A DNA stretch of 64,000 bases from Escherichia phage vB_EcoM_WL-3. Position numbers and translations under genes: made by a program. Within the stretch, counting starts at the first letter, position 1, and each line of letters opens with the position of its first letter. The notes below the pieces were generated by a model, which was not told the DNA's origin, did not search any database, and was given only the letters and a program-made list of their open reading frames with translations. The stretch lies in sequence record MT968995.1. The stretch is one strand, 5' to 3'. Positions 1 through 64,000 of the stretch are shown here, piece by piece.

Positions 1-82
1 AAATTTAGAAATAATCACTTGGGAATCTAACCGAGAAAAGTCAAAAAGAAATAGCGTAGATCTTTGGGATTTACTAGAATGA
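1..82 (+). CDS. 3-prime end of upstream late gene, probably tail sheath gene 18 (partial)
   Basis: Frame 2 is open from the window edge to TGA at 80-82, immediately followed by a hairpin and late promoters before gene 19; identity inferred from T4 gene order only. Confidence 0.35.
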   Translation, partial: NLEIITWESNREKSKRNSVDLWDLLE

Positions 83-89
83 TTCTAAA

Positions 90-107
90 GGCCTGTTTCG
101 GCAGGCC
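90..107 (+). terminator. GC-rich hairpin (GGCCTG/CAGGCC stem) after the upstream gene
   Basis: Inverted repeat ggcctg...caggcc seen directly; no strong U-run, so it may be an RNA-stability hairpin rather than a true terminator. Confidence 0.45.
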
Positions 108-108
108 A

Positions 109-116
109 TATAAATA
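109..116 (+). promoter_or_regulatory. T4-type late promoter (TATAAATA)
   Basis: Exact TATAAATA match, the gp55-dependent late promoter consensus, upstream of gene 19. Confidence 0.55.
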
Positions 117-167
117 CACTATATCCTTAATTCTTTAATTCTATATGCCCTAGGTTAAACATAGGGA

Positions 168-175
168 TATAAATA
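168..175 (+). promoter_or_regulatory. T4-type late promoter (TATAAATA) for gene 19
   Basis: Exact TATAAATA about 15 bp upstream of the gene 19 start. Confidence 0.6.
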
Positions 176-189
176 CTACAGAGGCTAAT

Positions 190-681
190 ATGTTTGTAGA
201 TGATGTAACACGAGCGTTTGAATCTGGTGATTTTGCTCGACCTAACTTATTCCAAGTAGAAATTTCTTATCTTGGACAAAATTTTACGTTTCAATGTAAA
301 GCCACTGCTTTACCAGCTGGTATTGTAGAAAAAATTCCAGTCGGATTTATGAACCGTAAAATTAACGTAGCAGGCGATCGTACATTCGATGACTGGACTA
401 TTACAGTAATGAATGATGAGGCGCATGATGCACGCCAGAAGTTTGTTGACTGGCAAAGCATTGCTGCTGGGCAAGGAAACGAAATTACTGGTGGAAAACC
501 AGCAGAGTATAAAAAGAGTGCTATTGTACGCCAATATGCTCGTGACGCTAAAACTGTAACAAAAGAAGTCGAAATTAAAGGCCTGTGGCCTACTAACGTG
601 GGTGAACTTCAGTTAGATTGGGATTCAAACAATGAAATCCAAACCTTTGAAGTAACTCTCGCTCTCGATTATTGGGAATAA
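190..681 (+). CDS. 19: Tail tube protein gp19
   Basis: 163-aa ORF; length, sequence and position before portal gene 20 match T4 gp19. Confidence 0.93.
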   Translation: MFVDDVTRAFESGDFARPNLFQVEISYLGQNFTFQCKATALPAGIVEKIPVGFMNRKINVAGDRTFDDWTITVMNDEAHDARQKFVDWQSIAAGQGNEITGGKPAEYKKSAIVRQYARDAKTVTKEVEIKGLWPTNVGELQLDWDSNNEIQTFEVTLALDYWE

Positions 682-713
682 AATGAATGGGGAGAAATCC
701 CCATCCTGCTTAA

Positions 714-2338
<1,625 letters not shown>

Positions 2339-2339
<1 letters not shown>

Positions 2340-2581
2340 TGGAAGGTTTAATTGAAGCTATTAAATCAAACGACCTCGTAGCCGCTCGTAAATTATTTGC
2401 TGAAGCCATGGCTGCAAGAACGATTGATTTAATTAAAGAAGAAAAAATCGCTATCGCTCGTAATTTCTTAATCGAAGGTGAAGAACCTGAAGACGAGGAT
2501 GATGACGAAGATGGTGATGATAAAGACGACAAAAAAGACAAAGACTCTGACGAAGATGACGAAGACGAGGATGATGAATAA
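2339..2581 (+). CDS. 67: Prohead core protein gp67 with acidic C-terminal tail
   Basis: 80-aa ORF with an Asp/Glu-rich C-terminus; position between 20 and 68 as in T4. Confidence 0.85.
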
Positions 2582-3006
2582 TGCTTCTGATCCCTGAAAC
2601 TCATGAATTAGTTCTCGAGAATGTCGAAGCACTTATTCCTGAAGCACAGGGTCGCTTTGACGAATTGTCTTCTGCTTTAAATAAAGACGATATAAATACA
2701 ATTGTCGAGAATATGCTTGATGATGAAACTGATTTAGCAGTTGCATTAGCTTCTATTAATGAAAACATGCCGTTAAATGAATTCATTGTTAAGCACGTTT
2801 CAGCTCGTGGTGAAATTACACGTACTAAAGATCGCAAAACACGCGAACGTAATGCATTTCAAACCACTGGGCTGTCTAAAGCAAAACGTAGACAAATTGC
2901 TCGCAAAGCTACCAAAACGAAGATTGCCAATCCAGCAGGTCAATCTCGTGCTCAGCGTAAGCGTAAAAAAGCTCTTAAACGCCGTAAAGCATTAGGATTA
3001 AGCTAA
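2581..3006 (+). CDS. 68: Prohead core protein gp68
   Basis: 141-aa ORF with a basic C-terminus; overlapping start/stop with neighbours as in T4. Confidence 0.85.
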
Positions 3007-3644
3007 TGAATGAACCCCAATTACTAATTGAAACTTGGGGTCAACCTGGCGAAATTATTGATGGTGTGCCAATGCTCGAATCCCACGATGGAAAAGACTT
3101 AGGTTTAAAACCGGGTTTATACATCGAAGGAATATTCATGCAAGCAGAAGTCGTCAATAGAAATAAACGTCTTTATCCAAAACGCATATTAGAAAAAGCG
3201 GTAAAAGACTATATTAATGAGCAAGTTTTAACTAAACAAGCTCTCGGAGAATTAAATCATCCTCCACGCGCTAATGTTGACCCGATGCAAGCCGCTATCA
3301 TTATAGAAGATATGTGGTGGAAAGGAAATGACGTATACGGACGAGCTCGTGTTATTGAAGGTGACCATGGTCCTGGAGATAAATTAGCAGCTAATATTCG
3401 TGCCGGATGGATTCCAGGAGTTTCTTCTCGTGGATTAGGTTCATTGACTGACACAAATAAAGGTTATCGTATCGTAAACGAAGGATTCAAATTAACTGTA
3501 GGTGTTGATGCAGTATGGGGTCCAAGTGCTCCAGATGCATGGGTAACTCCTAAGGAAATTACCGAATCACAGACGGCGGAAGCCGATACAAGTGCCGATG
3601 ACGCCTATATGGCTCTCGCAGAGGCCATGAAAAAAGCGTTATAA
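3006..3644 (+). CDS. 21: Prohead core protease gp21
   Basis: 212-aa ORF, length and position match T4 gp21. Confidence 0.9.
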   Translation: MNEPQLLIETWGQPGEIIDGVPMLESHDGKDLGLKPGLYIEGIFMQAEVVNRNKRLYPKRILEKAVKDYINEQVLTKQALGELNHPPRANVDPMQAAIIIEDMWWKGNDVYGRARVIEGDHGPGDKLAANIRAGWIPGVSSRGLGSLTDTNKGYRIVNEGFKLTVGVDAVWGPSAPDAWVTPKEITESQTAEADTSADDAYMALAEAMKKAL

Positions 3645-3647
3645 ATA
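3640..3647 (+). promoter_or_regulatory. Late promoter (TATAAATA) for gene 22
   Basis: Exact TATAAATA overlapping the end of gene 21, about 28 bp upstream of gene 22. Confidence 0.6.
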
Positions 3648-3674
3648 TTATTATCTAAACAACAGGACTACAAA

Positions 3675-4484
3675 ATGCTTAAAGAACAACTGATTGCTGA
3701 AGCGCAAAAAATTGATGCTTCCGTTGCTCTTGATAGTATTTTCGAATCAGTTAATATTTCTCCGGAAGCAAAAGAAACTTTCGGCACTGTATTCGAAGCT
3801 ACCGTCAAGCAGCACGCCGTTAAATTAGCTGAATCTCATATCGCTAAAATTGCTGAAAAAGCAGAAGAAGAAGTAGAAAAAAATAAAGAAGAAGCCGAAG
3901 AAAAAGCTGAGAAGAAAATCGCTGAGCAAGCTTCTAAATTCATCGACCATCTTGCGAAAGAATGGCTCGCTGAAAATAAATTAGCAGTTGATAAAGGCAT
4001 CAAAGCCGAACTGTTTGAATCCATGCTTGGTGGATTAAAAGAGCTCTTTGTTGAACACAACGTTGTTGTTCCAGAAGAATCAGTTGATGTTGTGGCTGAA
4101 ATGGAAGAAGAGCTGCAAGAACATAAAGAAGAATCAGCTCGTCTGTTCGAAGAACTCAATAAGCGTGACGCATATATCAATTATGTGCAGCGTGAAGTGG
4201 CATTGAGCGAAAGTACTAAAGATCTGACTGAGTCTCAAAAAGAAAAAGTCTCTGCTCTGGTCGAAGGTATGGATTATTCAGATGAATTCTCAAATAAATT
4301 GAGTGCCATCGTAGAAATGGTGAAGAAGTCTAATAAAGATGAAAGCACTATTACTGAGGGTATAAATACTCCTGATACTGAAGCAGCCGGACTAAATTTC
4401 GTCACTGAAGCTGTAGAAGATAAAGCTGCACCTGGTGCAGAAGATATTGTAAGTGTATATGCGAAAGTCGCATCTCGTTTCTAA
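3675..4484 (+). CDS. 22: Prohead scaffold/core protein gp22
   Basis: 269-aa ORF, highly charged coiled-coil-like sequence; matches T4 gp22 in length and position. Confidence 0.9.
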   Translation: MLKEQLIAEAQKIDASVALDSIFESVNISPEAKETFGTVFEATVKQHAVKLAESHIAKIAEKAEEEVEKNKEEAEEKAEKKIAEQASKFIDHLAKEWLAENKLAVDKGIKAELFESMLGGLKELFVEHNVVVPEESVDVVAEMEEELQEHKEESARLFEELNKRDAYINYVQREVALSESTKDLTESQKEKVSALVEGMDYSDEFSNKLSAIVEMVKKSNKDESTITEGINTPDTEAAGLNFVTEAVEDKAAPGAEDIVSVYAKVASRF

Positions 4485-4502
4485 TTTTAAAGGTTAACAC
4501 AA

Positions 4503-6068
4503 ATGACTATCAAAACTAAAGCTGAACTTTTGAACAAATGGAAGCCATTACTGGAAGGTGAAGGTTTACCGGAAATTGCTAATAGCAAACAAGCGATTAT
4601 CGCTAAAATCTTTGAAAACCAGGAAAAAGATTTCCAGACAGCTCCAGAGTACAAAGACGAAAAAATCGCCCAGGCGTTCGGTTCTTTCTTAACAGAAGCT
4701 GAAATCGGTGGTGACCACGGTTACAATGCTACTAACATCGCTGCTGGTCAGACTTCTGGCGCAGTAACTCAGATTGGCCCAGCTGTTATGGGTATGGTAC
4801 GTCGTGCTATTCCTAACCTGATTGCTTTCGATATTTGCGGTGTTCAGCCGATGAACAGCCCGACCGGTCAGGTATTCGCACTGCGCGCAGTATATGGTAA
4901 AGACCCAATCGCTGCCGGTGCTAAAGAAGCATTCCACCCAATGTATGGTCCAGATGCAATGTTCTCTGGTCAGGGTGCTGCTAAGAAATTCGCTGCTTTG
5001 AAAGCAAGTGATACTCTTGAAGTTGGAACTATTTACACCCACTTCTTCCAGGACACTGGTACTGTGTATCTGCAAGCTACAGAAGTTAAGCAAATTGACA
5101 CTAGTGCAACTGACGCAGCTAAATTAGATGCTGAAATTAAGAAACAAATGGAAGCTGGCGTACTGGTAGAAATCGCCGAAGGTATGGCTACTTCTATCGC
5201 TGAACTTCAGGAAGGTTTCAACGGTTCTACCGATAACCCATGGAATGAAATGGGCTTCCGTATCGATAAACAAGTTATCGAAGCTAAATCTCGTCAGCTG
5301 AAAGCTGCTTACTCTATCGAATTAGCACAAGACCTCCGCGCTGTTCACGGTATGGATGCTGATGCTGAACTGTCTGGTATTCTGGCTACCGAAATCATGC
5401 TGGAAATCAACCGTGAAGTTGTTGATTGGATTAACTACTCAGCTCAGGTTGGTAAATCTGGTATGACCCTGACTCCAGGTTCTAAAGCTGGTGTATTTGA
5501 CTTCCAGGATCCGATTGATATTCGTGGTGCTCGCTGGGCGGGTGAATCCTTTAAAGCTCTGTTGTTCCAGATTGACAAAGAAGCAGTTGAAATTGCTCGT
5601 CAGACCGGTCGTGGTGAAGGTAACTTCATTATCGCTTCCCGTAACGTAGTTAACGTTCTGGCTTCAGTTGATACTGGCATTTCTTATGCTGCACAGGGTC
5701 TGGCTACCGGCTTTAACACTGATACTACCAAGTCAGTATTTGCTGGTGTTCTGGGTGGTAAATACCGTGTATATATCGACCAGTATGCTAAACAGGATTA
5801 TTTCACTGTAGGTTATAAAGGTCCGAACGAAATGGATGCTGGTATTTACTATGCTCCATATGTAGCTCTGACTCCGCTGCGTGGTTCCGATCCGAAGAAC
5901 TTCCAACCAGTAATGGGATTCAAAACTCGTTACGGTATCGGTATCAACCCATTTGCAGAATCCGCTGCTCAGGCTCCGGCTTCTCGCATCCAGAGCGGTA
6001 TGCCTTCTATTCTGAATAGCCTTGGTAAAAACGCTTACTTCCGCCGTGTATATGTTAAAGGTATCTAA
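4503..6068 (+). CDS. 23: Major capsid protein gp23
   Basis: 521-aa ORF beginning MTIKTKAELLNKWKPLLEG, recognised as T4 gp23; strong E. coli-like codon usage. Confidence 0.97.
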   Translation: MTIKTKAELLNKWKPLLEGEGLPEIANSKQAIIAKIFENQEKDFQTAPEYKDEKIAQAFGSFLTEAEIGGDHGYNATNIAAGQTSGAVTQIGPAVMGMVRRAIPNLIAFDICGVQPMNSPTGQVFALRAVYGKDPIAAGAKEAFHPMYGPDAMFSGQGAAKKFAALKASDTLEVGTIYTHFFQDTGTVYLQATEVKQIDTSATDAAKLDAEIKKQMEAGVLVEIAEGMATSIAELQEGFNGSTDNPWNEMGFRIDKQVIEAKSRQLKAAYSIELAQDLRAVHGMDADAELSGILATEIMLEINREVVDWINYSAQVGKSGMTLTPGSKAGVFDFQDPIDIRGARWAGESFKALLFQIDKEAVEIARQTGRGEGNFIIASRNVVNVLASVDTGISYAAQGLATGFNTDTTKSVFAGVLGGKYRVYIDQYAKQDYFTVGYKGPNEMDAGIYYAPYVALTPLRGSDPKNFQPVMGFKTRYGIGINPFAESAAQAPASRIQSGMPSILNSLGKNAYFRRVYVKGI

Positions 6069-6082
6069 TCTTTGACGATTTA

Positions 6083-6100
6083 AGGGACCTTCGGGTCCCT
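6083..6100 (+). terminator. Intrinsic terminator after gene 23 (AGGGACC-UUCG-GGUCCCU hairpin plus U-run)
   Basis: Perfect 7-bp stem with UUCG tetraloop followed by ttagttgttttt. Confidence 0.7.
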
Positions 6101-6116
6101 TTAGTTGTTTTTATGG

Positions 6117-6124
6117 TATAAATA
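6117..6124 (+). promoter_or_regulatory. Late promoter (TATAAATA) for gene 24
   Basis: Exact TATAAATA about 28 bp upstream of the gene 24 ATG. Confidence 0.6.
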
Positions 6125-6151
6125 AATCATATAAACCAAAAGGAAAGCGCA

Positions 6152-7435
6152 ATGGCTAAAATCAACGAACTTCTGCGCGAATCAACCACAACGAATAGCA
6201 ACTCAATCGGTCGCCCAAATCTCGTTGCTTTGACTCGCGCTACCACTAAATTAATATATTCTGACATTGTAGCAACGCAAAGAACTAATCAACCTGTTGC
6301 TGCTTTTTATGGTATCAAATACCTTAATCCAGATAACGAATTTACTTTTAAAACTGGTGCTACTTACGCTGGCGAAGCTGGATATGTAGACCGAGAACAA
6401 ATCACAGAATTAACAGAAGAGTCTAAATTAACTCTCAATAAAGGCGATTTATTCAAATATAATAATATCGTTTATAAAGTATTAGAAGATACACCATTTG
6501 CTACCATTGAAGAAAGCGATTTAGAATTAGCTCTTCAGATTGCAATTGTTCTTTTAAAGGTTCGTCTATTTTCTGATGCAGCATCAACAAGCAAATTTGA
6601 AAGTTCTGATAGCGAAATTGCGGATGCTAGATTCCAGATTAATAAATGGCAAACCGCAGTTAAATCTCGTAAACTTAAAACTGGCATCACAGTTGAATTA
6701 GCACAAGATTTAGAAGCAAATGGATTCGATGCTCCTAATTTCTTGGAAGATTTGCTTGCAACTGAAATGGCGGATGAAATCAATAAAGATATTCTACAGT
6801 CTTTGATTACAGTATCAAAACGCTATAAAGTTACAGGAATTACTGATACCGGATTCATTGATTTGAGTTATGCATCTGCACCTGAAGCTGGTCGTTCATT
6901 ATACCGAATGGTATGTGAAATGGTTTCGCATATCCAAAAAGAATCAACTTATACTGCAACGTTCTGTGTTGCTTCAGCTCGTGCCGCTGCGATTCTTGCT
7001 GCATCAGGTTGGTTAAAACATAAACCAGAAGATGACAAATATCTTTCACAAAATGCCTACGGGTTCTTAGCTAATGGTTTACCGCTTTATTGCGATACTA
7101 ACAGCCCATTAGATTATGTAATCGTTGGTGTAGTAGAAAATATCGGTGAAAAAGAAATTGTCGGATCAATTTTCTATGCTCCGTATACAGAAGGTCTTGA
7201 CTTAGATGACCCTGAACATGTAGGTGCATTTAAAGTTGTAGTTGATCCAGAAAGTTTGCAGCCATCTATCGGTTTATTGGTTAGATATGCTTTATCTGCA
7301 AATCCTTACACTGTAGCAAAAGATGAAAAAGAAGCAAGAATAATTGATGGTGGAGACATGGATAAAATGGCGGGTCGTTCAGATTTGTCTGTTTTATTAG
7401 GTGTTAAGCTACCAAAAATTATCGTTGATGAATAA
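6152..7435 (+). CDS. 24: Capsid vertex protein gp24
   Basis: 427-aa ORF, a gp23 paralog in the expected position and length. Confidence 0.93.
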   Translation: MAKINELLRESTTTNSNSIGRPNLVALTRATTKLIYSDIVATQRTNQPVAAFYGIKYLNPDNEFTFKTGATYAGEAGYVDREQITELTEESKLTLNKGDLFKYNNIVYKVLEDTPFATIEESDLELALQIAIVLLKVRLFSDAASTSKFESSDSEIADARFQINKWQTAVKSRKLKTGITVELAQDLEANGFDAPNFLEDLLATEMADEINKDILQSLITVSKRYKVTGITDTGFIDLSYASAPEAGRSLYRMVCEMVSHIQKESTYTATFCVASARAAAILAASGWLKHKPEDDKYLSQNAYGFLANGLPLYCDTNSPLDYVIVGVVENIGEKEIVGSIFYAPYTEGLDLDDPEHVGAFKVVVDPESLQPSIGLLVRYALSANPYTVAKDEKEARIIDGGDMDKMAGRSDLSVLLGVKLPKIIVDE

Positions 7436-7441
7436 AAACAA

Positions 7442-7459
7442 AGGGACCGAAAGGTCCCT
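7442..7459. terminator. Bidirectional terminator hairpin between gene 24 (+) and rnlB (-)
   Basis: AGGGACC-GAAA-GGTCCCT hairpin flanked by A/T runs on both sides. Confidence 0.65.
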
Positions 7460-7465
7460 TTTTAT

Positions 7466-8470
7466 TTAACTTACCAATTCAATCCAAGCCGGACGAAGTA
7501 CATCTTGTACCATTTTAACTAATTCCTTTTTAACCAAAGAAGGATTATCTGCTTGAGTTAGAGTAATACCTTCACGAGAAGTTTCTTCCAAAATATCTTG
7601 AACAGTTAGTCCCATCACCTTTCCAAAATCCTTCGGACCAATTTCACCAATTTTAGAAATAACGTTATTTACTCGGTTCAGTGTAACGTAGCAAGCTAAA
7701 ATTCCCACCAATTTGTTATCAGCTTCTGATAGTTCAACTTTAGCTTTAATAGGCTTATCAGACTTTTTCTTTTCACTAAATTTGGAATTCTTGCATTTGA
7801 TGGCTACACGATTTCCATTATGAAGCCAAGAAGGATAACAAGGTTTCAATACATATCCTTCAGCGGTAAATACTTCGCCTTTGGCTTCAGCTTTCCAAAC
7901 ACATTTGTTAGCGTCAACTAATCCAGCATGGTCTACTGTAAAATTATAATCTTGGACGACAGAATCTAAATCATTTGGCAATTTAATAAGTTCTTCAAAT
8001 TTACCACGACCTAAAAGTGGAGCCATTTTAAATTTAAATGTATTACAAAATGATTCCATCATATAATCATCGACATAAGTCACATCACCACTTTCTGTAG
8101 TGACAATAATGTCAAATACATAAAAATCTTTATCGCCATAATCGACATTCTTCTGAATGCCAGGTCCAGCGAATTCGCCAAAGACTTGATAAGATACAAC
8201 CGCCGAAGTTTCCATAATATCTTGTACTGCTTTAATAGAATCTTCGTAATTCTTTAGAATAATTTCATGCCCAAAGAAATCTTCAGCAGGAAGAATCGGT
8301 CCAGTACGTTTAGCGCAAGTTACTTTATCACGCTCAATAATCAATGAGAAATTTGTGCCGTGAATCTTTTCACGAGCTACCCACTCCCCACCAGTCAATC
8401 CCAAGCTATAAAGTTTTTCAATGAATTTAGAATTGTAATGATTTTCAAGACTGCTATACTTTTTAAACAT
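7466..8470 (-). CDS. rnlB: RNA ligase 2 (Rnl2)
   Basis: 334-aa ORF with the nucleotidyltransferase lysine motif EKIHGTN; matches T4 Rnl2 in length and position. Confidence 0.9.
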
Positions 8471-8479
8471 AATTAATCC

Positions 8480-8758
8480 TCAAAATGTAATTTCTAACCA
8501 ATCACCATCACGCTGATCACTATTGACTTTAAAGCTAAATCCTTCTTTTCTCAGCCAATCACCAATTTCTTCAGTAATCAATTTATCGCGAGCAGTGCAA
8601 TAATAACTAAAATATGTTTTACCTTGTTCAGCTGCTTTATTAGCAAGTTCCGAAAAATCTTTAATAAAACACTCTAGTTTAAACTGTTTACTTTTAAGTG
8701 CTTTTTCACGTAATTGATTAGCAAAAGATTCATTTTCATAAAGATCATACTGTTCCAT
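8480..8758 (-). CDS. Hypothetical protein (T4 24.2-like position)
   Basis: 92-aa ORF in an operon-like array downstream of the 8745..8960 ORF. Confidence 0.6.
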   Translation of the reverse strand: MEQYDLYENESFANQLREKALKSKQFKLECFIKDFSELANKAAEQGKTYFSYYCTARDKLITEEIGDWLRKEGFSFKVNSDQRDGDWLEITF

Positions 8759-8960
8759 TTTTCACCTTTTTATTAATATGTCTTTTTCTATAGACAACTT
8801 TTTCTCGAGTCTCAAATTTATTTTTAGCAGTCATAGCTCGAGCCCATAATACAGCCACTTCTTTCGCCTGTAAGTTCAATTCACGAGCAATTTCAATGAA
8901 TGACTTTCCAGACTCATGGAGTGTAAACACCACAACCTCAGTTCTCATAATCAATCTCAT
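8745..8960 (-). CDS. Hypothetical small basic protein (T4 24.3-like position)
   Basis: 71-aa ORF, basic C-terminus. Confidence 0.55.
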   Translation of the reverse strand: MRLIMRTEVVVFTLHESGKSFIEIARELNLQAKEVAVLWARAMTAKNKFETREKVVYRKRHINKKVKNGTV

Positions 8961-9027
8961 GTTATCGAGTTGGTGCCATTATATACATCGTTTTCTGATT
9001 GTGTTTTATTTGCTTTCAAAATGAAGA

Positions 9028-9045
9028 AAGGGGCCGAAGCCCCTT
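9028..9045 (-). terminator. Hairpin downstream of hoc (AAGGGGC-CGAA-GCCCCTT)
   Basis: Perfect GC stem with tetraloop immediately 3-prime of the hoc stop on the minus strand. Confidence 0.55.
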
Positions 9046-9049
9046 ATGA

Positions 9050-10180
9050 TTATGGATAGGTATAGATGATACCAGTTTCTAAAGCAGTTTTATGAATGAT
9101 GTATCCATTGCGCGATTCTTGAACATCAACTTCTGGATAGTCTTTCATCATCTTCTGAAGAGTGTAACGATGCAAGTAGTACTTACTATCTGGGTCGTCA
9201 GTTTTCCAATCTTTACCTTCTTCAGTCATTTTTTGGATTTCATCCATAACCCACCAACCGCACCAGATGTAAGCTGAAGTACGATGTGGAAGAGGATGAA
9301 CATAAGGCAATTCACCTTCTGGTTCCGGAGCAACTTTATCAGTCACTTGAACTTGACCTGTTGTTTTAACTGTTTTGCTATCATAGTCAGTTGCTGTAAC
9401 GACAGCAGTAACTTCAATAGTTTGACTTCCAACAGATGAGGTATCGACAGTATATACGTTAGTTGACCCTTCTACAGGAGAAGAATCTTTCTTCCACGAG
9501 TAAGTAATTTGTGCTGCGTCAGGTGCGCCAGTAACATTAGCAGTAAATGTAGCCGAAGCATCTTGCTGAACGTTAATAGAAGGAGGAGTCAATGCAATCT
9601 GTGGATTCATTGTCTTCTTATTAACCGTCAATGATACTTCATTAGAAGTAACTTCCTTTGCATCATAATCTGTCGCTGTTACTTGGGCTACGCATTTAAT
9701 TCCTTTTACTCCACTTGTAGTTGGAGTATAGCTAAATGTAGCGGAAGTTGCTTCACTAACAGGAGAATCATCTACATGCCACTGATACGTAGCAGATGCG
9801 CCTGATGGTTGAGAAGCTAAAGCAGCAGTAAATTCAACAGGAGTTCCAATCACTCCAGCAGCAGGACTATCAGGAGTTACAGCTAAGGTAGTTGTCTGTG
9901 TCTTATTTTGAACTGTGATAGTTGTAGAAGCTTCTGCTGTTTCAGCCTCAGCTTCTGGAACTGTGTTTGTTGCAACTACTTTAATAGTCTTTTGACCGGC
10001 AGGTCCTTTTAGTACATAACTAAAAGTTGCTTCAGTTCCATCTTGTGGAACATCGTCTACAGTCCAAGCATAGGTAATAGTTCCACCTCCAGTTTGACCA
10101 CTGGGTGTAGCAGTAAACTGCTGAGTCTGATCGATAACTCCAGTAGGTGTTTTAGGAGTTATATCAACTGTAAAAGCCAT
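9050..10180 (-). CDS. hoc: Highly immunogenic outer capsid protein Hoc (Ig-like repeats)
   Basis: 376-aa ORF with repeated Thr/Val-rich Ig-like segments and a conserved C-terminal capsid-binding region; length equals T4 Hoc. Confidence 0.9.
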   Translation of the reverse strand: MAFTVDITPKTPTGVIDQTQQFTATPSGQTGGGTITYAWTVDDVPQDGTEATFSYVLKGPAGQKTIKVVATNTVPEAEAETAEASTTITVQNKTQTTTLAVTPDSPAAGVIGTPVEFTAALASQPSGASATYQWHVDDSPVSEATSATFSYTPTTSGVKGIKCVAQVTATDYDAKEVTSNEVSLTVNKKTMNPQIALTPPSINVQQDASATFTANVTGAPDAAQITYSWKKDSSPVEGSTNVYTVDTSSVGSQTIEVTAVVTATDYDSKTVKTTGQVQVTDKVAPEPEGELPYVHPLPHRTSAYIWCGWWVMDEIQKMTEEGKDWKTDDPDSKYYLHRYTLQKMMKDYPEVDVQESRNGYIIHKTALETGIIYTYP

Positions 10181-10189
10181 AAGTTATCC

Positions 10190-10870
10190 TTATTTTAATG
10201 TTACGAAAGAAGAATTACGTGTTTCACGAATTAGAACTGATCCGTCACGGTTAATGTAGTAAATTAAGCTAAATAAAGTTTGGTGTGCCGACGCGTGTTC
10301 AAAACTAGTTGGGTGAGATTTCCAATCCGGAGTTTCAGCAATCCATTGATAAATCCACCAAGGAACAGTACAGAATCCTGGATTTTTTCCAATCAACTGA
10401 AGATTCGGGCTAAAGTTTTCCGGAAGAGTAAATACAGACGGCTTTTCAGATTCAATAATCTCAGCTACAGCCTGCTCAAATTTTTCTTCAACAAAAGGAG
10501 TATCTTCAATCAAAACATCGATATTTTCAGGAATTTTATCCGTTTCTACCACTTCAATTTTAATGTCAGATTTAACCGGAGAATCAATCAGAAGTGCTGC
10601 TTCTGGATTGACCTCTTCATCGTCATATTTTAATCCCTCTGCAGCATCAGCAGCATTGATTAAGTCCTTAATAGATAACCCATCAGTCTCTGGCATAGGT
10701 TCACTAGCGAGCTTCTGGAGGGCTTCTTCAATATCAATAACGATATTATCAAAAGATTTATTCTTTTTGACCTTTATACCAAACTGTTCAGCATATTCAG
10801 CTAATTTAGCCTTAGCTTCTTTATTATCATCAAGAGCCTTCAGCTCTGCAATATAATCTTTATCTATCAT
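10190..10870 (-). CDS. inh: Inhibitor of prohead protease Inh
   Basis: 226-aa ORF, position between hoc and uvsW and length as in T4. Confidence 0.85.
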   Translation of the reverse strand: MIDKDYIAELKALDDNKEAKAKLAEYAEQFGIKVKKNKSFDNIVIDIEEALQKLASEPMPETDGLSIKDLINAADAAEGLKYDDEEVNPEAALLIDSPVKSDIKIEVVETDKIPENIDVLIEDTPFVEEKFEQAVAEIIESEKPSVFTLPENFSPNLQLIGKNPGFCTVPWWIYQWIAETPDWKSHPTSFEHASAHQTLFSLIYYINRDGSVLIRETRNSSFVTLK

Positions 10871-10883
10871 AATATTTCCTCAG

Positions 10884-10891
10884 TATAAATA
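10884..10891 (+). promoter_or_regulatory. Late promoter (TATAAATA) for uvsW
   Basis: Exact TATAAATA about 30 bp upstream of the uvsW ATG. Confidence 0.55.
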
Positions 10892-10920
10892 TAGATATAT
10901 TTATTACATGGTATTTAGAC

Positions 10921-12432
10921 ATGACTGACATTAAAGTACATTTTTATGATTTTAGTCACGTGAGAATTGATTGTGAAGAAAGTACATTTCATGAACTCCG
11001 TGATTTCTTTAGCTTTGAAGCTGATGGGTATCGTTTTAATCCGAAATACAAATATGGTCACTGGGATGGACGAATCCGTCTTTTAGATTATAATCGCCTT
11101 CTTCCGTTCGGCTTAGTCGGGCAAATTAAAAAGTTCTGTGATAACTTTGGCTATAAAGCCTGGATTGACCCACAAATTAACGAAAAAGAAGAATTATCAA
11201 GAAAAGATTTTGATGAATGGCTTTCTAAATTAGAAATCTATTCAGGAAATAAAAGAATTGAACCGCACTGGTATCAAAAAGATGCAGTGTTCGAAGGATT
11301 AGTTAATCGTCGTAGAATTCTTAATCTTCCAACATCCGCAGGTAAATCTTTAATTCAAGCTTTGCTTGCACGTTATTATTTGGAAAATTATGAAGGTAAA
11401 ATTCTTATCATTGTTCCAACAACTGCTCTGACAACTCAGATGGCTGATGACTTTGTTGACTATCGTTTATTCAGTCATGCAATGATAAAGAAAATTGGTG
11501 GTGGAGCATCAAAAGATGATAAATATAAAAATGATGCACCAGTCGTTGTTGGTACATGGCAAACTGTAGTAAAACAACCAAAAGAATGGTTCTCACAGTT
11601 TGGAATGATGATGAATGATGAATGCCATCTTGCCACAGGAAAAAGTATTTCATCTATCATATCAGGTTTAAATAACTGCATGTTCAAATTTGGTCTATCA
11701 GGTTCATTACGTGATGGCAAAGCTAATATCATGCAGTATGTTGGAATGTTTGGTGAAATATTTAAGCCAGTAACGACTTCTAAATTAATGGAAGATGGAC
11801 AAGTAACTGAGTTAAAAATTAATAGTATTTTTCTTCGCTATCCTGATGAGTTCACTACTAAATTAAAGGGAAAAACTTACCAAGAAGAAATAAAAATTAT
11901 TACTGGGCTCAGTAAAAGAAATAAATGGATCGCTAAATTAGCTATTAAGCTTGCGCAAAAAGATGAAAACGCTTTTGTCATGTTTAAGCATGTATCACAT
12001 GGTAAAGCTATTTTCGATTTAATTAAAAATGAATACGATAAAGTTTATTACGTATCAGGAGAAGTTGATACTGAAACGCGCAATGTAATGAAAACCTTAG
12101 CTGAAAACGGTAAAGGAATAATTATAGTAGCTAGTTATGGTGTATTTTCTACTGGTATTTCAGTTAAAAATCTGCATCACGTTGTTTTAGCGCACGGCGT
12201 TAAATCTAAAATTATTGTATTGCAAACAATAGGTCGTGTATTACGTAAGCATGGTTCTAAAACAATCGCAACGGTCTGGGACCTCATTGATGATTGCGGT
12301 GTTAAGCCAAAATCTGCTAATACGAAAAAGAAATACGTTCATTTGAACTATCTTTTAAAACACGGCATTGATCGTATTCAGCGCTACGCAGATGAAAAAT
12401 TTAATTACGTAATGAAAACAGTTAATTTATAA
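10921..12432 (+). CDS. uvsW: UvsW DNA/RNA helicase (SF2)
   Basis: 503-aa ORF with Walker A (PTSAGKS) and DECH box motifs; matches T4 UvsW. Confidence 0.92.
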   Translation: MTDIKVHFYDFSHVRIDCEESTFHELRDFFSFEADGYRFNPKYKYGHWDGRIRLLDYNRLLPFGLVGQIKKFCDNFGYKAWIDPQINEKEELSRKDFDEWLSKLEIYSGNKRIEPHWYQKDAVFEGLVNRRRILNLPTSAGKSLIQALLARYYLENYEGKILIIVPTTALTTQMADDFVDYRLFSHAMIKKIGGGASKDDKYKNDAPVVVGTWQTVVKQPKEWFSQFGMMMNDECHLATGKSISSIISGLNNCMFKFGLSGSLRDGKANIMQYVGMFGEIFKPVTTSKLMEDGQVTELKINSIFLRYPDEFTTKLKGKTYQEEIKIITGLSKRNKWIAKLAIKLAQKDENAFVMFKHVSHGKAIFDLIKNEYDKVYYVSGEVDTETRNVMKTLAENGKGIIIVASYGVFSTGISVKNLHHVVLAHGVKSKIIVLQTIGRVLRKHGSKTIATVWDLIDDCGVKPKSANTKKKYVHLNYLLKHGIDRIQRYADEKFNYVMKTVNL

Positions 12433-12445
12433 GGGCTTCGGCCCT
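12432..12445 (+). other. UUCG-tetraloop hairpin between uvsW and uvsW.1
   Basis: agggc-ttcg-gccct directly after the uvsW stop, followed by tttGGAGaaaaag ATG. Confidence 0.6.
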
Positions 12446-12457
12446 TTGGAGAAAAAG

Positions 12458-12688
12458 ATGTTACTAGAATTTAAACAATTTCTTTATGAAGCTTCTATTG
12501 ATGAATTCATGGGTAAAATTGCCTCTTGCCAAACATTAGAAGGTCTAGAAGAACTTGAAGCTTATTATAAGAAAAGAGTTAAAGAAACTGAATTAAAAGA
12601 TACTGATGACATCTCAGTTAGAGATGCTTTGGCAGGAAAAAGAGCTGAATTAGAAGATTCAGACGATGAAGTAGAAGAAAGCTTTTAA
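12458..12688 (+). CDS. uvsW.1: UvsW.1 small acidic protein
   Basis: ORF 12446..12688 begins at TTG; the ATG at 12458 with an upstream GGAG gives 76 aa, matching T4 UvsW.1. Confidence 0.8.
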   Translation: MLLEFKQFLYEASIDEFMGKIASCQTLEGLEELEAYYKKRVKETELKDTDDISVRDALAGKRAELEDSDDEVEESF

Positions 12689-12743
12689 ATTAAAAAAGGC
12701 CCAACCAAAAAGGAAGGGCCAAAACTATAGACTAAAGGTCACA

Positions 12744-12911
12744 CTATAGCAAAAGTTGTGTTTCATTTAATTGTTCTTCCGAACTTTCTGAAACTGGTAG
12801 TTCTTTAATGTAATTATAGCAAGGCCCAGGATGTACAGGACCTTTGTCTGTTTCAACAACCAATGCAGAATCGATTGGAGTTTTACAGACAACACAAATC
12901 TTATCTGACAT
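12744..12911 (-). CDS. Small Cys-containing hypothetical protein (about 55 aa; uvsY-upstream ORF)
   Basis: Hand-translated ORF below the 60-aa track cutoff; ATG at 12911..12909 with GAGGAG upstream; protein MSDKICVVCKTPIDS... Confidence 0.45.
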   Translation of the reverse strand: MSDKICVVCKTPIDSALVVETDKGPVHPGPCYNYIKELPVSESSEEQLNETQLLL

Positions 12912-12939
12912 GATTGTCTCCTCTAAATTATATATCTAT

Positions 12940-13164
12940 TTATATAACTCTCATATGCATATCAATGCCCATATCTTTAGAATAAAAATATTCATCAAGA
13001 TATCCGGCAAATTTTCCTTTAATGTAAAGTACATCTTCACCGCATGGGTGGTCAGCCAGGATACGAATATCCTGACGCTTGAGATTATACTTTTTCATTA
13101 AGAATTGAATTTCCGTTTCGAATTCTTCTTCATAATTAAAAGCATCATCAATGCTATATTTCAT
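12940..13164 (-). CDS. Hypothetical protein upstream of uvsY (uvsY.-2-like position)
   Basis: 74-aa ORF whose stop overlaps the uvsY start. Confidence 0.65.
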   Translation of the reverse strand: MKYSIDDAFNYEEEFETEIQFLMKKYNLKRQDIRILADHPCGEDVLYIKGKFAGYLDEYFYSKDMGIDMHMRVI

Positions 13165-13577
13165 TATTTTCCAGCCTCAAATGCTCGCATGTCTTGAATA
13201 TGCTTAATAGCAAATCCACGTGATTTAATAGCATCAAGAGCTCCGCTACAGAAATCTAATAAAATTCCCCAATATTGCAATGAAGTATCAACTTTTAAAA
13301 CGTCCTTATCAGCTGATAGAACTGTCTTCATTTCTGATTTTTCATAACGATCCATACTAAATTCATCACCATCTCCTCGTCCCGAGTAGTAGTCTAATTT
13401 AGCTTTAAGAGCAACTTTTTTCTGTGCTTCAATTCTAAGCATTTCCTTTTTAATACTTGAATGCTTATTAAGCCATTTACTATATAACATCACATTATTA
13501 GCTGCTTCATACTGTAATTTAGTCGAATCTATAAACACATCTTTCTTCAATTCTTCTTGAAGATCTTCTAATTTCAT
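13164..13577 (-). CDS. uvsY: Recombination mediator UvsY
   Basis: 137-aa ORF, length and position match T4 UvsY. Confidence 0.9.
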   Translation of the reverse strand: MKLEDLQEELKKDVFIDSTKLQYEAANNVMLYSKWLNKHSSIKKEMLRIEAQKKVALKAKLDYYSGRGDGDEFSMDRYEKSEMKTVLSADKDVLKVDTSLQYWGILLDFCSGALDAIKSRGFAIKHIQDMRAFEAGK

Positions 13578-13617
13578 ATTGTTCTCTATTCAATTGTTAT
13601 TGGATGGACTTAGATTC

Positions 13618-13643
13618 ATTATACCACGTTTACACGTGAAGCA
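13618..13643 (-). promoter_or_regulatory. Candidate MotA-dependent middle promoter for uvsY
   Basis: Minus-strand aTGCTTCA MotA-box-like motif about 12 bp upstream of TATAAT, just upstream of uvsY. Confidence 0.45.
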
Positions 13644-14042
13644 TTATACTCTATTACTAGAAGCCAGTTGCAGTTTTATCTGCTCAATATCATCAGGGTT
13701 ATCGATGACCGAAAAGCGTATTTCTACTATAAGAGTATAATCATCATAAACTGGTATTACATTAACTGCTAATTTATCAATACGTGGCTCGTAGTTTCTT
13801 ACTGCGCTTTCAATGTTACGCTCAACGGTATCAGCAGTAAGAGGAGTCATATTCTCAAAAAGTTGATCAGATAAATCGCATCCAAATTCTGGGTCAAATG
13901 GTCTTGACCCTTTTCTGGTTGTAATAATTCCCAAAAGGCTATTTTTAATTGACCTTAATCCAAGAGATCTAGAAACATCTTTGTCCCAATCCATTTTCAT
14001 TTCTGGGTCAATGTCAGAATAAAGCTTATTAATATTTGCCAT
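13644..14042 (-). CDS. 25: Baseplate wedge protein gp25
   Basis: 132-aa ORF; TAATG overlap with gene 26 as in T4. Confidence 0.9.
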   Translation of the reverse strand: MANINKLYSDIDPEMKMDWDKDVSRSLGLRSIKNSLLGIITTRKGSRPFDPEFGCDLSDQLFENMTPLTADTVERNIESAVRNYEPRIDKLAVNVIPVYDDYTLIVEIRFSVIDNPDDIEQIKLQLASSNRV

Positions 14043-14668
14043 TACAATAGCTCAAAGAATTCTTTGAGTCCTCTTATTACATGAGCGTGAGATTTTCCAC
14101 ACTCTGGACATTTAATTGGAACAGCCAAATAAACAGTAGGCTTTAAAAGCATATCTTTTATAGCTACAATATCTGACTCTGTGATGATAGAATATAAATC
14201 TTCCAACTCTTTTTCATTTAAGTCTTCAATTGGAATGCTTTCACCGTTAGCATGAATCGTTTCTATACATGATACTATCATGTGGGCTATATTTTTATCA
14301 TCAAAAATTTTAGGGTAATGGAACTTAATTTTAATGTCACCCAGTGTATACCAGAGGTCTTCTGGTGCATCTATTTGTGTATGTAATAGATTTATATGGG
14401 TTGGTATTTCAGTTCCACAGGTGCACTTCCAGGAGTTTTCGTGATTAACTTCTCCAAGAGAATGTGCCCATAAATGAATCAGCAGTAGTTCTGATTCTTG
14501 GCGGTTTAAATCTTTTGCATTTGTACAGTCTTTAATTAGCTTTTTAACGATCTCTTCTACTGAACCGTTCTTTTTAGCAGTAATAAGTTCTAGATATTCT
14601 TTAAGAGTAAATGCACGACAGTTGATTATTTTAGAACCAACTCTCACATCAAATTTGTATTCATACAT
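14042..14668 (-). CDS. 26: Baseplate hub assembly protein gp26
   Basis: 208-aa ORF in the expected position and length. Confidence 0.88.
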
Positions 14669-14689
14669 ATTTAGCTCCTTTATTTATCA

Positions 14690-14701
14690 TATTTATAAAT
14701 A
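14690..14701. promoter_or_regulatory. Divergent overlapping late promoters (atATTTATAAATAg) for gene 26 (-) and gene 51 (+)
   Basis: TATAAATA on plus at 14694-14701 and its reverse complement at 14690-14697 form a near-palindrome in the 26/51 divergent intergenic region. Confidence 0.55.
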
Positions 14702-14718
14702 GAATAAAAGGAGCATCT

Positions 14719-15468
14719 ATGGCAAACATTATTCGTTGTAAATTACCAGATGGTGTTCATCGTTTTAAACCATTTACGGTAGAAGATTATCGAGATTTTT
14801 TGTTAGTTCGAAACGATATAGAACATCGGTCACCACAAGAACAAAAAGAAATAATTGCTGATTTAATTGCCGATTATTTTGGAGACTATCCGAAGACTTG
14901 GCAGCCATTTATATTTTTGCAGGTATTTGTAGGGTCAATAGGTAAAACTAAAGTACCGGTCACATTTGTATGTCCAAAATGTAAAAAAGAAAAGACAGTT
15001 CCATTTGAAATATATCAAAAAGAATTAAAGGAACCTGTTTTTGATGTAGCTAATGTTAAAATTAAATTAAAGTTTCCTTCTGAGTTTTATGAAAATAAAG
15101 CAAAGATGATTACTGAAAATATTCATTCTGTTCAAGTAGATGAAACATGGTATGATTGGAAGGAAATTAGTGAATCAAGTCAAATAGAACTTGTTGACGC
15201 CATCGAGATAGAAACATTAGAAAAAATTCTCGATGCAATGAATCCTATTAATTTAACGCTACACATGTCATGCTGTGATAAGTATGTAAAAAAATACACT
15301 GATATAGTAGATGTGTTTAAGCTATTAGTTAACCCAGATGAGATATTTACTTTTTATCAAATTAATCACACACTCGTAAAAAGTAATTATAGTTTAAATT
15401 CAATAATGAAAATGATTCCTGCCGAGCGCGGATTCGTATTAAAACTGATTGAGAAGGATAAACAATAA
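14719..15468 (+). CDS. 51: Baseplate hub assembly catalyst gp51
   Basis: 249-aa ORF in the expected position and length. Confidence 0.88.
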
Positions 15469-16643
15469 TGAGTATGTTGCAACGCCCAGGATATCCAAAT
15501 CTCAGCGTTAAATTGTTTGATAGCTACGACGCTTGGAGAAATAATAGATTTGTTGAATTAGCTGCTACTATTACCACATTAACTATGCGGGATTCTCTTT
15601 ATGGCCGAAATGAAGGAATGCTGCAGTTTTATGATTCTAAAAATATCCATACAAAAATGGATGGAAATGAAATAATTCAGATTTCTGTAGCTAATGCAAA
15701 CGATATTAATAATGTTAAAACAAGAATTTATGGATGTAAGCATTTTTCAGTGTCAGTAGATTCAAAAGGTGATAACATCATTGCTATTGAATTGGGAACT
15801 ATTCATTCTATAGAAAATCTTAAATTTGGCAGACCGTTTTTCCCTGATGCAGGTGAATCTATAAAAGAAATGCTTGGTGTCATTTATCAAGATCGCACAC
15901 TATTAACTCCAGCGATAAATGCTATAAATGCTTATGTTCCTGATATTCCATGGACTAGTACATTTGAAAACTATTTGTCATATGTCAGAGAAGTTGCTCT
16001 AGCTGTAGGAAGTGACAAATTTGTGTTTGTGTGGCAAGACATCATGGGAGTTAACATGATGGACTATGATATGATGATAAATCAAGAACCGTATCCAATG
16101 ATTGTCGGTGAGCCATCTTTAATAGGTCAATTCATCCAAGAATTAAAATATCCATTAGCATATGATTTCGTTTGGTTGACTAAATCGAATCCTCACAAAC
16201 GTGACCCAATGAAAAACGCTACTATCTATGCTCATTCATTTTTGGATTCTTCATTGCCAATGATTACTACAGGAAAAGGAGAAAACTCTATTGTAGTGTC
16301 AAGGTCAGGTGCTTATTCTGAAATGACTTATAGGAATGGATATGAAGAAGCTATTCGTCTTCAAACTATGGCGCAATACGATGGCTATGCTAAATGTTCT
16401 ACTGTCGGTAATTTTAACTTGACACCTGGCGTTAAAATTATTTTTAATGATAGTAAAAACCAATTTAAAACAGAATTTTACGTTGATGAAGTTATCCACG
16501 AATTATCCAATAATAATTCAGTAACTCATCTATATATGTTCACTAATGCAACGAAACTGGAAACAATAGACCCAGTTAAGGTTAAAAATGAATTTAAATC
16601 TGATACTACCACTGAAGAAAGTAGTTCTTCCAATAAGCAATAA
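15468..16643 (+). CDS. 27: Baseplate hub protein gp27
   Basis: 391-aa ORF in the expected position and length. Confidence 0.9.
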
Positions 16644-17121
16644 AGAAGTTTCTATTCCTAAAATGGGTCTTAAACATTATAACATTTTAAAAGATGTTAA
16701 AGGTCCTGATGAAAATTTAAAACTTCTTATTGATTCTATTTGTCCAAATTTATCACCGGCAGAAGTTGATTTCGTTTCTATTCATTTATTGGAATTTAAT
16801 GGAAAGATTAAATCTCGTAAAGAAATAGATGGTTATACTTATGACATTAATGATGTTTATGTATGCCAAAGATTAGAATTTCAATACCAAGGAAATACAT
16901 TTTATTTTAGACCGCCTGGAAAATTTGAACAATTTTTAACTGTGAGCGATATGTTATCCAAATGCTTGCTTAAGGTCAATGATGAAGTTAAAGAAATTAA
17001 TTTTCTTGAGATGCCAGCATTCGTTTTAAAATGGGCAAATGATATTTTTACAACTTTAGCAATTCCTGGCCCTAATGGTCCAATAACCGGAATTGGCAAT
17101 ATTATTGGATTATTTGAATGA
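16588..17121 (+). CDS. 28: Baseplate hub distal subunit gp28
   Basis: 177-aa ORF overlapping the 3-prime end of gene 27 in another frame. Confidence 0.85.
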
Positions 17122-18890
17122 AAAAGCCACAAGAAATGCAAACGATGCGTAGAAAAGTTATTTCAGATAATAAACCAACACAGGAAGCGGCTAAATCCGC
17201 TTCTAACACTTTATCTGGACTTAACGATATATCTACGAAATTGGATGATGCTCAAGCTGCTTCTGAATTAATTGCTCAAACTGTCGAAGAAAAATCGAAT
17301 GAAATAATTGGAGCAATTGACAGTGTAGAAAGCGCAGTGAGTGATACTACTGCTGGTTCTGAGTTAATTGCTGAAACTGTCGAAATTGGCAATAATATTA
17401 ATAAAGAAATCGGTGAATCACTCGGGAGCAAATTAGATAAATTAACAAGTTTACTAGAGCAAAAAATTCAGACAGCTGGAATTCAACAGACTGGAACTAG
17501 TTTAGCCACAGTTGAAAGCGCTATTCCTGTTAAAGTTGTTGAGGACGATACAGCTGAATCTGTGGGTCCTTTATTACCAGCTCCTGAAGCAGTTAATAAT
17601 GATCCTGATGCTGATTTTTTCCCTACCCCTCAGCCAGTTGAGCCCAAACAAGAATCGCCAGAAGAAAAACAGAAAAAAGACGCATTTAACTTAAAATTAT
17701 CTCAAGCTTTAGATAAATTAACAAAGACTGTTGATTTTGGATTTAAGAAATCCATTTCAATTACTGATAAAATATCAAGCATGTTATTTAAGTATACCGT
17801 CAGTGCTGCTATTGAAGCTGCTAAAATGACTGCAATGATATTGGCTGTTGTTGTTGGAATAGATCTGCTGATGGTTCACTTTAAATATTGGTCAGATAAA
17901 TTTTCGCAGGCTTGGGATTTGTTTAGTTCAAACTTTACTAAATTCTCTAGCGAAACCGGAACATGGGGTCCTTTATTACAGAGCATCTTTAGTTCTATTG
18001 ATGAAATTAAAAAATTCTGGGAAGAGGGAGATTGGGGCGGTTTGACGGTAGCTATTGTAGAAGGGCTTGGAAAGGTTCTTTATAATTTAGGAGAACTTAT
18101 TCAGCTTGGAATGGCTAAATTATCTGCTGCAATTCTTCGAGTCATTCCTGGCATGAAGGATACCGCTGATGAAGTAGAAGGAAGAGCGCTAGAAAATTTC
18201 CAAAATTCTACTGGAGCATCTCTCAATAAAGAAGACCAGGAAAAAGTTGCAAATTATCAAGATAAACGAATGAATGGAGACCTTGGTCCAATAGCAGAAG
18301 GACTAGACAAAATTGCGAACTGGAAAACTCGTGCATCTAACTGGATTCGTGGCGTTGATAATAAAGAAGCACTAACTACCGACGAAGAACGTGCAGCAGA
18401 AGAAGAAAAATTAAAGCAACTTTCACCTGAAGAAAGAAAAAATGCTTTAATGAAGGCTAATGAAGCGCGCGCGGCGATGATTCGCTTTGAAAAATATGCT
18501 GATTCGGCTGATATGAGTAAAGACTCAACAGTTAAATCAGTTGAAGCTGCCTATGAAGACCTTAAAAAACGGATGGATGACCCAGATTTAAATAATTCAC
18601 CGGCAGTTAAAAAAGAACTTGCTGCTAGATTTTCTAAAATTGATGCTACTTATCAAGAGCTTAAGAAAAATCAGCCTAACGCCAAGCCTGAAACTTCTGC
18701 TAAATCGCCAGAAGCAAAACAAGTCCAGGTTATTGAAAAGAACAAAGCACAGCAAGCTCCTGTTCAACAAGTATCTCCTTCGATCAATAATACTAATAAT
18801 GTTATTAAGAAAAATACTGTCGTTCATAATATGACACCTGTTACGAGCACGACTGCTCCTGGTGTATTTGATGCGACTGGAGTTAATTAA
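17118..18890 (+). CDS. 29: Baseplate hub / tail length determinator gp29
   Basis: 590-aa ORF in the expected position and length. Confidence 0.9.
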   Translation: MKKPQEMQTMRRKVISDNKPTQEAAKSASNTLSGLNDISTKLDDAQAASELIAQTVEEKSNEIIGAIDSVESAVSDTTAGSELIAETVEIGNNINKEIGESLGSKLDKLTSLLEQKIQTAGIQQTGTSLATVESAIPVKVVEDDTAESVGPLLPAPEAVNNDPDADFFPTPQPVEPKQESPEEKQKKDAFNLKLSQALDKLTKTVDFGFKKSISITDKISSMLFKYTVSAAIEAAKMTAMILAVVVGIDLLMVHFKYWSDKFSQAWDLFSSNFTKFSSETGTWGPLLQSIFSSIDEIKKFWEEGDWGGLTVAIVEGLGKVLYNLGELIQLGMAKLSAAILRVIPGMKDTADEVEGRALENFQNSTGASLNKEDQEKVANYQDKRMNGDLGPIAEGLDKIANWKTRASNWIRGVDNKEALTTDEERAAEEEKLKQLSPEERKNALMKANEARAAMIRFEKYADSADMSKDSTVKSVEAAYEDLKKRMDDPDLNNSPAVKKELAARFSKIDATYQELKKNQPNAKPETSAKSPEAKQVQVIEKNKAQQAPVQQVSPSINNTNNVIKKNTVVHNMTPVTSTTAPGVFDATGVN

Positions 18891-18898
18891 GGAATAAT

Positions 18899-19993
18899 AT
18901 GGCAATTGTTAAAGAAATAACTGCTGATTTAATTAAAAAGTCCGGTGAGAAAATTTCAGCCGGACAGAGTACTAAATCAGAAGTAGCAACTAAAACATAC
19001 ACTGCCCAGTTTCCAACTGGGCGTGCTAGTGGTAATGACACTACAGGGGACTTCCAGGTAACAGATCTATATAAGAATGGATTATTATTTACTGCATACA
19101 ATATGTCATCTAGGGATTCTGGAAGTCTTAGATCGATGAGATCTAACTACTCTTCTTCATCTTCGAGTATTTTACGTACAGCCAGAAACACTATCAGTAA
19201 TACAGTATCAAAACTATCAAATGGATTAATATCAGATAATAATTCAGGAACAATAAGTAAAGCACCTGTTGCAAATATTCTTTTACCAAGATCTAAATCC
19301 GATGTTGATACATCATCACATAGATTTAATGATGTTCAAGAAAGTCTTATCAGCAGAGGTGGAGGTACTGCCACTGGTGTGCTAAGTAATATTGCTTCAA
19401 CTGCAGTATTTGGTGCGCTAGAAAGTATAACGCAAGGTATAATGGCTGATAATAATGAACAGATTTATACGACAGCCAGAAGTATGTATGGTGGTGCTGA
19501 AAATAGAACTAAAGTGTTTACATGGGATTTGACTCCACGTTCAACAGAAGATTTGATGGCTATTATTAATATCTATCAATATTTTAACTATTTTTCTTAT
19601 GGTGAAACGGGCAAATCTCAATATGCTGCTGAAATAAAGGGGTATTTAGATGATTGGTATCGTTCTACGTTAATTGAACCTTTATCTCCGGAAGACGCAG
19701 CTAAAAATAAAACACTATTTGAGAAAATGACATCGAGTTTAACTAACGTTCTAGTAGTTTCAAACCCGACAATTTGGATGGTGAAAAACTTTGGTGCAAC
19801 ATCTAAGTTTGATGGAAAAACGGAAATATTTGGCCCATGCCAAATACAAAGCATCAGATTTGATAAAACACCTAATGGTAACTTTAACGGATTAGCTATT
19901 GCTCCAAACCTCCCTAGTACATTTACTCTTGAGATTACTATGAGAGAAATTATCACGTTAAACCGTGCTTCTTTATATGCGGGGACTTTTTAA
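18899..19993 (+). CDS. 48: Baseplate tail-tube junction protein gp48
   Basis: 364-aa ORF in the expected position and length. Confidence 0.9.
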   Translation: MAIVKEITADLIKKSGEKISAGQSTKSEVATKTYTAQFPTGRASGNDTTGDFQVTDLYKNGLLFTAYNMSSRDSGSLRSMRSNYSSSSSSILRTARNTISNTVSKLSNGLISDNNSGTISKAPVANILLPRSKSDVDTSSHRFNDVQESLISRGGGTATGVLSNIASTAVFGALESITQGIMADNNEQIYTTARSMYGGAENRTKVFTWDLTPRSTEDLMAIINIYQYFNYFSYGETGKSQYAAEIKGYLDDWYRSTLIEPLSPEDAAKNKTLFEKMTSSLTNVLVVSNPTIWMVKNFGATSKFDGKTEIFGPCQIQSIRFDKTPNGNFNGLAIAPNLPSTFTLEITMREIITLNRASLYAGTF

Positions 19994-20958
19994 TGTATTC
20001 TTTAGAGGAATTTAATAATCAAGCAATAAACGCAGATTTCCAACGTAATAATATGTTTAGCTGCGTTTTTGCGACAACTCCATCAACTAAAAGCTCTTCG
20101 TTGATAAGTTCAATTAGCAACTTTTCTTATAATAACTTGGGCCTAAATTCAGATTGGTTAGGATTAACTCAAGGCGATATTAATCAGGGAATTACTACGC
20201 TAATTACTGCTGGCACACAAAAACTGATAAGAAAATCAGGGGTTAGTAAATATCTTATTGGTGCCATGAGTCAACGTACAGTTCAAAGTTTATTGGGCTC
20301 ATTTACAGTTGGTACATATTTAATTGACTTCTTTAACATGGCATATAACTCATCTGGATTGATGATATATTCTGTAAAAATGCCAGAGAATAGATTATCC
20401 TATGAAACTGACTGGAACTATAATTCTCCTAATATTCGTATAACTGGGAGAGAATTAGACCCTTTGGTTATTTCATTTAGAATGGATTCAGAAGCATGTA
20501 ATTATCGTGCAATGCAAGACTGGGTTAACGCTGTTCAAGACCCAGTAACTGGACTGCGCGCTTTGCCACAAGATGTCGAGGCAGATATTCAGGTTAATCT
20601 TCATGCTCGTAATGGATTACCTCATACTGCTGTGATGTTCACCGGATGCATTCCAGTGTCAGTGAGCGCTCCTGAGTTATCATATGATGGAGATAACCAA
20701 ATAACTACATTTGATGTTACTTTTGCGTATAGAGTTATGCAGGCTGGAGCAGTTGATAGACAAGCTGCGCTTGAGTGGCTTGAATCTGCTGCTATAAATG
20801 GCATTCAAAGCGTTCTCGGAAATAGTGGAGGTGTTACTGGACTATCTAATTCGCTTTCACGACTTAGTAGATTAGGAGGAACTGCAGGAAGCATTTCAAA
20901 CATTAATACTATGACGGGAATTGTCAACTCGCAAAGTAAAATATTAGGAGCAATATAA
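19993..20958 (+). CDS. 54: Baseplate tail-tube initiator gp54
   Basis: 321-aa ORF in the expected position. Confidence 0.9.
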   Translation: MYSLEEFNNQAINADFQRNNMFSCVFATTPSTKSSSLISSISNFSYNNLGLNSDWLGLTQGDINQGITTLITAGTQKLIRKSGVSKYLIGAMSQRTVQSLLGSFTVGTYLIDFFNMAYNSSGLMIYSVKMPENRLSYETDWNYNSPNIRITGRELDPLVISFRMDSEACNYRAMQDWVNAVQDPVTGLRALPQDVEADIQVNLHARNGLPHTAVMFTGCIPVSVSAPELSYDGDNQITTFDVTFAYRVMQAGAVDRQAALEWLESAAINGIQSVLGNSGGVTGLSNSLSRLSRLGGTAGSISNINTMTGIVNSQSKILGAI

Positions 20959-20961
20959 CAA

Positions 20962-20981
20962 TGGGGACCGAAAGGTCCCCA
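20962..20981. terminator. Terminator hairpin between gene 54 (+) and the minus-strand alt cluster
   Basis: TGGGGACC-GAAA-GGTCCCCA hairpin followed by tgtttttatt. Confidence 0.7.
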
Positions 20982-20986
20982 TGTTT

Positions 20987-21277
20987 TTATTTACGGAATG
21001 AAATAAAAGCAGCAACTGAAGCAACTAAACTGTCTTCAATATAAACTTCAATTTTTACCGGAGCTTCTGATTCAAATTTACCTGTTACTACACCCTGGAA
21101 AATGCTTTCAGTCTGTTCTGGCTTTGAAAAATTTTCAGAAGGAAAAATTCCGAACTTTTTATTTGTTCCAAAAATTTTGATAAATTCATCATAAACTGCT
21201 TCATTAAAAGCGTTATCAACAGGAATAACGCCTTCAACTACAAGTTCTTGACCTAAAAAGCGTAAAGAAGATTTCAT
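20987..21277 (-). CDS. Hypothetical protein (alt.-3-like position)
   Basis: 96-aa ORF directly downstream of an early promoter. Confidence 0.6.
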   Translation of the reverse strand: MKSSLRFLGQELVVEGVIPVDNAFNEAVYDEFIKIFGTNKKFGIFPSENFSKPEQTESIFQGVVTGKFESEAPVKIEVYIEDSLVASVAAFISFRK

Positions 21278-21308
21278 TTTGTGTTCCTCATGTTATGTCA
21301 GTAAGATT

Positions 21309-21338
21309 ATTATAACACAATACGAGGGACTTGTAAAC
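21309..21338 (-). promoter_or_regulatory. T4 early-type promoter (GTTTAC-N18-TATAAT)
   Basis: Minus-strand GTTTACAAGTCCCTCGTATTGTGTTATAAT; the same cassette recurs upstream of alc. Confidence 0.6.
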
Positions 21339-23395
21339 TACATCTTGAACTTTTTAGACATTCCGTTGATGTTAACCAAAGAAGCTAAGATTTGAGAAAC
21401 TTCGTTTTCCTCTTCTTTTGATTCTTCTACAAGGAATTGATTAAACCCAGCCATTGGACGAACTTCACCAGTTTCCATCAGATGATCGCCATCATATACC
21501 GATTCTTCTAATTGTTCAGAAGGAGGAACGATTGTACCTTCGATTAAATACTTGTTATAAGCAGTTTCTTTCATCATGTACGTGCTCACTTTATTAATCT
21601 TCAGCAAAATTCCACGTGGTAAAATAACTTCAGCTTCTGACGTAAATCCTGATAAATGACCCGGAACGATAACTTTGATTCGCTCAGCTCCTTTAATTAC
21701 CATACCCACGCTAGTTTCAGCATCTTCATTCGCATAAGCAGAATGACTGCCCATATGCATCAAATCTTCTGCGTCAATTGAACCTTCTCCTTCACCAGAA
21801 AATACTGCACTGGAATCATCTAGAGCCATATAGTTTTTACCATACTCACCGAAGATATTTGGTTTAAGCGATGTGGATACGAAGTTCTTAAAATAGAACA
21901 TTTTATTTTCAATATTATGACGTAAAGTTTTAAAGGTAACTTCTTGGCCACGGTAAAGCGTAGTTCCTGGAGGAAGAACTGATCCTTTGGCAAAAGCAGA
22001 ATCCATCGTCTCGATGTGTTTAATAGCTCGTTCCATATATTCTTCACGAGTAGAATCCGGTTTACCTAAAAGGAACGAGTTCATTTCAACATATGAATCT
22101 GCGCAATAATCTTCAATTACATCAGACTCAGCCCGAGTTAATCCTTTTGGGGGTACTTCAGTACTTGCATATTCATACGCTTGAGAAGCAGACTCATTAA
22201 TCAATTTATAAATGCCATTCATGACAAATTGAATAATAGCTACCTTTTCATCTGGCGTGGCTTTAGAACCTTTAACTAAATCATTGACAATTTTCTTAAT
22301 AACATCAAAGCTATTAGAAATATTAATGTCAGCAAGATCGCTTAAAATTTTATCAGTTTTATAATCAAAAAATTCTTTATTCTTTAAATATTCTTGAGAA
22401 CCTTGATGTGTTATATCGCTCTGCAGTCTGATAGACGGATCACGTAAACGTGCATGGGCCAATGCAATATGATTTCGGAAGCTTTTTAGTTCATAATCAC
22501 TAGATTTAAAACGAGAAGCACTCCTCATACCACCGATAGCTCCTTTGCCGAAGTTTGAACCAATCTGAATAACGCCAGAGTTCATTGGTCCTTCTGCTTT
22601 ATATACCGGAACTTTAGATTCAAACTCTTGATATTTCTTAGCAGCGAAACTATCGCCCTGAAGTGAAGCATCGACAGTAGAGTATTGAGCTTGTGCTGCT
22701 AATCGACGACTAATTTTAGTTTTCTGAATAACAGCTTGATCCGTGCGCTTATCATTTTCTAAAGCAATAGAAGCGGCAACAGCAACAGCTTTAGGAACAG
22801 CATTACCTGTTTTAACGTCTACATAAACATCACCAACCTTTGATTCAACTTTTGTGAATAACTCAGTTGAAATAGGAGGTACACCTGGAATGTCTTCTAA
22901 ATTGGCATTTTTACGGTAAACCATAATATATGCATACTTTTTATCGTAATCCCAGATTTCCTTTAAAAGAACATATCGACCTGCTCCTTTAGTACGTACT
23001 AAACGGTCAGCAATAACTTGAATTTGTCGAGCTGCGCCATTTGTTTTACTCTTTAGTACGCGGAACAGGCATGCGTCAATTTTATACTGTTTCATTGTTT
23101 GAAGAGCAGTATCAAAAACCGCATTAATAACACCAATTGGATTTCCACCCAAGTTTTTAAGTTTAACTAATGATAGTTTCTCATTGACACCTATCATTAC
23201 GATATGCATCATTTTATCGCCTGGCTTAACGTTTTTATTTGTATCACCGCCAGAGGTGTATGTGCAAAATCTAAATCCAGGAAGCACGCTTTCTTCACCG
23301 GCTTGAATAGCAAAAATTTGAGGTATTTTATGCTTAGGATTTAAGTTAACAACCGGCGCCGAAGCGCCGTCAAATAATTCTGTAATAAGTTCCAT
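21338..23395 (-). CDS. Alt-family ADP-ribosyltransferase, paralog A
   Basis: 685-aa ORF with MELITELFD N-terminus and C-terminal ART motifs (YRGQ Arg, FVSTSL, EAEVILPRG); paralogous to the adjacent ORF; which copy is the T4 alt ortholog is not resolved. Confidence 0.85.
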   Translation of the reverse strand: MELITELFDGASAPVVNLNPKHKIPQIFAIQAGEESVLPGFRFCTYTSGGDTNKNVKPGDKMMHIVMIGVNEKLSLVKLKNLGGNPIGVINAVFDTALQTMKQYKIDACLFRVLKSKTNGAARQIQVIADRLVRTKGAGRYVLLKEIWDYDKKYAYIMVYRKNANLEDIPGVPPISTELFTKVESKVGDVYVDVKTGNAVPKAVAVAASIALENDKRTDQAVIQKTKISRRLAAQAQYSTVDASLQGDSFAAKKYQEFESKVPVYKAEGPMNSGVIQIGSNFGKGAIGGMRSASRFKSSDYELKSFRNHIALAHARLRDPSIRLQSDITHQGSQEYLKNKEFFDYKTDKILSDLADINISNSFDVIKKIVNDLVKGSKATPDEKVAIIQFVMNGIYKLINESASQAYEYASTEVPPKGLTRAESDVIEDYCADSYVEMNSFLLGKPDSTREEYMERAIKHIETMDSAFAKGSVLPPGTTLYRGQEVTFKTLRHNIENKMFYFKNFVSTSLKPNIFGEYGKNYMALDDSSAVFSGEGEGSIDAEDLMHMGSHSAYANEDAETSVGMVIKGAERIKVIVPGHLSGFTSEAEVILPRGILLKINKVSTYMMKETAYNKYLIEGTIVPPSEQLEESVYDGDHLMETGEVRPMAGFNQFLVEESKEEENEVSQILASLVNINGMSKKFKM

Positions 23396-23398
23396 GAT

Positions 23399-25495
23399 TT
23401 ATCCTTGAACGAACTTGTAAGGCATGTTTGTAATATCTATGCAAGACGCAATAATTCCGAGAGATGATTCTGCTTTCTGTTTAACATTTGATGAAACAAA
23501 TGATGCAAAGTCAACTCTGTCTTCTATTTCAATATCACCTGTCATTGCAACTACTTCACCAGTTTCCATTAAATGGTCTCCATCATAAATTACTGATTCG
23601 GTGAGTTCTTCTGTAGTCATAACTTCAGATTGAATGAGTTTTGTATTATTAGATGTTGTTCCGTCATTATTAGAAGCATCAGTTATTTTATTAACTTTGA
23701 CCATCAATCCGCGCGGTAGAATAACTTCAGCTTCTGTTGCTATTCCGAGACTTCCTGGATATACAACATTAACTTTATGAGCTCCATCAATTGCCCATCC
23801 TATTTGAACTTTAACGTATTCAGGATTTTCTTTATACGCTCTTATTTCGTTTGGATTAATAGTTATTCCTTCTTCATTTTTATCAACTGTCAATTCATTA
23901 CGAGCTTCTGGTTCTAAAAGACCAATACCAGCATGTGTAATTCCAAAACGTCCAAAAATGATAGGAGTTAAAGAAGTAGATACAAAATTTCTGAAATAGA
24001 ACACTTTATTTTTAACTAGTGCTTCGTATATAGGAGCAGTCATACTTTGAGCACGATAAACTGTAATGCCTTCTGGTATACGGTCACCATTTTCAAAAGC
24101 TGAATCTAAGTTATTTATAGCAGATTCAATTTCTTTTTCACTCATTACATCATATCGTTCTGGATTGTAACGACCCAAAAGAAGATTATTGATGTCAGTA
24201 TATCCTGAACCACAATACTCTCTAATGCCGCGCTTTTGTGATGGAGTATATTTAGAACCATCACGGGCAATAGTAATATCAATCATTGGACCTGCACCAA
24301 TTCCAGAAAAACTATAAATCATTCGTTTGAGGAATTTAGTTTTTGCTGCGTTCCAGGAATTTTTAGTTATTTCTTCCCAGACTTCATCTGGCTGTCCTTT
24401 ACGGGTTTTATTATGTTTATCAAGCCAAGTATCTTTATATTCTTCAAAGAATTTATTAACAGCTGCTGCGTATTTCTCTAAACATTTTATTGAAGTAGTT
24501 GGTTCATTTTTAATCGCATTAAGAATTACATCTTTAATTTTTTCAGAAACTTCATTAACCTCACTTTTTGAAAAGAATTTATAGTCATAGTGAAGTTCAT
24601 CTGCGGTTCCTTCGGCAATGATTTTTGCTGCCTTAGTTTTAGAAGCTAATGAATTAATTCCAAGCTTCATTTCTTCTGCTTCGGGAATTAAAGGAGCTGT
24701 AGCAGGTTTATTGAAATTAGCTGCAGTAGATTCATACTTCTGGAATAATTCGCTTTCAAATCTAGAAGATTCTAATGATTGACTTTGCGCAATTGCTCTA
24801 CGGGAAATTTTAACTTTAACAATAACAGCTTGGTCAGAACGTTTATCATTTTCTTGTGCAATAGATGCTGCAATTGCCTCATTTTTAGTTACTTGAGCTC
24901 CAGTATCTTTATTGATATAAACATCGCCGACTTTCGATTCAACTTTAGTAAAGAGCTCGGTACTAATTTCCGGAACTCCTGGAATGTCTTCTAGTGATAC
25001 ATTTTTGCGATGTATAAGAATATATGCATACTTTTTATCGTAATCCCAGAGTTCCTTAAGAAGGACGTATCTGCCACCTGAACGACTACGAATAAGTCTA
25101 TCAGCAATAACTTGAATTTGTCGAGCTTGACCAGCAGTTTTAGACTTAAGAATACGGAGCATACAGGCATCAATTTTATACTGACGCATCGTCTGCATTG
25201 CAACAGTAAAAACTGAATTGATATAATTAATTGGGCTTGGACCGAGACCTTTTAATTTAGCAATTGAACCTTTAGCAGTTAATGTAAAAGGAACAATATG
25301 CATCATTTTATCGCCCATTTTTAAATCGCGATTAGTATCACCTCCAGATGTATAGGTACATAAACGAAAGCCTGGTTGTTCAATTGCGTCATCGACATGA
25401 ACTGAAAAAATTTGTGGTATTTTCTTCTTTGGATTTAAGTTTGTAATCGGAAGAGTAGTATCTTCGTCAAATAATTCTGTAATGAGTTCCATCAT
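23399..25495 (-). CDS. alt: Alt-family ADP-ribosyltransferase, paralog B
   Basis: 698-aa ORF (697 aa from the second Met) with the same N-terminal and catalytic motifs (YRAQ, FVSTSL, EAEVILPRG); late promoter and SD immediately upstream; symbol assigned by position next to gene 30, which is uncertain. Confidence 0.85.
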   Translation of the reverse strand: MMELITELFDEDTTLPITNLNPKKKIPQIFSVHVDDAIEQPGFRLCTYTSGGDTNRDLKMGDKMMHIVPFTLTAKGSIAKLKGLGPSPINYINSVFTVAMQTMRQYKIDACMLRILKSKTAGQARQIQVIADRLIRSRSGGRYVLLKELWDYDKKYAYILIHRKNVSLEDIPGVPEISTELFTKVESKVGDVYINKDTGAQVTKNEAIAASIAQENDKRSDQAVIVKVKISRRAIAQSQSLESSRFESELFQKYESTAANFNKPATAPLIPEAEEMKLGINSLASKTKAAKIIAEGTADELHYDYKFFSKSEVNEVSEKIKDVILNAIKNEPTTSIKCLEKYAAAVNKFFEEYKDTWLDKHNKTRKGQPDEVWEEITKNSWNAAKTKFLKRMIYSFSGIGAGPMIDITIARDGSKYTPSQKRGIREYCGSGYTDINNLLLGRYNPERYDVMSEKEIESAINNLDSAFENGDRIPEGITVYRAQSMTAPIYEALVKNKVFYFRNFVSTSLTPIIFGRFGITHAGIGLLEPEARNELTVDKNEEGITINPNEIRAYKENPEYVKVQIGWAIDGAHKVNVVYPGSLGIATEAEVILPRGLMVKVNKITDASNNDGTTSNNTKLIQSEVMTTEELTESVIYDGDHLMETGEVVAMTGDIEIEDRVDFASFVSSNVKQKAESSLGIIASCIDITNMPYKFVQG

Positions 25496-25515
25496 ATCCT
25501 CTCTAGTGTTTATTC

Positions 25516-25523
25516 TATTTATA
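25516..25523 (-). promoter_or_regulatory. Late promoter (TATAAATA on minus strand) upstream of Alt paralog B
   Basis: Plus-strand tatttata is the reverse complement of TATAAATA, about 20 bp upstream of the paralog B start. Confidence 0.55.
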
Positions 25524-25528
25524 AAATT

Positions 25529-25546
25529 AAAGGCCCGAAGGCCTTT
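25529..25546 (-). terminator. Hairpin (AAAGGCC-CGAA-GGCCTTT) after the 62-aa ORF
   Basis: Perfect stem-tetraloop overlapping the stop of the upstream ORF, followed on the minus strand by a T-rich run. Confidence 0.55.
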
Positions 25547-25733
25547 AATAATCTAATGGTAAGAGAGTACGGTATATTTCAAACTTTGGCCCTTTTTCAT
25601 AGGCATCAAATGTTTCTGTAAATTTATTATAAGCATATGCATCTACAAATTCGAGAACGATTTGTGATACAGAAGTAGAAACATCTCCACCTTCTTTTTG
25701 AGCCACGACAATTGTTTCTAAGTAAGCTTTCAT
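25545..25733 (-). CDS. Hypothetical small protein between gene 30 and the alt cluster
   Basis: 62-aa ORF with an ATGA start/stop overlap with gene 30. Confidence 0.6.
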   Translation of the reverse strand: MKAYLETIVVAQKEGGDVSTSVSQIVLEFVDAYAYNKFTETFDAYEKGPKFEIYRTLLPLDY

Positions 25734-27193
25734 AGACCAGTTACCTCATGAAAATCACCAAATACATCCTCGAATGTATTAGCTTTTGTTTTATCTTCAC
25801 GCAAACGAATCGCAATTGGAAGAAATAATTTAACGTAATCAGTGCGACCATCAGATTTTAACCAACCGTTGCATTCGCACTCTAGAATTTTTCCAATATA
25901 ATAATTTTGGTTTTCCATAATGCGAGTACGGTCAAGTTCATGTGATTTTACACCGGCTTTATCTTTTAAGCCTGAACCTGCATTTACTTTAATTTTTCCA
26001 CACTCTGATTCAAGAATAAATCCACCCGCTTTAGTAGGGTCTTTACGGTGAGGATAAATTCCTACAATTTTTAAATCAACATCAATTACTTCTTTAAATT
26101 TATAGAGATTTTTTGAACGAGCATTTTCCCACAATCCATCGGTATTTTTGAGAATAATACCTTCAAGACCCTGGTCAATATACTTTTTATAAATTACCTT
26201 AGCTTCATCTAGGTTATTTACTACCTGGTTTTCAATTAAAATTACTTTATCATATCCTGATGTCATTTGTTCTAGTTTAGAAAAACGTACATCATATTTT
26301 AAACGAAACGCCGGAAGACCGTATATTTCTACCAACGGGACATAATCCCAGACCTGAAACTTCATGCATTTGGCTTCTTTTTCGGAAATGGTTCCTTTTA
26401 AGGATTTATTGGCGATTCCATTAGAAGCAGTACGAGATTCCGCTACTTCGGCGAATTCTTTAGCTTTACTAATTTCAGGATAAGCATCAAAAAGAAAATC
26501 TAGGCCTTCTGGTTCCTTTTTAACTTGCTCATGGTATACCAATTCACCATCAATTAACACACCTTCTGGATGAATCTGGCGGGCTTCAGCAGTCATTTTG
26601 ATTAACTCTTCCTTAAGAAGATCTAATCCTAGATATTCATTACCAGCTCGTGATAAAAGACGAACATCATCTAATTCATCACCTCGGACTTCAGCAAAAC
26701 ACCGAGCTCCATCTGCTTTTAACTGCGCAAAAGCTGGAAACTTGATATTCTTACTAATGCCTTTTTCATCATAAGAACTTGCTAGCATTTGAGGTTGTTC
26801 AGGAATTAAACCTGGCCAAACTTTGTTTGCAATAGATACTGAAGCACCGCATTCAAGGTCTCGCATCATAACTCGACGCAAAACTTCAACATCATCCTTT
26901 TTACCATCAGTGATATATCCAGTTAATTCCTCAATTGCAGCATTTCCAGTCAATTTCCGAGTAGCTAACGTGAATTCAATGAAGTCAAGCATATCGGTAA
27001 TAGTCAGCATTCCAAAACTCTGGGTAGCAATACCAGGTTTAGGCCATTTCTTGATATAATACTGTAACCCACGAGAATAAGTCAGACGATATACTCGTTT
27101 AAGCAATTCATTATTTTTATTCTTTTCAAGAATTGCTTGCTTCTGTTTAGTTGATCCAATAGATGCTATTTCATTCAGAATTTTAAGAATCAT
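25730..27193 (-). CDS. 30: ATP-dependent DNA ligase gp30
   Basis: 487-aa ORF with adenylation motif KADGAR; matches T4 DNA ligase length. Confidence 0.95.
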   Translation of the reverse strand: MILKILNEIASIGSTKQKQAILEKNKNNELLKRVYRLTYSRGLQYYIKKWPKPGIATQSFGMLTITDMLDFIEFTLATRKLTGNAAIEELTGYITDGKKDDVEVLRRVMMRDLECGASVSIANKVWPGLIPEQPQMLASSYDEKGISKNIKFPAFAQLKADGARCFAEVRGDELDDVRLLSRAGNEYLGLDLLKEELIKMTAEARQIHPEGVLIDGELVYHEQVKKEPEGLDFLFDAYPEISKAKEFAEVAESRTASNGIANKSLKGTISEKEAKCMKFQVWDYVPLVEIYGLPAFRLKYDVRFSKLEQMTSGYDKVILIENQVVNNLDEAKVIYKKYIDQGLEGIILKNTDGLWENARSKNLYKFKEVIDVDLKIVGIYPHRKDPTKAGGFILESECGKIKVNAGSGLKDKAGVKSHELDRTRIMENQNYYIGKILECECNGWLKSDGRTDYVKLFLPIAIRLREDKTKANTFEDVFGDFHEVTGL

Positions 27194-27459
27194 TGTTCAT
27201 CCTTCAGAGTTTGATTTACATCTCTATTATAAATCAATTCATCATTAAGCTCAGGCAAAGACTTATGATATGTCGTTCTAACTTTATTTCCTTGCATCCA
27301 GTGCTTGACGTAAATGAAACCTTGCTCTACACATTTTTTAAAAATTCGTTCATCCTTTTGAGCACGGAACTCTGGATTGCATCTAAAAAATTGATTTACG
27401 TGACCATAATCACGTGTAGTATTACCTTCATTTTCATAAATAGTATGAACAACAAACAT
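27190..27459 (-). CDS. Hypothetical protein (30.1-like position)
   Basis: 89-aa ORF overlapping the gene 30 start. Confidence 0.65.
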   Translation of the reverse strand: MFVVHTIYENEGNTTRDYGHVNQFFRCNPEFRAQKDERIFKKCVEQGFIYVKHWMQGNKVRTTYHKSLPELNDELIYNRDVNQTLKDEQ

Positions 27460-28298
27460 TAGAATGCTCCTTGAAAAATATTATCACCACTAGTAGGTCT
27501 ATTATACAAATACTCTATGCCACCAGGTTTAATATAGTTCCATGTCTGAAACGGATGTGTCTGATATGGATGATATGGATGATTATAAGGATTTAATCCA
27601 GGCGTTCTCCAGGTAGTGTTCCAAGGAAAAGAATCGTTTTTAACCATCTTCTCAATTAAATCTTTTATAGCTTTTTCACTATCAAAACTTTCTTTATTTT
27701 CCTTCGGCGAAAAAAGCTTATTTTCTACATCATTCCATGTATAAACTCGCTGCGCAGTTTTTGGAATATTGTCACGCTCTCCTCGAGCCATCCAATAAAC
27801 TGGAACATTTAATATTTCACTCGCATGATCGCAGTGATGAGCGAGATCGTCAATATAACAAATTACGTTATATTTCTCTTTTGCCTTTTTGAACAGCTCT
27901 TCTTTTGAAGAATCATGACCACACATCATTACTTCTGAGAAGGCACCAGGAAAAAGAGCGTTCAAATTAAATTGACGATTCAACAGAGCGTCAATAGAAT
28001 CACCCAATGCTGTAACAGCTACAAAATTATAATCTTCTTTTAATTTGTTAATTACACACAGGGCATCTTTATACGGAGACAAGTAACGAATAAAATCTGA
28101 ACGATTGTATTTTTCAATTAACTTGACGCCAAGTTCTTCGTCACAATTAAAGAGTTTACCTGGAGAAATAAATTTCTCATCTTGGATCATTTTTAAAATA
28201 TGTTCTAATGGAAGATTATATTTCTGAGCAAAATAAGGAAGGCCTGATTGCCAGCTTAAACATACTCCATCAATATCAGTCAAAATAGTTGGCTTCAT
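27459..28298 (-). CDS. HAD-superfamily hydrolase-like protein (30.2-like position)
   Basis: 279-aa ORF with an N-terminal DIDGV motif typical of HAD phosphatases. Confidence 0.7.
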   Translation of the reverse strand: MKPTILTDIDGVCLSWQSGLPYFAQKYNLPLEHILKMIQDEKFISPGKLFNCDEELGVKLIEKYNRSDFIRYLSPYKDALCVINKLKEDYNFVAVTALGDSIDALLNRQFNLNALFPGAFSEVMMCGHDSSKEELFKKAKEKYNVICYIDDLAHHCDHASEILNVPVYWMARGERDNIPKTAQRVYTWNDVENKLFSPKENKESFDSEKAIKDLIEKMVKNDSFPWNTTWRTPGLNPYNHPYHPYQTHPFQTWNYIKPGGIEYLYNRPTSGDNIFQGAF

Positions 28299-28759
28299 AG
28301 AGAGTCTCTTAATAGGTTTAACACATCAATAAATTCAGCTTCGGTTAGTATTGTATCATCTTTTGTTAGACCACTAGCCATGCTGTGCTTCAAAACTTTT
28401 CCTTTCGAGGCTTGTAATGCATTGCGAAATCCCTTGTTTTGGATCGCTGCTTCAAAATATGCATTTGTGTATAATTCTTTCCATGCTTCGGAATATCTTG
28501 AAAACGGAGTTCCAAGCCAGAACAACGTGCCACGGTCCTGAGCTCTTGCATAAGACCTTCCAGCTTGTTGGGCGGCAAGCCCGGATAACCCAAATATACG
28601 ACGTTGGTGTTCAACATTTTTCACCTTACACCCTTGGAGGAATCCTTCGAGACCTCCAAATTGAATACCATCCATAACGAAAGGCCATTGGGCGAAATTA
28701 CTTAATGCACATGATGGCCATTTAAAATTGCTTCTTATCTCTAGCTCAGACATTTTCAA
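28295..28759 (-). CDS. Hypothetical protein (30.3-like position)
   Basis: 154-aa ORF in the operon-like array. Confidence 0.65.
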   Translation of the reverse strand: MKMSELEIRSNFKWPSCALSNFAQWPFVMDGIQFGGLEGFLQGCKVKNVEHQRRIFGLSGLAAQQAGRSYARAQDRGTLFWLGTPFSRYSEAWKELYTNAYFEAAIQNKGFRNALQASKGKVLKHSMASGLTKDDTILTEAEFIDVLNLLRDSL

Positions 28760-28952
28760 TACTTATAATTTCAACATCAGCCCAATGACCATAGCAAGGA
28801 AGACGAAATTCAACTGGCCAGTTAGGGTCCTTTTCTAATATAATAGACTGAACTTGTGGCTCTTCATATTCATCGGTATACGGACCTTTATACGTTACTT
28901 TATATGTGACCTTAATGTACTGAATTCCAAAAATCTTATTAATTATATTCAT
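28746..28952 (-). CDS. Hypothetical small protein
   Basis: 68-aa ORF with overlapping junctions. Confidence 0.55.
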   Translation of the reverse strand: MNIINKIFGIQYIKVTYKVTYKGPYTDEYEEPQVQSIILEKDPNWPVEFRLPCYGHWADVEIISIENV

Positions 28953-29146
28953 ACTAATTCCTTTAATCCGTAAATAGGAGATAATTCATCGCCCATACGA
29001 AGGTCTTCATTTCCATCTACCCAGGAAACAATATAAGCCTCTTTTATTTGAATACCACTCCATTTAAATGGAGGTAGAACCTTAGAAATTAATCCAGGTA
29101 TACCAACTCCCTTTAATTCAACAGTTTGACCCAAAAAGAATTTCAT
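28949..29146 (-). CDS. Hypothetical small protein
   Basis: 65-aa ORF with overlapping junctions. Confidence 0.55.
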   Translation of the reverse strand: MKFFLGQTVELKGVGIPGLISKVLPPFKWSGIQIKEAYIVSWVDGNEDLRMGDELSPIYGLKELV

Positions 29147-29433
29147 TAGAACCTCATCTGAAAACCATGCGATTTAACATTACCACCACCAATGTCAGAA
29201 ATATTAATTTCACGCGCAATTGAAGGGTCAATGTCAATTTCACGATTGAGTTTAATGATTGCTAGAGTATCACGTCCATTTACAGTACGGAACTCTAAAG
29301 GACATACTACATTAACGTAGTTTTTAATCGATTCACTGGTAGGCTGCAAATGAGCAGGAATGTCTTTAGGCGCCTTAGAGAAAACCACTTCACAGAAATT
29401 TTTACGGGTATCAAAATAAGTAGTCATAAACAT
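29146..29433 (-). CDS. Hypothetical protein
   Basis: 95-aa ORF; GAGG SD preceded by a GC hairpin. Confidence 0.6.
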   Translation of the reverse strand: MFMTTYFDTRKNFCEVVFSKAPKDIPAHLQPTSESIKNYVNVVCPLEFRTVNGRDTLAIIKLNREIDIDPSIAREINISDIGGGNVKSHGFQMRF

Positions 29434-29450
29434 AGTATTTTCCTCAGTAA

Positions 29451-29464
29451 GGGGCCGAAGCCCC
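29451..29464 (-). other. GC tetraloop hairpin (GGGGC-CGAA-GCCCC) immediately 5-prime of the SD of the 29146..29433 ORF
   Basis: Seen directly; same architecture as the hairpins ahead of gene 38 and uvsW.1. Confidence 0.5.
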
Positions 29465-29474
29465 TCATTTTATT

Positions 29475-29852
29475 TTAAATATCAAATTCGTTAAGAACTA
29501 CATCAAAGATCGCTTCAAGATGCTCAGGTTTAGCTCTGTTACTCAGAATATGACGAATCCAAGTTTTAACCAGAAGCTTACGATTGACGCCATTCCAGCA
29601 AGGATGAGTCCCTAAATCACGTTGACGGAAATCATCATCTAATGCGATTTTAAAAGAAGAACCTTCTTTCGTGATTGAAACCGTGATGCCATTTTCAAAT
29701 CGCATATAAACGTAGTTAGGAGTCATATACTGTTCAATTTCGCATACTGATCCATTTTGATGTTTCCAAAGACAGATAGTATCAATAGAACCTGCAATAC
29801 CGTTAGAAACATATTTACGTTCAAAGTTGATGTAGTTCATTTTATTCTCCAA
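29475..29852 (-). CDS. Hypothetical protein
   Basis: 125-aa ORF. Confidence 0.6.
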   Translation of the reverse strand: MENKMNYINFERKYVSNGIAGSIDTICLWKHQNGSVCEIEQYMTPNYVYMRFENGITVSITKEGSSFKIALDDDFRQRDLGTHPCWNGVNRKLLVKTWIRHILSNRAKPEHLEAIFDVVLNEFDI

Positions 29853-29907
29853 GATGTTTAATTGCGGTACAGGTATATAATATCATATCCTGTACCAAAG
29901 TAAACAA

Positions 29908-30240
29908 TTATTTTACTACTTTCCAGTGCTGCATGTCAAGTTTACCAACTTTTTTCATCTTCTCAATTAAGCGTTCTGCACGTTGGCGAGCTGTAACATA
30001 ATACCATTCACCTAATTCATTTTGTTCAATTTTTCCAACGATTACTGTATTCAATTCATAAATCCAACCAGTAAAGAAATTATGAACTTGAATTGTAAAG
30101 GTGAAATCTGTTCCCATACCTTCTGTTGTTTCTACTTCAATAATATCACCTTCAACTGCCATTAAGAACCACATAGTTTCGTTATATTCACCATTGAAAC
30201 ATTTAGCTTTAACCGCAGCGTTCAGATTAATCGTTTTCAT
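29908..30240 (-). CDS. Hypothetical protein
   Basis: 110-aa ORF downstream of an early promoter. Confidence 0.6.
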   Translation of the reverse strand: MKTINLNAAVKAKCFNGEYNETMWFLMAVEGDIIEVETTEGMGTDFTFTIQVHNFFTGWIYELNTVIVGKIEQNELGEWYYVTARQRAERLIEKMKKVGKLDMQHWKVVK

Positions 30241-30267
30241 TTTATTCTCCTTTGTTTGTGTAAGATA

Positions 30268-30297
30268 ATACTATCACAAAGGAACCATACTGTAAAC
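30268..30297 (-). promoter_or_regulatory. T4 early-type promoter (GTTTAC-N18-TAGTAT)
   Basis: Minus-strand GTTTACAGTATGGTTCCTTTGTGATAGTAT upstream of the 29908..30240 ORF. Confidence 0.5.
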
Positions 30298-30326
30298 AAC
30301 TTTGTGCAATCTTTGGAAAATAAAAA

Positions 30327-30346
30327 AGGACTCCCGAAGGAGTCCT
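30327..30346 (-). terminator. Intrinsic terminator (AGGACTCC-CGAA-GGAGTCCT plus U-run) after the 30.9-like ORF
   Basis: 8-bp perfect stem and tetraloop followed on the minus strand by a run of Ts. Confidence 0.7.
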
Positions 30347-30350
30347 CAAC

Positions 30351-30527
30351 TTATGCTTTCTGCTTACCAAAACGAGAAGCATCATCTCGAAGAACCGCAC
30401 GTGCTCGGCGCATGATCTTCTCAACAGTTTGATTGATACGAGAGTTCGACCCACGCTTGTAACCAGCGCGTTTAGAATCACCAACTTTCTTTTCAACTGC
30501 TTTCTTTGCTTTAGCTTGTTTTGCCAT
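30351..30527 (-). CDS. Small highly basic protein (30.9-like position)
   Basis: ORF 30351..30569; the internal ATG at 30527 gives a 58-aa Lys/Arg-rich product; start choice uncertain. Confidence 0.5.
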   Translation of the reverse strand: MAKQAKAKKAVEKKVGDSKRAGYKRGSNSRINQTVEKIMRRARAVLRDDASRFGKQKA

Positions 30528-30721
30528 TATAAATTCTCTTTTAAATGAAAATGCAGGACTTATTGGCATTGCCTGCGAAAGCCCTCAAGGGGTACTTAGG
30601 TTTTGAATATTTACCGGCAGGATAACCATAAACCTCGTCAACATTCAAGAGGTACACCGTAAAACAAAGTTCGACGGCTCCTCGATTTTAGCTCACACTA
30701 AGGCAGTGAATCTCCAATAAA

Positions 30722-30970
30722 TTACTTCAGTGTTACCACAAAGTGACGAACTGCTTTTCGTGCAGCAGAAGCCAGAGGCTTAGCATATTTAAGTTCATCT
30801 TTTTCCTGGAGCTCAGCAGCTAATGCAGTTTGAGCAGGATTCAGATGTTTGAAATAACGCAGGATTTCAAGGGCTTCGGCTTCAACATCAATAGATGCGC
30901 CATAGTTTTCGTGACCATTATTCCATGCGTTTCGTTGCAGTTCAAGAGCGTGTTGTAATTGTTTAATCAT
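30722..30970 (-). CDS. rIII: rIII lysis-inhibition accessory protein
   Basis: 82-aa ORF, length and position (adjacent to gene 31) match T4 rIII. Confidence 0.85.
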   Translation of the reverse strand: MIKQLQHALELQRNAWNNGHENYGASIDVEAEALEILRYFKHLNPAQTALAAELQEKDELKYAKPLASAARKAVRHFVVTLK

Positions 30971-31108
30971 TTAAAAATTCTCGTTAGAGATTAAAACTCG
31001 GTAGTCACGTTCTTCTGAATTTCATCTTCTTTCGACAGATCTCTCAGTTGTAGACTACCACATAGAATTGTTCGGTTAACTTATTATTCCGACACCCAAT
31101 TCATATTA

Positions 31109-31116
31109 TTATTTAT
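31109..31116 (-). promoter_or_regulatory. Candidate late promoter (TATAAATA on minus strand) in the 31/rIII intergenic region
   Basis: Plus-strand tatttata; about 140 bp upstream of rIII, so the assignment is tentative. Confidence 0.4.
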
Positions 31117-31117
31117 A

Positions 31118-31453
31118 TCACTTATAAAGACACGGAATAGCTTTATAGTGACAAGTAACGAATTTTTGTTTAATTTCTTTTGGCTGCTTAAGACCCAGAG
31201 CTACAAAAGGATGCGGAACGTTTCGAATTTGACCAACTGGAAGAGAAGTCAAATCACCAACTTCGCAGAAACCTTCAGGAACATCAGGACCAACAGAGTG
31301 AACTACGCACAGTTCAGGAACTTCGCCTTGAACACGTTTACCGATAATAAGTCCTGATTCTGTAACTTCTTCATCACCGGCTTGTGCAGGTTCAGAAACT
31401 AAAATAACGTATTCACCGACAGCACGAATTGGTAGCTGTTGTACTTCAGACAT
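31118..31453 (-). CDS. 31: Co-chaperonin gp31 (GroES analogue)
   Basis: 111-aa ORF, length and position match T4 gp31. Confidence 0.9.
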
Positions 31454-31509
31454 CGTTTTTCCTTTTTGTTAACAGATGAATTAATAATAACAAATAATTC
31501 TTAAAGCAT

Positions 31510-31818
31510 TTATTTACCAATAAATTGAAGTAAATGCTCAACTTTCATGCCATTAACGGAAATCAATTTGTCAATAGAAAAACCTCGCCATGCACCAAGC
31601 TCAACATCAAATACTGGAATCATATCAGTAGATTCTTTCCGAGTAGATTCAGTCAATTTACCGGTTTGCATGGTTGGCATAAAGTCTGCATCACGAGTAC
31701 CTTTCATAGTACGAATAGTACCATCAGACTTTTCAAAAACCACGTTTGAAATACCCATGGACAATTTAGTTTTCAAAATTTCACGAATTGCTACTTTTTG
31801 CTCAGTCGTCAGTTTCAT
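31510..31818 (-). CDS. Hypothetical protein (31.1-like)
   Basis: 102-aa ORF. Confidence 0.6.
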   Translation of the reverse strand: MKLTTEQKVAIREILKTKLSMGISNVVFEKSDGTIRTMKGTRDADFMPTMQTGKLTESTRKESTDMIPVFDVELGAWRGFSIDKLISVNGMKVEHLLQFIGK

Positions 31819-32055
31819 TTATTTACCTATCACAGTTTTAATATGGGTTGTTCCACGTTCTTTAAGAGTGGAAAGCAATTTTTGGCATTTTTCTAAATCA
31901 GATTTCCAACTATACGGTCTATCAATACAAACCCATTCTGACTTATAATACTGCTTCCATTTAGAGAAAAAATATTTCTTATACTCTACAGCAAATGAAA
32001 TGTTCTCGTTAGAATAAGAACTAATTGCTGTGAGTTGTACCAAACGAAATTTCAT
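31819..32055 (-). CDS. Hypothetical protein (31.2-like)
   Basis: 78-aa ORF; stop overlaps the cd start. Confidence 0.55.
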   Translation of the reverse strand: MKFRLVQLTAISSYSNENISFAVEYKKYFFSKWKQYYKSEWVCIDRPYSWKSDLEKCQKLLSTLKERGTTHIKTVIGK

Positions 32056-32636
32056 TATTCACCACAGAATTCGTTGATATTTTCCCAATTTAACTTATTC
32101 AAGTTTTTCTTAGGAACATTAAACACTTCAATACCCGCATTTCGCAGAATATCATCCCAGCCAGGTTTATTTTTATCGTATGTTTCGCAATAAACCAGCT
32201 TTTTAATACCAGATTGAGCTATCGCTTTTGCGCAATCTGGGCAAGGAGAAAGTGTTACATACATAGTAGCACCTTCAATTGAAGAACCGTTTCGTGCAGC
32301 AAACAAAATCGCATTTAGTTCAGCGTGAATTTCATTTTTAGACGACCATTCAGAGTGCGCGCTACGGTGTTCTTTCGCCAAGACAAAACGATCAGTTGAA
32401 CCAAATGATACACATTCAGGCTTATGACCTTGAATGATAGTATGTTTAGGCTTATTCAGCAACCAACCTTGCTCAGCAGCATAATCACAGCAGTTCACAC
32501 CACCTGCAGGTGAACCATTATATCCAGTAGAAATAATACGTCCATTCTTTTCAATTACTGCTCCTACTTTCCAGGAGCAACATTTTGATTCTTGTGATAC
32601 TAAATATGCAATTTGAAGTACTGTACTCGCTTTCAT
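32055..32636 (-). CDS. cd: dCMP deaminase
   Basis: 193-aa ORF with the cytidine/dCMP deaminase zinc motif HAE...PCxxC; matches T4 Cd length. Confidence 0.92.
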   Translation of the reverse strand: MKASTVLQIAYLVSQESKCCSWKVGAVIEKNGRIISTGYNGSPAGGVNCCDYAAEQGWLLNKPKHTIIQGHKPECVSFGSTDRFVLAKEHRSAHSEWSSKNEIHAELNAILFAARNGSSIEGATMYVTLSPCPDCAKAIAQSGIKKLVYCETYDKNKPGWDDILRNAGIEVFNVPKKNLNKLNWENINEFCGE

Positions 32637-32971
32637 TTCATAATCACCAGATAAGCAGATTTAGCAGTTTCAACACGATAAATTTCGTGACGAAGTTTAG
32701 TTATACTTTTAATAACAGAACTAATTATATTCTGCCCATCTTTAAAGCGGTTTTTCTTATCAATAAAAATTGCACCAGCCATCTTTTTGTGAAGCTCAAC
32801 TGGATACTTCGTCACAATAATAGCATCATACACAGAAGGATGAATACTATTCACTAGAGTATCGTTCATTAAAGTTATTCTAATGAACTGTGCTGTTTCA
32901 GAGTCAAGCGCTCTATGATCGCCAGTATCATTTTCAAGACAATTATCAATTATATCAGTTAAATTCATCAT
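32633..32971 (-). CDS. Hypothetical protein (cd.1-like)
   Basis: 112-aa ORF. Confidence 0.6.
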   Translation of the reverse strand: MMNLTDIIDNCLENDTGDHRALDSETAQFIRITLMNDTLVNSIHPSVYDAIIVTKYPVELHKKMAGAIFIDKKNRFKDGQNIISSVIKSITKLRHEIYRVETAKSAYLVIMK

Positions 32972-33204
32972 AGTACGCCATACACCCTTTGTGCTTCAAC
33001 TAATCCATCAAAATCCAATTTGAGATGTGTTATTTGGTCACCATCACCTGGATTCACAATTACTAATACCGAACGAGGAGTTTCGGTAATAACACGAACC
33101 GACGTTTCAGGAAATCGTTCAGAAACCTTATTTACCAATTCTTGAGCAAATAGTTTAACTTTTTCTTGGAATTCTTTAACAGTAATTGGTTTTTCGCTTA
33201 GCAT
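32968..33204 (-). CDS. Hypothetical protein (cd.2-like)
   Basis: 78-aa ORF. Confidence 0.6.
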   Translation of the reverse strand: MLSEKPITVKEFQEKVKLFAQELVNKVSERFPETSVRVITETPRSVLVIVNPGDGDQITHLKLDFDGLVEAQRVYGVL

Positions 33205-33725
33205 GTTGATCCTAGCTCCTTACTTTCAACATTTTTAACTAATTTGACAGAAACTAATTCAGCATCTTGGGTAATCATTACCGGACCTTCTTCATGCTCT
33301 TCAAGATATTCTAGAGCTTTCTTTTTAGCTTCTTCCTTCGTATCAGTTTGAGCATAGATATAGAACATACAACCAGTAATACCTACTACTTTCCACTTAA
33401 TTTCTTTATCAGTTTTAATTTCAAATTTACTTACAGAATCATCTTTTTGAACTTCTTCGAAAAAAGAATATTCTAACATATAAGCAATTGAAAATAACGG
33501 GCTAACTTTATAGGATTCACCCATTACATCAACAGCTTTATACCAACAATCATCAATTTCACGTTTAATGCTAATAACATTTTTCGCAGGATCTATTTTT
33601 ACTTTAAATGAATTTTCCCCAATAAACTGGGCAATTCGTTTATTAGCCCCGCAAGTTTCATTAAAAATATCTTTATACCCAGTTTTAAAGCGATAAACCT
33701 TATCTTCTTCAAACCATTCGCTCAT
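33198..33725 (-). CDS. Hypothetical protein (cd.3-like)
   Basis: 175-aa ORF downstream of an early promoter. Confidence 0.65.
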   Translation of the reverse strand: MSEWFEEDKVYRFKTGYKDIFNETCGANKRIAQFIGENSFKVKIDPAKNVISIKREIDDCWYKAVDVMGESYKVSPLFSIAYMLEYSFFEEVQKDDSVSKFEIKTDKEIKWKVVGITGCMFYIYAQTDTKEEAKKKALEYLEEHEEGPVMITQDAELVSVKLVKNVESKELGSTC

Positions 33726-33755
33726 TTCAATTTCCTCGTTTGTTTTGGTAGAGCT

Positions 33756-33785
33756 ATAATATCACAACTCTACCGTAAAGTAAAC
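33756..33785 (-). promoter_or_regulatory. T4 early-type promoter (GTTTAC-N18-TATTAT)
   Basis: Minus-strand GTTTACTTTACGGTAGAGTTGTGATATTAT upstream of the 33198..33725 ORF. Confidence 0.5.
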
Positions 33786-33786
33786 T

Positions 33787-34062
33787 TTAAATTGCTTTGA
33801 ATTCTGATGTCTGTGATTCAAAGCGAATATCGCCTTTGATGACTAGCTCAGCATCAAGACCGAATACGACAATGATATGCGCGGAACCTGGATACAACGT
33901 GATGGCAACAGAATCCACCTGGTCTGGAAGCAAAGTGTTCAATACATGAGTCACTTGAGCATGGATTCGAAGCTCAGCTGCGTTATCAAGTTTTTCAAAC
34001 ATATTATTAGCGATAATTTGGCTAAACACTACTTCTACGATTTTAGAGTAAGTCGGAAACAT
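33787..34062 (-). CDS. Hypothetical protein (cd.4-like)
   Basis: 91-aa ORF. Confidence 0.6.
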   Translation of the reverse strand: MFPTYSKIVEVVFSQIIANNMFEKLDNAAELRIHAQVTHVLNTLLPDQVDSVAITLYPGSAHIIVVFGLDAELVIKGDIRFESQTSEFKAI

Positions 34063-34064
34063 AT

Positions 34065-34257
34065 TTACCTCACATAATTTTCTTCAAGCCAATCAATAAC
34101 ATCCAAAGCGTTATCAAAAGTTGCGCCATCTACTTTGTCTTCTGTTTCATAATCAAGAACATCTAGGCCTACTCTTCCGTCAACAATAGGCCATAGACAA
34201 AATAGATATTTCTTTTCTTTTTCAATTTTATCACAAAGACGATAAATCTTTTCTAGG

Positions 34258-34265
<8 letters not shown>
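34065..34265 (-). CDS. Hypothetical protein (cd.5-like)
   Basis: 66-aa acidic ORF. Confidence 0.55.
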
Positions 34266-35680
<1,415 letters not shown>

Positions 35681-35683
35681 TTA

Positions 35684-35914
35684 TTATTTCTCAACCAATG
35701 ATTGAATATAATCATGTAGGTCTTTAGATGCTTTACCCCACTTATTTTGGTATTCATTTTTAAGATTAGCACGTGATTGAGCTAATAAAACATCATTAGT
35801 TGGAGGTAAAGATTCTAACCGCTGAATCTGGCGTCCGTAAATCATTGCAGCTATCTCGGATTCATAAATCAATCCTTTGAGATGTTCAAATTGATGCCAT
35901 GAAATCATTTGCAT
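35684..35914 (-). CDS. Hypothetical protein
   Basis: 76-aa ORF. Confidence 0.55.
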   Translation of the reverse strand: MQMISWHQFEHLKGLIYESEIAAMIYGRQIQRLESLPPTNDVLLAQSRANLKNEYQNKWGKASKDLHDYIQSLVEK

Positions 35915-36204
35915 TTATCCTCTTTTAACTCTTGACGATAATAACATATCATAGTTTTCTGATCATGTACATATCGTTTTACATCATTGAGCCAAATACG
36001 AAATTCCTGGGAATCTTCGAATGGCATACCGACCCAAGCTTTACCATCAATAACTTTAACTTGCCAAAATAGTTTAGCTTCATCGTATGACTTTATCTGT
36101 ACAGGCCAATTAGGATGAACTGTTTCTTTCTTTACTTCTAGAGGCTTTGTCGAACAACCAGCTAGAAGACCGATAGATAATATTACTGCTGATAGTCTAA
36201 TCAT
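35905..36204 (-). CDS. Outer-membrane lipoprotein, o-spanin-like (Rz1 analogue)
   Basis: 99-aa ORF with signal peptide and lipobox LLAGC; immediately downstream of the i-spanin-like ORF and overlapping its end. Confidence 0.65.
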   Translation of the reverse strand: MIRLSAVILSIGLLAGCSTKPLEVKKETVHPNWPVQIKSYDEAKLFWQVKVIDGKAWVGMPFEDSQEFRIWLNDVKRYVHDQKTMICYYRQELKEDKCK

Positions 36205-36554
36205 TTAGAAAGGTCCTGGATGTCTTCTGCGAACTTGTTGAAGGAGTTGTTGATTTGTTTTTCAACCAATCCTGGCTTACGAGCCACCACATCCGCCTTC
36301 TTTGCATCTTTGCGCAGTTTTTCATTTTCACGCTCAATAGCAGCAATCGCCTCACGATTTTTATTATTCATCGCATCAATATAATTATACTGAATTCGCA
36401 AATTATTTAATGCTAAGGCGTTTTCATTGGCCGTTTTTGTAATTTCTACAACAGACGTTTCTAATCTTTCAATTTTATTTTTTAAAATTAAAGAAGTTCC
36501 GCCTAATGCAATTACAATTAATAGCAAACCTGCTGTCGTATTACTTAATTGCAT
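36201..36554 (-). CDS. Inner-membrane i-spanin-like protein (Rz analogue)
   Basis: 117-aa ORF with an N-terminal transmembrane segment followed by a charged coiled-coil-like region. Confidence 0.65.
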   Translation of the reverse strand: MQLSNTTAGLLLIVIALGGTSLILKNKIERLETSVVEITKTANENALALNNLRIQYNYIDAMNNKNREAIAAIERENEKLRKDAKKADVVARKPGLVEKQINNSFNKFAEDIQDLSK

Positions 36555-37051
36555 AAAGTTTTAATAACCTCTATAATATCGTCTTGAGAAAGACCGTTAA
36601 TTAAAATATGATGTTCAGCCGGAGATTTAGAAATTTTAAAGCATGCCTCAACATCTTCTGCCATATCCGATGCGCTACGATTTGGATTACTAATTCCAAG
36701 ACGATGTTTTCCCGTTAAAGGATTAACGATGATATAGCATTTACAGTTGTTAATATGAACATTAGGTTGAGTCTGATTAATGAACACATCGCAATCATAT
36801 TTCGCAAGCTGATTTTCTAAAAAGACTTTCATCTCCTCAACCGCATCAGGAAGCATATCACGGGCTTGCTCAAGACGACGATTTCGATATTCTTTAATGG
36901 TCGTTTTCCGCTTGACTTGCTTAGCTAAATCTTTCTTAAGATCGGTGATATATCCAACTCGACGATTTCCTTTAAATACAGAAATCCCATCTGTAGTATC
37001 ACCGTATGCTTCAACGACCATTTCAGTAGTAATAAGCTGCAAATCCATCAT
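36545..37051 (-). CDS. alc: Alc, inhibitor of host transcription
   Basis: 168-aa ORF (167 aa from the second Met), length and position match T4 Alc. Confidence 0.85.
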   Translation of the reverse strand: MMDLQLITTEMVVEAYGDTTDGISVFKGNRRVGYITDLKKDLAKQVKRKTTIKEYRNRRLEQARDMLPDAVEEMKVFLENQLAKYDCDVFINQTQPNVHINNCKCYIIVNPLTGKHRLGISNPNRSASDMAEDVEACFKISKSPAEHHILINGLSQDDIIEVIKTLCN

Positions 37052-37079
37052 AAAGTCCTCATGTTATGTCAGTAAGACT

Positions 37080-37109
37080 ACTATAACACAACACGAGGGA
37101 CTTGTAAAC
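37080..37109 (-). promoter_or_regulatory. T4 early-type promoter (GTTTAC-N18-TATAGT) for alc
   Basis: Minus-strand GTTTACAAGTCCCTCGTGTTGTGTTATAGT; about 50 bp near-identical to the cassette at 21278-21338. Confidence 0.6.
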
Positions 37110-37112
37110 AGC

Positions 37113-38700
<1,588 letters not shown>

Positions 38701-38705
38701 AATAA

Positions 38706-38719
38706 AATGGGCCTTGCGG
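38706..38719 (-). promoter_or_regulatory. Hairpin between the Shine-Dalgarno (AAGGAG) and the denA start codon
   Basis: Minus-strand AAGGAGT-GGGCC-GCAA-GGCCC-ATTTTATT-ATG; the stem-loop would bring the SD close to the AUG. Confidence 0.55.
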
Positions 38720-38727
38720 CCCACTCC

Positions 38728-39906
38728 TTAAAAGTATTTTTTAAAACTCATCATAACTTTATCATCAACATCATTATCAATCTGTGCAACAAGATAAGAT
38801 GACAGTTCTACTTCTTGTGGCGCTGATTGAACATTATCAGAATTAAGATATTCACGAATCCAAGGATATGGATGTTTAACCGGAGCATCGGTAATTGGGC
38901 ATGGAAGACCACACTGTTTCATACGAGATACAGTTAAGTAATCAATAAAGCTCCACATGCTATTTGTATTTAATCCAGGAACATCGCCATCTTTAAATAA
39001 ATGAACTGCCCAATCTTTTTCTTGGCGGTTAACTTCCATGAAAATATCAACTGCTTCTTGTTCACACTCTTGAGCAATTTTAACCCATTGATCGCCATCA
39101 GTACCAGATTGAAGTTGACGAATAATATATTGTGTACCTTTAAGATGAAGCTGCTCATCACGTGCAATAAATTTCATAATCTTCGCATTACCTTCCATGA
39201 TTTCCATGTTCTTATGGAAGTTGAAAGTACATGCAAAGGATACATAAAAACGAATAGCTTCCAGAGCATTGATAACGTGCAGACAGAGATAAAGCGACTT
39301 CATTAGCTCACGCTTCCAATATGTCTCATGCTCAATAGCATCTTCAATAACGTCTTCGTCTGCATTAATTTCTTTTTGGTATTCGATATCAGCTTTAGCG
39401 TTTTCCCAATAACGAGTTTTAATCAGAACATCATCATAATAACGTCCAATGGATTCAGCACGTTTCATAATAGCTTCATCTAATACAATTTCATCAAATA
39501 CCTTCGATGGATCAGTATAAAGATTTCGCATGATATGAGTATATGAACGACTGTGAATAGTTTCACTAAAAGTCCATGTAGCAACCCATGTATCAAGGCT
39601 TGGGTCTGAAATTAATGACATAAGTACAGCAGATGGCGCGCGACCCTGAATGCTATCTAAAAGTGATTGATACTTCAAGTTGTTAGTAAAAATATTTTGC
39701 TGATACTGAGGAAGCTTATTAAACTGTGCAGCATCCATCATCAAGTTTACTTCTTCAGGACGCCAGAAAAATGATAATTGCTTTTCGGTTAAATCTTCAA
39801 AAACTTTATGACGTTGAATATCATAACGCGCAATACCAAGACCTGAACCAAAAAACATAGGTTCTTTTAAAACGTCAACTGGATTTGTATTAAAAACTGT
39901 GCTCAT
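38728..39906 (-). CDS. nrdB: Ribonucleotide reductase small subunit (intron-less)
   Basis: Continuous 392-aa ORF with no interruption. Confidence 0.92.
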   Translation of the reverse strand: MSTVFNTNPVDVLKEPMFFGSGLGIARYDIQRHKVFEDLTEKQLSFFWRPEEVNLMMDAAQFNKLPQYQQNIFTNNLKYQSLLDSIQGRAPSAVLMSLISDPSLDTWVATWTFSETIHSRSYTHIMRNLYTDPSKVFDEIVLDEAIMKRAESIGRYYDDVLIKTRYWENAKADIEYQKEINADEDVIEDAIEHETYWKRELMKSLYLCLHVINALEAIRFYVSFACTFNFHKNMEIMEGNAKIMKFIARDEQLHLKGTQYIIRQLQSGTDGDQWVKIAQECEQEAVDIFMEVNRQEKDWAVHLFKDGDVPGLNTNSMWSFIDYLTVSRMKQCGLPCPITDAPVKHPYPWIREYLNSDNVQSAPQEVELSSYLVAQIDNDVDDKVMMSFKKYF

Positions 39907-39957
39907 AAATTTTCCGCTTAGTTAATAGTTGGTGACTCGTCCGTGAGTCAAATTATA

Positions 39958-42222
39958 TCATAATTTACAGGATGAACAATCTTCAGCTTTTGGAGTTTCT
40001 ATTTCATAATCATCAGTACCAGAACCATCGCGGGTATTATGATAATAGAAATTTTTTCCGCCAAAATACCAAAAATACAAAAGGTCATCAATCATTATTG
40101 ACATTGGAACCTTTCCTTTAGGGAAGATTTGGGGGTCATAGTATGTATTCGCTGAAGCTGATTGACATACCCATTTCAGCATAATAGCTACTTGCGTAAG
40201 ATAAGGTTTATTACCTTTCTTAGCTAATTTCCATGTATAATCATAGAGGTCTATGTTATGCTCAATATTGGGCACGACTTGATTAAAGGAACCCTCTTTT
40301 GATTCTTTAACACTTACCGGTCCACGTGGAGGCTCGATACCGTTTGTACTGTTAGAAACTTGGGAAGATGACTCACATGGCATAAGTGCTGATAATGTGC
40401 TATTACGGATGCCAAAGAGCTTAAGGTCTTCCCGCAGCGACGACCAGTCACAAACGTATTTTGGAGCTGCGATTTGGTCAATCTTTTTATTGTACCAGTC
40501 GATAGGTAATTCGCCTCGAGACCAACGAGTGTCTGAATAATATTCGCAAGGTCCTTTTTCTTTGGCGAGCTTAATGGATGCTTTAATGAGTCCATACTGT
40601 AATCTCTCAAATAGTTCATGTGTTAAATCGTTAGCATCTTCATAAGAAGCAAAGTTACTTGCCAGCCAAGCTGCATAGTTAGTAACACCTACACCAAGGT
40701 TACGACGCCTTTTAGCTTTTTCTGCTTCAGGAACTGGATATCCTTGGTAATCCAAAAGATTATCAAGAGCACGAACTTGGACTTCTGCCAATTCATTAAT
40801 TTTATCTTGGTCTTGCCAATCGAAGTTATCCAACACAAATGCAGATAACGTGCACAATCCAATTTCAGCATCAGGGCTATTCACATCATTTGTTGGAATA
40901 GCAATTTCACAGCACAAGTTACTCTGACGAATAGGTGCCTTTTCACGAATAAACGGAGTATAGTTATTCGTATTATCAATGAACTGCACATAAATCCTTG
41001 CTGTTCCTGAACGTTCAGTCATGAGCAATTCAAATAGTTCACGGGCTTTAATACGCTTTTTGCGAATATTAGGGTCTTTTTCTGCTGCTTCGTATAATTC
41101 ACGGAAACGGTCTTGGTCTTTAAAATAAGAATAATAAAGCTCGCCACCCATTTCATGCGGACTGAACAAAGTAATGTAATCGTTCTTTCCGAATCGTTCC
41201 ATCATCAAATCATTCAGCTGAACACCATAATCCATATGACGGATACGGTTTTCTTCTACACCTTTGTTATTTTTCAAAACGAGAAGATTTTCAACTTCCA
41301 AATGCCAAATAGGATAATAAGCAGTAGCAGCGCCGCCACGAATTCCACCCTGTGAACATGATTTAACAGCAGTCTGAAAATGTTTCCAAAAAGGAATAAC
41401 GCCAGTATGACGTACTTCACCTGTGCCAATCTTAGAACCTTCAGCACGAATCATACCAACGTTAATGCCAATTCCAGCTCGTTTAGAAATATACTCAACA
41501 ATTGAAGCAGAAGCCTTATTAATAGACTTTAATGAATCACCTGCCTCAATAACAACACATGAACTAAACTGTCGAGTTGGAGTACGACAACCAGCCATAA
41601 TAGGAGTTGGCAGTGAAATCTGTCGAGTGGATACTGCTTCATAAAAACGGATAACGTGTTTTAATCTATCAACAGGTTCATCTTGATGCAATGCCATTCC
41701 AATAGTCATAAATGCAAACTGTGGAGTTTCATAAATTTGACCAGTGGTTTTATCTTTAACAAGATATTTTTCTTTTAATTGCATCGCCCCGGAATAAGTA
41801 AATTCCATATCCCGCTCGTGCTTAATTTTTGATTCTAAAAATGTAATTTCTTCTGCAGAATATTTTGACAACAATTCAGGGTCGTATTTACCTTCATTTA
41901 CACAGTAAGAAATATGGTCAATAAATGAACGCGGTTCATATTGCCCATAAACATGCTTACGAAGAGCGAACATTAAACAGCGTGCAGCTACGTATTGATA
42001 ATCAGGCTCTTCAACTGAAATAGAATTCGCAGCAGCCTTAATTACAATGGTTTGAATGTCATCAGTTGTCATTCCATCACGGAGATATGATTTAATATTT
42101 TCATATAATTCATAAGGATCTACTGATGTTCCTTCAGCTGCCCAAGATAAAACTTTAATAATTTTTTGTGGGTCAAAGCTCTGAGAAACACCACTACTTT
42201 TGATAACATTAATTAATTGCAT
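39958..42222 (-). CDS. nrdA: Ribonucleotide reductase large subunit
   Basis: 754-aa ORF, same length as T4 NrdA. Confidence 0.95.
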   Translation of the reverse strand: MQLINVIKSSGVSQSFDPQKIIKVLSWAAEGTSVDPYELYENIKSYLRDGMTTDDIQTIVIKAAANSISVEEPDYQYVAARCLMFALRKHVYGQYEPRSFIDHISYCVNEGKYDPELLSKYSAEEITFLESKIKHERDMEFTYSGAMQLKEKYLVKDKTTGQIYETPQFAFMTIGMALHQDEPVDRLKHVIRFYEAVSTRQISLPTPIMAGCRTPTRQFSSCVVIEAGDSLKSINKASASIVEYISKRAGIGINVGMIRAEGSKIGTGEVRHTGVIPFWKHFQTAVKSCSQGGIRGGAATAYYPIWHLEVENLLVLKNNKGVEENRIRHMDYGVQLNDLMMERFGKNDYITLFSPHEMGGELYYSYFKDQDRFRELYEAAEKDPNIRKKRIKARELFELLMTERSGTARIYVQFIDNTNNYTPFIREKAPIRQSNLCCEIAIPTNDVNSPDAEIGLCTLSAFVLDNFDWQDQDKINELAEVQVRALDNLLDYQGYPVPEAEKAKRRRNLGVGVTNYAAWLASNFASYEDANDLTHELFERLQYGLIKASIKLAKEKGPCEYYSDTRWSRGELPIDWYNKKIDQIAAPKYVCDWSSLREDLKLFGIRNSTLSALMPCESSSQVSNSTNGIEPPRGPVSVKESKEGSFNQVVPNIEHNIDLYDYTWKLAKKGNKPYLTQVAIMLKWVCQSASANTYYDPQIFPKGKVPMSIMIDDLLYFWYFGGKNFYYHNTRDGSGTDDYEIETPKAEDCSSCKL

Positions 42223-42539
42223 AAGTCCTCAACTTGAAAATCGTCTTTAAACAATCGGTTAACTATATGAGCTATTATATCACCATGACACGGCTTTGGT
42301 TTACATGTGCATCCTAGCCTCATTCCACGTAAAGGCTCTAAATGTGCTTTAGTTATTTCTCCGGATTTAATTCGACGTATAAAATCTTTTTTGAATAATT
42401 CAATGGCAACCTCCCGGCTGCCAGCATCTTTACCGACGTAATTTCCCCAAAATGTACCACGGTGAATATTAACATCAAAGTCGGATTTATATTTATTCAC
42501 TACCTGGCATAGACGGCCCGCGCGGTGATAATTCGTCAT
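42213..42539 (-). CDS. Hypothetical protein (nrdA.1-like)
   Basis: 108-aa ORF overlapping the nrdA start. Confidence 0.6.
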
Positions 42540-42756
42540 ATTGTTTTTCCGTTAAAACAGTAATATCATAGTAACAATCTGAAGAAGTTTTAACTGTAGA
42601 AATTTTATTATCAAAATACTCACGAGTCATTTTATGAGTATAATATTTTTTGCCATAAATGATAATAGGCTGATTTGGTCCTGGAACTTCTAACTCACTT
42701 GGATTAGGAAGTGTAAAAAGAACTGCACCAGAAGTATCTTTAAATCGTAAAATCAT
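42493..42756 (-). CDS. Hypothetical protein (nrdA.2-like)
   Basis: 87-aa ORF. Confidence 0.55.
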
Positions 42757-42779
42757 ATATCCTCACAGTTAATAATTAA

Positions 42780-43091
42780 TTACACCGCCATTTTTCCTTT
42801 AATAGGAGGGTGTGATTCGTAACCTTTAAGAACGAAATCTTTAGGCCTGAGTTTAAGAACATATTCCAATTGTTCTTTAGTAGAAAGATAGCGGAATTTA
42901 TAAGGCAATCCGCCTATTACCAGTTCACAAAGCTCTTTAGGTTCACGACGTAAAATTTCTTTACATTGTTCCACGTGGTTCATATAGATATGAGTATTAC
43001 CGCCAGAAAATATCAAATCTCCAGGAATAAGATTACACATCTTAGCTACAATATGAACCAACGCAGCATATGATGCAATATTAAATGGAAG
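42780..43091 (-). CDS. td: Thymidylate synthase, exon 2
   Basis: Encodes LPFNIASYA...KGKMAV; joined to exon 1 it gives a 286-aa TS; 3-prime splice site after the G at 43092. Confidence 0.92.
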   Translation of the reverse strand, partial: LPFNIASYAALVHIVAKMCNLIPGDLIFSGGNTHIYMNHVEQCKEILRREPKELCELVIGGLPYKFRYLSTKEQLEYVLKLRPKDFVLKGYESHPPIKGKMAV

Positions 43092-44107
43092 CATTATGTT
43101 CAGATAAGGTCGTTAATCTTATCCCGGAATTATATCCAGCTGCATGTCACCATACAGATCAGACTATATCTCCATCTTGATGAAGCAAGATGTCTATCGT
43201 TTCGAGTCACTTGACCCTACTCCCCAAAGGGATAGTCGTTAGGCATTTATGTAGAACCAATTCCATTTATCAGATTTTACACGATAAGTAACTAATCCAG
43301 ACGAAATTTTAAAATGTCTAGCTGCATCTGCTGCGCATTCAAAAATAATCCCGTCGCATGAAATCTTTTTAATATTACTAGGCTTTTTGCCTTTCATCTT
43401 TTCTGATATTTTAGATTTAGTTTTGTCCGAATGCTTATGATTAAAGAATGAATTATTTTCACCTGAACGATTTCTGCATTTACTACAAGTATAAGCAGAA
43501 GTTTGTATACGAACACCGCACTTACAAAATTTGTGTTTTTCTGGATTCCATCGTCCGTTTTTACTTCCGGGTTTACCGTAAAGAGCTTTCCGAGCATCAA
43601 GGCCAAGCTTAAGCATCTTAGCTTTAACAGTTTCAGAGCGTTTCTTAATAATTTCTTCTTTTAATGGATGTACAGAATATGTATCACCAAACGTTGCATC
43701 AGCAATATTATATCCATTAATTTTAGAATTAAGCTCTTTAATCCAAAAATTTTCTCGTTCAATAATCAAATCTTTCTCATATGGAATTTCTTCCAAAATA
43801 GAGCATTCAAATACATTACCGTGTTTGTTAAAAGACCTTTGAAGTTTTATAGAAGAATGGCATCCTTTTTCTAAGTCTTTAAAATGCCTCTTCCATCTCT
43901 TTTCAAAATCTTTAGCACTTCCTACATATACTTTATTGTTTAAAGTATTTTTAATCTGATAAATTCCACTTTTCATAAATACCTCTTTAAATATAGAAGT
44001 ATTTATTAAAGGGTAGTCCTACAATTTAGCACGGGATTGTCTACTAGAGAGGTTCCCCGTTTAGATAGATTACAAGTATAAGTCACCTTATACTCAGGCC
44101 TCAATTA
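43092..44107 (-). mobile_element. Group I self-splicing intron of td (1016 nt) carrying the I-TevI ORF
   Basis: Intron 5-prime sequence TAATTGAGGCCTGAGTATAAGGTGAC directly after exon 1 (in-frame TAA at the splice site); 3-prime end at ...ATAATG; total 1016 nt. Confidence 0.9.
43239..43976 (-). CDS. Homing endonuclease I-TevI (GIY-YIG)
   Basis: 245-aa ORF inside the td intron; N-terminal GIY-YIG domain (GIYQIKN...KVYVGSA) and C-terminal zinc-finger DNA-binding region. Confidence 0.93.
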   Translation of the reverse strand: MKSGIYQIKNTLNNKVYVGSAKDFEKRWKRHFKDLEKGCHSSIKLQRSFNKHGNVFECSILEEIPYEKDLIIERENFWIKELNSKINGYNIADATFGDTYSVHPLKEEIIKKRSETVKAKMLKLGLDARKALYGKPGSKNGRWNPEKHKFCKCGVRIQTSAYTCSKCRNRSGENNSFFNHKHSDKTKSKISEKMKGKKPSNIKKISCDGIIFECAADAARHFKISSGLVTYRVKSDKWNWFYINA

Positions 44108-44656
44108 ACCCAAGAACACGTCAACACTTCTTTGATACCACTGTAAATCCAAATATCCATTACGCACATTAAACTGATAGAACATATGACAAGGTGGTAA
44201 TGCCATATATTTAAGTTCAGCTGGATTCCACGCAGAAACAATTTGACGCCTATCATTCGGTAGTTTTTTAATACGATCAATAACTTCTACAATTTGGTCT
44301 ACACCGCCAAAATCACGCCATTGTTTTCCGTAAATTGGACCAAGTTCACCACTATGATATCCTAAATCTTTTGCTTGGTTTTCGTAATTTTCATCCCAGA
44401 CTGTTTTGCCTTGAATTAATGAATCGTGTTGAATTAATCGTAAATCATTGACATTTGTGCTTCCTGATAAAAACCAAAGGAGCTCAGCAATGCAAGCTTT
44501 CCAGGCGAGCTTCTTAGTCGTTACTGCAGGAAAACCTTTAGTTAAATCCCAGCGTAATTTAGTACCGAACAAAGCAATTGTTCCTGTGCCTGTTCGGTCA
44601 TCGGTTTCATAGCCATTTTCAAAAATGTCTTTAATTAAATCTTGGTATTGTTTCAT
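44108..44656 (-). CDS. td: Thymidylate synthase, exon 1
   Basis: 183 codons ending ...VDVFLG, with the active-site region LPPCHMFYQF. Confidence 0.92.
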
Positions 44657-44701
44657 TTAGTACCTTATATAAATTATAATACATTTTATGAAGCTAAATA
44701 A

Positions 44702-45061
44702 TCAATACGGTTTAGCATCAAATTTTCTTTCGATTTCAGGAGTGAAATATAATTCTTTACCACGTTTGGAAAAACGACCAATAATATGATAATTATTCTC
44801 ATCAAACGTGATATTGCCAATATCCATAGCTTTCAACCAAATATCGATATTTCTATCCAGCTTTATATCAAAATTCCAATACGGAGAACTATTACCGAAA
44901 ATACTGCAAGCGGATTCAGTGAAACAACTGCTATAAATTTTGTCTTTGGGAACTACTAATTGATAGACGCCTTTAATAAACTGAGGACCCTGCCATTTTG
45001 GTTGTTTCGCGTCTTTTTCTAATAGAATAGGGTAATAATTAAAGTTCATATTTTCCGCCAC
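44702..45061 (-). CDS. Hypothetical protein inserted between frd and td
   Basis: 119-aa ORF (GTG start; 115 aa from the ATG at 45049); no recognisable motif. Confidence 0.55.
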   Translation of the reverse strand: MAENMNFNYYPILLEKDAKQPKWQGPQFIKGVYQLVVPKDKIYSSCFTESACSIFGNSSPYWNFDIKLDRNIDIWLKAMDIGNITFDENNYHIIGRFSKRGKELYFTPEIERKFDAKPY

Positions 45062-45069
45062 GCGTTATT

Positions 45070-45654
<585 letters not shown>

Positions 45655-45897
45655 TCAAAACCCCCTTTCAATAAACCATTCAGCGGCTTTATTAGCATCA
45701 AAGAATAATTCTTCATATGTCTTTTCTTTGTTTTCAAAAACTGTCACACAAACACGTTGACATTCTCCACAGTATTCTTCTGACATACTCAAAGCGTCAG
45801 AAAACATTTCATTAAATTCATTTAAATCAGGATTATGCAATGCGTTAAAAATTGCATAATCGAATTCATCATTCATAAATTCAAATACAAAAATCAT
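45655..45897 (-). CDS. Hypothetical protein (frd.1-like)
   Basis: 80-aa ORF. Confidence 0.6.
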   Translation of the reverse strand: MIFVFEFMNDEFDYAIFNALHNPDLNEFNEMFSDALSMSEEYCGECQRVCVTVFENKEKTYEELFFDANKAAEWFIERGF

Positions 45898-46241
45898 ATT
45901 ATCTCATAATATAAAGGATCAGGAACATATCCACTGGCTTTAATCATTTTAATTAACGTTAACATTCCTTTATTAACTGCTCGTGAAATTTCATCAAAAA
46001 CTTCATCACTAAAAAGTTCTAACACGCCCTTCTGAACTTTTAATTTACACCCAACAATTTCGTCATCGCCTATAGTAAATTCGTTTCCGCCAATTCCACC
46101 GAAAAACTTAATTGCACCAGTCAACTGTCTTCCACGAGAATATGGGTCGTGTGATAAAGTAATATGAGTCACCCCAGGTACAGTTTTAAATTGGCAACGG
46201 ATGTTTACTTGGGCAATTCCAGTTACGTGAATGTCAGACAT
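45894..46241 (-). CDS. Hypothetical protein (frd.2-like)
   Basis: 115-aa ORF. Confidence 0.6.
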   Translation of the reverse strand: MSDIHVTGIAQVNIRCQFKTVPGVTHITLSHDPYSRGRQLTGAIKFFGGIGGNEFTIGDDEIVGCKLKVQKGVLELFSDEVFDEISRAVNKGMLTLIKMIKASGYVPDPLYYEII

Positions 46242-46251
46242 AATATTTTCC

Positions 46252-46494
46252 TCAAACAGACTTTTTCACAATTTTCCAATCAGCTTTAAACTGATCGACG
46301 TCAGAATGATAAATCCAGAACCCTGCGCTTTCTCCATCCTCATAAAGAGGGCATCCATCGCATTCATCTTCCCATCCCATGCCACGTAAAAGATGTTCAG
46401 CTTTTTCAACAAGTTCAGAATCTTTACCAATGATATTAAAATACCATTTACCTCTAACTTCTGAATCTTTGATGCTTTGGCGTTGTAATCTCAT
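46252..46494 (-). CDS. Hypothetical protein (frd.3-like)
   Basis: 80-aa ORF downstream of an early promoter. Confidence 0.6.
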   Translation of the reverse strand: MRLQRQSIKDSEVRGKWYFNIIGKDSELVEKAEHLLRGMGWEDECDGCPLYEDGESAGFWIYHSDVDQFKADWKIVKKSV

Positions 46495-46519
46495 TTTATT
46501 CTCCTTAGTTGATAGGGTA

Positions 46520-46549
46520 ATAGTATCACACTACTACCCTACTGTAAAC
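46520..46549 (-). promoter_or_regulatory. T4 early-type promoter (GTTTAC-N18-TACTAT)
   Basis: Minus-strand GTTTACAGTAGGGTAGTAGTGTGATACTAT. Confidence 0.5.
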
Positions 46550-46929
46550 TACTTTTTGAAAGTTTTTCGCAAAAGTTCAATGATTTCATCTACATTGTTT
46601 TCGTCTACAATGCAATGAATTTTTGTTACGCCAGAAATCTTGTCTTCGACTTCATCTTCTTCAGAAGTCGGTTCTTTATACTCGCGGAAACAATGAAATT
46701 CGTCTTCACAAATTTCTAAAAGTCTATCTTTGAGGTAAAAATGTTTTCCATTTGCGCATTCAATGTGTTTTACTGCTTTATATCCATTAGCGACAGAAAC
46801 TTCTTTAACTTCAAACCATCCGCCATTATCTCGAATAGCTTTAACTATTGATGAATTAGAACGTGGGCTATAATTAATAAATGTATCAATAAGTCTTGGA
46901 ACAAGTTCATACTTTCTACCAGTATACAT
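46549..46929 (-). CDS. Hypothetical Cys-containing protein
   Basis: 126-aa ORF. Confidence 0.6.
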   Translation of the reverse strand: MYTGRKYELVPRLIDTFINYSPRSNSSIVKAIRDNGGWFEVKEVSVANGYKAVKHIECANGKHFYLKDRLLEICEDEFHCFREYKEPTSEEDEVEDKISGVTKIHCIVDENNVDEIIELLRKTFKK

Positions 46930-46973
46930 TGTGTTTTCCTCATTTTAACGGGGCTGTAATAGCCCCTTGATAA

Positions 46974-47225
46974 TTATTGTTCAATCAGTCCCATATAAAA
47001 TTCTGCATCTTCAGAATCCATGCCATCACAATATTCATTAGCCATAAAGCGGGTGAGGTCTTCAAGAGGACCTTCAATGACAATAGAAAAATTGCAATAA
47101 TTGGGATCATCATGAATACTTGTGATACTAAGTTCAGGATAACGATTACGAATAATTTCTTCAATATATTCAAAATCAACGATGTCAATATCAACTTTAG
47201 CCATATTATTTTCCTCTTTAATCAT
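46974..47225 (-). CDS. Hypothetical acidic protein
   Basis: 83-aa ORF downstream of an early promoter. Confidence 0.6.
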
Positions 47226-47247
47226 CAGCAGTATTGCCGATAGTTGT

Positions 47248-47277
47248 ATAGTACTATAGAAGAACAGAGGTGTAAAC
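47248..47277 (-). promoter_or_regulatory. T4 early-type promoter (GTTTAC-N18-TACTAT)
   Basis: Minus-strand GTTTACACCTCTGTTCTTCTATAGTACTAT; shares the GATAGTTGTATAGTAC context with the motA promoter. Confidence 0.5.
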
Positions 47278-47308
47278 AGTTTTGTGAAAAAATTTTTGAA
47301 ATAAAAAA

Positions 47309-47327
47309 GGGGACCTCTAGGGTCCCC
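47309..47327 (-). terminator. Intrinsic terminator downstream of gene 32
   Basis: GGGGACC-CTAGA-GGTCCCC hairpin followed on the minus strand by TTTTTTATTT. Confidence 0.75.
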
Positions 47328-47349
47328 AATTAATTAGTAATATAATCTA

Positions 47350-48258
47350 TTAAAGGTCATTCAAAAGGTCATCCAGGTCCGTGTCATCAGCACTAGATGA
47401 ACTGCCAGAGCTTGAGCTCATAAAATCATCTTCAGTTTTTGTTTTAAAGTCATCAACATTAAATGCATCCAAATCATCAGCAACTTTATCGGCTTTCTTA
47501 GCGGCAGTTGCTGCGGCACCACCCATAGCAGCAGTTCCCATAACTTGACTGAATTTAGTGCTCAGTTCTTCAAACGATTTGAATTTATCTTTAGAAGTCA
47601 TTTCAGAAAGGTCAACCATTTGTTCGAACAGTTCTTTCTGGAAAGATTCATCATCAATGTTTGGAATCGCAGATTGATTCAGGAATTTAGATTCGTCGTA
47701 GTTACTAAAACCAGAAACTTGTTTAACTTTCAGTACAAAGTTAGCACCTTCCCACGGACAAGTTACATCAACCGGAGTTTCACCCATTTCAACATCAACG
47801 GCAATCATTGCATTGATTTTATCCCAGATTTTCTTACCGAAACGGTATTTAAATACTTTACCTTCATTTTCTGGAGCAGCTGGGTCTTTTACTACAAGAA
47901 TGTTAGCCCAGTAAGAAGTTTTACGTTTAACAAGACCGTACTCTTTATTGTCAGTGTTGTACAAATCATTTTTACTGATGTATTGACATACTGGACAAGA
48001 ATCGTAATCACCGTGGGTAGATGAACAGTTTTCAATATACCATTTACCATTTTTCTTGAAACCGTGATTTACAAGAATTGCGAATGGTGCTTGTTCATCA
48101 TTTTTAGACGGAAGAAAACGAATTACTGCTTGACCGTTACCCGCATTATCGAGTTTCAGTTTCCACTCGCCTTTATCTTCAGAAGAAAAACCACCTTTAT
48201 TTCCAGCCAGTTTAGCCATTTGTGCAGCGAGTTCAGCAGTAGATTTACGTTTAAACAT
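47350..48258 (-). CDS. 32: Single-stranded DNA-binding protein gp32
   Basis: 302-aa ORF with a zinc-binding Cys/His cluster and an acidic Ser/Asp-rich C-terminal tail; recognised as T4 gp32. Confidence 0.95.
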
Positions 48259-48357
48259 TTTTATTTCCTTTTTAATTTAATTAACAGTTGGTGCTATGAC
48301 GATGTATGACCTCATAGCTGGTCAGTGAGATAATTATAATCTATTTATAATAAGCAA

Positions 48358-49011
48358 TTAATACTTGCATGATTTCACAGTTTCAATGAAAACACTTTTA
48401 GCTTTCTGTGAATCAATATTTAAAATTTTTCTATAAGCTTTTAACTTTATAGAATAATTATTCCAGACTAAATTATCAGTCTGTTCATCATGTTTATCAA
48501 TTATATTTAAAAACGAATCAAGCAAGATAAACGTCTCAAACGAAATTATATTCGATTGAAGCAGTTTAAAAATATAACTTGATTGAACTTTTGGATTATA
48601 TTCAAAGATTTCTTTAAAAGCAGAAACTTCAACTTTTTTACTAAAATAATAAATGTTGCGAATATCTTCTTCAAACTTAAATTTAATTTGCTTTAAGCGT
48701 CCGATATATTCACGATAAAACACAAGTGCATCAGCGTCAGAGATGTCACCAATCCAAGCATCCTGGTTAGCAACAAGATTGCTTATAAAGATTAAAGCAA
48801 GTTCCTTTAATTTATATTTTTCTGATAACTTCTGGAAAAAATACTTATCCCTTCGCTTTTGATAAGCGGCATCAGACACCCGCATGCACCAATTATACTT
48901 AATTACATCATACTTTCCATTCATATGTTGTTTTATCATTAAGTATAATTTATAAACTGATTTACCATCAATGTATCTTTCACCACCAGCAGGCATGCGG
49001 AGTTTAATCAT
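48358..49011 (-). CDS. 59: Helicase loader gp59
   Basis: 217-aa ORF, length and position match T4 gp59. Confidence 0.9.
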   Translation of the reverse strand: MIKLRMPAGGERYIDGKSVYKLYLMIKQHMNGKYDVIKYNWCMRVSDAAYQKRRDKYFFQKLSEKYKLKELALIFISNLVANQDAWIGDISDADALVFYREYIGRLKQIKFKFEEDIRNIYYFSKKVEVSAFKEIFEYNPKVQSSYIFKLLQSNIISFETFILLDSFLNIIDKHDEQTDNLVWNNYSIKLKAYRKILNIDSQKAKSVFIETVKSCKY

Positions 49012-49346
49012 AGTAGAAAATCTAATGTATTAGTTTTTTCACAACGAACAACAGAAGGACGTAAAAGATTTTCGTCAATAGCTTCTGACTGAATTTTTTC
49101 AATTATACCCGAAGGAATAAATTTAGCAAATTGAGTTTCAGGAATAGAATTTTCTTCCAAGAATGCTGTTGTAGCTTCAAGATAACTCATTCCAAATTCT
49201 TCTACCATTTTTTCAATAATAAATCCATTTTCTTGGCGGTCAAGAAGCTTTGCAATTTCATCCTTTTCTTTCTTAATTGAAAGTTCTTTTTCTGAAAGAC
49301 CGGTCTCATCGACCGGACGAATATCATTTAGAGAAAACTGTGTCAT
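49008..49346 (-). CDS. 33: Late transcription co-activator gp33
   Basis: ORF 49008..49355; start at MTQFSL gives 112 aa as in T4 gp33. Confidence 0.8.
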   Translation of the reverse strand: MTQFSLNDIRPVDETGLSEKELSIKKEKDEIAKLLDRQENGFIIEKMVEEFGMSYLEATTAFLEENSIPETQFAKFIPSGIIEKIQSEAIDENLLRPSVVRCEKTNTLDFLL

Positions 49347-49593
49347 AAAGTTCAACTACCTCTTCAGTTTCAGCTTCAAACACATCACGGTTATCTTTAT
49401 GATACAAAGCTAACAAACGATTAAACATCTTACCATCAACGCCAAGTTCATCTTTGGCGCGAATTCGAATATCTTTAATCAATTCATTATAACCAGAAAT
49501 TTTCAGTTTATGATCAGATGCTTCTTTGATAAATTTAGCCAAGTCTTCGCCATGGATAGCTTCATCAAATTCGACCATTTCTTTTTTAGCCAT
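49324..49593 (-). CDS. dsbA: Double-stranded DNA binding protein DsbA
   Basis: 89-aa ORF, length and position match T4 DsbA. Confidence 0.8.
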   Translation of the reverse strand: MAKKEMVEFDEAIHGEDLAKFIKEASDHKLKISGYNELIKDIRIRAKDELGVDGKMFNRLLALYHKDNRDVFEAETEEVVELYDTVFSK

Positions 49594-49601
49594 TATTCAC
49601 C

Positions 49602-50519
49602 TCAAAATTCATTAATGCTATTAGTTAATTTAGAAAGACCCGCTTTTACAAAATATGAATAAATTTTGCCACGCGGTGGTAATTTATATGAATTATAGTA
49701 ATTCACAATGTTTGAAGCAATATTATCAGGAATATAATCAAAATCAATTAGAACTAAATTTTCTTTATATCGATTATATTCAGATTCAGTGAGAAGCACC
49801 TTAGCTTGCTCACGGTCATTAGCAATAGCTTCAACAACAGATGTTTTCATTGAAGGAGTTCGTTCACCTTCAACTCTGGTAAACCAAAAGTCAGATCGTA
49901 CTTTAACTGAAGCAACGTTATCCTTTTTATCACCTTTAAGGATTTTAGTCATACAGTCAATTTCAGCAGAACCGCTTTTAATTTTAACCCATTTCTTGTG
50001 CATCGGTGACCACTGCTTAACATTTGGGTATTTGTGAAGTTGAGTAAAGTCACCATCCGATGAAATGATTAAAATCTTGTGTCCTTCTAAAGAGAACTTT
50101 TTAACAAGAACAGCAATGTGGTCATCTGCTTCATACTTGTCAATATCCATAACAATGTATGGCATATAAGCTTTCAATTCATCTATAACTTTATGACTGG
50201 ATTCAAAATAACCTTCCCAGTCCCAAGTAGATTCTTCTCGTGCTTTTCCACGGTTTTTCTTATAATAATAAGCAAAATCACGACGCCAGTATCCAGATTT
50301 CGCGTTATCGATACACAGTACAATTTTAGTGTATCCAAGAGTTTTCGCTTTTTTGACATTAAACTTAATTGAGTTCAATATCAAATGACGAACCATTGAT
50401 AAATTAATTTTTTCTTTATCTGGGAAGTTTACCAAAGCAGTTGAAAGCGCAATTTGACTAAAGTCAATTAAGCAGATTCCTTCTTTGTAATCTTCATCCA
50501 GCATCATTTCTAAATCCAT
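49602..50519 (-). CDS. rnh: RNase H / FEN-like 5-prime to 3-prime exonuclease
   Basis: ORF 49602..50534; the ATG at 50519 (MDLEMM, GAGG SD) gives 305 aa as in T4 RNase H. Confidence 0.9.
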   Translation of the reverse strand: MDLEMMLDEDYKEGICLIDFSQIALSTALVNFPDKEKINLSMVRHLILNSIKFNVKKAKTLGYTKIVLCIDNAKSGYWRRDFAYYYKKNRGKAREESTWDWEGYFESSHKVIDELKAYMPYIVMDIDKYEADDHIAVLVKKFSLEGHKILIISSDGDFTQLHKYPNVKQWSPMHKKWVKIKSGSAEIDCMTKILKGDKKDNVASVKVRSDFWFTRVEGERTPSMKTSVVEAIANDREQAKVLLTESEYNRYKENLVLIDFDYIPDNIASNIVNYYNSYKLPPRGKIYSYFVKAGLSKLTNSINEF

Positions 50520-50548
50520 ATGAACCTCGTTCAATTAGTGAGATTTCT

Positions 50549-50578
50549 ATTATATACCATCCGAATCTTAAAGTAAAC
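50549..50578 (-). promoter_or_regulatory. T4 early-type promoter (GTTTAC-N18-TATAAT) for rnh
   Basis: Minus-strand GTTTACTTTAAGATTCGGATGGTATATAAT. Confidence 0.55.
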
Positions 50579-50581
50579 AAG

Positions 50582-50589
50582 TATAAATA
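50582..50589 (+). promoter_or_regulatory. Late promoter (TATAAATA) for gene 34
   Basis: Exact TATAAATA about 35 bp upstream of the gene 34 ATG. Confidence 0.6.
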
Positions 50590-50623
50590 CTTATTATTGA
50601 AAACACAATAGGAGCCCGGGAGA

Positions 50624-53600
50624 ATGGCCGAGATTAAAAGAAAGTTCAGAGCAGAAGACGGTCTGGACGCAGGTGGCGATAAAATAATCAACGTAGCTTT
50701 AGCTGATCGTACCGTAGGAACTGACGGTGTTAACGTTGATTACTTAATTCAAGAAAACACAGTTCAACAATATGATCCAACTCGTGGATATTTAAAAGAT
50801 TTTGTAATCATTTATAATAATCGTTTTTGGGCAGCAACGGATAATATTCCAAAACCTGCTGGAAGTTTTAATAGAATTCGTTGGAAAGCATTACGTACTG
50901 ATGCCGTATATACAACCGTATCATCTGGACCATATCAATTAAAATCCGGAGAAGCAATTTCAGTAGATACATCAGTTGGTAATGACATTGAGTTTAATTT
51001 ACCACCTTCTCCGCTTGATGGAGAAACCGTAATAATTCAAGATATTGGTGGAAAACCTGGTATAAATCAGGTTAAAATAAATTCTTCAAATCAGAGTATT
51101 GTTAATTTTAGAGGTGAACAAGTACGTTCAGTTCTAATGACTCATCCAAAGTCACAGATGATATTCATTTTTAATAATCGTTTGTGGCAAATGTATGCTG
51201 CTGATTATAGCAGAGAAGCTGCGATTGTTACTCCATCAACTGCATATCAAGCACAATCTAATGATTTTATCGTGCGTAGATTTACTTCCGCTGCGCCGAT
51301 TAATATTAAACTTCCGAGATTTGCTAATCATGGCGATATTATTAATTCGTGCGTAGATTTACTTCCGCTGCGCCGATTAATATTAAACTTCCGAGATTTG
51401 CTAATCATGGCGATATTATTAATTTCGTTGATTTAGATAAATTAAATCCACTTTATCATACAATTGTCACAACATATGATGAAACAACTTCAGTACAAGA
51501 AGTTGGAACTCATTCTATTGAAGGCCGTACATCAATTGACGGTTTCTTGATGTTTGATGATAATGAAAAATTATGGAGACTGTTTGACGGGGATAGTAAA
51601 GCACGTTTACGCATTATAACAACTAATTCTAATATTCGTCCAAATGAAGAAGTTATGGTATTTGGCGCGAATAACGGAACAGCCCAAACAATTGAACTTC
51701 AACTTCCAACCGATATTTCCATTGGTGATACTGTTAAAATTTCCATGAATTACATGAGAAAAGGACAAACAGTTAAAATCAAAGCTGCCGGTGAAGATAA
51801 AATTGCTTCTTCAGTTCAATTGCTGCAATTCCCAAAACGCTCAGAATATCCACCACCTGAAGCTGAATGGGTGACTGTCCAAGAATTAGTTTTCAATGGT
51901 GAAACTAATTATGTTCCGGTTTTACAACTTGCTTATATAGAAGATTCTGACGGAAAATACTGGGTTGTACAACAAAACGTTCCAACGGTTGAAAGAGTCG
52001 ATTCTTTAAATAATTCTACTAGAGCAAGATTAGGCGTAATAGCTTTAGCTACACAAGCTCAAGCTAACGTCGATTTAGAAAATTCTCCGCAAAAAGAATT
52101 AGCAATTACACCAGAAACATTAGCTAACCGTACTGCTACAGAAACTCGTAGAGGTATCGCAAGAATAGCAACTACTGCTCAAGTGAATCAGAACACCACA
52201 TTCTCTTTTGCTGATGACCTTATCATCACTCCTAAAAAGCTGAATGAAAGAACTGCTACAGAAACTCGTAGAGGTGTAGCTGAAATTGCTACGCAGCAGG
52301 AAACTAATACAGGTACTGATGATACTACAATCATCACTCCTAAAAAGCTTCAAGCTCGACAAGGTTCTGAATCATTATCTGGTATTGTAACCTTTGTATC
52401 TACTGCGGGAGCTACTCCAGCTTCTAGTCGCGAATTAAATGGTACAAATGTTTATAATAAAAACACTAATAATTTAGTTGTTTCGCCTAAAGCTTTGGAT
52501 CAGTATAAAGCTACTCCAACACAACAAGGTGCAGTAATTTTAGCAGTTGAAAGTGAAGTAATTGCTGGACAAAGCCAAGAAGGATGGGCAAATGCGGTTG
52601 TAACGCCAGAAACGTTACATAAAAAGACATCAACTGATGGAAGAATTGGTTTAATTGAGATTGCTACGCAAAGTGAAGTTAATACAGGAACTGATTATAC
52701 TCGCGCAGTCACTCCTAAAACTTTAAATGACCGTAAAGCAACTGAAAGTTTAACTGGTATAGCTGAAATTGCTACGCAAGTTGAATTCGACGCAGGCGTC
52801 GACGATACTCGTATCTCTACACCATTAAAAATTAAAACCAGATTTAATAGTACTGATCGTACTTCTGTTGTTGCTCTGTCTGGATTAGTTGAATCAGGAA
52901 CTCTCTGGGACCATTATACCCTTAATATTCTTGAAGCAAATGAGACACAACGTGGTACACTTCGTGTAGCTACACAAGTTGAAGCTGCTGCAGGAACATT
53001 GGATAATGTTCTAATAACTCCTAAAAAGCTTTTAGGTACTAAATCTACTGAAGCGCAGGAAGGTGTTATTAAAGTTGCAACTCGGTCTGAAACTGTAGCT
53101 GGAACGTCAGCAAATACTGCTGTATCTCCAAAAAATTTAAAATGGATTGTGCAGAGTGAACCTACTTGGGCAGCTACTACTGCGATAAGAGGTTTTGTTA
53201 AAACCTCATCCGGTTCAATTACATTCGTTGGTAATGATACAGCTGGTTCTACGCAGGACTTAGAACTATATGAGAAAAATAACTATGCAGTATCACCATA
53301 TGAATTAAACCGCGTATTAGCAAATTATTTGCCGTTAAAAGCAAAAGCTGTAGATAGTAATTTATTAGATGGTTTAGATTCACTCCAGTTCATTCGTAGG
53401 GATATTGCGCAGACGGTTAATGGTTCACTAACCTTAACACAACAAACGAATCTGAGTGCCCCTCTTGTATCATCTAGTACTGCTACGTTTGGTGGATCAG
53501 TTTCGGCAAATAGTACATTAACTATTTCTAATACTGGAACGGCAACTCGTCTTATTTTTGAAAAAGGGCCTCAAACTGGGACGAACCCAGCTCAAACGAT

Positions 53601-54573
53601 GACAGTCAGAGTGTGGGGAAATCAATTCAGCAGTGAATCGGACACAACACGTTCTACTGTATTTGAAGTTAGTGATGAAACGTCTAGTCACTTTTATTCT
53701 CAGCGCAATAAAGCTGGTAATATAACATTTAATATCAATGGTACAGTAACACCGATAAATGTGAATGCTTCAGGAACATTGAATGCGAATGGCGTTGCAA
53801 CATTCGGTAGTTCAGTTACTGCTAATGGCGAATTTATCAGTAAATCGTCGAATGCTTTTAGAGCAATAAATGGTGATTATGGATTCTTTATTCGTAATGA
53901 TGGTGCTAACACCTATTTTATGCTTACTGCATCTGGTGATCAGACCGGTGGATTTAATGGATTACGTCCTTTATCTATTAATAATGCATCTGGTCAAGTA
54001 ACGATTGGTGAAAGCTTAATCATTGCCAAAGGTGCTACTATAAGTTCAGGTGGTTTAACTGTTAACTCGAGAATTCGTTCTCAGGGTACTAAAACCTCTG
54101 ATTTATATACCCGTGCGCCAACATCTGATACTGTAGGATTCTGGTCAATCGATATTAATGATTCAGCCACTTATAACCAGTTCCCGGGTTATTTTAAAAT
54201 GGTTGAAAAAACTAATGAAGTGACTGGACTTCCATACTTAGAACGTGGCGAAGAAGTTAAATCTCCCGGTACATTGACTCAGTTTGGTAACACACTTGAT
54301 TCGCTTTACCAAGATTGGATTACTTATCCAACTACCCCAGAAGCGCGCACCACTCGCTGGACACGCACATGGCAGAAAACCAAAAACTCTTGGTCAAGTT
54401 TTGTTCAGGTATTTGATGGGGGTAACCCTCCTCAACCTTCGGATATAGGAGCGATCCCATCTGATAACGGAATAATAGGTAATCTTACTATTCGTGATTT
54501 CTTGCGAATTGGTAATGTTCGCATTATTCCTGACCCAGTGAATAAAACTGTTAAATTTGAGTGGATTGAATAA
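50624..54573 (+). pseudogene. 34: Long tail fiber proximal subunit gene 34, frameshifted by a 77-bp tandem duplication
   Basis: Two overlapping ORFs (50624..51436, 270 aa; 51349..54573, 1074 aa) that together recapitulate the ~1289-aa gp34; the reading frame breaks exactly at a perfect 77-bp direct repeat. Confidence 0.85.
51270..51423 (+). repeat. Perfect 77-bp tandem duplication (2 copies) inside gene 34
   Basis: 51270-51346 and 51347-51423 are identical (tcgtgcgtagatttacttccgctgcgccgattaatattaaacttccgagatttgctaatcatggcgatattattaat); 77 is not a multiple of 3. Confidence 0.95.
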
Positions 54574-54581
54574 GAGGTATT

Positions 54582-55697
54582 ATGGAAAAATTTATGGCAG
54601 AGTTTGGACAAGGATACGTCCAAACGCCATTTTTATCGGAAAGTAATTCAGTAAGATATAAAATAAGTATAGCGGGTTCTTGCCCGCTTTCTACAGCAGG
54701 ACCGTATGTTAAATTTCAGGATAATCCTGTCGGAAATCAAACATTTAGCGCAGGTCTTCATTTAAGAGTTTTTGACCCTTCAACAGGAGCATTAGTTGAT
54801 AGTAAGTCATATGCTTTTTCTACTTCAAATAATACTACATCAGCTGCTTTTGTTAGTTTCATGAATTCTTTGTCAAACAATAGACTTGTTGCTATATTAA
54901 CTAGCGGAAAGGTTAATTTTCCTCCTGAAGTGGTATCTTGGTTAAGGGGAGCAGGAACTTCAGTTTTTCCATCAGATTCAGTATTGTCAAGATTTGACGT
55001 ATCATATGCTGCTTTTTATACTTCTTCTAAAAGAGCTATTGCATTAGAGCATGTTAAACTAAGTAATAGAAAAAGCACAGATGATTATCAAACTATTTTA
55101 GATGTTGTATTTGATAGTTTAGAAGACGTCGGAGCGACAGGATTTCCAAAAAGAACTTATGAAAGTGTCGAGCAATTCATGTCAGCAGTTGGTGGAACTA
55201 ATAACGAAATTGCGCGATTGCCAACTTCAGCTGCTATAAGTAAACTTTCTGACTATAATTTAATTCCTGGTGATGTTCTTTATCTTAAAGCACAGTTATA
55301 TGCTGATGCTGATTTACTTGATCTTGGAACTACAAACATATCCATTCGTTTTTATGATGCATCAAATGGATATATTTCCTCGACCCAAGCTGAGTTTACT
55401 GGGCAAGCTGGGTCTTGGGAATTAAAAGAAGACTATGTAGTTGTTCCAGAAAACGCCGTAGGATTTACGATATATGCACAAAGAACTGCTCAAGCAGGTC
55501 AAGGCGGCATGAGAAATTTAAGTTTTTCTGAAGTATCAAGAAATGGCGGCATTTCAAAACCTGCCGAATTTGGCGTCAACGGTATTCGCGTTAATTATGT
55601 CTGTGAATCGGCTTCACCTCCAGATATAATGGTACTTCCTACACAAGCCTCTTCTAAAACTGGCAAAGTGTTTGGACAGGAATTTAGAGAAGTTTAA
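54582..55697 (+). CDS. 35: Long tail fiber hinge connector gp35
   Basis: 371-aa ORF in the expected position. Confidence 0.88.
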   Translation: MEKFMAEFGQGYVQTPFLSESNSVRYKISIAGSCPLSTAGPYVKFQDNPVGNQTFSAGLHLRVFDPSTGALVDSKSYAFSTSNNTTSAAFVSFMNSLSNNRLVAILTSGKVNFPPEVVSWLRGAGTSVFPSDSVLSRFDVSYAAFYTSSKRAIALEHVKLSNRKSTDDYQTILDVVFDSLEDVGATGFPKRTYESVEQFMSAVGGTNNEIARLPTSAAISKLSDYNLIPGDVLYLKAQLYADADLLDLGTTNISIRFYDASNGYISSTQAEFTGQAGSWELKEDYVVVPENAVGFTIYAQRTAQAGQGGMRNLSFSEVSRNGGISKPAEFGVNGIRVNYVCESASPPDIMVLPTQASSKTGKVFGQEFREV

Positions 55698-55702
55698 ACT
55701 GA

Positions 55703-55720
55703 GGGAGCCTTCGGGTTCCC
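55703..55720 (+). terminator. Terminator hairpin after gene 35 (UUCG tetraloop plus U-run)
   Basis: gggagcc-ttcg-ggttccc followed by tttttcttt. Confidence 0.65.
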
Positions 55721-55728
55721 TTTTTCTT

Positions 55729-55736
55729 TATAAATA
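55729..55736 (+). promoter_or_regulatory. Late promoter (TATAAATA) for gene 36
   Basis: Exact TATAAATA about 24 bp upstream of the gene 36 ATG. Confidence 0.6.
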
Positions 55737-55759
55737 ATATTAAAATAAAGGGGCATATA

Positions 55760-56410
55760 ATGGCTGATTTAAAAGTAGGTTCAACTGTGGGTGGATCTGT
55801 CATTTGGCATCAAGGAAATTTTCCATTGAATTCAGCCGGTGACGATGTACTCTACAAATCATTTAAAATATATTCAGAATATAATAAACCGCAGGCAGCT
55901 GATAACGATTTCGTTTCTAAAGCTAATGGTGGTACTTACGCCGGTCCAATTACTATTAATTACGGGGTAAATAGTTATCTTCAATTAAGTAATAATGAAA
56001 CCCCTATCCGAATTCGTTCTGGTGGCGGCACTGGTAATACTCTTGTAGTTGGTGGCTCTTCTGGCGGTATTAGTTTTAGACCAGCAGGTAGTGAAATCAC
56101 TACTGGACAAATTACTATTACGCCAGAAGGTTTGACAACATTTACCAGGGCTGTAACGGCTCCATCTGTAACTGTTACATCTACTCCTTCCGCAGCATCT
56201 GATGTTACTCGTAAAGATTATGTTGATGGAGCAATAAATACTGTTACAACAAATGCAAACTCTAGGGTATTACGCTCTGGAGACACTATGACAGGAAATT
56301 TAACTGCGCCAAACCTTTTTTCACAGAATCCTGCATCTCAACCTTCACACGTTCCACGATTTGACCAAATCGTAATTAAGGATTCTGTTCAAGATTTCGG
56401 CTATTATTAA
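55760..56410 (+). CDS. 36: Long tail fiber distal connector gp36
   Basis: 216-aa ORF in the expected position. Confidence 0.88.
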
Positions 56411-56418
56411 GAGGACTT

Positions 56419-59367
56419 ATGGCTACTTTAAAACAAATACAATTTAAAAGAAGCAAAACTGCAGGTCAACGTCCTGCTGCTTCAGTATTAGCCGAAGGTG
56501 AATTGGCTATAAACTTAAAAGATAAAACAATTTTCACAAAAGATGACTCAGGTAGTGTTATAGAATTAGGTTTAAAATATGGAGGAACTATAAATGGGTC
56601 TTTAGAGGTTACAGAAAATATAACTGGAACTTTAATTGGAAATTCTAGCACAGCTACTAAATTGCAAACACCTAGGAAAATTAATGGTATATCTTTTGAT
56701 GGGTCAAAGGACATTACCTTAACTCCATCTGACATAAATGTCAATAGCACAACATTTATAAAAAATAATGGCGAATTACCTACTGATGCTAATTTAGATA
56801 CGTATGGGCCCATTGAAGAATATCTTGGTGTTTGGTCGAAATCTACTTCAACAAATGCGCAACCAGCAAATAAATTCCCAGAAGAAAATGCCGTAGGTGT
56901 ACTAGAAGTGTTTGTGGCCGGCCAATTTGCTGGCACTCAGCGTTATACTGTAAGATCTGGTAACGTCTATATTCGTTCCTTATCTGCTAAATGGAATGGC
57001 GTCGATGGTCCATGGGGTGTGTGGCGTAATGTTCAAGCGTCAACTCGTCCACTTTCACAAACGATTGACCTTGATAGCTTGGGAGAATTAGAACATTGTG
57101 GCTTATGGCGAAACAGTTCAAGCGCAATCGCATCATTTGATCGCCATTATCCAGAAGAAGGATCAGCCGCACAAGGATTTTTAGAAATATTTGAAGGTGG
57201 TTTATACACGAGAACTCAGCGTTATACTACCCGCATGGGTATGGTTTATACTCGTTGTCTCGCTGCTGCATGGGATGCTAGTGCACCTAAGTGGGAGGAA
57301 TGGAAGCAGGTTGGTCATGGCACACCAGCGACTTTCTATGATGGAGATCTGAATGATTTTAAAACTCCCGGGTTATATAATATTTTAGGCACTGATGCCG
57401 TTATTAACTGTCCTACAGGTGAAGGTTTGCCGACTGTTATTGTTGGTTTGCTGGAAGTTAAACAGCGTGCTTCTGGCGGTGCTATTTTCCAACGTTTCAC
57501 TACCGCAGGAACGGGTGCAACTACTCGCGATCGTATTTTTGAGCGTGCATATACTGGTGGTGCGTGGGGTGCATGGAACGAAGTATATACATCTTATTCT
57601 CTGCCAATTACTTTGGGTATGGGTGGTATTAAAGCTCAATTAGCGGAGTTAGATTGGCAAACCTTTGATTTTGTCCCTGGTAGTATGTTTAGTGTTCCTT
57701 TGAACAAAATAAAGAATATGCCAGCAAATATGGATTGGGGCACGATTGATGGAAACCTGGTTATGTTTTCTGTCGGTCCTAGCGAACATACCGGAACGGG
57801 TCGAACTGTTCAAGTGTGGCGCGGTACTGTATCTCAGGCGAACTATCGTTATTTCGTTGTTCGTATCGCTGGTAATCCAGGAAGTAGGACTAATACTTGT
57901 CGTCGTGTTGTTCTTGAAGACGGATCACATACTTGGACTGCTCAACAAAACTTTAGGGGATTGCTGAATATCACTGCTGCTGTTAATCTTGGTGCTAATC
58001 AGAAAATTTCACTTGCTCCAGGAGCATATATTCAAGCCCCTGCTAGCGGTTCTGGTTCTAATACTTACGCAAATCAGAATACTACCATTGCGCCATTATA
58101 TCAGGCTATTGACGATTCAAATAAAAACCAGTTTGCGCCAATTGTTAAACAGAAAAACACTGTAACAAATATTACTATGGCTTCTGGTATGGATATTGCT
58201 AGTTCAGAATATCGTATCGTTGCTCAGGGTGATTTATCCGCTACTGGAACTACAGCCACTGAATTAGCTACATGGCGTTTCTTGCCGTCTGGCCGATTCA
58301 TGTCACAAAGCCGAGTTTATGCTGGCGCAGCATTCTTGAACACTGATGGTAACATTGCTGGTTCAATCTGGAAGAAATACAACGATGCAACCAATTTAGA
58401 TGCTGCCTTGAATACTCGCCTAGGTAAAGGCGGTGATACGATGACAGGTCGGTTAACAATCAATGCACCTAATGATTCTATTGTATTATCAACGACTGCT
58501 AGTAATTCTTTGCATATTCGTGGTGACATAGACGGGACTGGTAACTGGTATATTGGTAAGGGTGGTGCTGATAATTCGCTAGCATTTTATAGCTATGCTT
58601 CTCAGGCGGCAGTACATATCACAAACAGTGGTGAGATTGCGTTAAAACCGCAAAATACCGTAATGGTTAACGTTAACCGTGACCGTGTACACATTAACGG
58701 TTCTGGATGGATTGCTAGACAACCGGGTGATTGGGGCAACCAATGGCGAGTAGAAGCTCCATTATTCGTTGATCATGGTTATGTTTCACAGGATTGTTAT
58801 TATCCTATTCTTAAAGCAAGAAGCGTTATAACCAATCAAGGATATAGCACCGCTGTTGACTTTGGTATGCGTCGTATTCCATCACAGTGGGGGCAAGCAA
58901 TCATTCGTGTCGGATCCACGGAGGCTTCTCCTGATGCTGGACACCCACAAGCTGTGTTTGAATTCCATCATGATGGATTCTTTTATACACCAGGAAATGG
59001 TAGCTTTAGCGATGTGTATATTCGTTCTGACTCCCGTCTCAAGATTAATAAAGAAGAATTAGAATATGGAGCGGTCGAAAAAGTTTGCCGACTGAAAGTT
59101 TATATTTACGATAAAGTTAAGTCTATTAAAGACCGTAGTGTTATTAAACGTGAAGTTGGTATTATTGCTCAGGACCTTGAAAAGGAATTACCGGAAGCTG
59201 TATCTAAAGTTGAAGTTGATGGATCTGATGTTCTGACAATTTCTAACTCTGCTGTGAATGCTCTTTTAATTAAGGCTATTCAGGAAATGAGTGAAGAAAT
59301 TAAAGAATTGAAAACGCCTTTCTTCACTAAAATTGCTCGCAAAATTAGTAATTATTTTAAATTCTAA
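56419..59367 (+). CDS. 37: Long tail fiber distal subunit gp37 (T2-type, with C-terminal chaperone-like domain)
   Basis: 982-aa ORF; the C-terminal ~120 aa ([20 protein letters not shown]...) resemble an intramolecular-chaperone/autocleavage domain. Confidence 0.9.
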
Positions 59368-59372
59368 CAACA

Positions 59373-59387
59373 AGGGGCTTTGCCCCT
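59373..59387 (+). other. GC hairpin (AGGGGC-TTT-GCCCCT) immediately upstream of the gene 38 SD
   Basis: Seen directly; followed by ttGGAGaaaatt ATG. Confidence 0.55.
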
Positions 59388-59399
59388 TTGGAGAAAATT

Positions 59400-60200
59400 A
59401 TGGCAGTAGTTGGTGTTCCCGGTTGGATTGGAAGTTCATCTGTAAATGAAACAGGACAACGATGGATGAGTCAAGCGGCTGGTCAATTAAGATTGGGTGT
59501 TCCTTGCTGGATGAGCCAATTCGCCGGACGCTCAAGAGAGATTATTCATACCGTAACAGCAAACCATAACTTTAATGGTCAATGGTTCCGCGACCGTTGC
59601 TTTGAAGCTGGCGGTGCACCCATTGTATTCAATATTGTTGGTGATATCGTTTCTTATTCTAAAGATGTGCCACTTTTCTTTATGTATGGGGATACGCCTA
59701 ATGAATATGTTGTTCTTAATATTCATGGCGGTGTTCATATGTGGGGTCGTGGTGGTAATGGTGGATACACTCACTCAGGAGGCGACGGTAACGGTACACA
59801 AGGCGGTCATGTTATTCAAAATGATATCGGTGGACGGCTTCGTATTTGGAACTACGGTGTTATAGCTGCTGGTGGTGGTGGTGGTGGCGGTATTGCATAT
59901 CGTCCACACTCAGGGGCAAACTGGCAAGATATCGGTGGCGGCGGCGGTCGACCTTTCGGTGGGGCTGGCGGTGGCGGTTATTCCGGTGGTGCTGCTTCGT
60001 ATGAAGGTCCGGGTGGTGGTTATGACTATGGTAACGCACACTCCGGCGCTGGTGGTAATGCTGGTGCTGCTGGTCAGAATGCATGGTCTGACGGCGGTAA
60101 AGTTCTTAAAGTTGGTGTTGGTGGTGCGTCTGGTCATGCAGTGTTTGGGTCTTCTCCAACTTGGGGTGTTGTTGGAACAATTTACGGACCAAGAGTATAA
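59400..60200 (+). CDS. 38: Receptor-recognising adhesin gp38 (T2-type, glycine-island containing)
   Basis: ORF 59388..60200 begins at TTG; the ATG at 59400 gives 266 aa; conserved N-terminus plus several poly-Gly islands. Confidence 0.85.
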
Positions 60201-60230
60201 TTTGAATAAATATCCTTAAAAGGAGGGTCT

Positions 60231-60887
60231 ATGGCAGCACCTAGAATATCATTTTCGCCCTCTGATATTCTGTTGGGTGTTCTAGATCGCTTGTTCAAAG
60301 ATAATGCTACCGGGAAAGTTCTTGCTTCCCGGGTAGCTGTCGTAATTCTTTTGTTTATAATGGCGATTGTTTGGTATAGGGGAGATAGTTTCTTTGAGTA
60401 CTATAAGCAATCAAAGTATGAAACATACAGTGAAATTATTGAAAAGGAAAGAAATGCACGCTTTGAATCTGTCGCCCTGGAACAACTCCAGATAGTTCAC
60501 ATATCATCTGAGGCAGACTTTAGTGCGGTGTATTCTTTCCGCCCTAAAAACTTAAACTATTTTGTTGATATTATAGCATATGAAGGAAAATTACCTTCAA
60601 CAATAAGTGAAAAATCACTTGGAGGATATCCTGTTGATAAAACTATGGATGAATATACAGTTCATTTAAATGGACGTCATTATTATTCCAATTCAAAATT
60701 TGCTTTTTTACCAACTAAAAAGCCTACTCCCGAAATAAATTACATGTATAGTTGTCCATATTTTAATTTGGATAATATCTATGCTGGAACAATAACCATG
60801 TACTGGTATAGAAATGATCATATAAGTAATGACCGCCTTGAATCAATATGTTCTCAGGCGGCCAGAATATTAGGAAGGGCTAAATAA
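60231..60887 (+). CDS. t: Holin t
   Basis: 218-aa ORF with a single N-terminal transmembrane segment and large periplasmic domain; AAGGAGG SD; matches T4 T. Confidence 0.93.
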   Translation: MAAPRISFSPSDILLGVLDRLFKDNATGKVLASRVAVVILLFIMAIVWYRGDSFFEYYKQSKYETYSEIIEKERNARFESVALEQLQIVHISSEADFSAVYSFRPKNLNYFVDIIAYEGKLPSTISEKSLGGYPVDKTMDEYTVHLNGRHYYSNSKFAFLPTKKPTPEINYMYSCPYFNLDNIYAGTITMYWYRNDHISNDRLESICSQAARILGRAK

Positions 60888-61160
60888 TTATTTGTTTGTA
60901 TACATCTCTAGATATCGATATACACCCTCAAAACCCTCGTTGAATTCGTCGATGAGGGTTTTCTTATCTTCTTGTGTTAATTCAGAAACAATTTTACGGA
61001 ATGAATTCTGATTTAACTTTCTACCTTCATGCGTTACTCCAATCTCATTCAGAAATGCAATAAAATTAGCACGATTCTCAACAATATCTTCTCTGGAAAA
61101 TTTAATCAAAATAGACGCAACAGTAATAATTTCACGAACTGTATCAATGTTTTTATTCAT
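60888..61160 (-). CDS. asiA: Anti-sigma-70 factor AsiA
   Basis: 90-aa ORF beginning MNKNIDTVREIITVASILIKFSRED, recognised as AsiA. Confidence 0.93.
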   Translation of the reverse strand: MNKNIDTVREIITVASILIKFSREDIVENRANFIAFLNEIGVTHEGRKLNQNSFRKIVSELTQEDKKTLIDEFNEGFEGVYRYLEMYTNK

Positions 61161-61192
61161 TAACTACACCACTTAATTAGTTGACTTTATTA

Positions 61193-61222
61193 TAATATCA
61201 TCAGACGTTTGATTTGTAAACT
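61193..61222 (-). promoter_or_regulatory. T4 early-type promoter (GTTTAC-N18-TATTAT) for asiA
   Basis: Minus-strand GTTTACAAATCAAACGTCTGATGATATTAT about 30 bp upstream of asiA. Confidence 0.55.
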
Positions 61223-61321
61223 GGTCTGTGTTATCTTCTTCAAAAATTTTTTCTACGAATTCCTTGAACGACTCACGTTCCTGAACTACATTATGCTCGA
61301 TTACCTTTTCAAGATTATGAC

Positions 61322-61600
61322 TCATTCGAAATAATCTTCAATTTCGTAATCATGGACGTAAATCATTATAGTTTTTAATACATCATCAATACTTTTTCCT
61401 GGAGCTGGAATTACGTAAAAATACCCCGCCTTTGAGTTATCTTTATAAGTTCCAACCAAGAAATCATTATTTTCAAGATGTAGTTCTTCAACTAATTCAT
61501 CGACAATTGAGTGGTATAAATTTGGTAGAAACTTATATAGCTTTTCTAGAATGTCAATTTTGATTGTATATTGAACCACAGATTGAGAATCAATAATCAT
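61322..61600 (-). CDS. arn: Anti-restriction nuclease Arn
   Basis: 92-aa acidic ORF, length and position match T4 Arn. Confidence 0.8.
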   Translation of the reverse strand: MIIDSQSVVQYTIKIDILEKLYKFLPNLYHSIVDELVEELHLENNDFLVGTYKDNSKAGYFYVIPAPGKSIDDVLKTIMIYVHDYEIEDYFE

Positions 61601-61683
61601 AGACCTTCCCCTTATGTTTCTGTTTGCGATTAGATTCTTTAAACGCTTTCTTCTTATCTTTATGAACAGAAGCTTTATTAAAA

Positions 61684-61902
61684 TTATGTTTTGCGACTAA
61701 ATTGTTCATAGTGCTGAATTACCTCTCTTAAACATTTGCATGTGAATGAAAACTTTTTAGCTACACCACATTCAAATATATGTTCTCTTAAATCACGTGT
61801 ATCAGTATATCCCATCTCAACGATAAAATGCCGTATTAGATTTTTATCTTTATCATTGAGAGAATTAAAATAATCAGATTTTGAATTAATTTCCCTGGCC
61901 AA
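61684..61902 (-). CDS. Hypothetical protein (arn.x-like)
   Basis: 72-aa ORF with a Cys pair. Confidence 0.55.
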   Translation of the reverse strand: MAREINSKSDYFNSLNDKDKNLIRHFIVEMGYTDTRDLREHIFECGVAKKFSFTCKCLREVIQHYEQFSRKT

Positions 61903-62182
61903 ATTGAATCACCTTCAGTTGACGTTTTAATTCTTTTATCATTTCTTCGTTCATCGCAATATAAAGATCACGCAAAGCAGGTTTTAGCATTCCATTTACT
62001 GGAGAACTAAATGGACATACATAATCTTTTCCTACGAGCTTTTTAGTGAATTCCATATCACAGAATTTAAATCCCGGTTCATTGGTATAAATTCCCCAAT
62101 TAGTTGACATCATTTTATTGGCATATTCCAGTGCCTGGATTTGATTCATAATTCCATCAATTTGAAACTTTTTAATATTCAT
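61886..62182 (-). CDS. Hypothetical protein (arn.x-like)
   Basis: 98-aa ORF. Confidence 0.6.
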   Translation of the reverse strand: MNIKKFQIDGIMNQIQALEYANKMMSTNWGIYTNEPGFKFCDMEFTKKLVGKDYVCPFSSPVNGMLKPALRDLYIAMNEEMIKELKRQLKVIQFGQGN

Positions 62183-62643
62183 TAGTAAAGGTCCTCAGAG
62201 TAAAGTTCTTTTTCACTACCACCGCGTTCAATACGTACTTGTCCAGCGTAAGTTGCAATAATCATTGCTTCTTCACGTGTCCAATAATTACTATATTGGT
62301 CAATAAACCCTTGGTCATCATCACAAACTTGTTGAGTAACTAATTGAGGTTTAACTACATCTAAAACTTCTGCCATATCTTTAGAATAATGACGAGCACC
62401 TGGAATAATAAGAGTTCGTCCATCTTTTAATTTAAAACGGTTGGCTGCGCAAACAATCCGTCGTTGGTACTTTTGGTTTTCATCCCAGTATGCAGACTGC
62501 CAACAGATTTCCGGAACTTCTGCAAGAATATCTTCTTCTGTGCATTTATAACCATGTGCTTTAAATTTTTGAACAAGACTTTCTGGAGTTTCACGAGATA
62601 AAGGAACATTCAGCATTTTTAAACGATTAATAAATGGATTCAT
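62182..62643 (-). CDS. Hypothetical protein (arn.x-like)
   Basis: 153-aa ORF. Confidence 0.6.
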
Positions 62644-62969
62644 TTAAACCATCCTTTAATACGCTGCCATAAAGTTTTCTGTTGAGCTTTGTTAACACCA
62701 ATTGAGCGAATAACTGGTTGAGATTCCTGTAATTCTTTATAATCAGCAAGGTAAATTTCGTAAGCTGCATCCGTGAATGAACTTATCGCTGCCATGAAAT
62801 TGTTGCGAATACCTACTGGAGCATCTTTACTTTCACGAATAATCATGTATTTACCGGTCTTAATCTTTACGATGGTTCCAAGATAAGCCCCGTGGTACCA
62901 GATGTCCCACCCCTCTTGAGTGGGTTCTGCACAGCGACGAAGTTCATTGATAATTTCTAACTTGTTCAT
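62640..62969 (-). CDS. Hypothetical protein (motA.1-like position)
   Basis: 109-aa ORF immediately downstream of motA. Confidence 0.6.
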
Positions 62970-62979
62970 TATTTATTCC

Positions 62980-63615
62980 TCACAGTTCAGATGCTACGGT
63001 GATTACTGCTTCAATGTTTTCTGCCGAGCGTTTAATGTCAAGATACACATTACCGTTTTTAGCGATTTTACATGACATTCCGATATCAGTAAATTTCTGA
63101 ATATGATGTTCCATCATTTTGTATCCAAAAATTCGCATATTTCCATTGTTGTTAATTTCAAAATTACGAATTCCGTGAGTGCGTTTTTCTAAAATAGCGA
63201 GATAGTTACTACGATAAGTTTCAACCTTTTTAAGAACAAATCCATTTTCATCTAAAAGTTTTAACATGAAGTCTTTATCTTCTTCCATATCAGAAGTAAT
63301 CTCGCGAGCTTTACGTGTTGCTCGTTTTTTCAGCAGTTCAGGAGCGTTTTCCTGCGCGTATAAAGTTGCCGCATTTGAAATAATATCCTGAGCTTCACCT
63401 GTAATGATTAATCCATCACCAGATTTCTCCACCAGGCCTTTTTTAATCAATACCCCAATATTACTATTAACTACTGCATTACCTAAATCTGGATGCACCT
63501 CACGAACTTCTGCGGCTGTAATGAAATCTTTCTTAGCAATGGTAATTAAAATCGCAGCAGTTTTTTCATTCAGAACATCGTTAGAAGCTTTGATGATGTA
63601 AGTTACTTTAGACAT
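62980..63615 (-). CDS. motA: Middle-transcription activator MotA
   Basis: 211-aa ORF beginning MSKVTYIIKASNDVLNEKTAAILITIAKKDF, recognised as MotA. Confidence 0.93.
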   Translation of the reverse strand: MSKVTYIIKASNDVLNEKTAAILITIAKKDFITAAEVREVHPDLGNAVVNSNIGVLIKKGLVEKSGDGLIITGEAQDIISNAATLYAQENAPELLKKRATRKAREITSDMEEDKDFMLKLLDENGFVLKKVETYRSNYLAILEKRTHGIRNFEINNNGNMRIFGYKMMEHHIQKFTDIGMSCKIAKNGNVYLDIKRSAENIEAVITVASEL

Positions 63616-63656
63616 TTTCTAATCTCCGTAATTCTGTATCAGTAGTTGATAGTTGT

Positions 63657-63686
63657 ATAGTACCACAGTATGCTTTGGTTGTAAAC
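63657..63686 (-). promoter_or_regulatory. T4 early-type promoter (GTTTAC-N18-TACTAT) for motA
   Basis: Minus-strand GTTTACAACCAAAGCATACTGTGGTACTAT about 40 bp upstream of motA. Confidence 0.55.
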
Positions 63687-63716
63687 CGTTTTGTGAAAAA
63701 TTTTTGAAATAAAAAA

Positions 63717-63736
63717 GGGAGAGCCTCGGCTCTCCC
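63717..63736 (-). terminator. Intrinsic terminator (8-bp GC stem plus U-run) downstream of the small hydrophobic ORF and gene 52
   Basis: gggagagc-ctcg-gctctccc followed on the minus strand by TTTTTTATTT. Confidence 0.7.
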
Positions 63737-63741
63737 TAAAA

Positions 63742-63891
63742 TTACTGCATGACTGTGATAACTGTCATGATAACACGTTGAATTCCGAACGCAAGAAGAC
63801 CTCCTGCTACGGCTGGAACAACGCCTAAACCCGCCAGTAAAATGCTACCAGATACTAATGCAGCGCTTGTAATACCAATGAATGGACTCAT
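63742..63891 (-). CDS. Small hydrophobic protein (49 aa, putative membrane peptide)
   Basis: Hand-translated ORF below the track cutoff: MSPFIGITSAALVSGSILLAGLGVVPAVAGGLLAFGIQRVIMTVITVMQ; its ATG overlaps the gene 52 TGA (ATGA). Confidence 0.5.
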   Translation of the reverse strand: MSPFIGITSAALVSGSILLAGLGVVPAVAGGLLAFGIQRVIMTVITVMQ

Positions 63892-64000
63892 TTAATTTCC
63901 TCTAAATCTTTAGTGTATTCTGTAACTACATCAGTAGTTTTCCAATATTCGTTTTCTTCTTTCTTAGCTTTAGCTTCTTCAGCAAGTTTCTTTGCTTCAT
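63888..64000 (-). CDS. 52: 3-prime end of gene 52 (topoisomerase II subunit), partial
   Basis: Open minus-strand frame to the window edge encoding ...EAKKLAEEAKAKKEENEYWKTTDVVTEYTKDLEEIK-stop; identity inferred from T4 gene order next to motA. Confidence 0.6.
   Translation of the reverse strand, partial: EAKKLAEEAKAKKEENEYWKTTDVVTEYTKDLEEIK

Follow-up and report, generated by a model that had tools for sequence, protein, structure and literature searches.

The segment at positions 56419–60200 of the window (the entire 64,000-nucleotide stretch of Escherichia phage vB_EcoM_WL-3 DNA analysed here) in all likelihood encodes the host-range module at the distal end of the long tail fibre of a T-even phage (Tequatrovirus), arranged as in T2, T6 and Ox2, with OmpA the most likely primary receptor. 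A sequence-only reading had earlier drawn attention to genes 37 and 38 at this locus; its observation is real and is confirmed by the present analysis, and there is nothing new in it.

The ORF map places the module within the gene order 34-35-36-37-38-t, and an exact-match scan located late promoter cores ahead of genes 34 and 36. The latter, a T4-type core (TATAAATA, positions 55729–55736, + strand, as are all features given below), lies 24 nt 5' of gene 36, and the only other nearby match on this strand, at 50582, is the one upstream of gene 34. Late-promoter function is assigned from established knowledge of T4 late promoters, and the core at 55729–55736 is likely to be the start of a 36-37-38 late transcript. 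Gene 36 (55760–56410) encodes the 216-aa distal hinge connector, as indicated by a match of the ORF to Pfam Phage_T4_gp36 (E 5.6e-6) and by the annotation of gp36 in the syntenic loci of WilhelmHis, T2, T6 and T4; on this assignment gp36 joins gp37 to the proximal half-fibre. Gene 38 sits directly 3' of gene 37 and 5' of the holin gene t, whose product matches Pfam Phage_holin_T with E 8.4e-118, an order found also in Ox2, T2, T6 and WilhelmHis. The 37/38 intergenic stretch (59374–59393) reads as a GGGGC-TTT-GCCCC hairpin (59374–59386) followed by the gene 38 ribosome-binding site GGAG (59390–59393). This hairpin is merely noted here, since its fold (-13 kcal/mol) is not distinguishable from that of shuffled sequence (z -0.98); it was not listed by the terminator scan, and Rfam models, run over the full window at their gathering thresholds, gave no match.

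Gene 37 (56419–59367) encodes a protein of 982 aa matching PHROG 1699 ('long tail fiber protein distal subunit') with E 5.6e-203; this ORF and that of the 266-aa gp38 are both present, with the protein sequences quoted, where the sequence-only reading had placed them. The first part of gp37 (residues 1–869, 56419–59025) is the predicted mature distal fibre subunit, in which a conserved N-terminus is followed by knob-like repeats, a variable middle (residues 525–676), and a T6-like tip whose last residues are DVYIR869, with a Pfam gp37_trimer match at residues 693–738. The three knob-like repeats of ~95 aa (residues ~111–392) are visible by eye only, a self-BLAST of gp37 for internal repeats having given no significant match, and residues 112–326 match PHROG 4618. 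Identity to T6 gp37 amounts to 93% over residues 1–524 and 89% over residues 677–982, with no match in between.

The second part of gp37 (residues 870–982 and the stop codon, 59026–59367) is a predicted intramolecular chaperone of 113 aa, identified by its Pfam match and by alignment with Salmonella phage S16. A Peptidase_S74 domain ("chaperone of endosialidase", PF13884) covers residues 870–928 with E 6.2e-10 and 39.7 bits, above the curated cut-off of 22 bits, and spans profile positions 1–57 of 58. The catalytic dyad of S74 domains, reportedly described by Schulz and colleagues in 2010, is said to comprise a Ser at the cleavage site and a Lys five residues downstream. In gp37, S870 and K875 occur at the expected spacing and form the putative dyad for a self-cleavage predicted between R869 and S870 (DVYIR869|S870DSRLK875). 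Alignment to the S16 gp37 chain 6f45_A sets SDSRLK in register with SDRRIK of S16, whose gp37 is cut at DLNVS^SDRRIKK and sheds its final 113 residues, and a homologous DVYIR^SDGRLKI motif has been reported in T6-like phages (PMC7917993). The chaperone-like or autocleavage segment suggested earlier is borne out by the S74 domain and by the Ser/Lys motif in S16 register, its length being 113 aa rather than about 120.

For gene 38, the program-generated ORF begins at TTG 59388 (270 aa); the true start is the ATG at 59400, preceded by the GGAG mentioned above, which yields a 266-aa protein (59400–60200) that agrees in start and length with the gp38 annotated for Ox2. Its assignment as a fibre-tip adhesin of the Ox2 type draws on Pfam and PDB matches and on identity to Ox2. 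Pfam GP38 (PF05268) covers residues 47–266 (222.3 bits, E 8.7e-66) and Gp38_N (PF21721) residues 1–42 (69.1 bits, E 3.2e-19), both exceeding their curated cut-off of 25 bits, and the protein also matches PHROG 2056 ('tail fiber protein; host specificity', E 1.7e-107), the solved S16 adhesin chain 6f45_D (E 2.3e-43, residues 5–263), and 9v85_A (E 2.6e-61), which belongs to a structure of a GFP-gp38 fusion; a literature search for the publication behind PDB 9v85 found none. At the level of sequence, these full-length matches to curated families and solved structures, together with 37 phage records at least 95% identical overall, settle membership in the adhesin family, as had been proposed, and full-length homology to 6f45_D and 9v85_A predicts a polyglycine sandwich fold.

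The conserved N-terminus followed by poly-Gly islands that had been noticed in gp38 is readily recognised. The N-terminal attachment domain (residues 1–42, 59400–59525), delimited by Gp38_N, contains W9, W22, and W37, which align with the three Trp residues of S16 gp38 in 6f45_D. Given the role described for the N-terminal Trp residues in S16 gp38 (PMC7917993), these are predicted to be the prongs by which gp38 docks onto the cleaved tip of gp37. Residues 118–242 hold 14 runs of at least two Gly, including G158–164, G179–183, and G190–193, and Gly accounts for 54 of the last 150 residues. An alignment of adhesins shows conserved blocks, among them GRGGNG, G7-8 and GGAxGxAV, separating variable ones, and the C-terminal domain displays the alternation of glycine-rich motifs with four hypervariable segments (HVS) laid out previously (PMC3157838, Trojet 2011; PMC12032242, Lutz 2025).

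The ORFs, domains, motifs, near-identity to Ox2 and mosaic breakpoints are direct observations, onto which cleavage, docking, and OmpA binding are projected from homologues. In the proposed mechanism gp37 would trimerise with the aid of its own C-terminal chaperone, which, judging from homologues, would next cut itself off between R869 and S870, exposing a flat trimeric tip with DVYIR at its end. One copy of gp38 would then dock on this tip, again by analogy with homologues, through W9, W22, and W37 of its N-terminal domain, and would show to the cell surface its four hypervariable segments, held between the glycine-rich motifs.

It is these segments that point to the receptor. Their boundaries were taken from Lutz 2025 (PMC12032242), where residues are numbered after the 266-aa gp38 of fFiEco06, equal in length to the gp38 studied here; HVS4, printed there as '133-150', was taken as 233–250 from the segment order. 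HVS1 (residues 122–158, 59763–59873), the first hypervariable receptor-contact segment, and HVS4 (residues 233–250, 60096–60149) are identical to those of Ox2, whereas HVS2 (residues 166–179, 59895–59936) has N174 in place of Lys and HVS3 (residues 187–222, 59958–60065) has G193 in place of Arg. K174N and R193G are the only differences from the OmpA-recognising Ox2 gp38 (X05675, 266 aa) in the receptor-binding half (residues 122–266, 98.6% identical); six further substitutions fall at residues 52–83 of the N-terminal half, so that 8 of 266 residues differ overall (97.0% identity). Over residues 122–266, identity to other adhesins is 83.4% for RB32 (an OmpA/LPS user), 49% for M1, 47% for WilhelmHis and T6 (both Tsx), and 42% for T2 (FadL). 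AV119 gp38 is 82.7% identical over residues 117–266, shares the HVS2 motif AYR(P/V) onward, and has both N174 and G193; G193 is also found in RB32, EcNP1, and EC.W14-2, and the N174/G193 combination is the common natural form (EcNP1, EC.W14-2). The protein thus falls in the Ox2/RB32/AV119 ('type 1' OmpA) class of hypervariable segments, all other receptor classes lying below 50%.

Aligning the variable segments against adhesins whose receptor is known, as advised by the sequence-only reading, therefore identifies these segments as those of Ox2, which makes OmpA the most likely primary receptor. Ox2 binds OmpA loops, closely related gp38 adhesins share their receptor (PMC12032242; bioRxiv 10.64898/2026.04.02.716166), and AV119, classified as a type-1 OmpA adhesin, loses infectivity upon ompA deletion, its main predicted OmpA contacts being R165 and neighbouring V166–A170 in AV119 numbering (PMC12032242). 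OmpA alone may be too simple an answer, since Ox2 is listed among the phages whose full infectivity requires more than one receptor (PMC3157838, Trojet 2011), and there is possibly some dependence on the LPS core as well.

The adhesin is mounted differently from that of Ox2. The adjoining gp37 C-terminus is only ~81% identical to its Ox2 counterpart (47 differences in 251 aa), so that in this phage the Ox2 cassette is borne by another fibre, and the gene 37-38 module as a whole is a recombinational mosaic, in which a shaft common to Tsx-binding phages is followed by a T6-like 5' part of gene 38 and an Ox2-like receptor cassette. Sliding identity and mismatch maps show T6-like sequence stopping at ~59720 and Ox2-like sequence beginning at ~59690, which puts the breakpoint at gp38 codons ~100–110, just 5' of the first glycine-rich motif. 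Close relatives show the pieces in other combinations. WilhelmHis (Bas35), which targets Tsx (PMC8594841), and AV121 have a gp37 of 982 aa with DNA about 97–100% identical along the whole gene, but identity drops at the 37/38 junction, the receptor-binding half of their gp38 being T6-like and 47% identical. Conversely, the gp38 of Nami, ESh29, and EcNP1 is 99.6% identical, whereas EcNP1 has a different gp37, of 994 aa, whose gene is for much of its length 70–90% identical in DNA or unmatched. The whole module (100% of its length) occurs in EC.W14-2 (PQ860993) and EC.W13-3 (PP496997), with a DNA identity of 98.3%.

Salmonella phage S16, which binds Salmonella OmpC, has the same arrangement. Its gp37 (PDB 6F45) carries a 113-residue C-terminal chaperone with S-D-x-R-x-K at the cleavage site, and its gp38 shares the three aligned N-terminal Trp residues and a polyglycine domain, yet gp38 is only 249 aa long with different loops, and gp37 is distant, matching in the chaperone region alone (E 0.009). 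T2, run as a positive control, returned the same Pfam set (S74 for gp37, GP38 and Gp38_N for gp38), and its gp37 sequence NVYIRSDIRLK contains the same VYIR-SD.RLK motif; however, T2 gp37 has 1341 aa and matches at its two ends only, and identity to T2 gp38 is 49.6% over the N-terminal half and 42.0% over the C-terminal one. The description of the module as 'T2-type' accordingly holds for architecture and domain content and fails for descent: a T2 lineage was rejected on sequence distance, the module being of T6/Ox2 lineage.

T4 shares with this phage the locus and gene order and a related gp37 N-terminus and shaft, and since its gene 38, also located between 37 and t, encodes a chaperone, it could be argued that gp38 here likewise only assists assembly and is absent from virions, leaving the gp37 tip to bind the receptor. 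Beyond this shared position the two systems diverge. T4 gp38 is an unrelated protein (BLASTP E 3.6); the match between the two gp37 proteins is weak and internal (E 3e-4); and none of the S74, GP38, and Gp38_N domains was found in T4 gp37 and gp38 in the Pfam control. Instead T4 gp37 ends in Collar (PF07484) and Phage_fiber domains, a Collar/needle receptor-binding tip without S74, while the gp37 studied here has S74 and no Collar. With the very strong evidence for adhesin-family membership of gp38 added, a T4-type arrangement is extremely improbable, and it was rejected. Gene 34 raises a separate matter, for a perfect 2.0-copy tandem repeat of 77 bp (51270–51424), the only strong one in the 64 kb, shifts its reading frame and splits it into two ORFs, one of 270 aa and one of 1074 aa. 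Were this duplication real, gp37 and gp38 would lack a proximal half-fibre to carry them; the module would be intact but useless, not mountable on the baseplate, and the sequence would be that of a minority or defective variant. None of the records in the phage collection searched spans the duplication junction, and the AV121 alignment shows an overlap at precisely this point, observations that together with the split gene and the singular repeat were entered in favour of this reading. It is nevertheless quite improbable: all relatives examined carry an intact gene 34 of 3870 nt, and T4 genetics has established that a T-even gene 34 null cannot adsorb normally and would not be propagated. Moreover, 77 is among the standard k-mer lengths of assemblers, and k-base overlaps left untrimmed in circular contigs are a known artefact after genome rotation. 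The duplication is probably an assembly artefact.

A more specific doubt accepts the distal host-range architecture in full and questions the receptor, which by virtue of K174N and R193G might not be OmpA, or not OmpA only, but OmpC, LPS, or another porin. Precedents exist, as a single substitution in a hypervariable segment, Q206L, switched RB51/RB68 from OmpF to OmpW (bioRxiv 10.64898/2026.04.02.716166), PST gains OmpA use while only a few HVS2/HVS3 residues away from T6, and RB32, like Ox2, is reported to need more than one receptor (PMC3157838). Yet AV119, which is not infective once ompA is deleted, has both N174 and G193, and the OmpA/LPS user RB32 has G193; the N174/G193 form is moreover widespread, with the 37 records mentioned above at 95% identity or more overall, and the receptor-binding half is at most 50% identical to that of any other receptor class. 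A primary receptor other than OmpA is thus unlikely, and OmpA is retained as the preferred assignment. Similarly doubtful is the related idea that an N174/G193 adhesin of the Ox2 type on a Tsx-type gp37 shaft has a receptor range unlike that of classical Ox2, for instance with additional use of OmpC/LPS or of other OmpA loop alleles; if it were true, residues 174 and 193 would be natural host-range switches. A literature search for the positions of the Ox2 host-range mutations (Ox2h5, h10, h12, h20) relative to residues 174 and 193 found none.

The architecture of this module is textbook knowledge (Trojet 2011, PMC3157838; Lutz 2025, PMC12032242); earlier publications likewise cover the self-cleavage of the chaperone, the function of the hypervariable segments and the link between Ox2 and OmpA, and near-identical modules are present in GenBank. 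The module therefore opens no new question. The OmpA prediction, which the sequence permits with confidence, helps in choosing phages with non-overlapping receptors for cocktails, a practical value that is small, and the locus adds one more clean case of cassette exchange at the boundary between the gene 38 N-terminal domain and its glycine-rich motifs.

The region from gene 34 to gene t is a canonical T-even long-tail-fibre locus, with genes 34, 35, 36, 37, 38 and t in that order followed by asiA, arn and motA on the opposite strand, and with the T4-type late promoter core TATAAATA on the plus strand directly upstream of gene 34 (50582) and of gene 36 (55729). Gene 37, encoding the distal long-tail-fibre subunit, is an open reading frame at 56419–59367 (+), and gene 38, encoding the predicted fibre-tip adhesin, extends from an ATG at 59400 to 60200 (+), with GGAG at 59390–59393 before the start. 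A mechanical listing begins the gene 38 frame upstream, at TTG 59388; the ATG start gives gp38 the same start and length as annotated Ox2 gp38. Genes 37 and 38 are 32 nt apart, and this gap contains a GGGGC-TTT-GCCCC hairpin (59374–59386) immediately 5' of the ribosome-binding site of gene 38; the folding energy of the hairpin does not stand out from that of shuffled sequence (z −0.98), and an Rfam search of the window returned no match. The proximal hinge connector gp35 (54582–55697) matches Pfam ILEI (PF15711, E 5.4e-8, residues 58–112), or 'interleukin-like EMT inducer', a domain whose name one would not expect to meet in the hinge of a phage fibre.

Gene 34, encoding the proximal half-fibre subunit, is split into frames of 270 residues (50624–51436) and 1074 residues (51349–54573). 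The split is caused by a perfect 77-bp tandem duplication at 51270–51424 (2.0 copies, 100% match); no other strong tandem repeat occurs in the window. Its length is not divisible by three, so the gene as written is frameshifted. AV121 and EC.W14-2 lack it, the gene 34 of relatives is intact at 3870 nt, and none of the phage records matching across the junction carries the duplication. If real, it would leave the phage without long tail fibres. Assemblers routinely use k-mers of 77, and a phage lacking gene 34 function would fail to propagate; the duplication is therefore most likely an untrimmed circular-contig overlap, an assembly artefact.

The sequence-only reading described a T2-type host-range module, consisting of a 982-residue gp37 with a chaperone-like C-terminus and a 266-residue gp38 with poly-glycine islands. 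Both lengths and the quoted gp37 C-terminal sequence are borne out by the reading frames, and gp37 resembles the PHROGs 'long tail fiber protein distal subunit' (E 5.6e-203), with Pfam matches to gp37_trimer (residues 693–738) and Peptidase_S74, the 'chaperone of endosialidase' (residues 870–928, E 6.2e-10). In 1986, Drexler, Riede and Henning reportedly demonstrated that T2 gp37, which carries the motif NVYIRSDIRLK, is processed at its C-terminus; the Ser/Lys dyad is said to have been established by Schulz et al. in 2010. Aligned to S16 gp37 (6f45_A), S870-D-S-R-L-K875 is in register with S-D-R-R-I-K. S16 gp37 undergoes autocleavage at DLNVS^SDRRIKK, releasing its last 113 residues as an intramolecular chaperone, and T6-like phages have DVYIR^SDGRLKI at the equivalent position, the DVYIR strands forming the gp38 docking surface (PMC7917993). 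The sequence here, DVYIR869|S870DSRLKI, likewise predicts a chaperone of 113 residues, upholding the proposed C-terminal segment. Further upstream, gp37 residues ~111–392 (56749–57594) form three tandem knob-like repeats of ~95 residues sharing the pattern G.LE(V/I)...QR(Y/F)T...W..W..V; the repeats are visible by eye, have no Pfam match and are not significant in a gp37 self-BLAST, and residues 112–326 are covered by a match to PHROG 4618 ('tail collar fiber protein').

Three lines identify gp38 as an adhesin: it belongs to the Pfam families GP38, at E 8.7e-66, and Gp38_N, at E 3.2e-19; it matches the PHROGs family 'tail fiber protein; host specificity' (E 1.7e-107); and it aligns from end to end with 6f45_D, the adhesin of S16 whose structure has been solved (E 2.3e-43). 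Fourteen runs of at least two glycines fall within residues 118–242, and glycine makes up 54 of the last 150 residues. W9, W22 and W37 align with S16 gp38 tryptophans that insert into the gp37 tip (PMC7917993). The closest solved structure is a recent GFP-gp38 fusion, PDB 9v85_A (E 2.6e-61, gp38 residues 38–266), with loops unlike those seen here; a literature search found no paper behind it.

The T2-type designation holds for architecture, the Pfam domain set of the T2 gp37/gp38 pair being exactly that of this pair. A T4-type arrangement was rejected, since T4 gp37 carries Collar and Phage_fiber domains instead, and T4 gp38, which has no Pfam match, shows no similarity to this gp38 (E 3.6). 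The T2-type designation does not hold for descent: T2 gp38 is 42–50% identical and T2 gp37 matches at its two ends only, and the module's lineage is T6/Ox2-like rather than T2-like. Gene 37 DNA is about 97–100% identical along the gene to that of two phages whose adhesins are T6-like (Tsx-type), WilhelmHis and AV121, with far lower mid-gene similarity to EcNP1, RB32 and T6; the protein is 93% identical to T6 over residues 1–524 and 89% over 677–982, around an unrelated middle. Gene 38 is near-identical to T6 up to ~59720 and thereafter fully divergent except for the last codons, and is divergent from Ox2 to ~59680 and near-identical thereafter, so that the crossover lies at about codons 100–110, just 5' of the first glycine-rich motif. 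This position fits published cassette exchange at conserved flanks (PMC3157838; bioRxiv 10.64898/2026.04.02.716166). Both docking partners, the gp37 tip and the gp38 N-domain, are T6-like. EC.W14-2 and EC.W13-3 carry the same composite module (98.3% identity over 100% of the region), and gp38 of Nami, ESh29 and EcNP1 is 99.6% identical. Elsewhere, the window lacks ~1.1 kb near ~39230 that in AV121 (locus L009, 231–1323) contains a homing endonuclease gene inside nrdB, as well as AV121 segments of ~270 bp (8640–8910) and ~325 bp (25930–26254), indels that are ordinary T-even variation.

Alignment of the gp38 variable segments with adhesins of known receptor, as the sequence-only reading proposed, points to OmpA. 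Over the receptor-binding half (residues 122–266), identity is 98.6% to Ox2 (reported receptor OmpA), 83.4% to RB32 (OmpA/LPS), 49.0% to M1, which we take to be an OmpA binder, 47.3% to WilhelmHis (Tsx), 46.6% to T6 (Tsx) and 42.0% to T2 (FadL). Tsx and FadL are the respective targets of WilhelmHis and T2 (PMC8594841), and Ox2 is described as binding the loops of OmpA (PMC12032242). Whole gp38 is 97.0% identical to that of Ox2 (X05675, tblastn), six of the eight differences lying in the N-terminal half (residues 52, 53, 55, 72, 80, 83); the other two, K174N and R193G from Ox2 to this protein, fall within hypervariable segments HVS2 (166–179) and HVS3 (187–222), as numbered by Lutz 2025 from a 266-residue reference of equal length. 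AV119 gp38, 82.7% identical over residues 117–266 and also compared across the 14-residue HVS2 motif, has both N174 and G193. AV119, which loses infectivity upon ompA deletion, founds the broad-range 'type 1' OmpA adhesins, with R165 and neighbouring V166–A170 (AV119 numbering) as the main predicted OmpA contacts (Lutz 2025, PMC12032242). Since close relatives among gp38 adhesins recognise a common receptor according to three independent studies (including PMC12032242, PMC3157838 and bioRxiv 10.64898/2026.04.02.716166), this Ox2/AV119-like half makes OmpA the predicted receptor, with the caveats that single HVS substitutions can switch receptor (bioRxiv 10.64898/2026.04.02.716166) and that Ox2 is among phages needing more than one (Trojet 2011, PMC3157838). 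A literature search found no published Ox2 host-range mutant positions.

Judged by its sequence, the module belongs to a family that has been characterised in depth, and it displays every defining feature that sequence can reveal; its anatomy nowhere departs from the published picture, and it is therefore already known.
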